Shown here one piece after another: positions 1 to 64,000 of a stretch of 64,000 bases of DNA. How positions within the stretch are numbered: the stretch's first letter is position 1; every line of letters begins with the position of its first letter. Made by a program: the position numbers and the translations under genes. Source of the stretch: Phaeosaccion multiseriatum. Taxonomy: Eukaryota > Protista > Ochrophyta, other classes. The stretch covers positions 806,001 to 870,000 of the forward strand of contig OZ218959.1 of NCBI GenBank assembly GCA_965112735.1. Direction: 5' to 3'. The notes beneath the pieces were generated by a model. The model searched no databases. It saw only the letters and a list, made by a program, of their open reading frames with translations, and was not told the origin of the DNA.

Positions 1-588
1 TTGCTCGCGAGGTGTCTGTTGCGTCTCTTCGGCGTTCCTGTTGCGCGAGACGGCCTCCAGCAGCTTGTCCAGACGTTGGTGCGGGAGGCCAAGCCTCTGG
101 AAGCGTCCACCGTTCCTGCCGAGGTGAACCAGGCGCTCGCCAGGCTGCTCACCAAGCTGGCGGAACTCTCTCTGTGTCTGGCGCAGGTGACGGGGCAGGC
201 CACGGATGAGCAAGCCTTGGTTACGGGCCTGCTGGCGGTGCTGCGGCCAGAGGTCGAGATTCGGCTTCGTCACGGCTCGTTGCCATTAACTGACGGCATG
301 ACCAACTTCTGGCTGCGCTGGGAGTCGGCGACTCCCTCGTGGAGTGATTTCTACGCCGCCTTCCAGAAGGCATTTCCTTCCGCGACTCGGGTGCTCCAGG
401 CTGGTAGCCCACTTACGCTCTCTTCTACTGGTGGGGCTACGCGGGCCCGTGGTGGTGGTGGTGGTGGTCTGCGCACTCCGCGCGGGGGAGTGGCCGTGAA
501 TGCGGTGGAGCAGCATCTGGAAGTGGCCGTGAATTCGGTGGAGCAGCATCTGGACCATCAGCCGTCACAGGAGGTGGGGGTGAATGCA

Positions 589-623
<35 letters not shown>

Positions 624-924
624 GGCGCAGCAGCCGCGGCTCACGCCCACCCAGCAGCGGCCCTTGCTGTTCCACGGCTCGGTGAAGCAGCGTGGCAACG
701 GCAATGCCCCATTTAACTGCATGACTTGTCGCCGCGCCGGCCATGGATGGATAGAATGCAACGCCATCCCCGCTACGCGTGAGGAGCTGCTCGGCATTGT
801 GAGTCGCGTGCAGCGGCGGCAGGCGGTCAGAGCGCAGCACCAGGAGTCCGACATGTCTGAAGCCGTAGCAGCAATGGTGGCGGGCACTCTGGCGGCGCAG
901 GACGGGTTCAAGTTCGAAGGCTGA
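1..924 (+). CDS. gag: Gag (5'-partial) with CCHC zinc knuckle
   Basis: CMTCRRAGHGWIEC (C-x2-C-x4-H-x4-C) at about 718-759; lies upstream of protease and pol. Confidence 0.8.
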
Positions 925-976
925 CGGTGCCCCGGGGCTGCTTGGCCAGCAGCCCTGGGGCCCACGACCGCAGCGC

Positions 977-3412
977 GTGAGGATAGCGTCGGCGTGGGGG
1001 AACAGGGGGAGGGCGGGCAAGAGCAGTGTAGAAGATAATGAATGTACTTCGCACCTATCTTGTTTGTCAGACCCACCTTTGCCCCATGCCGACGCTCAGC
1101 GTAGGAGCGGTCAGGCTAGTCGTGTAGAGCAGGAGTCACCTGCCATCAGAGTTTATCGGAGTGACATGTGGTGTGGCGACAGACTCAAACGTGCTCGGCT
1201 ACAACGGCAACAGCAACAGCAGCAGCAGCTGCAGCAGCAGCAGCTGCAGCAGCAGCAGCAGCAGCAGCAGCGCCGTGTCGTAGAGGCAGTCGTGGAGGGT
1301 GCGCACAGAGAGGCTGTGCCTGCGCCGTCCGCGGTCGAGCAGCTGCCAGCGTCGGAGCGGCAGCTGCCGCAGCCGCAGCGCCAGCAGCCGGAGCGGCAGC
1401 TAGCGCAGCAGCCGGGTCCTGTGGTACGCTCTGTGGTCGAGCAGTCGCGGGGCACTGACGGCCCGGATGCAGTCGTTGCTGGTGAGCACACGGCGATGAC
1501 GGCGGTACAGCAGCAGGCGCAGCGTGCAGTAGAGGTAGTCGTGGAGGGCGCGCACCAGGAGGCTGCGCCAGCGGCTTCCGCAGTCGAGCAGCTGCCGCCG
1601 CCGGAGCAGCAGCAGCAGCAGCAGCAGCAGCCGTGTCCAGTGGTACGCTCCGTGTGCTTAGTCGAAGCACCGCAGCCCGGCTCTGCCGTCGAGCCGTCGA
1701 GCGGACCTGACGTCGCGCTGCCGCTGCCTCTGCGCCAGGAGGATGCAGTCGTTGCGGGTGAGTGTCCGGAGCAGCAGGTGCCACCGTCGGCAGTGGGGGA
1801 GGTTGAGTGCGAGGCGGCAACCGTTGCGCAACACGAGTCTGTCTGGATGGATGCAAGGGGTTTGGAGCGGGTGCGTGCGTGTGCCTTCCCGGAACAGCGC
1901 GCACTGCGTGCGGCGAAGGAGCGGCAACAGCGGCTGGGACAGCAGCAGCAGCTGCTGCAGCAGCAGCCGCAGGTGGCGGGGGGGCAGCAGGAGCAATTGG
2001 AGCAGCAGCAGGGTCATGCTGTCGAGGCTGCCGTCCAGGTTGCAAAAGCCAGCCCACCGTCAAGCGATGAGCTTCAGCCTCAGCAGCTGTGCTCCCTGGT
2101 GACGCCTCGCCAGACCAAGGCCATGGGCCTCGTGCGGGCCTTACCGCTCGGGGCAGCATCTCTTCCGCCATTCACTCCCACGGGGGAACATGAACAGTGG
2201 GCGTGGCAGGTTCAGCTTCAGCAGCAGGAGGAGGTTCAGCTTCAGCAGCAGGAGCAGAGCCTTCGGACCCTGCCGCTGACGTCTCCAGCGGTGCCTCCGG
2301 CGGAGGGGCGGAGCAGGACTGAGCAGAGGGTGGCAGCAAAGTGGTTGAGACGGCGTGCCCAGCAGGCGAAGGCAGCGCTGCGCAAGGGTGACGAGCAGGC
2401 GGCACAGGAGCAGCAGGATGCAGCGAGGCGCGCAGTAGCTCTTCGACGGCGGGTACGGAGGAAGCAGCGGAGGCAGCGTGCTCGTGCGACAGCAGCAGCA
2501 CAGCAGCATCAGCAGGAGGCTGCTTTCACGGCGGTGTTGACGGAGGAGGCGGGGCTGCACACGCTTGCCCTTGATCCGTTTGTGCGTGCTTGTCATGCAG
2601 TAGCCTTGGAGCCTGGCGCGGGAGTCGCTCTGCTCAAGGAGCCCCCCAGTCCGGGAGCTTGTGCCTGTGCGTCGGCTGTTGACAGTGAGTGTGATATGTG
2701 TGAGGGGTGTGTGCAACGCGCTGCCTTGGCTCTCTACCGTGTGCGGATGGAGGACGCTCCGGGGGGGGTGGCCGCCTTGCAGACAGCAGTGCGGAGAGCT
2801 GAGATTGCCGAAGCGGTGGCTGCCACGGGTCGTACGGCAGTCCCAGCAGGGCGGGGCCACACGATCGAGGTTACGGTGCGCTCGCCAGTGAAGGTCAGTG
2901 ACGCTCGGCATTGCTTGGCTGCTACCGCTCCACGGGATGCCAGTGCCGCCGACGCCGTGGAGAAGAGCGCCTTTACAGCCTTGATGGACAGTGGGTGCAC
3001 AGGAGCGGGCTGCATCTCGACAGCCTGCTTCAATCAACTGGTGGCGGATGGCACGGTGGAGCGGTCAGAGCTCGCCACGCAGAAGGGGGTGCAGGTGTCT
3101 TACGCTGACAATCGTGCCAAGACTATGTCCAGAGGGCTTGTTTGGCTTCAGGTGGGACTCACGCCGACGTGCCAGCCGGTGCTACCCTTTCATGTGGTGG
3201 ACCACTTGGCGCGGCCCATCTTCTTGGGGCAGGATTTCTTCACCCAAGTAGGGGCAGTCGTCGATCATCGTGCGAAGCAGCTCTACGTACTTCCGACTCC
3301 TTCGGAGGAGGCCACGTCGGATGCTCGTCCGTCCGATGCCTTGGCTGTGCAAGTGCTGGCAGTGGTGGACGGCAACGCTGCTGTTGGGGGGTACGTGCTG
3401 TGGAGGCTTTGA
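977..3412 (+). CDS. Q/A-rich spacer plus retropepsin aspartic protease (frame open from 869, +1 relative to gag)
   Basis: ALMDSGCTG active site (D at 2987) and downstream PIFLGQDFF flap motif. Confidence 0.8.
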   Translation: MRIASAWGNRGRAGKSSVEDNECTSHLSCLSDPPLPHADAQRRSGQASRVEQESPAIRVYRSDMWCGDRLKRARLQRQQQQQQQLQQQQLQQQQQQQQRRVVEAVVEGAHREAVPAPSAVEQLPASERQLPQPQRQQPERQLAQQPGPVVRSVVEQSRGTDGPDAVVAGEHTAMTAVQQQAQRAVEVVVEGAHQEAAPAASAVEQLPPPEQQQQQQQQPCPVVRSVCLVEAPQPGSAVEPSSGPDVALPLPLRQEDAVVAGECPEQQVPPSAVGEVECEAATVAQHESVWMDARGLERVRACAFPEQRALRAAKERQQRLGQQQQLLQQQPQVAGGQQEQLEQQQGHAVEAAVQVAKASPPSSDELQPQQLCSLVTPRQTKAMGLVRALPLGAASLPPFTPTGEHEQWAWQVQLQQQEEVQLQQQEQSLRTLPLTSPAVPPAEGRSRTEQRVAAKWLRRRAQQAKAALRKGDEQAAQEQQDAARRAVALRRRVRRKQRRQRARATAAAQQHQQEAAFTAVLTEEAGLHTLALDPFVRACHAVALEPGAGVALLKEPPSPGACACASAVDSECDMCEGCVQRAALALYRVRMEDAPGGVAALQTAVRRAEIAEAVAATGRTAVPAGRGHTIEVTVRSPVKVSDARHCLAATAPRDASAADAVEKSAFTALMDSGCTGAGCISTACFNQLVADGTVERSELATQKGVQVSYADNRAKTMSRGLVWLQVGLTPTCQPVLPFHVVDHLARPIFLGQDFFTQVGAVVDHRAKQLYVLPTPSEEATSDARPSDALAVQVLAVVDGNAAVGGYVLWRL

Positions 3413-4668
3413 GCTTGGGACCTGGACAGACGGGGTCCCTTCTCCTCGAGCTTACGGGTATCGTTGAGGGTGTCCAGGCGGTGGTGGAGCTGGGCGCTCA
3501 CGGACACTTGGCGGCAGAGGCGGACGTTCTATGGTGGCTGGAGCACGAGCAGGTTCTAGTGGCGCACAAAGATGGTGTGTATGCTGGGGGGCAGAGTTAC
3601 CGAATCACAGTGCAGAATCACCACAATCAGGTCATTGTGGTCGTTCCTGGGCAGGTCATCGGCACCGCTTCTTGCTTGCTCGACTCGGAGGCGAGCGCTG
3701 AGGTGGCCGCGCTCATGCTCGCTGAGCCGGCTTCTTCAGATACCATGCCGGAGACTGCAGCGGCCCCCTCCTCCTGGCTTGGTGCTCTTGGCGGGATGGT
3801 GAGGCGTGTGGTGAAGCGCAGGCTGCCATGGTCCAAGGCGCGGGAGGCGGTTGAGTCTGTGGTGGAGGAGGAGGCGTCGCAGCAGCCGGCTGAAGCTGAA
3901 GCAGGAGCTGAGCCGGTCTGGTGCCCACCGCAGGGGCCTGTAGTTCGCTGCTCGGTGGTACCAGAGGAGGCTGAGCTGGGGGCTACGGCGCTTCCGCTGC
4001 AAGCTGTGCAGGTGCAGGCCCTGACGCACCCACGGACTGAGGTGGGGGTGCCATCGACTCTGGTGCCTCAGCCGGCAGTGAAGGCCCGGTTTCAGCATTT
4101 GCAGCGCAGCGGCAAGAAGGGGAGTCAGTGTCGTCAGAGTCGAGTGGGTGCTGGGCGGTTGCAGCGGCAACGTCGGAGAGTGGCATCAATGCTTGTGGAG
4201 TCTCCTGTGCTGTGGGACCAGGTTCATCGGCAAGCAGTGTTGGAGCGCCATGAGCAAGTGCGACGACAAGTTTTGCCGCTGCGACGGGAGCTGTGCGCTG
4301 ACGGCTCCTGCGCCTGGCATCACCGAGGGCTTCGTCTCGCTTGGGGGAGCGACTTGGGGCAACGACAGGTGCCGCGGGAGCGTCGCGTGCCCTTGGCGCC
4401 CTCCTGGGGGGGACAGTGCGAGTGCCGGCCAGACGAGCTGACACACCACGAGTGGACTCGAAGGAGGAGACAGCAGCCTGGTTGGCAACGCAGCAGGCCA
4501 AGCGGTTACAAGCGGCACAGCAGCAGGCACGGCAGCAACGCCAGTGGGCATTGCAGCGACGGCACAAGGCCCAGCGGGAAGAGCTCTTTAAGCGAGCGGA
4601 TTCGTCGGCAGCTCAGCAGGTTCAGCGGTCCAATGCGGTACAGCAGCAGGTGGCTCCGGCGGCGGTAG
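3142..4668 (+). CDS. Post-protease segment of the element-1 polyprotein (frameshifted piece; probably real only from about 3390 to 4410)
   Basis: RITVQNHHNQVIVVVPGQVIG resembles the beta-rich region that follows the protease in many Gypsy Pols. Frame changes coincide with G6 (3386-3391) and G7 (4406-4412) runs. Confidence 0.55.
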   Translation: MASGGTHADVPAGATLSCGGPLGAAHLLGAGFLHPSRGSRRSSCEAALRTSDSFGGGHVGCSSVRCLGCASAGSGGRQRCCWGVRAVEALSLGPGQTGSLLLELTGIVEGVQAVVELGAHGHLAAEADVLWWLEHEQVLVAHKDGVYAGGQSYRITVQNHHNQVIVVVPGQVIGTASCLLDSEASAEVAALMLAEPASSDTMPETAAAPSSWLGALGGMVRRVVKRRLPWSKAREAVESVVEEEASQQPAEAEAGAEPVWCPPQGPVVRCSVVPEEAELGATALPLQAVQVQALTHPRTEVGVPSTLVPQPAVKARFQHLQRSGKKGSQCRQSRVGAGRLQRQRRRVASMLVESPVLWDQVHRQAVLERHEQVRRQVLPLRRELCADGSCAWHHRGLRLAWGSDLGQRQVPRERRVPLAPSWGGQCECRPDELTHHEWTRRRRQQPGWQRSRPSGYKRHSSRHGSNASGHCSDGTRPSGKSSLSERIRRQLSRFSGPMRYSSRWLRRR

Positions 4669-7600
4669 CGCGACGCCGTCAGACACAGTTGCAGGAGCCC
4701 CGACCGCCTCGTACAGGCCAGCTGCAGGTCCACCACGTGGCGGGGGCTGATGATTCCACCAGCAGGCCTGCGCCAGGGGCGGCATCGTCAGTGGCGTCGG
4801 AGGAACCGCCACTACGGTCCGAGGCAGGTTCATCGTCGGCGGCGGTGGGCACATCATTGACTGACCTACGCGGTGATGGGTGGGTACTGGATGCGGATGG
4901 TGCCTTGCGACTCGGTAGCCAGAGTGACACGTCCGGTGGGACTCTGATGGCAGGAGTGCAGTTGATCAAGGAGTGGTACCCTCACCTGTCAGAGCGAGTG
5001 TATGGACGTCTGCGCGAGTGCTTGGTTGCGGCAGAGGAAGGGGCTGTGACCGCGCTACTGCTCCTGCGCCCCCATGTACACCAAGCCGCTGGCACGGGTC
5101 TGAGCGGCGTTGGGGACGTTGCTGTGGCCGCATGGGCCCAACAGCTCTTGTCGTTGTGGTCTAGTCGCCCATTACAGCAGCAGGAGAAGGTGGAGCAGGA
5201 TATGACCAATGCGCTGCTGCTCCTCATCCAATTGCGAACGGTGCTGCAGGAGAGTCGCTGTCTTGGTGGGGGAGTGGAGTCGTGGGATGCAGGAGAGCTT
5301 GTGGTGGAGCAGCGGCGCCGTGCCAAGCTCACTACGGAGAGGGCTCAGTTCTGGCTCAGGGAGCTACCGTCGCCCCTGCACGCTATCACGATTGGCGACG
5401 GTGCCTGGACGGAGGTGCAACGCTGGGGACTGGTGGCGATCCTTCGCGCTCGGTCGCAAGCATTCTGTCAGAGGCCTGGTGACTACGGTCGGACGGATAC
5501 TCTCTTCTTTGAGTGGGGACTGAAGGATGCGAATCAGCAGCCCATTCGGAGCTCCGCTCGACGGTATCCTCCACATTTGCGGCGGGGGATTGAGATTGAG
5601 ATTGACAAGCTTCTCGCGGCTGCCATCATTCGCCCCAGCACTTCCAGCTGGGCTACTCCGCTGATGGCGGTCTTGAAGACGGACGCAGCTGGCAAAACCA
5701 AGTGTCATGAGGATGGGACGCCTGTGGTACGTATGACGTGTGACTTGTCTCAGCTGAATGATGCGTGTCGCACGGAGGCCCCTGCGATGCCGGTGATTGA
5801 TGATCTGCTGGCAGAGATGCATGGCTCCAAGGTGTTCTCGGTGATGGACATCATGTCGGGCTACTTCAATGTGCCGATGGCATCAGCAGCGGAAGAGGAC
5901 ATATCCACCTTTGTGTGCCACAGTGGAACTTACGCTTGGCGAGTGATGCCGCAGGGCGCGAAGAATGCGCCTGCAGTCTTTGTGCGGCTTATGAACAAGG
6001 TGCTCAAGGGGCTTCAGGAGCATGTGGCATGCTTTGTGGACGATATTGCTGTGTTTTCGGCTACGGTTGAGCAGCATCTGGAGCATTTGGATGCTGTGCT
6101 TGCGCGGTTGGTGGAGCACAAGCTCAAGTTGGAGCCGAGTAAGGCTGTATTGGGTGCACCGGAGGTGCGGTTCTGCGGGCATTTGCTGGATCAGAATGGG
6201 GTGCGCACAGACCCGGCCAAGCATGCGGCGGTGCAAGAGCTGGTCAAGCCGTTGAGGTTGCTTGCGAAGGATGGCGGCGTCAATCGAGTTAAGCAGGTGC
6301 GGCGTTTCATTGGCATGCTCAGCTACTTTCGCCGTTTCATTCCGGAGTTTGCGCGCAAAGTGCGGCCCCTCAATGGGCTGCTGCGTAAGGGCGTCGACGT
6401 GAGCACCGCCTGGAATGCCTCGCACGATGCAGCTTGGGATGGACTCGTTGCCGACTTGTTGTCTTCCCCTGCACTGGCTTTTCCGGAGTACGGGCCAGCG
6501 ACGACTTTCACCCTGAGTACCGATGCCTCGACGGAAGGGTTAGCAGGAGTGCTCTCTCAGAAAGATGCGACCGGGGAGGAGCGTGTGGTGACGTTCATCA
6601 GTCGGGCTACCACGGAGACGGAGGCGCGACTGAGCAGCACGGAGCTGGAGCTGCTGGCAGTGGTGTGGTGTGTGCGCAAACTGGCCATGTACATCTGCCA
6701 CTACCCCACCACAGTGGTGACGGACCATCAGCCCTTGTTGTGGTTGGCTGGGCACAAGGATACCAATTCCAAGCTGTTCAGATGGTACGAGCGGCTCTCT
6801 ACGCACCACTTGCAGTTTGTGCATCGTCCCGGGAAGCAAATGGTGGTGCCTGACTGCCTCTCTCGCAACGCGCTTCCGGTGCAGGAGTGGGAGACGCATG
6901 CGGGGGTAGACTTGGCCATGGTTGCGTGCGAGTGGCCGTCGCCCTTGCACACCTGGTGTGCTTCGATGGGGGTGCAGTTGAACCTGGTGGAGATGGTAGG
7001 GGACGAGTGCAGCCTTCATTGGGAGGAGCCCACGGAGGGCGCACTGCTTCGCTTTCTCGCAGTGGCGCAACAGCTGCAGGGCGAAGCCGACACACGCCTT
7101 CCTATTCCTGTGCCTGCCGTGACGGCCCAGCAACAGCAGCAACGGTGCCACCACCAGCAGCAGAGCGGAGCGGAGGCCCTACAAGCCTGGCAGACTGCAG
7201 AGGTGGACTTGGCGGCGACGCAGTCACGCAGGGGTACTGCTCGGCGTGCTTGGACACAGCGTCTTCAGCAATGTGGATGGCAGCCTACGCGAGCACCCCA
7301 GCTGGGTGTGAAGAAGGCTGTGATAGAGGCCTGGCAGCTGGGTCAGATGCCGCCATTTGTGAGTCACATTTCCGCAGCGAGGTGCACGTACGTGTCTACG
7401 CCGAGGCACGTGCAGGCTCTATCGACTCAGTTGCGCTCAGCCAAAGTGGTCGCTATGGATTCGGAGTGGGCGCGTCACCGACGGCGCGCGTCGCTGCTGC
7501 AATTGGCCGTGCAGGTTGGGCCGCTGCCGGATGTGGCGCGTGACTATGGGCTCTTGATTGATCTAGACGCGCTTCAGAAGGCGGGGGGTATGATGGTACT

Positions 7601-10600
7601 GGCGCAAGTGTTGCGGGACCTGTGGACCGAACCCTCGATTGTGAAGCTGGCTCACCACTGGAGTCACGACCAACGTGCCCTGGGCCGATGGCCGGAGCTC
7701 GCGGAGCATGTCCAGCACATCGTCAACTTGGTGGACACCAGTGACCTCTTTAAGCGCGTGTGCCCCGAACATACTCAGTTCATCGGACTCCAGGACCTTG
7801 TCAGCATGTTTTTGGAGCAACACCTTAGCAAGGAGGAGCGGGCCACCGATTGGACGAAGCGGCCGCTGTCCGCCGCTCAACGGGAGTACGCGTTTGCTGA
7901 CGCTGCGGCGCTCCTCCGCCTCTGGCCTCGCATGGCGGAGTGTGTGCCGTTCGTCCATGGTGGCCCGGGGGTGGAGCTTAGCGCGATGAGCCCTGCTCAC
8001 ACCCCTGCGGAGCAGGAGGAGATGCAAGTCGGCAGGTTCATGCAGGCCGCGGTTGGTTATTGGGGCGATCGCGACCACGTGTCACCGCTCTACATCTTTG
8101 GTGTCCACTCCAAGACGTTGGAGGTATTCGACCTGGCCAAACTGCAATTCAAACTGCAGTGCTCGTGGGAGACAATGATGCAGATGGTGGAGCGGTTCAC
8201 GCGGACATATAAGCGCCAGCGGAAGGTGGTGGGCGCGTTGGCCAGTCATCTAGATACCATGATCGAGTTGCCATGGAAGCAAGTCCGTCAGGTGTCGCGT
8301 GACTACTTCTCGATGTGCACACCAGCGGAGGCTCAGCAAACGGGTGCCGCGGCCGCTCATGCGTGGGCTGCATGGGAGGCCGAGCTTGAGGAGGATGCGT
8401 CTCGTCTGCCCTCGGAGGAGCTTGTTACGGAGGAGGGCCGCATCACCCACCCTGGGGAGCCGCCTGCTGCGGAGTCGCCGTCGGAGCCTGGTACGGCAGA
8501 TCTACTGGTCACGGAAGAAGCGGGGGATGCAGGTGATGAAGCTGCGGATGCAGTGGATAATGAAGCTGAGGAGGCAGTGGATTCAGTTTCCAAGGAGCCG
8601 GTGGAGCAGGAGTCCACCTTGCAGCGCGAGCTTGATGGGCATCGACGAGAGGCAGAGCGACAGTTTGGGTGGTCTCTACCAGGCACGGTGCCTGCTGCCG
8701 CGGCGCACAGACGAGCGGCTGGAGCTTTGGGTGGCAGTCTGCATGTCGAGGCCGCGTGGTGGGTGCGTGCGCAGCGGGCTGATGCGGAGCTGGAAGCACT
8801 CCGTCGCCGTGTTCAGGCTGGGCCCACCGGCGGCGTGGTGGATGCAGGTGGGGGTGAGTTCTTTGTGGATGAGGACGGGCTCTTGATGCGTAAGTGGGCT
8901 CCTGGGGGCTTTCGGTGGCGGGTGCGGCACACTCGGCTACAAGTATGTGTGCCCAAGGAGATGCGGCCAGCCTTGCTGCATGCCGCCCACACCGATGCCA
9001 TCGCAGGTGGGCACCAAGGCCCGGGACGTATGCTAGACGCGCTGCAAGAGCGCGTATGGTGGGAGAAGATGAATGCACATGCGCTGTATTGGGCCCGCTC
9101 CTGTCTGGCGTGCCAGACACGCAAGACTCCTCGCCGGCAGCCAAAGCCTGTGCCGCTGTCGTCCATTTCCAAGGTGGATGGACCTTGGGCGGTCATGGGC
9201 GCTGATGTGGCTGGCCCCTTTCCTATGGGCATGGGCGGTGAGGAGTACCTCTTGGTGTTTCAGGATTGGTTCACGAAGTGGACAGTGGTGGTGCCTTTGA
9301 GGGCACAGGACTATACGGCGGAAGGTATTGCTCGGGCCTTCGTGCGGCATGTCGTCACCACCCTGGGTGTGCCCCGAGTGCTGGTGAGTGATCAAGGCTC
9401 GCAGTTCACCAGTGCGCTCATGGGCGATGTGATGCGAGTTCTATCGGCGTCGCAAGTGTTCACGACGCCGATGCACCAACAGGCCAATGGGCAGGTGGAG
9501 CGCTTCATGGCCACGATCAAGGACATGTTGGCGACGACCGTGGAGTCACAGATGCAGCAGTGGCCAGATTACGTCGCCGGGCTCACCTATGCGTACAACT
9601 GCCGCTCGCAGGAGAGCACGGGGATGGCGCCATTCTACGCCTTGTTCGGTCGGCACCCCCCGGTGCCTCTACAGGCGATGCTTCCGGCGCTAGTGGAGGA
9701 CGGGTCGTTTTCGTCTGCCTCGGCATGGGTCCACGAACTGCGGGCACGTCTGGCTGCGGCTGCGGCGGTGGTCAATGGGAGGCGCTGCGACTACCACGGG
9801 AGATTGCAGCTGAAGAACGCCTCACGCCGTTGGCCGACGCCCCTGCGACCCGGAACCAAGGTGATGTTGTATCGTCCTGGTGCCGCCGCCCAGCAAGAAG
9901 GGGAAGAACTCGAAGGGCCCCCGTCAGCGCAACTCAAGGCTCTGCAGCACTCGTGGGATGGTCCTTATACAGTCTTGCCTTGGCCAGCTCTGGGGGCCTA
10001 CTGTGCTCAGCATGGGCGGGTGAGTGAAGAGCACTACCAGGTCATGCAGCGCAGCGCAGTGTATCTGTCTATGAAACGGGTGCGCGGCAATGGTGTGGAG
10101 CAGCTGCAACGGGCGTACCACAGAGACTTGACGAAGCCGTTCATCGATGGGGTGAGCGAGCGACCCTTCGGTCTCCCGGAAGGATTCGCCAGGTATCATA
10201 TCCGTTGGTGCTCTCCTCAGTGGGCTACCAGCGCAATGCAGGAGCAGCGTAGCTTAGAGCTGGACGAGGTGAGTGAAGGGAAAGTGCCCACGCTGGCGAG
10301 GATTGTGAAGTTCCGCTGGCGCAAAGCCACGGGGCTGCCACTGCGGCGAGAGTATAACGTGCGGTGGGCGGTGTCGGACGGCGGCACTTTCCAGACCTGG
10401 GAATGGGCTGAGTGGTTACTGGAGCGGGGACACGCCAAGGCCATAGAGGCGTTCGAGAACGCCCTCCCGCACACTGCCCTTGATCCAGGAGTGAATGTCA
10501 AAAGAGGGCATAGGTCTAAACGGGAAAGCACGATCCGTCTGCGGCAACATGAGAAGTGGGGCAGCGGGCTGGCGCACGAGACGCAATTCTATCGCTCGCA

Positions 10601-10613
10601 TCTCGGCTTCTGA
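4341..10613 (+). CDS. pol: Pol: RT, RNase H, DEDDy 3'-5' exonuclease, integrase, chromodomain-like
   Basis: RT: FSVMDIMSGYF and FVDD (6033-6044). RNase H: TDAS...ELELLAV...TDHQPL...DCLSR. Exonuclease: MDSEW, HWSHD, EYAFAD. Integrase: H-H-C-C plus ADVAGP/SDQGSQF/NGQVERF. Chromo-like: EYNVRW...TWE. Confidence 0.95.
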   Translation: MGERLGATTGAAGASRALGALLGGTVRVPARRADTPRVDSKEETAAWLATQQAKRLQAAQQQARQQRQWALQRRHKAQREELFKRADSSAAQQVQRSNAVQQQVAPAAVARRRQTQLQEPRPPRTGQLQVHHVAGADDSTSRPAPGAASSVASEEPPLRSEAGSSSAAVGTSLTDLRGDGWVLDADGALRLGSQSDTSGGTLMAGVQLIKEWYPHLSERVYGRLRECLVAAEEGAVTALLLLRPHVHQAAGTGLSGVGDVAVAAWAQQLLSLWSSRPLQQQEKVEQDMTNALLLLIQLRTVLQESRCLGGGVESWDAGELVVEQRRRAKLTTERAQFWLRELPSPLHAITIGDGAWTEVQRWGLVAILRARSQAFCQRPGDYGRTDTLFFEWGLKDANQQPIRSSARRYPPHLRRGIEIEIDKLLAAAIIRPSTSSWATPLMAVLKTDAAGKTKCHEDGTPVVRMTCDLSQLNDACRTEAPAMPVIDDLLAEMHGSKVFSVMDIMSGYFNVPMASAAEEDISTFVCHSGTYAWRVMPQGAKNAPAVFVRLMNKVLKGLQEHVACFVDDIAVFSATVEQHLEHLDAVLARLVEHKLKLEPSKAVLGAPEVRFCGHLLDQNGVRTDPAKHAAVQELVKPLRLLAKDGGVNRVKQVRRFIGMLSYFRRFIPEFARKVRPLNGLLRKGVDVSTAWNASHDAAWDGLVADLLSSPALAFPEYGPATTFTLSTDASTEGLAGVLSQKDATGEERVVTFISRATTETEARLSSTELELLAVVWCVRKLAMYICHYPTTVVTDHQPLLWLAGHKDTNSKLFRWYERLSTHHLQFVHRPGKQMVVPDCLSRNALPVQEWETHAGVDLAMVACEWPSPLHTWCASMGVQLNLVEMVGDECSLHWEEPTEGALLRFLAVAQQLQGEADTRLPIPVPAVTAQQQQQRCHHQQQSGAEALQAWQTAEVDLAATQSRRGTARRAWTQRLQQCGWQPTRAPQLGVKKAVIEAWQLGQMPPFVSHISAARCTYVSTPRHVQALSTQLRSAKVVAMDSEWARHRRRASLLQLAVQVGPLPDVARDYGLLIDLDALQKAGGMMVLAQVLRDLWTEPSIVKLAHHWSHDQRALGRWPELAEHVQHIVNLVDTSDLFKRVCPEHTQFIGLQDLVSMFLEQHLSKEERATDWTKRPLSAAQREYAFADAAALLRLWPRMAECVPFVHGGPGVELSAMSPAHTPAEQEEMQVGRFMQAAVGYWGDRDHVSPLYIFGVHSKTLEVFDLAKLQFKLQCSWETMMQMVERFTRTYKRQRKVVGALASHLDTMIELPWKQVRQVSRDYFSMCTPAEAQQTGAAAAHAWAAWEAELEEDASRLPSEELVTEEGRITHPGEPPAAESPSEPGTADLLVTEEAGDAGDEAADAVDNEAEEAVDSVSKEPVEQESTLQRELDGHRREAERQFGWSLPGTVPAAAAHRRAAGALGGSLHVEAAWWVRAQRADAELEALRRRVQAGPTGGVVDAGGGEFFVDEDGLLMRKWAPGGFRWRVRHTRLQVCVPKEMRPALLHAAHTDAIAGGHQGPGRMLDALQERVWWEKMNAHALYWARSCLACQTRKTPRRQPKPVPLSSISKVDGPWAVMGADVAGPFPMGMGGEEYLLVFQDWFTKWTVVVPLRAQDYTAEGIARAFVRHVVTTLGVPRVLVSDQGSQFTSALMGDVMRVLSASQVFTTPMHQQANGQVERFMATIKDMLATTVESQMQQWPDYVAGLTYAYNCRSQESTGMAPFYALFGRHPPVPLQAMLPALVEDGSFSSASAWVHELRARLAAAAAVVNGRRCDYHGRLQLKNASRRWPTPLRPGTKVMLYRPGAAAQQEGEELEGPPSAQLKALQHSWDGPYTVLPWPALGAYCAQHGRVSEEHYQVMQRSAVYLSMKRVRGNGVEQLQRAYHRDLTKPFIDGVSERPFGLPEGFARYHIRWCSPQWATSAMQEQRSLELDEVSEGKVPTLARIVKFRWRKATGLPLRREYNVRWAVSDGGTFQTWEWAEWLLERGHAKAIEAFENALPHTALDPGVNVKRGHRSKRESTIRLRQHEKWGSGLAHETQFYRSHLGF

Positions 10614-10637
10614 GGGAGCTGGCGGAAGAGGCGGGGG

Positions 10638-10847
10638 TGTAGTGAGGGGGATGTTAGAAGTGGCCTAGTTGGGGTCCCTTGGGGACCCAATCAGTAGTGT
10701 AACGGCCGGAAAACGGGCCAACTAGACGGTAAATCAGTAATAAAAGAAAGGAAGCGCAGCCTGCGTGTGGGCTGGCTTCCGGGTGCTTGCTTCAGCTTCT
10801 GCTCTGCTCTAGCTTGGCTTTGAGGCTAGCTGTCGGTAGTTTCGACA
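10638..10847 (+). repeat. 3' LTR of element 1 (210 bp)
   Basis: Starts TGTAG right after the PPT GGCGGAAGAGGCGGGGG, contains AATAAA at 10739-10744, and ends TTCGACA exactly where the interrupted element-2 gag resumes. The partner LTR is not in the window. Confidence 0.75.
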
Positions 10848-11530
10848 TCCTCCTTCACGAGTCTTTTAAAGGCATCTGGGTTCTTCTTCAGCTGGTCCCA
10901 GCCCTTCATCCTTGCCGCGCTCTGTACGTGCTGTTTGAATTCGTTGGGCCTTAGGCCGGCCTGAATGCTCTCCGACACTAGAACGGCATGCGTTGGTAAG
11001 AACGCGTAGGTGTCGAGGTTAATGAACTCCGACTCCAACCCCCTTTTGTCGAGTAGTTCATACAGGGGAAGAAGCTGTTTCTGTACCCTTTCCTCTACGT
11101 CGATGTGGTTACCTTCCTTGTCCAGCATGGACATGACTAGGCTCTTCCTTATAGCATCTTGCAGCTCCACGGGGTTGCGCTGTGAGGCCTCCGCTGTCCT
11201 TCCCGCAAGCTGTTTAATCGCTGCCAGGAAAGAGGCTTCCACTGCTGCACTCGTTGCTGCATCGTCGGCCGCTAAGGCTGTCCTCTCATCATCGCTGAAC
11301 ATCTCCTTAATGATGTGCATTCTTACCGAGCGCTTTAGGCACGATTGCACAGTAGCCTTCGGGTTGCGCCGGGCCTGCTCTGGTGTCAAATTCCTCGTGA
11401 GAGCCGTATGCTGTTGCTCATACAACGTGAAGCGATCCAGCCACGCCCCCGAGTCCTTAGTTGCCACCTCAGAAAGGTGAGGCGCACGCAGCTCCTCTGC
11501 AGACTGCGCCATTGGTGCCGAATCCGCCAT
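10848..11530 (-). pseudogene. Truncated gag-like ORF of element 2
   Basis: ORF 10826..11581(-) is highly similar to 14469..15494(+) (e.g. GLRPNEFKQHVQSAARMKGWDQLKK). Its last residues derive from the element-1 LTR. Confidence 0.75.
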
Positions 11531-11778
11531 CCTGGCCTCTCCGGTCTTCTTGAATCTTTCTTCAGTTTCTGGTATCACCAATACTGAGTAATAATCGATT
11601 ATTGTAGCGTCGGTGAACTTGCGCTAACTAACTGTGACTCACACTCTTTGTCTGTGGACTCCCCACTCCTTGGTGGGAGAGATAAGACGTCAAAACCTTA
11701 TTGATAGAACGAGAGTAGAATATATTAAACAATTGCCTCGGGTTTCCGATTTGGCATGAAAGAGTGGCCTACTCCACA
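10848..11778 (-). mobile_element. Gypsy-type 'element 2': 5' LTR (11603-11778) plus gag truncated by insertion of element 1
   Basis: Inverted homolog of 14222 to about 15150. The gag matches 14469-15494 up to LVKE and then runs into the element-1 LTR. Confidence 0.8.
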
Positions 11779-13310
11779 CGCTGTACCAGCTGAGCAATAC
11801 AACGAATGCAAAACACCTCGGTGCTGCGGGCCCGAAAAATGAACAAGTCCAATATCTCAAGCGCTGCTGCACCAATCCGTCGACCACCGAGCACGACAGC
11901 AAGAGGGTAGTCCATCCATACTACCGCAAGTAAGTCGTGCAAGCAGAGCGAGCCACAAGCCCTGTTCTCGCCCATCCTCCATGTTCACCCCGCTCACGAG
12001 CCCCAACGCCGGAAAGTCCATCACCTTCTCTTCTGCATCACAGGCAGGCCCCGAATTCCACTCCATATCTGTTGGGAACGACCAAACGTCATGCTTCCGC
12101 CGTCCATTACAGATAAGTAGCCAGATTGCTCAGTGCCCCAATTTCCTTCAGCACCGGACGACGTACATCGCCGTACACTCCGTAGACGGTCACCAAACGC
12201 TGCCGTACCTCCCGGAATGCGAGTACCGTACCCTCCCAATGCCGCCTTGCAATTCCCAATTCTCCCTCGTATGCTGTGCCTCTCCTGTCGCCCATCGGTT
12301 CGCTGTTATGGCCACAGGTCGAATATCCGCTCCACACGCAAACTCGAGGCGCCAACCACCATCAAAGGGCTCTCCGGTTCCTTCGAACAGCCCGAATAGC
12401 TGCCTTCGCATCCATGCTGCCACCTTTGACGCACGTACTAACTGCCTTGCGGTTGCTGATTGTCCTGAGAGCTGAGCCTCCATCGGACCCCCCCCCTCCC
12501 CCTCCCATGCGTTCGAGATGGTGGGGGAGGTAGAGCTGTAGTCCGTCTCCTTCCCTTCGCCGCTCCTCGGCCCGATATGTCTCTCGGATGTAGCTGCCGG
12601 AGGTGAGCCGTGCGAGCTCCCGTATCGAAGTCAGCTACGCCCCCACCCATCCAGAGAGACTGCAGTCAAGCCCAGTGGCGACCACGTACGCCTCCTTCTG
12701 GCCATACTGCTGTTGTAGGTGGGAGACACTCCAACAAAAAGGGTGGTACACTTAAACACGCAGACGTACACAAACATTCACAGGCACACGGATATAGACA
12801 AAGGCACAATACAGGGACACCAGCACCCACAAACGCACACTAGCACACACAGACGCAGACCAGCACACACAGATACAAACACACATCGTGTGTAGGGGCA
12901 GTGACCACGGCTGCTGTTGCCTAGGACTGCCCCGCCCGCCGTTGAGGGCCGGAATGGCGAGGGATGAGCCGCTGTTGTCACCGCGCGCAGAGCCAGCCTC
13001 CTTTGTGGAGGAGGCCCTTATTCGCACGCCAAACACAGGAAATACGCACCCTACACACAGAAACACCGTCGAGACATACACACACAAACATACAGACAGA
13101 CACCTGGAAGAGCTAAGGGGCCTGCCGTCACCCGGGAGCCCCTTTCGCCTCGCAAAAAGACAAAAAATGCCGTGGACCACACCCCCCACACCTTGGGCCA
13201 CGGGAGAGAGGAGAGAGCGGAGAGATGAGTAGGGCGTCGGCCTCAACACTGAACGCGTATCCTACGGCGATACCAGCAAGGAAGAAAGGGCGAAGAGGGC
13301 AAAAGGCGCC

Positions 13311-13460
13311 GGCACTCAACACCGTGGAGGCGGTCGGCACTCAACACCTGACACCGCTTGTCCCAAGCCATAGAGCCCCGCAACATCGGCAAAGGAAAGA
13401 AAAGAAGAGGTCCGGCACTCAACACCGTGGAGGCTACTGTCGGCACTCAACACCGACACA
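13311..13460. repeat. Short direct repeats of GGCACTCAACACC (4 copies in two duplicated blocks)
   Basis: ggcactcaacaccgtggaggc...cggcactcaacacc occurs at about 13311 and about 13415. Confidence 0.7.
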
Positions 13461-13864
13461 GCCTCCTAAGCTCTTCTTCCCTCTTCCACGGAGGCCCCGG
13501 CTCTCAACACCAAGGCAGGCCTCCTTGGCCGACACAAGCGCTCTGTCCGGGCCCAGGACAAGAGGCTCGCTTTCCGCCACACCAGTATCTACTCTCCTCT
13601 TTAGCAGTGTGCTCCACTCTTCCTGGGCTCTGTCTCCGCCGCCTCAGTAAGTGACAGCACACGCCAAGGTCTCTCCTCTTCTGAAAAATCTAAATTCCCT
13701 GCTTCACTGACATACTGTACATCTCCCCAGAGGGGACGCCCCCCTTGGGGCGGTACCAAGCACCTACGCTGACGCTTCGCCCTGCTGGCTCCCATGTCTC
13801 CCACCTCTTCCTCGTCTCTGTTCCGCGAGAAACAAAGTTCCGTTGCTGCGCTGCTGAACAGGCT

Positions 13865-14221
13865 TTTGAGCCCATCCAAGGCCCCACTTGGCGCTGTTGT
13901 GGCAATGTAGTATCTCAGTTGGGCCTGTTGTGCTGAGCCAATGCCCGGCGTGGGCATGTTGTGGCCAGCAAACGCGTCGTTCGGGCTGTGTGTGCGCCAC
14001 AAATGCCGGCTTTGGGCTTTTTTGGTCCCAGCACAGATGCTCGAGCCAGCTTGGGCCATTTGAGCCCATCCAAGGCCCCACTTGGCGCTGTTGTGGCAAT
14101 GTAGTATCTCAGTTGGGCCTGTTGTGCTGAGCCAATGCCCGGCGTGGGCATGTTGTGGCCAGCAAACGCGTCGTTCGGGCTGTGTGTGCGCCACAAATGC
14201 CGGCTTTGGGCTTTTTTGGTC
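13865..14221. repeat. 194-bp tandem repeat (about 1.8 copies), second copy cut by the element-3 LTR
   Basis: tttgagcccatccaaggccccacttgg at 13865 and 14059; identity runs to ttttttggtc at 14221. Confidence 0.85.
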
Positions 14222-15396
14222 TGTGGAGTAGGCCACTCTTTCATGCCAAATCGGAAACCCGAGGCTATTGTTTAATATATTCTACTCTCGTTCTATGCAA
14301 AACGTTTTGGTTTCTTGTCTCTCCCACCGAGGAGTGGGGAGTCCACAGACAAAGAGTGTGAGTCACAGTTAGTTAGCGCAAGTTCACCGACGCTACAATA
14401 ATCGATTATTAATCAGTATTGGTGAAACCAGAACTGAAGAAAGACTCAAGAAGACCGGAGAGGCCAGGATGGCGGTTTCGGCACCAATGGCGCAGTCTGC
14501 AGAGAAGCTACATGCGCCACACCTTTCGAAGGTGACAACGAAGGACGCGGAGGCGTGGCTGGATAGCCGCACGTTGTATGAGCAACAGCATACGGCTCTC
14601 ACGAGAAATTTGACGCATGAGCAGGAGCGGCGAAACCCGAAGGCTACGGTGCAATCATGCCTGAAGCCTTCTGTCAAGATGCACATCATTAAGGAGATGT
14701 TCAGCGATGCAGAGAGAACGGCCTATGCGGCCGACGATGCAGCAACGAGTGAAGAAGTGGAAGCCGCTTTCTTGGCAGCGATTAAACAGCTTGCGGGAAG
14801 GACAGCGGAGGCCTCACAGCGCAACCCCGTGGAGCTTGCAGATTCTTTGCGGAAGTGCCTGATCATGCCCATGCAGGACAAAGATGGTAACCACATTGAG
14901 GTGGAGGAAAGGGTACAGAACCAACTTCATGGCCTTTATGAGTTACTTGAAAAAAGGGGTTTGGAAGCGGAGTTTGTTGACCCCGTCACCTTCGCGTTCA
15001 AACCAACGCATGCCGTTCTATTGACGGAAAGCATCCTGGGCGGCCTAAGGCCCAATGAATTCAAACAGCACGTACAGAGCGCGGCAAGGATGAAGGGCTG
15101 GGACCAGCTGAAGAAGGACCCAGATGCCTTTAAAAAACTCGTGAAGGAGGAGGCAAAGCTTTTCAGGTCTGCAGACCAGTTGATGGCTAAGCAGTCCAAA
15201 CAGAAGAAAGACGGCAAGCAAAAGGAAACCAAGAAGGGCGACCAAAAAGGCAATGGCAAGAAGAGCGACGGGAAAGATGGAGGCGGCAAGCAGGGCGGTG
15301 GCAATGGCGATGGCAGTAAGGGAGATGGCAAAGCTGAGGGAAATCGTGACGGAAAGAAAGACAAAGACAAGAAACGCACGCAGGACCCCAACAAGC
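14222..15396 (+). mobile_element. Gypsy-type 'element 3' (same family as element 2): 176-bp 5' LTR (14222-14397) plus gag, truncated by another LTR
   Basis: Homology with element 2 begins exactly at TGTGGAG. The LTR end CGCTACA is inferred by analogy with the other elements. The gag becomes K/G-rich and is interrupted at 15397. Confidence 0.8.
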
Positions 15397-15494
15397 TGTG
15401 GAGTCTCAAAGGTGTCTGGTATGTTCGAATCTGGATTGTCGCCATTTGGGGAACACGTGCTTCATATGAACGGCATGTCGCAGGAGGAGGATAG
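14469..15494 (+). pseudogene. Gag-like ORF of element 3, C-terminus replaced by inserted LTR sequence
   Basis: 341-aa ORF. Composition switches after ...TQDPNK at the TGTGGAGTCTC LTR start; the zinc knuckle is not reached. Confidence 0.7.
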
Positions 15495-15867
15495 ATAGAA
15501 AGTGAGATAGAAGAAGAAAGCAAATACACGCTCAACATAGGATAAGAACCCCTTTGTGGTAGATTGTCCTGCCTGAGGGTTTCCGGTCACACATTCTGGG
15601 GTATAATAAGAATGTCGGTTTCCTAGGCACGCCCCGAGGGGGATCAACGGCTCTGGCGTTTCACCCTCCTCTTTGTGGGCACAAGCTTTGCATCAGCAAG
15701 TAGTAGAGATATATTATCAATACGGACACTGACGCCCCACCATAGGTGCAGAATATACTTAGTCCAAACCCCGCAACGTTTCTACTATCTTAGCTTAGCA
15801 CAGAACTAGTTCTCGCTTTAGAAAAGCTTTGGAGAAGGATTTTCTCGGACCGATTGGAGGAGCGGCA
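15397..15867 (+). mobile_element. 5' LTR (15397-15802, 406 bp) plus 65 bp of leader of an element related to element 4
   Basis: Starts TGTG and ends TTAGCACA, followed by GAACTAGTTCTCGC, identical to the LTR end and leader of element 4. Confidence 0.7.
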
Positions 15868-16149
15868 TGTGATAAGGGACCATCTCGCCTGGGGTTTCCG
15901 GGTGGACGTTCTGGGGTTATAGAAATAAGAACGGTCCTAAAGAGAGTTCCCGCCTCAACGTACCTGAGAGTCCCGAAAGTGCCAGGTGGCAACGAAGGGA
16001 CCTGTAGACTGCCAAGTACAAGACAAGAGATCACGCTTGAGGCAGCGGGCAGTAAAGAGACTATCAATACGGGCACCGACGTCGCAACAGACGCGGCATA
16101 TATTAGCCCAAACCCCTGAGCTGTCTGTACTGTTCGTAGCTTTAGCACA
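15868..16149 (+). repeat. 5' LTR of element 4
   Basis: Direct repeat of 19681-19962; TG..CA ends with a 7/8 terminal inverted repeat. Confidence 0.93.
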
Positions 16150-16260
16150 GAACTAGTTCTCGCATTTACAAGGCGTGAGTGTGAAGTTTTTCGCAGCAGC
16201 GGAGCAATCTTCGGGAGATATCAGCGGAGGCTTCGCAGCAGCGAGAGAGAAGAGAGCAAC

Positions 16261-17364
16261 ATGGTGGACTCCACCAACACGGTATTGTCGGAGTTCAAGA
16301 AGTTGGAAGGGGCTCTGAGAGCGGACAATGTTCAGGATTTCGTCTACAACTGGAAAGCTGGAAGAGAGCGCATGAAGGGTATCAAACAAGAAAGCCGAGT
16401 CCCAGCAATGAGTACGCTGGTGGATGAGGTCCTGCGGGCTCAGATTGCTGTGTTCTGGGGTAAGACAGAGGTCACCTTGACGAGCGAAGATATCCTTGGT
16501 TACTTGGAGAATTTCATCAAGTTTTCCGGGCAAAAGGGCGAGGTCACATGGAAGGGCATTGCTCAGTCTGTGCAGCTGAACATCAGCAACAAGTTGACGA
16601 GTGGAGAGCTTTCGGAGGCAGTTAAGTACTCGCATACGGAGTTTCTAGTCCGAGCGAAGAAAACCCCCCTGCGCAAATCCATGGAGTGGGACGCTGAGCC
16701 AGACGATGATGATTACGGCAAGCCCCAATCAGGAGCTCCTGCCAAGGCTGCGATGATTGCTTACAAGACAGTGATCAAGCGTGTTGATGTCGGCATGCAC
16801 GCAGTAGTAGTGAACCACGAGCAGTCTAGGCCGACGGACTGGCACAAAGACTACAGTGGTTGGTTCAAAGCGGTGGTGGAAGTCATGACTAAGTTTCATG
16901 AGACACGCGCCATGGTCCGTAGTATCAATCTTCCTCTCTCAGCACTCTTCCCTGGAGCCAAAACGAACAAGCTCAACGGGGGTGCAGGAGGAGAAGAAGG
17001 AGGAGAAGAGGACAGAAAGCAAGATTCGGTGCGTGAACCACGTCGCCATGACAAGAAACGCAAGAGAGGTGAAGATTACCGCGCGTTGCGGCAGCAGCCG
17101 AACAGTGATACTGCAGCTGCCAAGACCGCTGACGCTCAGGTCAGTGGTAGTGCCAAAGAAGGGGAAGGGTCGAGAGCCAAGGGTGGAGGCAGTGCCTCAG
17201 ACCAAGAGAGCTCTGACCGATTGTGCTTTGGGTGTGGAAAGCCTGGACATGGCTTGAGCGATTGCAAGACCACCACTAGAGCCCAGAAGAAGGCTATTTG
17301 GAAGCAGAAGCTAACCCCTGGCAATCGTTCAAGGACTGCCTCAGTAGAGGAGTTTTCGGACTAG
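16261..17364 (+). CDS. gag: Gag of element 4 with CCHC zinc knuckle
   Basis: CFGCGKPGHGLSDC near the C-terminus; first ORF after the 5' LTR. Confidence 0.85.
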   Translation: MVDSTNTVLSEFKKLEGALRADNVQDFVYNWKAGRERMKGIKQESRVPAMSTLVDEVLRAQIAVFWGKTEVTLTSEDILGYLENFIKFSGQKGEVTWKGIAQSVQLNISNKLTSGELSEAVKYSHTEFLVRAKKTPLRKSMEWDAEPDDDDYGKPQSGAPAKAAMIAYKTVIKRVDVGMHAVVVNHEQSRPTDWHKDYSGWFKAVVEVMTKFHETRAMVRSINLPLSALFPGAKTNKLNGGAGGEEGGEEDRKQDSVREPRRHDKKRKRGEDYRALRQQPNSDTAAAKTADAQVSGSAKEGEGSRAKGGGSASDQESSDRLCFGCGKPGHGLSDCKTTTRAQKKAIWKQKLTPGNRSRTASVEEFSD

Positions 17365-17367
17365 ACA

Positions 17368-19627
17368 GTGGCCGTGAACACAGTAGGTGATCGAGGCACT
17401 GTGACCATTCGAGGCGAGACAGAGCCGGAGATGGTGGAAGTACCTGCCCTCATGAGCATACCTTTCATTTGGGATAGTGGGAATGACTTTGCGGCTTGCA
17501 CCACACCGGAGATTGCGAAGCTCTGTGTGGAGAAGCTAAGGGCCAGGATAAAGGCGTGTGAGCCTGTTACGGTCAAGACCGCCAACGGCTTGGCAGAGAC
17601 CAGCCAAGCGGTGAAGGGCATTCACTTAGAGTTTGAGATGCCGTATGCGACAGTGACGACAGAAGTTCAATGTCAAGAGGGTTGAGGAGGTGTTGGAGGC
17701 TGAGCGTGGGCGCGCCCTTGCAGAGAAAGAGCAAGAGCCTTACGGTTCGAGCGCCGCGCGAGTGATGAGCTTCCATTCCGAGAGCCCTACACTGCCGGAG
17801 GATGCCCTCTTCCCGGTGGTGAGTGACACAGAAGTCCCGAGGGTGGGAGCGATAGGCTCTCACCAAGTAACTAATGAAGTAGTGGACAAGTATGACAGTG
17901 TCATTGATTTCATCCAACAGCCTAGAAGCTGGGCAAGCACCCTCTATGGAGGAGCTGCGCAGTCGGTTAAGGGGTGAAGTAGACAGAACGGTGAGGGAGA
18001 ATGACTTCCCCGCCAAGTTGAGAGAGCCGATGATGAAGGCTCTTTCGAAGAATCGTGTGTGGCGCAACAAGCTGTTGTGCCCAGATCCACCTGCCAAGGT
18101 GGAGCCTGTGAGCTCTTTGATGACACCATTGAGCACATTCCGGGCGAGCGCCATACGTGCGCAGATATTCTTAGTCGGTGGCGTGATAAGTGCAGTGCAG
18201 CTGTGGTGCCTAAGGTGCTGACGTTGCGCAAGTTTGGGCCAATGCAAGTGTTTGACATAATGTGTGACGACTTCCTGTGGCCCTCTGCACTTGAGATCGC
18301 GGCCATTCAGGCTGCGGCTTTGCTTAGTCTGCCGGACCAGAGCAAGGAGGTGGGGGAGTATGGCCGAGTACTTTTCCTATCTCCAGCTGGCGACGACCGA
18401 TTGATTCGTGCGAGTACAGTGGATGACTTCTCGTCTATGACGATGTACGAGCCGTGCTATGAAGTTACTGCGAAGGGATGTGCCCGTGCTCTGCTGCGAT
18501 GGTTCGCGCAGCATGGAATCGTCCAGCGGTGGATGAGTGATAGAGGTGCTCAATTCTTGAACGAGGTGATGGACGAGCTGCGGCAGCTGCTACGGTGTCA
18601 TCATCACTTTGTGGTGGCACACAATCCATACAGCAGGGCCTTGGCGGAGCGAGGAGTGCAGACTTCACAGAAGATTATGCAAGCGCTCATGTCAGAGCTG
18701 AGGCAGCCGCCAGAGACGTGGCCACAGTTGTTGCCCGTCATGGAGTCCATTGAGAACAGCACCAGCAAGAGTAGCCGCTCCAACATGTCCCCGATTGAGC
18801 TTCACTCAGGGAACAAGCCGGTGGGGCCGCTGAGCACAATTTTGGTGCATGCAGCAGACCAGGCTAAGGGAGTTGAGCTTCGACAGTTGTCGCAGCCGCT
18901 GATTGACAGGCTGGCGACGGAGCTCCATCAGTTGAAGGAGGAGAAACGCAGGGTAGCAGCTGAGCATCTGGCCGCTGTACGTGACCAGAAGCGCAACAGC
19001 ATCAACGAGCAGCTCTTGAAGAGTCGGCGTGGTACTGAGCATAGGCGAGACCTTGAGCGCCAGCGTCAGTTGAACAGCGAGACCCTCTTTCAAGAAGGTG
19101 TGTACGTGACAGTAGCGACTGTTGGGCCCACTAGCAAGGTCATTGGCAAGTGGGAGGGACCGTGTCGTGTAGTCAAGGCTCTTGAGAAGCATGTATACAC
19201 TGTTGAGGAGCTAGTGGGCAAGAAGCGAGTCTTTGATGCTCACATCAGCAGGCTGAGGTACTATTGTGACGCTGATGTCGGTCTCACGACGGAGGTACTG
19301 AAGCAGATTTCGTACACCACACGAGACTTTGTTGTAGACAAGTTTCTGGGGGTAGTACAACACGCTGACGACACATGGCATGTGTTAGTCAAGTGGAAAG
19401 GGTTCGAGGTGCTGGAGAACAGCGAAGAGCCAGTGGAGGTTATGATGGCAGACATCCCCAGGCAGTTCAATCAATACCTGGATGGTCACCCGGACAAGCA
19501 GAAAGTCAGCGCAGTCCGAGCCTACCTCAAAGGGATTGCAGACAAGCAGTCAACACAGAGAGCACAGTCAGCGACCCGCAAGAGACGCGGATCACGCGGC
19601 AGTGGTTCTAAGAAGAAACGAAAGTAG
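17368..19627 (+). pseudogene. pol: Fragmented pol of element 4 (protease WDSG; RT deleted; RNase H tail; integrase core; chromodomain)
   Basis: FIWDSGND; PDPPAKVEP joined to IEHIPGERHTCADILSRW; MSDRGAQF...LAERG; WEGPCRV; VLVKWKGFEVLENSEEP. Confidence 0.85.
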
Positions 19628-19680
19628 TAGACACCAGGTACTATAGCACTCGAGTGACTCGGACTGTCGCTTGGGGGTAG

Positions 19681-19962
19681 TGTGATAAGGGACCATCTCG
19701 CCTGGGGTTTCCGGGTGGACGTTCTGGGGTTATAGAAATAAGAACGGTCCTAAAGAGAGTTCCCGCCTCAACGTACCTGAGAGTCCCGAAAGTGCCAGGT
19801 GGCAACGAAGGGACCTGTAGACTGCCAAGTACAAGACAAGAGATCACGCTTGAGGCAGCGGGCAGTAAAGAGACTATCAATACGGGCACCGACGTCGCAA
19901 CAGACGCGGCATATATTAGCCCAAACCCCTGAGCTGTCTGTACTGTTCGTAGCTTTAGCACA
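19681..19962 (+). repeat. 3' LTR of element 4
   Basis: Direct repeat of 15868-16149, preceded by GGGGGTAG. Confidence 0.93.
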
Positions 19963-42700: not shown

Positions 42701-44593
42701 CTGGCCTGGCCTGGCCTGGCCTGGCCTGGCCTGGCCTGGCCTGGCCTGGCCTGGCCTGGCCTGGCCTGGCCTGGCCTGGCCTGGCCTGGCCTGGCCTGGC
42801 CTGGCCTGGCCTGGCCTGGCCTGGCCTGGCCTGGCCTGGCCTGGCCTGGCCTGGCCTGGCCTGGCCTGGCCTGGCCTGGCCTGGCCTGGCCTGGCCTGGC
42901 CTGGCCTGGCCTGGCCTGGCCTGGCCTGGCCTGGCCTGGCCTGGCCTGGCCTGGCCTGGCCTGGCCTGGCCTGGCCTGGCCTGGCCTGGCCTGGCCTGGC
43001 CTGGCCTGGCCTGGCCTGGCCTGGCCTGGCCTGGCCTGGCCTGGCCTGGCCTGGCCTGGCCTGGCCTGGCCTGGCCTGGCCTGGCCTGGCCTGGCCTGGC
43101 CTGGCCTGGCCTGGCCTGGCCTGGCCTGGCCTGGCCTGGCCTGGCCTGGCCTGGCCTGGCCTGGCCTGGCCTGGCCTGGCCTGGCCTGGCCTGGCCTGGC
43201 CTGGCCTGGCCTGGCCTGGCCTGGCCTGGCCTGGCCTGGCCTGGCCTGGCCTGGCCTGGCCTGGCCTGGCCTGGCCTGGCCTGGCCTGGCCTGGCCTGGC
43301 CTGGCCTGGCCTGGCCTGGCCTGGCCTGGCCTGGCCTGGCCTGGCCTGGCCTGGCCTGGCCTGGCCTGGCCTGGCCTGGCCTGGCCTGGCCTGGCCTGGC
43401 CTGGCCTGGCCTGGCCTGGCCTGGCCTGGCCTGGCCTGGCCTGGCCTGGCCTGGCCTGGCCTGGCCTGGCCTGGCCTGGCCTGGCCTGGCCTGGCCTGGC
43501 CTGGCCTGGCCTGGCCTGGCCTGGCCTGGCCTGGCCTGGCCTGGCCTGGCCTGGCCTGGCCTGGCCTGGCCTGGCCTGGCCTGGCCTGGCCTGGCCTGGC
43601 CTGGCCTGGCCTGGCCTGGCCTGGCCTGGCCTGGCCTGGCCTGGCCTGGCCTGGCCTGGCCTGGCCTGGCCTGGCCTGGCCTGGCCTGGCCTGGCCTGGC
43701 CTGGCCTGGCCTGGCCTGGCCTGGCCTGGCCTGGCCTGGCCTGGCCTGGCCTGGCCTGGCCTGGCCTGGCCTGGCCTGGCCTGGCCTGGCCTGGCCTGGC
43801 CTGGCCTGGCCTGGCCTGGCCTGGCCTGGCCTGGCCTGGCCTGGCCTGGCCTGGCCTGGCCTGGCCTGGCCTGGCCTGGCCTGGCCTGGCCTGGCCTGGC
43901 CTGGCCTGGCCTGGCCTGGCCTGGCCTGGCCTGGCCTGGCCTGGCCTGGCCTGGCCTGGCCTGGCCTGGCCTGGCCTGGCCTGGCCTGGCCTGGCCTGGC
44001 CTGGCCTGGCCTGGCCTGGCCTGGCCTGGCCTGGCCTGGCCTGGCCTGGCCTGGCCTGGCCTGGCCTGGCCTGGCCTGGCCTGGCCTGGCCTGGCCTGGC
44101 CTGGCCTGGCCTGGCCTGGCCTGGCCTGGCCTGGCCTGGCCTGGCCTGGCCTGGCCTGGCCTGGCCTGGCCTGGCCTGGCCTGGCCTGGCCTGGCCTGGC
44201 CTGGCCTGGCCTGGCCTGGCCTGGCCTGGCCTGGCCTGGCCTGGCCTGGCCTGGCCTGGCCTGGCCTGGCCTGGCCTGGCCTGGCCTGGCCTGGCCTGGC
44301 CTGGCCTGGCCTGGCCTGGCCTGGCCTGGCCTGGCCTGGCCTGGCCTGGCCTGGCCTGGCCTGGCCTGGCCTGGCCTGGCCTGGCCTGGCCTGGCCTGGC
44401 CTGGCCTGGCCTGGCCTGGCCTGGCCTGGCCTGGCCTGGCCTGGCCTGGCCTGGCCTGGCCTGGCCTGGCCTGGCCTGGCCTGGCCTGGCCTGGCCTGGC
44501 CTGGCCTGGCCTGGCCTTGGCCTGGCCTGGCCTGGCCTGGCCTGGCCTGGCCTGGCCTGGCCTGGCCTGGCCTGGCCTGGCCTGGCCTGGCCT
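39744..44593. repeat. (CCTGG)n pentamer array, about 970 copies; probably mis-basecalled telomeric (CCCTAA)n
   Basis: Almost perfect CTGGC repeat with rare CCCTGG units, at a contig start directly distal to (CCCTAA)n. Confidence 0.9.
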
Positions 44594-44656
44594 AACGGTG
44601 TGCCTCTCGACCTCTAACTCGGACCCCTATTTTGACAACTTAAGCGAACAAGCCTT

Positions 44657-44761
44657 TAACCCTAACCCTAACCCTAACCCTAACCCTAACCCTAACCCTA
44701 ACCCTAACCCTAACCCTAACCCTAACCCTAACCCTAACCCTAACCCTAACCCTAACCCTAA
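44657..44761. repeat. Telomeric repeat (CCCTAA/TTAGGG), about 17.5 copies
   Basis: Perfect TAACCC array; C-rich on the + strand, which is left chromosome-end orientation. Confidence 0.95.
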
Positions 44762-44772
44762 GTTAGGCCACA

Positions 44773-46857
44773 GGCCTGTTCAACCCCACAGAGGCCCATG
44801 TTCAACCCCGCCGAGCACACCATAGACGGAGCACAGACTCATTACGACCATGGTGGGACCATTTCAACCCCACCGGCCCACACAAGGCATTGTTCAACCC
44901 TCCCGTGTCGAAATCAGGCCCAGATTGCCCACCGGGGGCCACAGATGGGCCTGTTCAACCCCACAGAGGCCCATGTTCAACCCCGCCGAGCACACCATAG
45001 ACGCCTCGCAGACCCATTGCGACCATGGTGGGACCATTTCAACCCCACCGGCCCACACAAGGCATTGTTCAACCCTCCCGTGCCGAAATCAGGCCCAGAT
45101 TGCCCACCGGGGGCCACAGATGGGCCTGTTCAACCCCACAGAGGCCCATGTTCAACCCCGCCGAGCACACCATAGACGCTGCGCAGACTCATTGCGACCA
45201 TGGTGGGACCATTTCAACCCCACCGGCCCACACAAGGCATTGTTCAACCCTCCCGTGCCGAAATCAGGCCCAGATTGCCCACCGGGGGCCACAGATGGGC
45301 CTGTTCAACCCCACAGAGGCCCATGTTCAACCCCGCCGAGCACACCATAGACGGAGCGTAGACGCATTGCGACCATGGTGGGACCACTTCAACCCCGCCG
45401 GCCCACACAAGGCATTGTTCAACCCTCCCGTGTCGAAATCAGGCCCAGATTGCCCACCGGGGGCCACAGATGGGCCTGTTCAACCCCACAGAGGCCCATG
45501 TTCAACCCCGCCGAGCACACCATAGACGCATCGCAGACCCATTGCGACCATGGTGGGACCACTTCAACCCCACCGGCCCACACAAGGCATTGTTCAACCC
45601 TCCCGTGTCGAAATCAGGCCCAGATTGCCCACCGGGGGCCACAGATGGGCCTGTTCAACCCCACAGAGGCCCATGTTCAACCCCGCCGAGCACACCATAG
45701 ACGCATCGCAGACCCATTGCGACCATGGTGGGACCACTTCAACCCCACCGGCCCACACAAGGCATTGTTCAACCCTCCCGTGTCGAAATCAGCCCCAGAT
45801 TGCCCACCGGGGGCCACAGATGGGCCTGTTCAACCCCACAGAGGCCCATGTTCAACCCCGCCGAGCACACCATAGACGCCGCGCAGACTCATTGCGACCA
45901 TGGTGGGACCATTTCAACCCCACCGGCCCATGGAAGCGATTGTTCAACCCTCCCGTGTCGAAATCAGGCCCAGATTGCCCACCGGGGGCCACAGATGGGC
46001 CTGTTCAACCCCACAGAGGCCCATGTTCAACCCCGCCGAGCACACCATAGACGCCGCGCAGCCTCATTGCGACCATGGTGGGACCACTTCAACCCCACCG
46101 GCCCATGGAAGCGATTGTTCAACCCTCCCGTGTCGAAATCAGGCCCAGATTGCCCACCGGGGGCCACAGATGGGCCTGTTCAACCCCACAAATGCCCATG
46201 TTCAACCCCGCCGAGCACACCATAGACGCCGCGCAGACTCATTGCGACCATGGTGGGACCATTTCAACCCCACCGGCCCGTGGAAGCGATTGTTCAACCC
46301 TCCCGTGCCGAAATCAGGCCCAGATTGCCCACCGGGGGCCACAGATGGGCCTGTTCAACCCCACAGAGGCCCATGTTCAACCCCGCCGAGCGCACCATAG
46401 ACTTATCGCAGCCTCATTGCGACCATGGTGGGACCATTTCAACCCCACCGGCCCACACAAGGCATTGTTCAACCCTCCCGTGTCGAAATCAGGCCCAGAT
46501 TGCCCACCGGGGGCCACAGATGGGCCTGTTCAACCCCACAGAGGCCCATGTTCAACCCCGCCGAGCACACCATAGACGCCGCGCAGACTCATTGCGACCA
46601 TGGTGGGACCATTTCAACCCCACCGGCCCATGGAAGCGATTGTTCAACCCTCCCGTGCCGAAATCAGGCCCAGATTGCCCAACGGGGGGGGGGCACAGAT
46701 GGGTCTGTTCAACCCCACAGAGGCCCATGTTCAACCCCGCCGAGCACACCCTAGATGCCGCGCAGACTCATTGAGACCATGGTGGGACCATTTCAACCCC
46801 ACCGGCCCATGGAAGCGATTGTTCAACCCTCCCGTGCCGAAATCAGGCCCAGATTGC
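44773..46857. repeat. Subtelomeric 175-bp tandem satellite, about 12 units
   Basis: Period of 175 bp (e.g. gaccatggtgggacc recurs every 175 bp); four TTCAACCC motifs per unit. Confidence 0.93.
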
Positions 46858-46859
46858 GC

Positions 46860-47311
46860 AGGAGGAGGAGGAGGAGGAGGAGGAGGAGGAGGAGGAGGAG
46901 GAGGAGGAGGAGGAGGAGGAGGAGGAGGAGGAGGAGGAGGAGGAGGAGGAGGAGGAGGAGGAGGAGGAGGAGGAGGAGGAGGAGGAGGAGGAGGAGGAGG
47001 AGGAGGAGGAGGAGGAGGAGGAGGAGGAGGAGGAGGAGGAGGAGGAGGAGGAGGAGGAGGAGGAGGAGGAGGAGGAGGAGGAGGAGGAGGAGGAGGAGGA
47101 GGAGGAGGAGGAGGAGGAGGAGGAGGAGGAGGAGGAGGAGGAGGAGGAGGAGGAGGAGGAGGAGGAGGAGGAGGAGGAGGAGGAGGAGGAGGAGGAGGAG
47201 GAGGAGGAGGAGGAGGAGGAGGAGGAGGAGGAGGAGGAGGAGGAGGAGGAGGAGGAGGAGGAGGAGGAGGAGGAGGAGGAGGAGGAGGAGGAGGAGGAGG
47301 AGGAGGAGGAG
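46860..47311. repeat. Perfect (GGA)n, about 150 copies
   Basis: Uninterrupted trinucleotide tract. Confidence 0.97.
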
Positions 47312-47752
47312 TTGCTAAGTGTCTCCCTTACACCCACCAAGGCTGCCCTATGGAGGGGGGGGGCTTCGAGAGTGAAGAATTTTCACTCAACGGAGAGCGG
47401 CGCACAACGCCCACCGGTAGCTGTCAGAGAGGATGAGGTGATACAGGCCGACGAACAACCACAGCTTCAATCAGGAGCTTCAATCAGGAGCTTAATCAAG
47501 CGAATATACGACGATAAGCACATACGCACAATGATAAAGATCGCTGGGGAACTTGGTTGTGATTGCTCAACAAGGTCATGCCGGGAAAGGTTTGTCCCCG
47601 CGTTTTGTGCTTTGGGCCGAAATCTGTGAATGTCCCCCACCCCTCAGAGAGAGAGACAGCGCGCGAGCCAAAATGTCACTCTTTGCTGTATTCCAAAAGA
47701 GCTTTACTACGCTATGACCAAGCCCTCTCTCGCCCCCCCTCCGCCGCTCGGC

Positions 47753-50700
47753 TCAGCCCTCGGTGGCTGCGGCTGGCTCAAAGTTGATGAAGCGGAAGAG
47801 CTTCTGCCCCGGCCCTGCTCCGATCATGCCCTTCATCTCTGCCTCACTCAGCAAAGTCAGGGCGGCCATGCTTTCCACCTAAAGCCAGGAAGGGAGCACG
47901 CACCAAATACAGCCAGGCACAGAGAGGGAGAGAGAGGAGAGAGGTGTGTGTGAGAGAAAGACAGTGAGTGGGGCGATGAAGTGACCACATTCACGAACAT
48001 CGGCAGCATTTCTTCAGCTGGCACTGGCAGTCCCTGAGGAAGAGTTCCCCCTGCCTCTCCTCTCCCCACCTGGCGCATGATGACGGGGCAGTTGGAGGCG
48101 GTCACTCCAGGGAGGCGCAGGAGCATGCTCCGCGCAGCCGCGTTGGGGACTCGAACTGTTGGAGGACGAACACACAACGAGAGAGGGGGGGGGGGGGGGA
48201 TAGAGAGGGAGAAACAGACACAGAGAGAGAGAAAGAAAGAGAGGCCGAGATGAATGAGGTATGGACGCGTTAGTTGAGTTTGGCGTTGTTGGTGCCTGTC
48301 CATCAAGACTCCCCCTTGCACACACAAGCACACACACACACGCGCACACACACACACACCTGCGGCGGCCCCCACGCTCCCCCCCGCGCTGCCCCCCGCG
48401 CTGCCCGGCACCTCCAGCGAGTCCTCGTCGTCCCTCTCCCCCTCCCGCAGCAGCACGCTCTCAGGGGCCTTGCTGAGCTCCACCGCACGAGCAATGTCAG
48501 GCGCAGAGGGGTAGCGCCTGGAGGGGGGGGGGGGAGGGAGGGAGGGAGGGAGGGAGGGAGGGAGGGAAGGAGGGAGGAAGGAAGGAAGGAAGGAAGGAAG
48601 GAAGGAAGGAAGGAAGGAAGGAAGGAAGGAAGGAAGGAAGGAAGGAAGGAAGGAAGGAAGGAAGGAAGGAAGGAAGGAAGGAAGGAAGGAAGGAAGGAAG
48701 GAAGGAAGGAAGGAAGGAAGGAAGGAAGGAAGGGGGGGAGGGGGCATTGTGGGGGGACAAGGAAGGGCACGGAAGGGTTTGATAGCCGTGAGAGGAATGA
48801 TGAAGTTGAAGGTGGAAGGCCACGAAAAAACGAACAAGGAGGACAGGCCAGGTCGCTATCTCCACCTGCCCCCCCCCCCCCTTCTCCGCTTGCGTACTTC
48901 TTGAGGGCCGAGAAGAGGTCCACAGTGGCGTGCGGTGAGAGGCTCCACAGGATACTGAGCAGAAGGCAGCAGACGGATACACGTTAGGAAAGAAGGTGCA
49001 CGATTCCGAGAGGGAATGGAAGAGTCAGTCGAAGAATCAGTCCGTCAGTCCGTCACTCAGTCAGTCCATCAGTCCGTCACTCAGTCAGTCCATCAGTCAG
49101 TCAATCAGTCAAGTCAGTCGCCCACTTAATTCACTCAGGCAGCCCCACATGAATCACTGACTCACTCACTCACCGCAGGGAGGGCACGTGCATGAGCAGC
49201 AGCGTCATCTTGGAGCATATGTTGCTCACAGAAACCTCCGCGGGCACATCCCTGGAGGGCTGCAAGGAGAAGGGGCGGTCGGGGGTGAACTCGATGAGCA
49301 GGGTGGGCATCTTGTAGTGCTTCGTCATAGCCTCCGCCTGGGCAAGTGGTAGTGGATGGGGAGGAGGACGGCAGTGGACGGGGAGTGTGGATGGCAGGAG
49401 ATGGTGAGGATGGCAGTGGACTGGGAGACGGAGAGTTAGGATGAGGGGGGCAGGCCAGGGATGAGGTGGGCCCTTGTGATCGCTTCCTTCAGGAATTCAG
49501 GGAGGGGAGGGGAGGAAGCGCCGGACATTCAAGGCAACGCAGAGAGAAGACAGAGGAGAGAGGCGGGAGGAGGTTTCTGATCCCTTTCAACCAAAGTGCC
49601 GTGCAAGTCAAGTGCCGGTCCCACCTGCGCGAGGGAGACGGCACGCTCCATCGACTGCCACCCACCTGCACTACCATTCTCCCCCATCTACTGCCATCCC
49701 CTCACATGTACTACCGTCCCCCATGCCCCATACCTGCGCGAAGAGCCTTCCCGAGGCGAAGGAGCCGAAGAGGTCGGACACGCTCTTCCTCTCGATACAC
49801 AGGTCGTGCGACAGGATGTAGTCCCCCACGGCGATGGTCTTGAGCACGAGGCGCGTGCCCGCCTTGTACAACAGCATGGGAAGGGAGCTGCGGCTCTCGC
49901 GGATGTCCACCAGCACCGTGCCACCCACTGCATAGAGAGTAAGGGGGTGGATGGTAAGGCAGTGGGTGGCAGTGGATGGGGGGGGGAAGAAAGAGGAGGG
50001 GGGGGAGCCTTAAAAGGAGGAGGGGGAAGCGACAGAAGGTGGCAGTGGACAGTGGATGGCGGGTCAAGGTGTTCGCCTCTGCTTGAAGAGAGCATACACG
50101 ATTGATCTCATCACAGCAAGCGAAGCAAAGCTGTAGCAAGCTACTAGCTGGCCTCCCTCCGAGGCAAGTCTCCATCCCCTCTGGCTCCCCACACTGCTCC
50201 GTTGCTCACCCTGGGATTGCACCTTGCCGCCCTTGCGCGTGCTGAAGTTGGAGATGGAGCTGCTGCCCGTGCTCTGCCCTCTGCGCACCGTTCGAGTGTC
50301 CATGTCGAGGTGGTCGCCATCTGGGGGGGAAGGGGGGCAAGAGCGGGGTTCTCTTGTATCACCAACTGCAGGAGCATGCACGGGGCGTGTGGGTCGCACG
50401 ATGGCCCACTACGATCGTAGGTCGTCTCTCCCCCCCACTCCCTCCCTCTCTTGACTCACCAGTATGGGCTCCTTTGGGCGCGTCTTGCTGCTCGGGAGCG
50501 AGCAACATGTGCGATTTCAGCTTGATGAGTTCTTGAAACGCATCGTTCTCGCGCTGTGTGGAGAGCTGAAAGCGCCTCTCCTCCATACTGCTCTCGTACA
50601 CAATGTAGTACACCTGTGGAGGGGGTGTACGGGGGGTGTAGGGTAGGGGGTGAGGGACGAAGCAGCCCTCGCCAGGCCTTATCTGCCTCTGCGTCGCTGC

Positions 50701-53700
50701 TCCTGCCGGCCCGGACCTTGACACAAAAACGCCTCTGCTCGCCTCTGCTCTGCCGTCCTCACCTCGAGAACGGACTCCTCCTGCCGCTCCCCGCCCCCGC
50801 TCTCCTCCCCCTCGGTGCCCTTTCCGTCCGAGTCGTCATCGCTCAGCAACATCTTCTCGCCCCCCCCTCGCCCTGCTCGTCCTCTGGCGGCTTCCTCCTC
50901 TACCCTTTCCCGCTCGAGCTTCCTGAGTGCGAAGTGGAGCTCAATTTCCCTGATAAAGGCCTTGTTGAGGTCGTACATGATGACGTGCCTGGGCTGCAGC
51001 TCGTCAAGCACGCTCAGGCTCTGCTTGGCGGCGTCGTACGTCTGAATCACCACATGCATGGGCGGCAAAGGCTCGAACACGCGACGGCCTCTCCCTGTCC
51101 CTCTCCCTGGCTTGTCAGGCGTGCCCGCCTCCCTCTCCCTCTCCCTCTCCCACACCTGCAGTACCCCTCCGTCGCTGTCCTCCTCCTCCTGCCCTTGTCC
51201 GACAGCGGCCTCCAAGCCCCGCTCCACCTCCGCAGACACGTCCTGCAGGCTCAGCGTTTGTCCGTCCTGATACGGCCAGCGAGAGGGAGAGGGGGGCACC
51301 GCAGCAGTTGGTCATACATCAGCGGGGGAGGGGACTGGAGGAATGCGTAACCTTCCTTCCCTTACCGTCTCGGCCCCCTCCCTCCCACTCCCTCCGTCTC
51401 TCTCCCTCCCCCCTTACCTCTCTGTCCAGCCCCCCTGTCGAAGTCCTCCTCCTCTTGCGGCTTCCCCCCCGCCCCGCTACCGCTGCCCCCCCTGGGAGTT
51501 TCTCTCGGGCCTTGACCTTGGCAATGCCCGCCCTGCCCTTGCCCTTGTCCTTGCCCTGCCTCTTGGTCTTGCCATTCTCTACTACCTTGGCAGCTCTCGA
51601 GGCTTTGGAGGATGCCCCAGAGCTGCTCACCCCAGAGCCCTCGCGGGTCTCCGAGTCGTCCTCCACTTCCACCTCCAAGTCCGTCTCACTCCCACTCTCA
51701 CTCTCGAGCACGTCCTCCTCCTCTTCCTCCATCATCATCGTCCTCCCCCTTACCGTCTCGGCCCTCTCCGCGGTACAAGAAGCGCCCCTCCCTCCGCCCC
51801 TCCCCATGCTCGTCTTGAGCTCTTCCTTGAGGCGCTGCTCCTGTGCCCGCAGCAGCTCCCTCTCCAGGGCCGCGGAGAGGGGAGTCGCCTTGGCCTTGGC
51901 ATTGGCATTGGCTACCGTCGATTTAGACGCCACGCCGTCTACACCCCCCTTGCCTGCTGCTCCTCCTCCTCCTCCTCTTCCTGCTGCTGCTGCTTCATTT
52001 CTCGGGGCGCTGGTGGTGCTCTTCTTCACTGATATGGCGTACGGATTCACTACCCCACCGCCCCTGGGCTTCGCTGCGGCTGCGCCTCCTGAGCCTCCCC
52101 CTCCCCCTCCCCCTCCGCCCGGAACTGGACCTGCTGGAGCCGTCGAAGTTGCAGCGGGGTCCGGCCTGCTACTGACGGCACCGCTGTTGGCGTTACCAAT
52201 GGTACCACTGCTACTTACGGCACCGCTGCTACTTACTGCACCGCTGTTGGTGCCAACAATGGCGCTGCTGCTAACGGCACTAACGTCACAGCTGTTGGCG
52301 CTCTTGGTCTTGGCCGCAACTTCCTTCTCCACTTGGGCTCTATGGGCGGCTTCATCGCCTCCCTCCCCCTCTCGACGCAGCTCCTTCCCCTCACTGCCAG
52401 GCGTTACCCCAGAGGTCCCCTCCCCCGCATCGCCACCGCTAGCGGTATCCTTCGAATCACTGCCGCGCCCCCCGGCGGCCGCTCCTTCCCCTGAAAGGCC
52501 ATCGCCCCCCCCCTCCTTCTCCGGTCCGGTGCTCCTGTGCTGTTGCCGTGAGACGTTGCCTCCGTCCTCGCTTCTGCTGGCAGACGCGTTCTCCTTTTTC
52601 CTCTCCCCACTGCCCACCCCTGTGTCCGCCTCACTCCTCTTCCCTTTCTGTTCTTCCGCCTTGTCGTCCTTCTCCTCATCATCATCATCCGCATCGTCAT
52701 CCTGGTCACTGTCGTCGCCCACCTCCACGGCAGCAGCGGCAGTGGCCCCCTCCCGGCTGCCCCCCTCCCGGCTGCCCCCCTCCCCCTCCCCCTTCTTTCC
52801 GTGCCCTTTGCTCTCTCCAAGCAGGCTGCGGCGCTGCCCCTTCCACCCCGGATACGCCGCTCTCTTCCCCTGCATTCCCTGCTTGCCCTGCTTGCCCTGC
52901 TTGCCCTGCTTGTGCTGCGCCCCCCCCCCCCCCTTCTTATTGCCCCACTTGCCCCCGCCCTGGCGTCTCTTCCGCTGCTGCTCCGCTCGGTTCGCTCGTT
53001 TGTTGTACGTCCTCAAGAAAGGCATGTACACCTGTGAATGATGAGAGGAGAGGAGAGACACGCGACACACGAGCCTTTGCCTTTGCAGTCAATCGCCGCA
53101 CTGTGCAAGCCTCTACTCTCTCTCTCTCTTTCTCTGCCCCCAAAGAATGGGCCTCCCTGTGGACCCCCAACCAACTCCACATGCACCCACCTGCAGCATG
53201 GCGCTCCTCTTGCCGTGCGTGAGCACCTCCTTCAGCAGCCGGCACGTCCGCTCGTCGTTCACCATGACCAGCACCCGCGCGCCTCCCACCCCGTCGCCTC
53301 CTCGCCCTCCGACCCTCTCCCTCCCCTTCTTGGCCCGTTGGTTCTTCGCAGCAGCCGTCGCCAGCTCCTCCAAGAGACTCTCCAACACGCTCCACTTGGG
53401 GGTGTCCTCGAGCACGACGTCGCAGCGCCACCCCTTCAGCGACACGCTCCCCACTCCGCCCGTCCTCACTCCCCCCCCCTCGCCCCTTTGTCCGCCGTCT
53501 TCCGCTTCCCCCTCCCGTTGGCGCTTCCCCCCCTTACCCTTGCTTTTGCCGTTGGCCTTGCCCTTGTGCCCTCCCTTGCCTCCTCTTGCCTTGCTGCTCT
53601 TGAAGGCCTCCAGCTGCGCCTCTTGCTCCTCATTGACAAGCTTGTACACTCTGTCCTTGGCGCGCTCAAAGATCCTGTCCCCCGCCTCCGTGCCGATCCA

Positions 53701-55000
53701 GAAGGAGGGGCAGGTCTGGTCCTTGTTGCCTCCCTTGATGAGCTGTAGCGCATTGTAGAAGGTCACTGCGTCGTACCGCACCAGGAAGTCGAAGAGCCCG
53801 CGCAGCGTCCTGAGGTCGTCCACCAGCTAAGAGAGGGCAACACGCACGCACACACACCCACAACCACACACGCACACACACAAGAAGCCAGGTATGCTTA
53901 GCATGCCGGGCGAGAGCACTGGAAGGGAAGAGGGGAGGGGAAAAACATGTGTGCCTGGTGCCTCCTCCTCCTCCTCCTTGTCTCTCCCTCCGTCCCACTG
54001 CCATGCTTCCTGCACACCCCAAGTTGGGCACATATTCACATACACACAAGCACACCCGTACCTGCTTGGTCCTCGGCGACACTTGTCCCCACTCCTGCCT
54101 GAGCTGGCTGCGGATGGAGGCGTCGAAGGCCTTGAAAATGCCGTTATCCACCGTGAGCTCGGCGGCGTCGAGCTGCGGGGCGGCCTTCTTGAGCTCGGAC
54201 AGACAGCCATCCAGCGCCACCGTGATCTGCAGTGCGGTGCGGCAGAGCAGTCCAAAGGGGGGAGGCGCAGGGGTGGGTGGGCGCACATTCCCGCGGGAGT
54301 GAGGGTCCAGCAGACGAGCAGCACTCATACTGATCAGACAAGACACGCTCCCTGTTGCGGCTGTTGCCCCCATTTGTCTCTCTCTCCCTCCTTCCCTCAA
54401 GGGAATGCAGTCAGTCCATGCACTACCGTCTGCCCCGTCCTTCCACTCACCGCCTCCTGCACCGCCATCATGGGCTCCGTGAGCGACACGCTCATCTCAA
54501 TGACGTCAACAAGGCGACCTCGACACAGAAAGTCGCTGACACTAGCCTGGAATCGAGGCCACAGGTACAGCCTGCGCACGGTGAGCGTCCGCAGGGCTTT
54601 CTCCGCCTTGTTGAAGCTCCCTCGCGCCAGGGATTCCGCGTCGTCCGTGAAGGCCTTCACAAAGCCGCCACTGCCACCGCCACCCACCCCGCCGATACCA
54701 CCATTGGCTGCCATCCCGCCGCCATTGCACTTGTCCCGAAACAGCATGAGCACAAAGGCCACAGTGGACGTCTCCGTCACCTTGTGAGCGTGGTGCACGA
54801 GAAAGCCCGAGATGGTTTCCGCATCCACGTCGTCGTGCAGGAGGTCCGCGCCGATGATACGGGCCGTGACCACAAAGCAGCCGCCCTGCGTGTACATTAC
54901 TTTGCGCTGCGCCAGAGTACACTCCTTGCTGTTGATAACCTGCGACGGCAGCACACAGACACGCGTGGTGGGTGGAGGGGTGAGAATTCAGAGAAAGAAA

Positions 55001-55080
<80 letters not shown>

Positions 55081-55569
55081 CAGAGAGAGAGACAGACAAG
55101 GGGCGGAACGTCTGCTTTCCCCTACTCTTGCTGTTTTCCTTCCGTCTTGTCTACTGCTGTGCCTCCCAACCCTCCCTTCCACCTTGTCTACTGCCTCCCA
55201 GCCCTTTGCCTTTTCCTCCCCCTGCCCCTCTCCTCCCTCCCATTCCTCTTCCTTGCCTCTTCCTCTGACCTGCGGCAGCTCATCCGGCCCCAAGCCCTCC
55301 GCCCGCAGCGCTTCCATCAGTAGTCCCACGTCATCCTCCGTGGCGTTGAGGAGGAACACCAACTTCCTCCTCTTGCTGCTGCTGCTTTTGCTCTCGCCCC
55401 CGGTGCGGTCCGCCGCCCCCAGCGTGCATGGTGCTGTTCCTGCTCCCCCCTCCGTCGCGAAGTAGTACATGATCATGGTAATGAGGTGCTGAAGACCCAT
55501 TCCCTTGCCCATCACCAGCAAGCCGTCCTCCGCCAGCAACTGGTCGAAGCACTCCCTTAAATAGGTCAT
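47753..55569 (-). CDS. XPF: DNA repair endonuclease XPF (ERCC4/Rad1/UVH1), about 14 exons
   Basis: N-terminus EDGLLVMGKGMGL; FVKAFTDDAE, LYLWPRF, LVRYDAVTFY, LEDTPKW; ERCC4 motif VDIRE...GDYILSHDLCIERKSVSDL; HhH LLRLPGV; last exon 47878-47753. Approximate exons include 55569-55270, 54939-54451, 54226-54062, 53826-53191, 53031-51418, 51266-50763 and 50613-50460, with GT-AG borders. Confidence 0.93.
48576..48731. repeat. (GGAA)n intronic microsatellite
   Basis: Tetranucleotide run inside an XPF intron. Confidence 0.9.
55005..55095. repeat. (GA)n intronic microsatellite
   Basis: Dinucleotide run in XPF intron 1. Confidence 0.9.
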
Positions 55570-55944
55570 GGTCTACCTCAGGAGGGAGCTTCCTGTTTTT
55601 AAACCCGCAAGTCCTACAGGAAAGGCATTCCTCTTCTTCTCCTACTGCTCTTGCTTCTTCTCCTTCTGGAGACAACCACGACTTGGAAGGAAAGAGGGAG
55701 AGGGAGGAAGGGATGAGAAAAAAAACAAAAACAAAAGTATGGCACTCAATGGAAAGATGGCAGTTCATGGCGGAAGGCTCGATCCCGGATCCGATGTCAG
55801 CCGGATCTCAAATTACGTAACCCCCGAATTTGAGCGAGAGCGAAGGCCCTTCGTATTCAAGGGCAAGAAGGGCACACCAAAAATCGCAAAGCAAGAGAAC
55901 TGAGGGAGGAGTAGCATATATACCAGCAGCTGAGCTGTCGCGCA
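55570..55944. promoter_or_regulatory. Short divergent intergenic region (probable bidirectional promoter, XPF / dioxygenase)
   Basis: Head-to-head start codons about 375 bp apart; no specific motif identified. Confidence 0.45.
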
Positions 55945-58635
55945 ATGGCTCTCATGCCGCGCCAACGGAAGATATGCTTTCTCTTTGCGGCGCTAGTCGT
56001 TTTGGGGGCTGCGGGAACCGCGCTAGAGACCTCGGTCGATGGCTCTAGCAAGGACTCCAAGGAGGCGGCCGCCGCAGAGGCTTCGCGGTCAGAATCTGCC
56101 GCTGCTGTCCCGAAGCTGCTGAAGGAGCAAAAGCCGGAACTCGTTGCTGAGGAAGCGAAGGAGAAGGTCGAAAGGGGTGAGGGGGGCGGTACTGAGAACA
56201 AGGACGATGAAGATGAAGACGAGGATGAAGACGACGAGGACGACGAGGACGAGGAAGAGGAGGAGGAGGAAGAGGACGACGACTACGTTGTGCCAGAGGA
56301 GGAGGAAGGCAATCCGTGGTCTCTTGTAACTGTAAGTGGGACAGTCTCTTTTTTGATCACTTTCCCTGCTGATAACCCTCGTCTCGAGAGTCACGGACGT
56401 CCCATCTCCTCCTAACCCTCAGGGCGATCAACTCCTGTGGGTGCTGGGATGCAAGGATGTGCAGTCATGCGGAGACGAGTGGTACCGCAACGGGGAGAAC
56501 AAAGACGGCAGGCCAGACATGCCCTGGCTGCAGGAGGAGCCCGACATTCCGCTAGAGATCCAGCTGGACTACTCTCGCAACGGTGAGAGAGAGAGAGAGA
56601 GAGAGGCATACAGTGAGGGGAGGGGGGGGGGCTAGTATGGGTATGCGTGCATGGCGAGCCCGAGGGGATGAGGGCTCAAAGCAGCAGGGGAGGCGAAACG
56701 CCCACTTGAAGCTCCTTCCTGGAAGGAGCAAGTTGTGATGGAGGGGAACCGCTGTGCCATTCGCTTCTGCTCACACCTCGCTCTCTGTGAACTCTCATCT
56801 ATTCGTTTTTGTCGGCGATCTCGGCGGTGTGTGCATATCAGGCCATACGGTGACCCGAGGCCTCTTCTCCGCGGAGCAAATGGAGGTGATGCGGCCTGCC
56901 ATCATCAAGTCCTGTGTCAACTCAGAGGTGAGAGGCAACCACACTCTGCACTGTGTACTTTGTGATTTGTGCTTTAGTACTGTCCCCGGATGGCTTGTCT
57001 TGTTATTTTCTTGTTTTGTCGGCCTCGGCCTTGGCCTCCCGCCCCCTTCCAACACTTTCTGTCTTCCCCCGTACGTCCCCGGTTCTGCAGATCGAGGTGA
57101 AGCGCCACATGGTGGGGCAGCAGATCGACGACGACGATGAAGACTACACCGAGCAGTACGCCGCTCTGGACGCGCTCAGCAAGGCGGATGTGCTGCGCAA
57201 GTTCCGTAAGGTGCCTTTCAAGGCCAAGAAGTTCTACCAAGCGTGAGTCAACGAAGCCAGCGTATGGACGTCCTCCTCCCACCCTTTACCCTGTCCCTAC
57301 CTCTGACCCCGGACGCTTTTGCTCACTCCACTTCCTCCCCCCGCGTGGTGCAGTTTCAACATCTGGCGACTGCCAGTGGACGACACCGACCCCCGCGTGG
57401 ACAACTACGCCACCCGCCAGATTGTGCTCTCCAAGCGCCTCGCCTCCACCGCTGCACAGCTGCTCGGCTGTGACCGCGTGAGGGTCTACCAGGACAGCAT
57501 CTTTGGCAAGCAGCCGGGCTTCGGCAAGACATGTGAGTGGACGGCCAGAGAGAGGACGGAGAGGGGAGCACCAGCCCCGTCGGTCGGCGGCGTTACCTTG
57601 CTGGAAAGCAAACGAACGATGCAGCTGGCTCATTGCTTTTGGTTGCTGCCGCCCGAACAAAGCAACGACTCACTCTCTTACATGTCCTCCCCGCCCCTCA
57701 CCCCCCTCCTTTCTCAGCGTGGCACGTGGACTTGAACATGGCCCCGATCGATGGTAAGTGGAAGGCAGCGTAAGGCAGTACAGTACCATAGCAAGGGGCG
57801 AAGAGAGCACGCGTACATGGAGGCGTACCGACTACTCTTTCCTCGCTCGAGGCACCAACGAACTTTGCCTGTGCTTTCTCTCTCGCTCTTGGGTCCTTTT
57901 GCTGTTGCCCCTCGCCCCTCCACCGTCAGGAAACGACTTTGTGACAGCGTGGATGCCGCTGCACCCCATGGGATCCCTCGAGGAAGGGGCCTCCAGCCTC
58001 GTCTTCGCCAGCGGCAGCCACCGAGACTACGCCAGTCTATACTGGTACCAACGGGACAGCACTGACGTTGTGAAGGATTCGCTGGACAATGGCGAGCCCG
58101 CCTCCGACCGCTACGGATCACCCAAGTCGCACGGAGCGATGGCCCTCGGAGACGCAACGTGGCACTCGGGGTAAGTTGGGGCAAGTTGAGGACAAGTTGA
58201 GCTGTAATAATTGACCTTGAATGGTGCTGAAGGGAGGGCAAGCGGGCGAGGGGGAAGAGGAGACAGCCGTGGACAGATGGAAGAGTTCGAGAGATGGATT
58301 GGCGTTTAAGAGGCAGACCGCTCTTACAAGCTCACACTCACACCGATTTTCTTTTGTGCACCCCCCCCTGCCACATGCCATGCCCTTGATCATCACTCAG
58401 GTGGGTTTCGCACGTGGCCGTGGGCAACGAGAAGCGCCTGGCCCTGACCATTTCGTACATTTGTCACGGAACGACGATGGAGACCCGCGACGACCTCGAG
58501 CGCACCACCAACATGGAGGACTGGCGCAGCTTCAAGGCCTGGATTGGCGACGTCAAGGACGGGCAGGTGGTGGACCATCCACTGGTGCCTCTTGTTTACG
58601 ATAAGGCCGGGTACATGCCCACCACCAACATGTGA
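55945..58635 (+). CDS. Phytanoyl-CoA dioxygenase (PhyH)-family Fe(II)/2-oxoglutarate oxygenase with signal peptide and acidic linker, multi-exon
   Basis: VRVYQDSIFGKQPG, WHVDLNMAP (HxD), FVTAWMPL, LVFASGSH, GDATWHSGWVSH...RLALTISY; hydrophobic N-terminus CFLFAALVVLGAAG. Confidence 0.85.
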
Positions 58636-59018
58636 AGAGGGTCGGCAGCTGTCGCCAGTTATCGGACGCGGCAGAGAATGTCTGCATCGATTTTGTTTGA
58701 AGCCACCGGTTGGAAGGAGAGGAGGTGGAGAAGAGTTGAGAGTTGAGAGTACCAAGGCGAAGGAAGGGAGCTTATTTATGAGATAATAGTGTGGGTCCGA
58801 CGGGGAGCAGAGCAGAGTAGAGAGTAGAGCGGATGTAGCACCATTTCGTTGTGCAACAAACGCGAGAGCACAGCACATACGGGAATAACGGGGGAGGCGT
58901 GGGCGGAATTGAACACTTCCATGCCCCCATTGACTGTATATATATACAAAACATTTTACCCTCCAGACCCTCCCCTCTCATGTTGAGCGAGGGAGTAGAC
59001 TTAAGCAAATCCCTGTGA

Positions 59019-61950
59019 TTAGTCTAAGAGTCTGTCGTCCCTGTGGTAGTATTCGGACATGAGGCGGTAGATGTAGCTGGGCTGGTGCCCCCCCGCGTTG
59101 GTGATATACAGGCCCACAAGCCCTGGGGGTACGTAGTCGTAGGCCGGGTTGACGACGTCCACGCTCGCCAGTTGGTCATACACCGGGTGGGACATGACGG
59201 CGGAGGGGGCGAGGAGGGTGTTGAAGGTGTCCTGGTCATGCGGGAAGAGGGGGCAGAGCTTGTACAGGCCCGTCACGCACACCACGGGCACGCTGAGCTC
59301 CTTCGCCGCCAGGGCAGCCACGTGGCAGCCGCTGCTGGACACCAGCCCGCCTGGGGGAGGGAGGGGGTGGGAATGTAAGAGACACCATGAGACGGTGAAA
59401 GAGAGGGTGATGTGAGGCGGGGGTTGGAGGTAAGGCTTACTTGGGCGGGGCGGTAGAGCTATCGCCTCTTTGCCTCACTGGTCCCGTCTGCCCACAAGGA
59501 GAGGCCCACCCCCATCACTCACTCACTCACCGTTGGCGACGACTGCGTGGCACGGCAGGATGACCTTGTTGACTCGGGCCATGATGGCGAACACGGCGCT
59601 GTCGGGGATGACCGTCGTCTCCACCCCCGCGAAGCCTCCCTCCCCCTTGGACAGCTCCACCGCCAATTTCTGCCCAACAGAGGATAAAGTTCCCACCCAG
59701 GAGAGAGAGAGTTTTTTAGTTGCTCGACAGACAAGTCCCAACAAAGGTGGAGGGATTGGGTGTGTGTTTGTACCCCAATCGGGGCTGTCTATTTACCGCT
59801 GGGGGGGGGCTCTTTCTAACCCCCAACCCCCAAGCACGACCCCCTCCCCTCTCCAAGTGCACTCACATGCCCCAACAGAGAGGGCGCGGCCTCCATGACG
59901 ATGACCTGGAAGGTCAGGCCCGCCTTGTGCAGGTGGCGAGCGGCGGCCTTGAGGAACGCGCCTACCGCAGCGGAGTAGCCGAACGTCAGGATGACCTCAT
60001 TGGCGTGTATGGTGTCCGCGGCGGAGTCACAGATGGACGCGTTGGACTCGTCGATGTCGTCCTTCAGCTCCGTCAGGCCCTCGATAATGTTGGCTTTGAG
60101 CTCCAGGTAGACCTGAAGGAAGGAAGGAGGAAGAGAGGAAGGAAGGAAGGAAGGAAGGAAGGAAGGAAGGAAGGAAGGAAGGAAGGAAGGAAGGAAGGAA
60201 GGAAGGAAGAAAGGACACAAAGGTTAAGCAGGGTATGCCTCACCACAAAAGCAGTAGAGCAAACTCAGCAAGGATAGGCGGGCAGAGCGCCGACGATGGC
60301 AGTAGACGACGCCAGTAGTCGCTACAAGGGCGCAGTGGGGCCTTTCGTGAGAGCTCAACAGAGAAAGTCCAGAGCCGCGGTGAGCGTACGTCCACTGCCA
60401 CCTAACGCTGGAGGCGAGGTCACTGCACGTTGCACCTTTCTGGTTTGGCTTCGCTTCTTACATCATCGACTACCATCGGCTTCCTCTCAATGGTGTGATC
60501 TGCTGCCGCCCCTCCGGGCTCTCTGTCCCTTCTTACGTAGCGCTAGACACTGCTCACCTCTGTGTAGTCCAGCTCCCCCGCGCTGCCCCCGAGCACGGAC
60601 TCTAGAGAAGGAGCTCCCACTTCGCCCTTTGCCGCGCCGTCCTCCCTCTTCTCCGCCTGTGGAAGGGGGAGAGCGACGACAGGGAGGAGGGAAGGACACG
60701 CAAGGCAGAGCAGAGCAATGGGATGAGGCCCTCGTACGATACAGCAACGACTCCAGTCACGGCCAGGCGGCCACTCACGCACTCACGCTGCTTCGCTCGC
60801 TGCTGTCGAGGTTGGCGTACTCCTCTCTGATGATGAAGAGCACTCTCCGGACCATGTTGCCCACCGCAAGCTCCGTGGGCTTGGCGGCCATGATCTCTCG
60901 TCCTATCTCCTGCACGTTGCAGAGGGGGGGGGGCGAGAGAAAGAGAGCGTTCCAGAGAGAGGGGGGGGGAGATTGAGAGAGAACGAGGGAGGGAGGGAGG
61001 ACTAGCAGTGTGTGTGTGAGGCAGCAGGCGAGAGAGAGCACGCTAAGTGAGCTGTAGAGGGTACAAAGGGCTCTCTTCTCTGCACGCAACGCCCGCACAC
61101 ACCGACACACGCACGTACACAATACATGCACACACACACACACACACTTGCTTCCACACCTTGACCACCCCCATGAGCTGCTTGGCGTTGTGCCACTTGC
61201 ACGTGCCCACCACAGACCGCAGGAGCTCCACCGTGCACTTGGCGCAGTCGAAGGGGCCCGTCACCTGGCGGCGACGCAGACCTGCGGACAGGGGCGCCAG
61301 CCAGGGTGAGGAGGTGCATTGTAACCATTCACAGGGCAGATCAGATACCAGAGGGGGGGAGAAGTGTGCTTGATTAAGGGCCGCACGATCTTCTAGGCTT
61401 TCTTCGACCGTCCTAATGTCCCAGTTGTTCTTGAGGCGTGGGTTTCTTCTTATTCACCTCAATCTCCTCTCTCCCCTCTCTACCCTTCTCTTTTTGCTCT
61501 GCGCCGCGGCTGCTGCTACGTGCTGCAGATTGGTCAGGATCATGTCCTCGAGAATTGGAGGACGCACAGAATACATGTCGCTGCAGCTGTATACCTTTAG
61601 TCAGGCCGTTTGTTTACACCTTTAGCCTTTAGCCCATCACCCTCCTCTCTCTCTCCCTCCTCCTCGTCTCCTTCTCTGTCTCCCTCGGCGCTTGCGCGTG
61701 GCTTGTGGCCTCAACAACAAGACACATTCTACTCACCTGTGGCCAACGCATCTAGTTGCTTCAATATACCCGGCCAGCACGTCAACCAGGAGCGCAGATT
61801 GGTTTCTCGGGGGTCGAAGCCAAGGCTGGTAGATACAGACGAGGACCTCTGCCGTTGTTGTTGCTGTTGCTGCGGCGGCGGCTGCTGCTGCGGCCGCTGC
61901 CGCTGTGAAGACGCACGGGGGGAATGCCCGTCTACTGTTGTGGATACCAT
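59019..61950 (-). CDS. EIF2B2: Translation initiation factor eIF2B subunit beta, multi-exon
   Basis: [23 protein letters not shown]; [13 protein letters not shown]; [17 protein letters not shown]; YKLCPLFP...NPAYDYVPP...[16 protein letters not shown]. The start is inferred at ATG 61950, with exon 1 ending near 61736. Confidence 0.9.
60115..60210. repeat. (GGAA)n intronic microsatellite
   Basis: Tetranucleotide run in an eIF2B-beta intron. Confidence 0.9.
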
Positions 61951-62078
61951 GTCTACCCTTCCCTTGTGCGGAAGAAGGAGAATTATCGCCGCTCTCGCCA
62001 AATGTGAGTATGTATCACCAACGCGACAACATCTTCTTCCCTGCAACCCGCTATAGTCCTCTTCCTCCATGACCAGGG

Positions 62079-62555
62079 ATGAAGGAGGCAGGAGAAAATT
62101 GTAGCAAGGCTTGTTGGAGTAGGAAGAGGAGGAGAAGCGGCAGAGCCAGCCCAGCAGCAACACCGTTTCTCCTACTGGTGCTTTCCTCCTCCTCAAGGGT
62201 TGCTGCCTTCGCTCCCGGCCTTGGGGGGGATTTCTCTGCAGCAGTTAGGGCTCTTGGGCCCCGAGGGTACCACAGCTTCGGCACGGATCGCGTGGGTGGC
62301 GAGATCTTGTCGAAGGGCTCTCACTCTCGGACGAGGTCACACCATTCACCTTGCCGTTCTTCAACTTCCTTGTGCGGGGCGGCTTGGGTCGCTACTGCCG
62401 CCGGGGGTGCGCTGAGCGGCATCTCGCTTGGGTTGGGGCCTTGGACTACATCCGCGGCTGGTGATGCTGCTCCCGCTGTTCTCGAGGCTCTGCCGCCTGC
62501 GTGGATTCCGTTGCTTGGTGGAGCCGTCGTCTTTGCGAGTATGGCCTTCCAGCAG
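62079..62555 (+). CDS. Exon encoding a signal-peptide + AAFAP leader and a transmembrane segment (5' exon of the MFS gene or a separate small gene)
   Basis: PFLLLVLSSSSRVAAFAP...WIPLLGGAVVFASMAFQQ followed by a GTGAG donor site. Confidence 0.4.
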
Positions 62556-62726
62556 GTGAGACTGCGTAGCGGAAGGACTCCATATATCACCACACCTTTT
62601 CTTTGCTCGGCGGATGAGTCTCCTCCAGCACTTTCCCTCTCTTTTCGCGTGTGTATGCGTGTGTTCCCATGTCTCTGGGAAACAAGGCACTAGCGCGTGG
62701 CGCACCGGCTCACGGACCTCGAGAGA

Positions 62727-64000
62727 TGGATAAAAAAAAAGTGCAGGAGGGAGTGGAAGGAGTCGACCCCATGGCAAGCCCCGCCCTCTTGGCCGAGGGT
62801 GCTTGGGCGTGGCTCGAAGAGGGCCCCTTCGCAGCGAACAGATTGGACGAGGCGACCCCCGCCAGTGTTACGCAGTGGGCAAATTACGGCAGCACCGAGC
62901 CGGAAAAGGAGGGTAGTAGCACTGCTGAAGCCGAAGCTGTCCCGGTTTCCCGGAGCAGGAGCTTGACCGTGGAGTCGTGTGTGGACGGCTCAGCCTCGTG
63001 GTTTCCGCTAAGCGTGCTGGTCCCGCTGGGCCTTGGCAACGCTGCTGACGCGGTGGAGGTACTGAGGTACTTCGTAGTACATTACTTTCCGCTGCCTCGT
63101 GCACATACCATTGTAGACACCTGTACTCATGGCCACCTTAGGACTCAGTATCCTTTAATCTTGAGTACGTATGTTCCTTTCTCCTCTTCGTCCATTCCCC
63201 CGCAGCGTCGGTTACGTGCTGCCCCTGTGGCATGATCCCCTCACAGGGGCGCTCCTCTCGTCGCTGGACAAGGAGCTCGTCACGAGGTGAGAGTGAGAGC
63301 TGCACAGTGGGGGCCGAACGAGGCGGTGAACAAAGCCCCACATGTGCCCTTCCTCACCCCCCACCCTGCCCATGCCCCATGTATTGCCCCAGCTCCGTTT
63401 TTCTGGGCATGCTTTGCGGCGGCTTGGCGTCGGGCCTTTGGGCGGACGTGATCGGCCGGCGTCGTGTTCTGCTGCTCTCCCTCGCCGTCAATTCCGTGTT
63501 CGGGGCCCTCTCAGCGCTGGCGACGTCGGTTCCGGAGTTGGTGATATGCAGAGCCATTGCCGGAATAGGAGTCGGCGGGAGCATTCCAAGTGCGTTCATG
63601 GCTTGCATGCCCATTGGGGTATTATATGTTGTGCTTGCCTCGGCCTGTACACACACGCGCGCCTAAGTGCGGAAAAGTAATGGTTGTATCTTGCTTTGTT
63701 GTGCCTGCTCGGGCATGGGCAGGTGTGTTCACTCTGGGGACGGAGCTGTTCCCCACCTCTGTGCGAGGCAAATTGCTCACCGGGATAGCCAGCTTTTGGA
63801 TGGTGGGTGCTCTCTACGCCGCGGGTAAGATACGAGACTGAGCTACTGGAGGGGGGAGGGGAGAAGACGGTGTACCGTCTTTTGGATTTGTCTGTCTCCC
63901 GCTGCTCAGCCGCTCGCTCAATCCCTTCTACGGCTGCGACAACGTCTCGTCTCTGTCGCTGCTGCTCCCACCCCCCTAAACCTGTGATCGCGCTTGTGGA
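62727..64000 (+). CDS. MFS transporter, SV2/SVOP-like (start uncertain, 3'-partial, multi-exon)
   Basis: GLGNAADAVEVL; GLWADVIGRR (MFS motif A); CRAIAGIGVGG; ELFPTSVRG...FWMVG. Confidence 0.85.

Follow-up and report, generated by a model that had tools for sequence, protein, structure and literature searches.

A 12.45-kb Ty3/Gypsy LTR retrotransposon of the GC-rich microbial eukaryote Phaeosaccion multiseriatum (contig OZ218959.1) was found to encode a predicted DEDDy 3′–5′ exonuclease in frame within Pol, between RNase H and integrase. We are nearly certain that the element represents a recently active family of giant (12.5–13.3 kb) Ty3/Gypsy elements with a Pol of the order PR-RT-RNase H-DEDDy exonuclease-small module-integrase, and that the nuclease is a member of the RNase D/WRN/Mut-7 (Nibbler) branch with a complete catalytic set. 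Because the domain probably predates the separation of genomic lineages A and B and purifying selection has maintained it, it is predicted to be a working accessory enzyme and not a passenger. The result is a young, multi-copy Gypsy element whose replication protein carries an apparently functional, selectively maintained nuclease predicted to trim nucleic-acid ends.

The window (the whole 64,000-nt stretch of DNA that was analysed) and its left flank contain the following parts of the element, in window coordinates.

-1604 to -1408, outside the window (L031 5397-5593): 5′ LTR, 197 bp
1 to 924, plus strand: 3′ part of ORF1, Gag-like; the frame starts before the window, near -1313, and ends with TGA at 922-924
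977 to 4668, plus strand: N-terminal part of Pol, in the window copy broken into overlapping frames (977-3412, 3142-4668, then 4341 onwards)
4341 to 10613, plus strand: Pol ORF, 2090 aa, stop at 10611-10613
5742 to 6182, plus strand: reverse transcriptase, PF00078 (RVT_1), aa 468-614, E 1.5e-27; FVDD active-site motif at 6033-6044
6411 to 6800, plus strand: RNase H, PF17917 (E 2e-28) and PF17919 (E 1e-22); RT_RNaseH at aa 691-820
6801 to 7388, plus strand: linker 1, from RNase H to exonuclease, 196 aa
7389 to 7937, plus strand: predicted DEDDy 3′–5′ exonuclease domain, PF01612, in frame within Pol
8049 to 8381, plus strand: post-exonuclease module, about 110 aa, kept in lineages A and B and in metagenome contig L042
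8385 to 8948, plus strand: low-complexity linker, acidic in lineage A and poly-glycine in lineage B
8949 to 9461, plus strand: integrase, with H2C2 zinc domain (8949-9128) and catalytic core (9201-9461)
9510 to 10613, plus strand: conserved C-terminal part of Pol, with the integrase C-terminal in its first part
10614 to 10650, plus strand: polypurine tract (PPT), read directly from the sequence, adjoining the 3′ LTR
10651 to 10847, plus strand: 3′ LTR, 197 bp, TG...CA, 100% identical to the 5′ LTR
10848 to 10851, plus strand: 4-bp target-site duplication TCCT, with its partner copy at -2215 to -2212, left of a hairpin block

The direct TG...CA LTRs, the PPT and the short target duplication are those of a Ty3/Gypsy element, as is the domain order PR-RT-RNase H-IN with Gag upstream, which was read from the Pfam order, the protease motifs and the CCHC knuckle. 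The nearest database Pols are Gypsy-type, and the RT-RNase H identity to any database Pol is at most 41%. The Pol of the family measures 3200–3300 aa, and the coding region is about 9.8 kb. ORF1 gave no match in the Pfam search; a CCHC zinc knuckle (CX2CX4HX4C) was read directly from its sequence at 718–759. The aspartic protease motifs LMDSG (2981–2995) and FLGQDFF (3221–3241) are located in the N-terminal part of Pol. This stretch is uninterrupted in other copies, where Pol is a single open frame of 3274–3303 aa. Between the window copy and copy C1, G-run length differences near 1004, 3385 and 4405 shift the frame. The integrase was matched by Integrase_H2C2 (PF17921, aa 1537–1596, E 2.3e-15) and rve (PF00665, aa 1621–1707, E 2.8e-6). 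The exonuclease lies about 340 aa from the integrase, and linker 1, which separates it from RNase H, showed no recognised domain (Pfam, E ≤ 5). The post-exonuclease module gave a match in neither Pfam nor Atlas. Its AlphaFold model is mixed beta/alpha, with three strands followed by helices and a block-mean pLDDT of about 51–83.

PF01612 (DNA_pol_A_exo1) was matched at Pol aa 1017–1199, over 167 of the 173 profile positions. The score was 75.1 bits (E 7.7e-21) in the whole Pol and 80.7 bits (E 1.5e-22) for an isolated 240-aa piece; the curated cut-off is 23.6 bits. The ExoI motif VVAMDSEW (D 7458–7460, E 7464–7466) is invariant across lineages A and B and reads LDTEF in lineage C. ExoII (HHWSHD, 7653–7670, D 7668–7670) is invariant in all three lineages and at least 90% conserved in a 46-sequence alignment. 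ExoIII (YAFAD, 7887–7901, Y-x3-D; Y 7887–7889, D 7899–7901) is invariant in that alignment. The tyrosine of ExoIII is what separates DEDDy from DEDDh nucleases.

The AlphaFold model of the domain (pLDDT 89, pTM 0.86) has an RNase H-like alpha/beta fold. Its best structure match was Nibbler EXO (Z 23.2, rmsd 2.6 over 193 residues), followed by WRN exo (Z 21.4) and RNase D (Z 21.2), and polymerase exonuclease domains scored Z 20.1 (Aquifex Pol I) and Z 19.5 (apicoplast Pol). The Foldseek match had an E value of 3e-11 and a probability of 1.00. Profile matches in the PDB were NrnC/diDNase, a Mut-7 homologue, RNase D and Rrp6. The nearest Atlas cluster was MUT7, and a rotifer cluster first appeared at rank 58. 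In a quick ML tree, the three element lineages formed one clade, separate from the host's own DEDDy genes and sister to three exo+Mut7-C proteins (SH-aLRT 82–88, long branches). Judged from its sequence, the domain falls within the DnaQ-like superfamily, on its RNase D/WRN/Mut-7 (Nibbler) branch, with all predicted catalytic residues present. Membership in this family does not tell an RNA from a DNA substrate: RNA is the substrate of Nibbler, RNase D and Rrp6, and DNA that of WRN and EXD2. The domain's recurrence in about 30 copies and its confidently predicted DEDDy nuclease fold place the match far beyond chance. The original prediction had described the 2090-aa ORF, the codons of the five catalytic residues, and a DEDDy nuclease of RNase D/WRN/Mut-7 type between RNase H and integrase, and all of these were found as described, the identity of the domain through Pfam, PDB-profile and AlphaFold-model matches. 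The RNase H also lies upstream as predicted; its end, placed at about 6870, is at about 6800 in Pfam, a trivial difference.

Domain-bearing copies numbered about 30 on about 10 contigs and lie in long open frames, the longest of 3303 aa. They fall into two genomic lineages, A and B, which are 59% identical in the exonuclease domain and have differing flanks. One lineage-B copy, flanked by a 4-bp target-site duplication of its own, is nested inside a copy of lineage A. A third lineage, C (P0003/L042, a 917-bp metagenome contig), shares 45% identity and keeps the three motifs and the downstream module. RT relatives in the genome at ≥73% identity are all members of lineage A or lineage B; identity then drops to 31–35% for the next Gypsy families. 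The evidence base comprises one genome, the 917-bp metagenome contig, and short contigs of about 90% identity in plant-metagenome runs. The element sequence was present in no RNA run.

The D-E-D-Y-D set is intact in 28 of the 30 copies. Between lineages A and B, pN of the domain was 0.29 and pS 0.68. Within-family variants of the domain were 28.5 nonsynonymous to 52.5 synonymous, where the neutral N/S ratio is 3.26 (p 1e-14, omega about 0.17). The omega of the exonuclease domain was about 0.17–0.22, several times the value of about 0.05 for RT and IN, and the domain is therefore less constrained than these enzymes. Identity between lineages A and B is 84% in RT (omega about 0.05), 81% in RNase H, 87% in the integrase core and 48% in linker 1 (omega about 0.3). 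From the RT relatives and the single clade of the three lineages, the acquisition of the domain is dated as old, before the A/B split. The lack of a DEDDy match, a domain confined to this copy with neutral dN/dS, and a chimeric assembly had been named beforehand as points that would count against the prediction; the PF01612 match, the two diverged lineages under purifying selection, and the many independent copies with contigs from an independent study answered them in favour of the prediction.

The statement that standard Gypsy Pols lack such a domain also held, as PF01612 occurred in 0 of the 120 nearest Gypsy Pols. None of the papers and protein databases searched showed a Pol with an exonuclease placed between its RNase H and integrase. 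The rotifer part of the precedent named in the original prediction was confirmed in bdelloid rotifers, where the Juno/Vesta LTR retrotransposons and Athena/Terminon elements have an RNase D-like DEDDy protein as a retroelement accessory; the literature found describes it solely as a separate ORF3, with a proposed role in 3′-end processing (Rodriguez et al. 2017, PMC5408684). The rotifer ORF3 lies downstream of pol and has one catalytic residue changed (DEED), whereas the domain described here is in frame in Pol, upstream of integrase, with the full D-E-D-Y-D set (PMC5408684). According to the same authors, the rotifer ORF3 does not clearly deviate from neutral evolution within the genome (PMC5408684), in contrast to the measurable purifying selection here.

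Among cellular proteins, the Mut-7/EXD3/Nibbler 3′–5′ exoribonucleases are closest, with the best fold match, the best Atlas cluster, a weakly supported sister position and identical catalytic motifs. However, identity to them is just about 20–33%, Mut7-C (PF01927) is absent from Pol by Pfam, and they are cellular small-RNA trimmers outside any retroelement polyprotein. RNase D, Rrp6, WRN exonuclease and EXD2 share the PF01612 family, the fold (Z 19–21) and the DEDDy active site, but no HRDC domain was detected by Pfam after the element's nuclease, which is followed instead by a module of no recognised family. The nidovirus nsp14 ExoN and the arenavirus NP exonuclease are likewise 3′–5′ exonucleases recruited by a replicator without polymerase editing. 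This likeness is a functional analogy only, and they differ in being DEDDh enzymes of RNA viruses at other genome positions. No reverse-transcribing virus was among the 50 listed BFVD matches.

The bases that follow the 5′ LTR were read for a TGG-type tRNA primer binding site (PBS), and none was found. A PBS-like 9-mer (lineage A) or 8-mer (lineage B) directly adjoins the LTR and is complementary to an internal LTR segment that lies downstream of a TATA-like motif, at a distance of 37 nt in A and 29 nt in B. The pairing shows compensating changes between A and B, and its chance in shuffled sequences was 0.003 (A) and 0.01 (B). This complement in two lineages suggests self-priming. Tf1/sushi-type Ty3/Gypsy elements are reportedly self-priming; they resemble the present element in having no TGG-type primer site and in LTR-adjoining bases that pair near the predicted transcript start. 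Unlike them, the present element is twice the usual size, carries the exonuclease and has its distant RT-RNase H, and its self-priming is predicted from the pairing.

We tentatively propose that the exonuclease processes 3′ ends of the primer or cDNA that the element itself makes. It would be translated and packaged as part of Pol and act inside the particle on the 3′ ends of replication intermediates. One option is that it may trim a self-primer, as the pairing of LTR-adjoining bases inside the LTR would allow in a Tf1-like manner. Alternatively, it may clear cDNA ends of 3′ nucleotides that are unpaired or non-templated; these ends would have to finish exactly at TG...CA before the downstream integrase could use them. 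An end-processing role is suggested by the PBS–LTR complement, by the PPT abutting the 3′ LTR and by the nearest structural relatives, which trim single-stranded 3′ ends. For identity and mechanism taken together, our confidence is not quite even.

The exonuclease could instead remove mismatched 3′ nucleotides left by the element's RT, comparable to nidovirus ExoN, and so yield a high-fidelity replicase for a long coding region. It shares a single polypeptide with the polymerase, the elements are large (12.5–13.3 kb, Pol 3200–3300 aa), differences between copies are mostly synonymous, and family-A polymerase exonuclease domains match the model well (Z about 20), slightly below the trimming nucleases (Z 21–23). 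Yet stand-alone trimming nucleases, and not polymerase editing domains, match best in both sequence and fold, the tree neighbours are small exo+Mut7-C proteins, and the unconserved 196-aa linker lies between the exonuclease and RT-RNase H. Much larger LTR elements, such as the plant Ogre, are not known to carry an exonuclease, which also counts against proofreading. We do not think that a polymerase-coupled proofreader is the role, and consider it rather unlikely. Counter-defence or RNA processing in trans, in which a Mut-7/Nibbler-like nuclease would shorten or destroy targeting host small RNAs or mature the 3′ ends of the element's transcript, appears quite unlikely. The nearest solved structure and Atlas cluster are those of small-RNA 3′ trimmers, and the clade adjoins exo+Mut7-C proteins with weak support. 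Roles in RNA 3′-end processing and silencing were also raised by the rotifer authors (PMC5408684). Against this, Pol is normally of low abundance and enclosed in particles, so that a position in mid-Pol is poor for a cytoplasmic suppressor, and Pfam found no Mut7-C or other RNA-targeting partner domain in Pol.

It is very improbable that the domain is a captured host fragment that is neutral, or one that acts only as a spacer or in binding nucleic acid, as in EXD1 or Maelstrom. Selection on it is weaker than on the core enzymes; however, neutrality is rejected by the variant counts given above, and the five catalytic residues persist in 28 of 30 copies and across three lineages, the most distant at 45% identity, whereas known non-catalytic relatives have lost them (PMC5408684). 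An assembly chimera, or a retrotransposon within a host exonuclease gene, has a negligible probability. Among the short-read contigs listed, which are fragmented, none covers RNase H to integrase on its own. Contigs from an independent study nevertheless tile 6030–9154, a single contig (7862–9273) of run X1, which probably comes from the source sample, joins the exonuclease end to integrase, and the host's own DEDDy genes are distant relatives. The artefact was rejected on the in-frame layout in about 30 copies, on about 10 contigs and in two lineages with different flanks. The preferred reading remains an accessory enzyme that may process 3′ ends.

The C-terminal part of Pol is 68% identical between lineages A and B (omega about 0.16). 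It gave no match in Pfam, and in the PDB it weakly matched the integrase region of Ty3 Gag-Pol (E 0.0016). A W-rich motif at about 10340–10410 looks chromodomain-like, a resemblance only, and a chromovirus-like C-terminal Pol region is a further likeness to the Tf1/sushi type. The element is inserted within an older, unrelated repeat.

The Pol ORF occupies window 4341–10613 on the plus strand and encodes 2090 aa. The translation of 7380–7935 gave exactly the three exonuclease motifs of the original prediction, and the motif scan located them as follows:

7458–7469, plus strand, ExoI, DSEW
7653–7670, plus strand, ExoII, HHWSHD
7887–7901, plus strand, ExoIII, YAFAD

The Pfam search of Pol placed the DEDDy domain in frame between RNase H and integrase, as had been claimed:

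Pol aa 468–614, RVT_1, E 1.5e-27
Pol aa 691–820, RT_RNaseH, E 2e-28
Pol aa 1017–1199, DNA_pol_A_exo1 (PF01612), E 7.7e-21
Pol aa 1537–1596, Integrase_H2C2, E 2.3e-15
Pol aa 1621–1707, rve, E 2.8e-6

The PF01612 match, which the original prediction had proposed as a check, scored 75 bits in Pol and 80.7 bits for the excised 240-aa piece, against a cut-off of 23.6. The exonuclease domain in Pol is real, complete, in frame and multi-copy. An HRDC domain downstream of the nuclease was considered and rejected, as Pfam gave no match for one.

The element bounds were obtained by joining the window to 7 kb of upstream sequence, followed by self-comparison. The LTRs are 197-bp direct repeats at window −1604 to −1408 (upstream of the window) and 10651–10847, 100% identical and of the TG...CA type. 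A purine tract (PPT, 10614–10650) adjoins the 3′ LTR, and a 4-bp duplication, TCCT, bounds the insertion. ORF1 ends at 924 and has a CCHC zinc knuckle at 718–759. The retropepsin motifs LMDSG (2981–2995) and FLGQDFF (3221–3241) lie in the Pol frame upstream of RT. The LTRs, PPT, target duplication, knuckle and retropepsin motifs therefore define a Ty3/Gypsy-type element of 12.45 kb, arranged as Gag / PR-RT-RNH-Exo-IN. ORF1, both linkers and the N- and C-termini of Pol had no Pfam match, and the PDB profile search gave none for the protease region.

Upstream of 4341, the Pol reading of the window copy is split across three frames. The window copy, whose LTRs are identical, and the copy on contig C1 have G-runs of unequal length near 1004, 3385 and 4405 that change the frame; these differences could be real slippage or assembly homopolymer errors. 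In the C1 copy (L032), Pol is a single uninterrupted frame of 3274 aa, and a 619-aa ORF1 lies upstream of it in that frame. A single TGA (window 922–924; L032 2944–2946) stands between them, a read-through-type arrangement. The copy on contig C5 has a Pol of 3303 aa in one open frame.

The insertion lies inside an older repeat, whose two halves match an inverted copy. The pieces of the interrupted repeat are at window 10848–11778 and at 4658–4788 of L031, the window's start joined to upstream DNA; the inverted second copy is at 14222–15278, 3.4 kb downstream. A hairpin block is located immediately left of the 5′ LTR (L031 4789–5396; window −2211 to −1605). It comprises three perfect hairpins of 89–94 nt, spaced about 258 nt, each starting with TGTTAGAAGT, the first 10 bases of the LTR, and terminating in its inverted complement. 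The hairpin block and the element were inserted as one unit, or now behave as one, because the TCCT duplication encloses the block and the full element jointly.

Searching the 67-Mb assembly of the same organism with the 240-aa domain gave 47 matches. About 20 belong to lineage A, which includes the window copy (89–100% identity), and about 10 to lineage B (57–59% identity). The fuller copies, on contigs C1, C3, C5, C9, C10, C11, C12, C13, C14 and C16, lie mostly within open frames of 1100–3300 aa. One lineage-A copy has a complete lineage-B element (13.3 kb, 200-bp LTRs 100% identical, Pol 3199 aa) nested in its integrase region; the nested element has its own 4-bp duplication. Logan contigs from another study of this organism, independent of the first, tile window 6030–9154. 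One contig from run X1, which comes from the likely source sample, covers the exonuclease end and reaches into the integrase (7862–9273), and 'plant metagenome' runs gave short contigs with about 90%-identical variants that include the exonuclease (7399–8198). None of the runs listed was recorded as RNA. The chimeric assembly raised as a possible objection is thus contradicted by about 30 copies on about 10 contigs and by the independent contigs, and the copy census likewise rejected a host-gene fusion.

A large share of all lineage-A and lineage-B copies and fragments falls in about 0.4 Mb of contig C14 (about 2.32–2.75 Mb), which points to a target or sink rich in repeats and possibly centromeric or heterochromatic. 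The interval between ORF1 and Pol of the lineage-B element (L036 2899–3912) contains a perfect palindrome of 306 nt and large, nearly perfect inverted repeats, which recall the hairpin block beside the lineage-A LTR. A decayed lineage-A-like copy (L021, G000:C1:3721875–3725351) has a 78%-identical domain with one stop codon, and its catalytic residues read Q-K-D-Y-K.

The intact Pols of lineages A and B were aligned, and each domain was measured separately.

Identity and omega between lineages A and B, by Pol domain
RT: identity 84%, omega about 0.05
RNase H: identity 81%, omega about 0.05
Integrase core: identity 87%, omega about 0.07
Exonuclease: identity 59%, omega about 0.21
Linkers: identity 39–48%, omega 0.32–0.36

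The exonuclease omega of 0.21 (pN 0.29, pS 0.68) is an upper bound because synonymous sites are saturated. The most diverged lineage-A pair showed 16 synonymous and 12 non-synonymous differences in the exonuclease, with an omega of 0.22. When each distinct within-family variant in 27 copies was scored once, 52.5 synonymous and 28.5 non-synonymous variants were counted, against a neutral N/S expectation of 3.26 (binomial p about 1e-14, omega about 0.17). The D-E-D-Y-D residues were kept in 28 of 30 copies, the exceptions being one truncated and one decayed copy. The omega values, the variant counts and the kept catalytic residues show that the domain is maintained by selection. The purifying selection is looser than on the core enzymes. 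A neutral domain confined to one copy, which the original prediction had named as its possible undoing, is at odds with many copies at omega about 0.17–0.22, and a dead domain was rejected on the preserved catalytic residues.

The AlphaFold model of the exonuclease, built on a 46-sequence alignment, had a mean pLDDT of 89 and a pTM of 0.86. Foldseek against the PDB ranked Nibbler EXO at the top (E 3e-11), ahead of RNase D, Rrp6, WRN exo and EXD2, in agreement with the predicted WRN/RNase D/MUT-7/EXD family. The VIA search, independent of Foldseek and made with a second, 365-residue model of the exonuclease and the module after it, gave Nibbler at Z 23.2 (rmsd 2.6 over 193 residues), WRN exo at 21.4, RNase D at 21.2 and Aquifex Pol I exo at 20.1. 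The nearest ESM Atlas cluster was 'MUT7 exonuclease' (TM 0.75), and the PDB profile search matched NrnC/diDNase, a Mut-7 homologue, RNase D and Rrp6. The 50 listed matches among viral models were giant-virus and phage nucleases only, with no reverse-transcribing virus among them.

The exonuclease is followed by a module of about 110 aa (window 8049–8381), conserved in lineages A and B and in the metagenome lineage C (L042). Its moderately confident model shows three strands, then helices and further strands. Pfam and the Atlas feature search gave no family match for it, and exonuclease matches took up the VIA result for the two-domain model. Lineage-specific low-complexity tracts come next, and then the integrase.

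Of 1.84 billion representative proteins searched exhaustively with an HMM, 1304 were hits, one of them close (P0003, E 4e-41, 45% identical) and all others at E ≥ 2e-18. P0003 is a 186-aa fragment encoded on a JGI metagenome contig of 917 bp. The frame has no stop up to the 5′ end of the contig and keeps all three Exo motifs; past one stop, in-frame sequence resembles the post-exonuclease module. We take it as a third lineage, C, from another organism, since the own-genome search showed no such copy. Ten long or top-scoring other hits were scanned with Pfam; these were cellular proteins, several with Mut7-C, and RT was absent from all ten. Two metagenome scans returned just distant cellular homologues (30–43% identity). 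The word-indexed protein search found two weak RNase D-like proteins with the 240-aa domain, and none with the whole Pol scored on the exonuclease region, a search limited by its length window and by poor gene calling of repeats.

In a quick ML tree, lineages A, B and C formed one clade (SH-aLRT 91) adjoining small exo+Mut7-C proteins with weak support (82–88), and the host's own DEDDy genes lay outside this neighbourhood. The host genes are 35–47% identical to the element domain, limited to 41–48 residues around ExoIII, and a recent capture of a host gene was rejected because these paralogues are distant. All RT-RNase H relatives of at least 73% identity in this genome are lineage A or B, with no exonuclease-less sister lineage among the relatives searched, and the next Gypsy families are at 31–35%. 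By these comparisons, the exonuclease was therefore acquired before the A/B split. The statement that standard Gypsy Pol has no such domain was confirmed in precomputed Pfam lists, where PF01612 occurred in 0 of the 120 nearest database Gypsy Pols (≤41% identity in RT-RNH, 1150–3650 aa). Some of these (P0190, P0254, P0207, P0250) have other accessory domains: C5 DNA methylase (PF00145), PHD fingers (PF00628) and, in a Haematococcus protein, a GDPD domain (PF03009). These show that the group picks up extra enzymes freely.

Reverse transcriptases are textbook polymerases without editing, and few accessory enzymes are known in LTR retrotransposons. The statement that DEDDy nucleases exist as separate ORFs in rotifer retroelements was borne out by the ORF3s of the Juno/Vesta LTR elements and of Athena/Terminon, which have a DEED variant and no clear departure from neutrality (PMC5408684). 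The rotifer DEDDy has been cited as an accessory domain (PMC6338049). These ORF3s were the sole retroelement DEDDy nucleases in the literature searched. No Pol-embedded DEDDy was found in a review of the RNase H-like superfamily or in the full-text literature searched, a scope outside which most subscription journals and Repbase reports fall, so that priority is not guaranteed. Both systems share the known combination of LTR retrotransposon and accessory DEDDy nuclease. Here, in contrast, the nuclease is part of Pol itself, in frame after RNase H and before integrase, with the full catalytic set, under selection and in a different eukaryotic lineage.

No tRNA-type primer site was found after the 5′ LTR. 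In lineage A (5′ LTR and the bases after it, L031 5397–5610), the 9 bases adjoining the LTR are exactly complementary to LTR 125–133, which sits 37 nt past AATAAA. In lineage B (L036 488–700), the 8 adjoining bases complement LTR 132–139, 29 nt past TATAA; both motifs are TATA-like. Five pairs are common to the two lineages and the others differ in a compensating way; the chance of such a complement by shuffling was 0.003 (A) and 0.01 (B). We take this pairing to be the layout of Tf1-type self-priming, and we infer that both lineages probably prime in this way. The primer site and the PPT adjoin the LTR ends with no spacer nucleotides, and finished cDNA should therefore end exactly at TG...CA.

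We infer that the domain probably is active and acts on the element's own nucleic acids. The exonuclease would travel with Pol into the particle and might mature 3′ ends there, by trimming the fold-back primer or by removing unpaired or non-templated nucleotides before integration. We tentatively favour this role, which may well be wrong, on three grounds: the closest relatives trim single-stranded 3′ ends distributively, the way the element replicates requires precise ends, and the domain would go with Pol into the particle. Proofreading is the most exciting alternative and seems rather unlikely; such an editor would be to reverse transcription what nidovirus ExoN is to RNA replication. A joint proofreading replicase of RT and the DEDDy domain, which would be the first in any retroelement and would be linked to the family's doubled coding length, is doubtful. 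Mut-7-like action on host small RNAs or transcript ends is also an unlikely reading. A non-catalytic role is highly improbable for a domain with its catalytic set kept.

A complete 3′–5′ exonuclease is thus present inside Pol beside RNase H and integrase, kept by selection in recently active copies. Whether a retroelement edits or polishes its own cDNA or primer ends can now be tested, as can the question of what the unexplained rotifer retroelement DEDDy genes evolved for. The domain is assayable, being small and confidently folded with obvious catalytic knock-out controls. Should it work jointly with RT, the domain would also have practical value for reverse transcription of higher fidelity.

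Downstream of the element, the plus strand of the window is almost pure purine (GAG/GGA-rich) for about 12 kb (about 27500–39500). Next comes a (CCTGG)n pentanucleotide satellite of about 4.5 kb (about 40000–44500).
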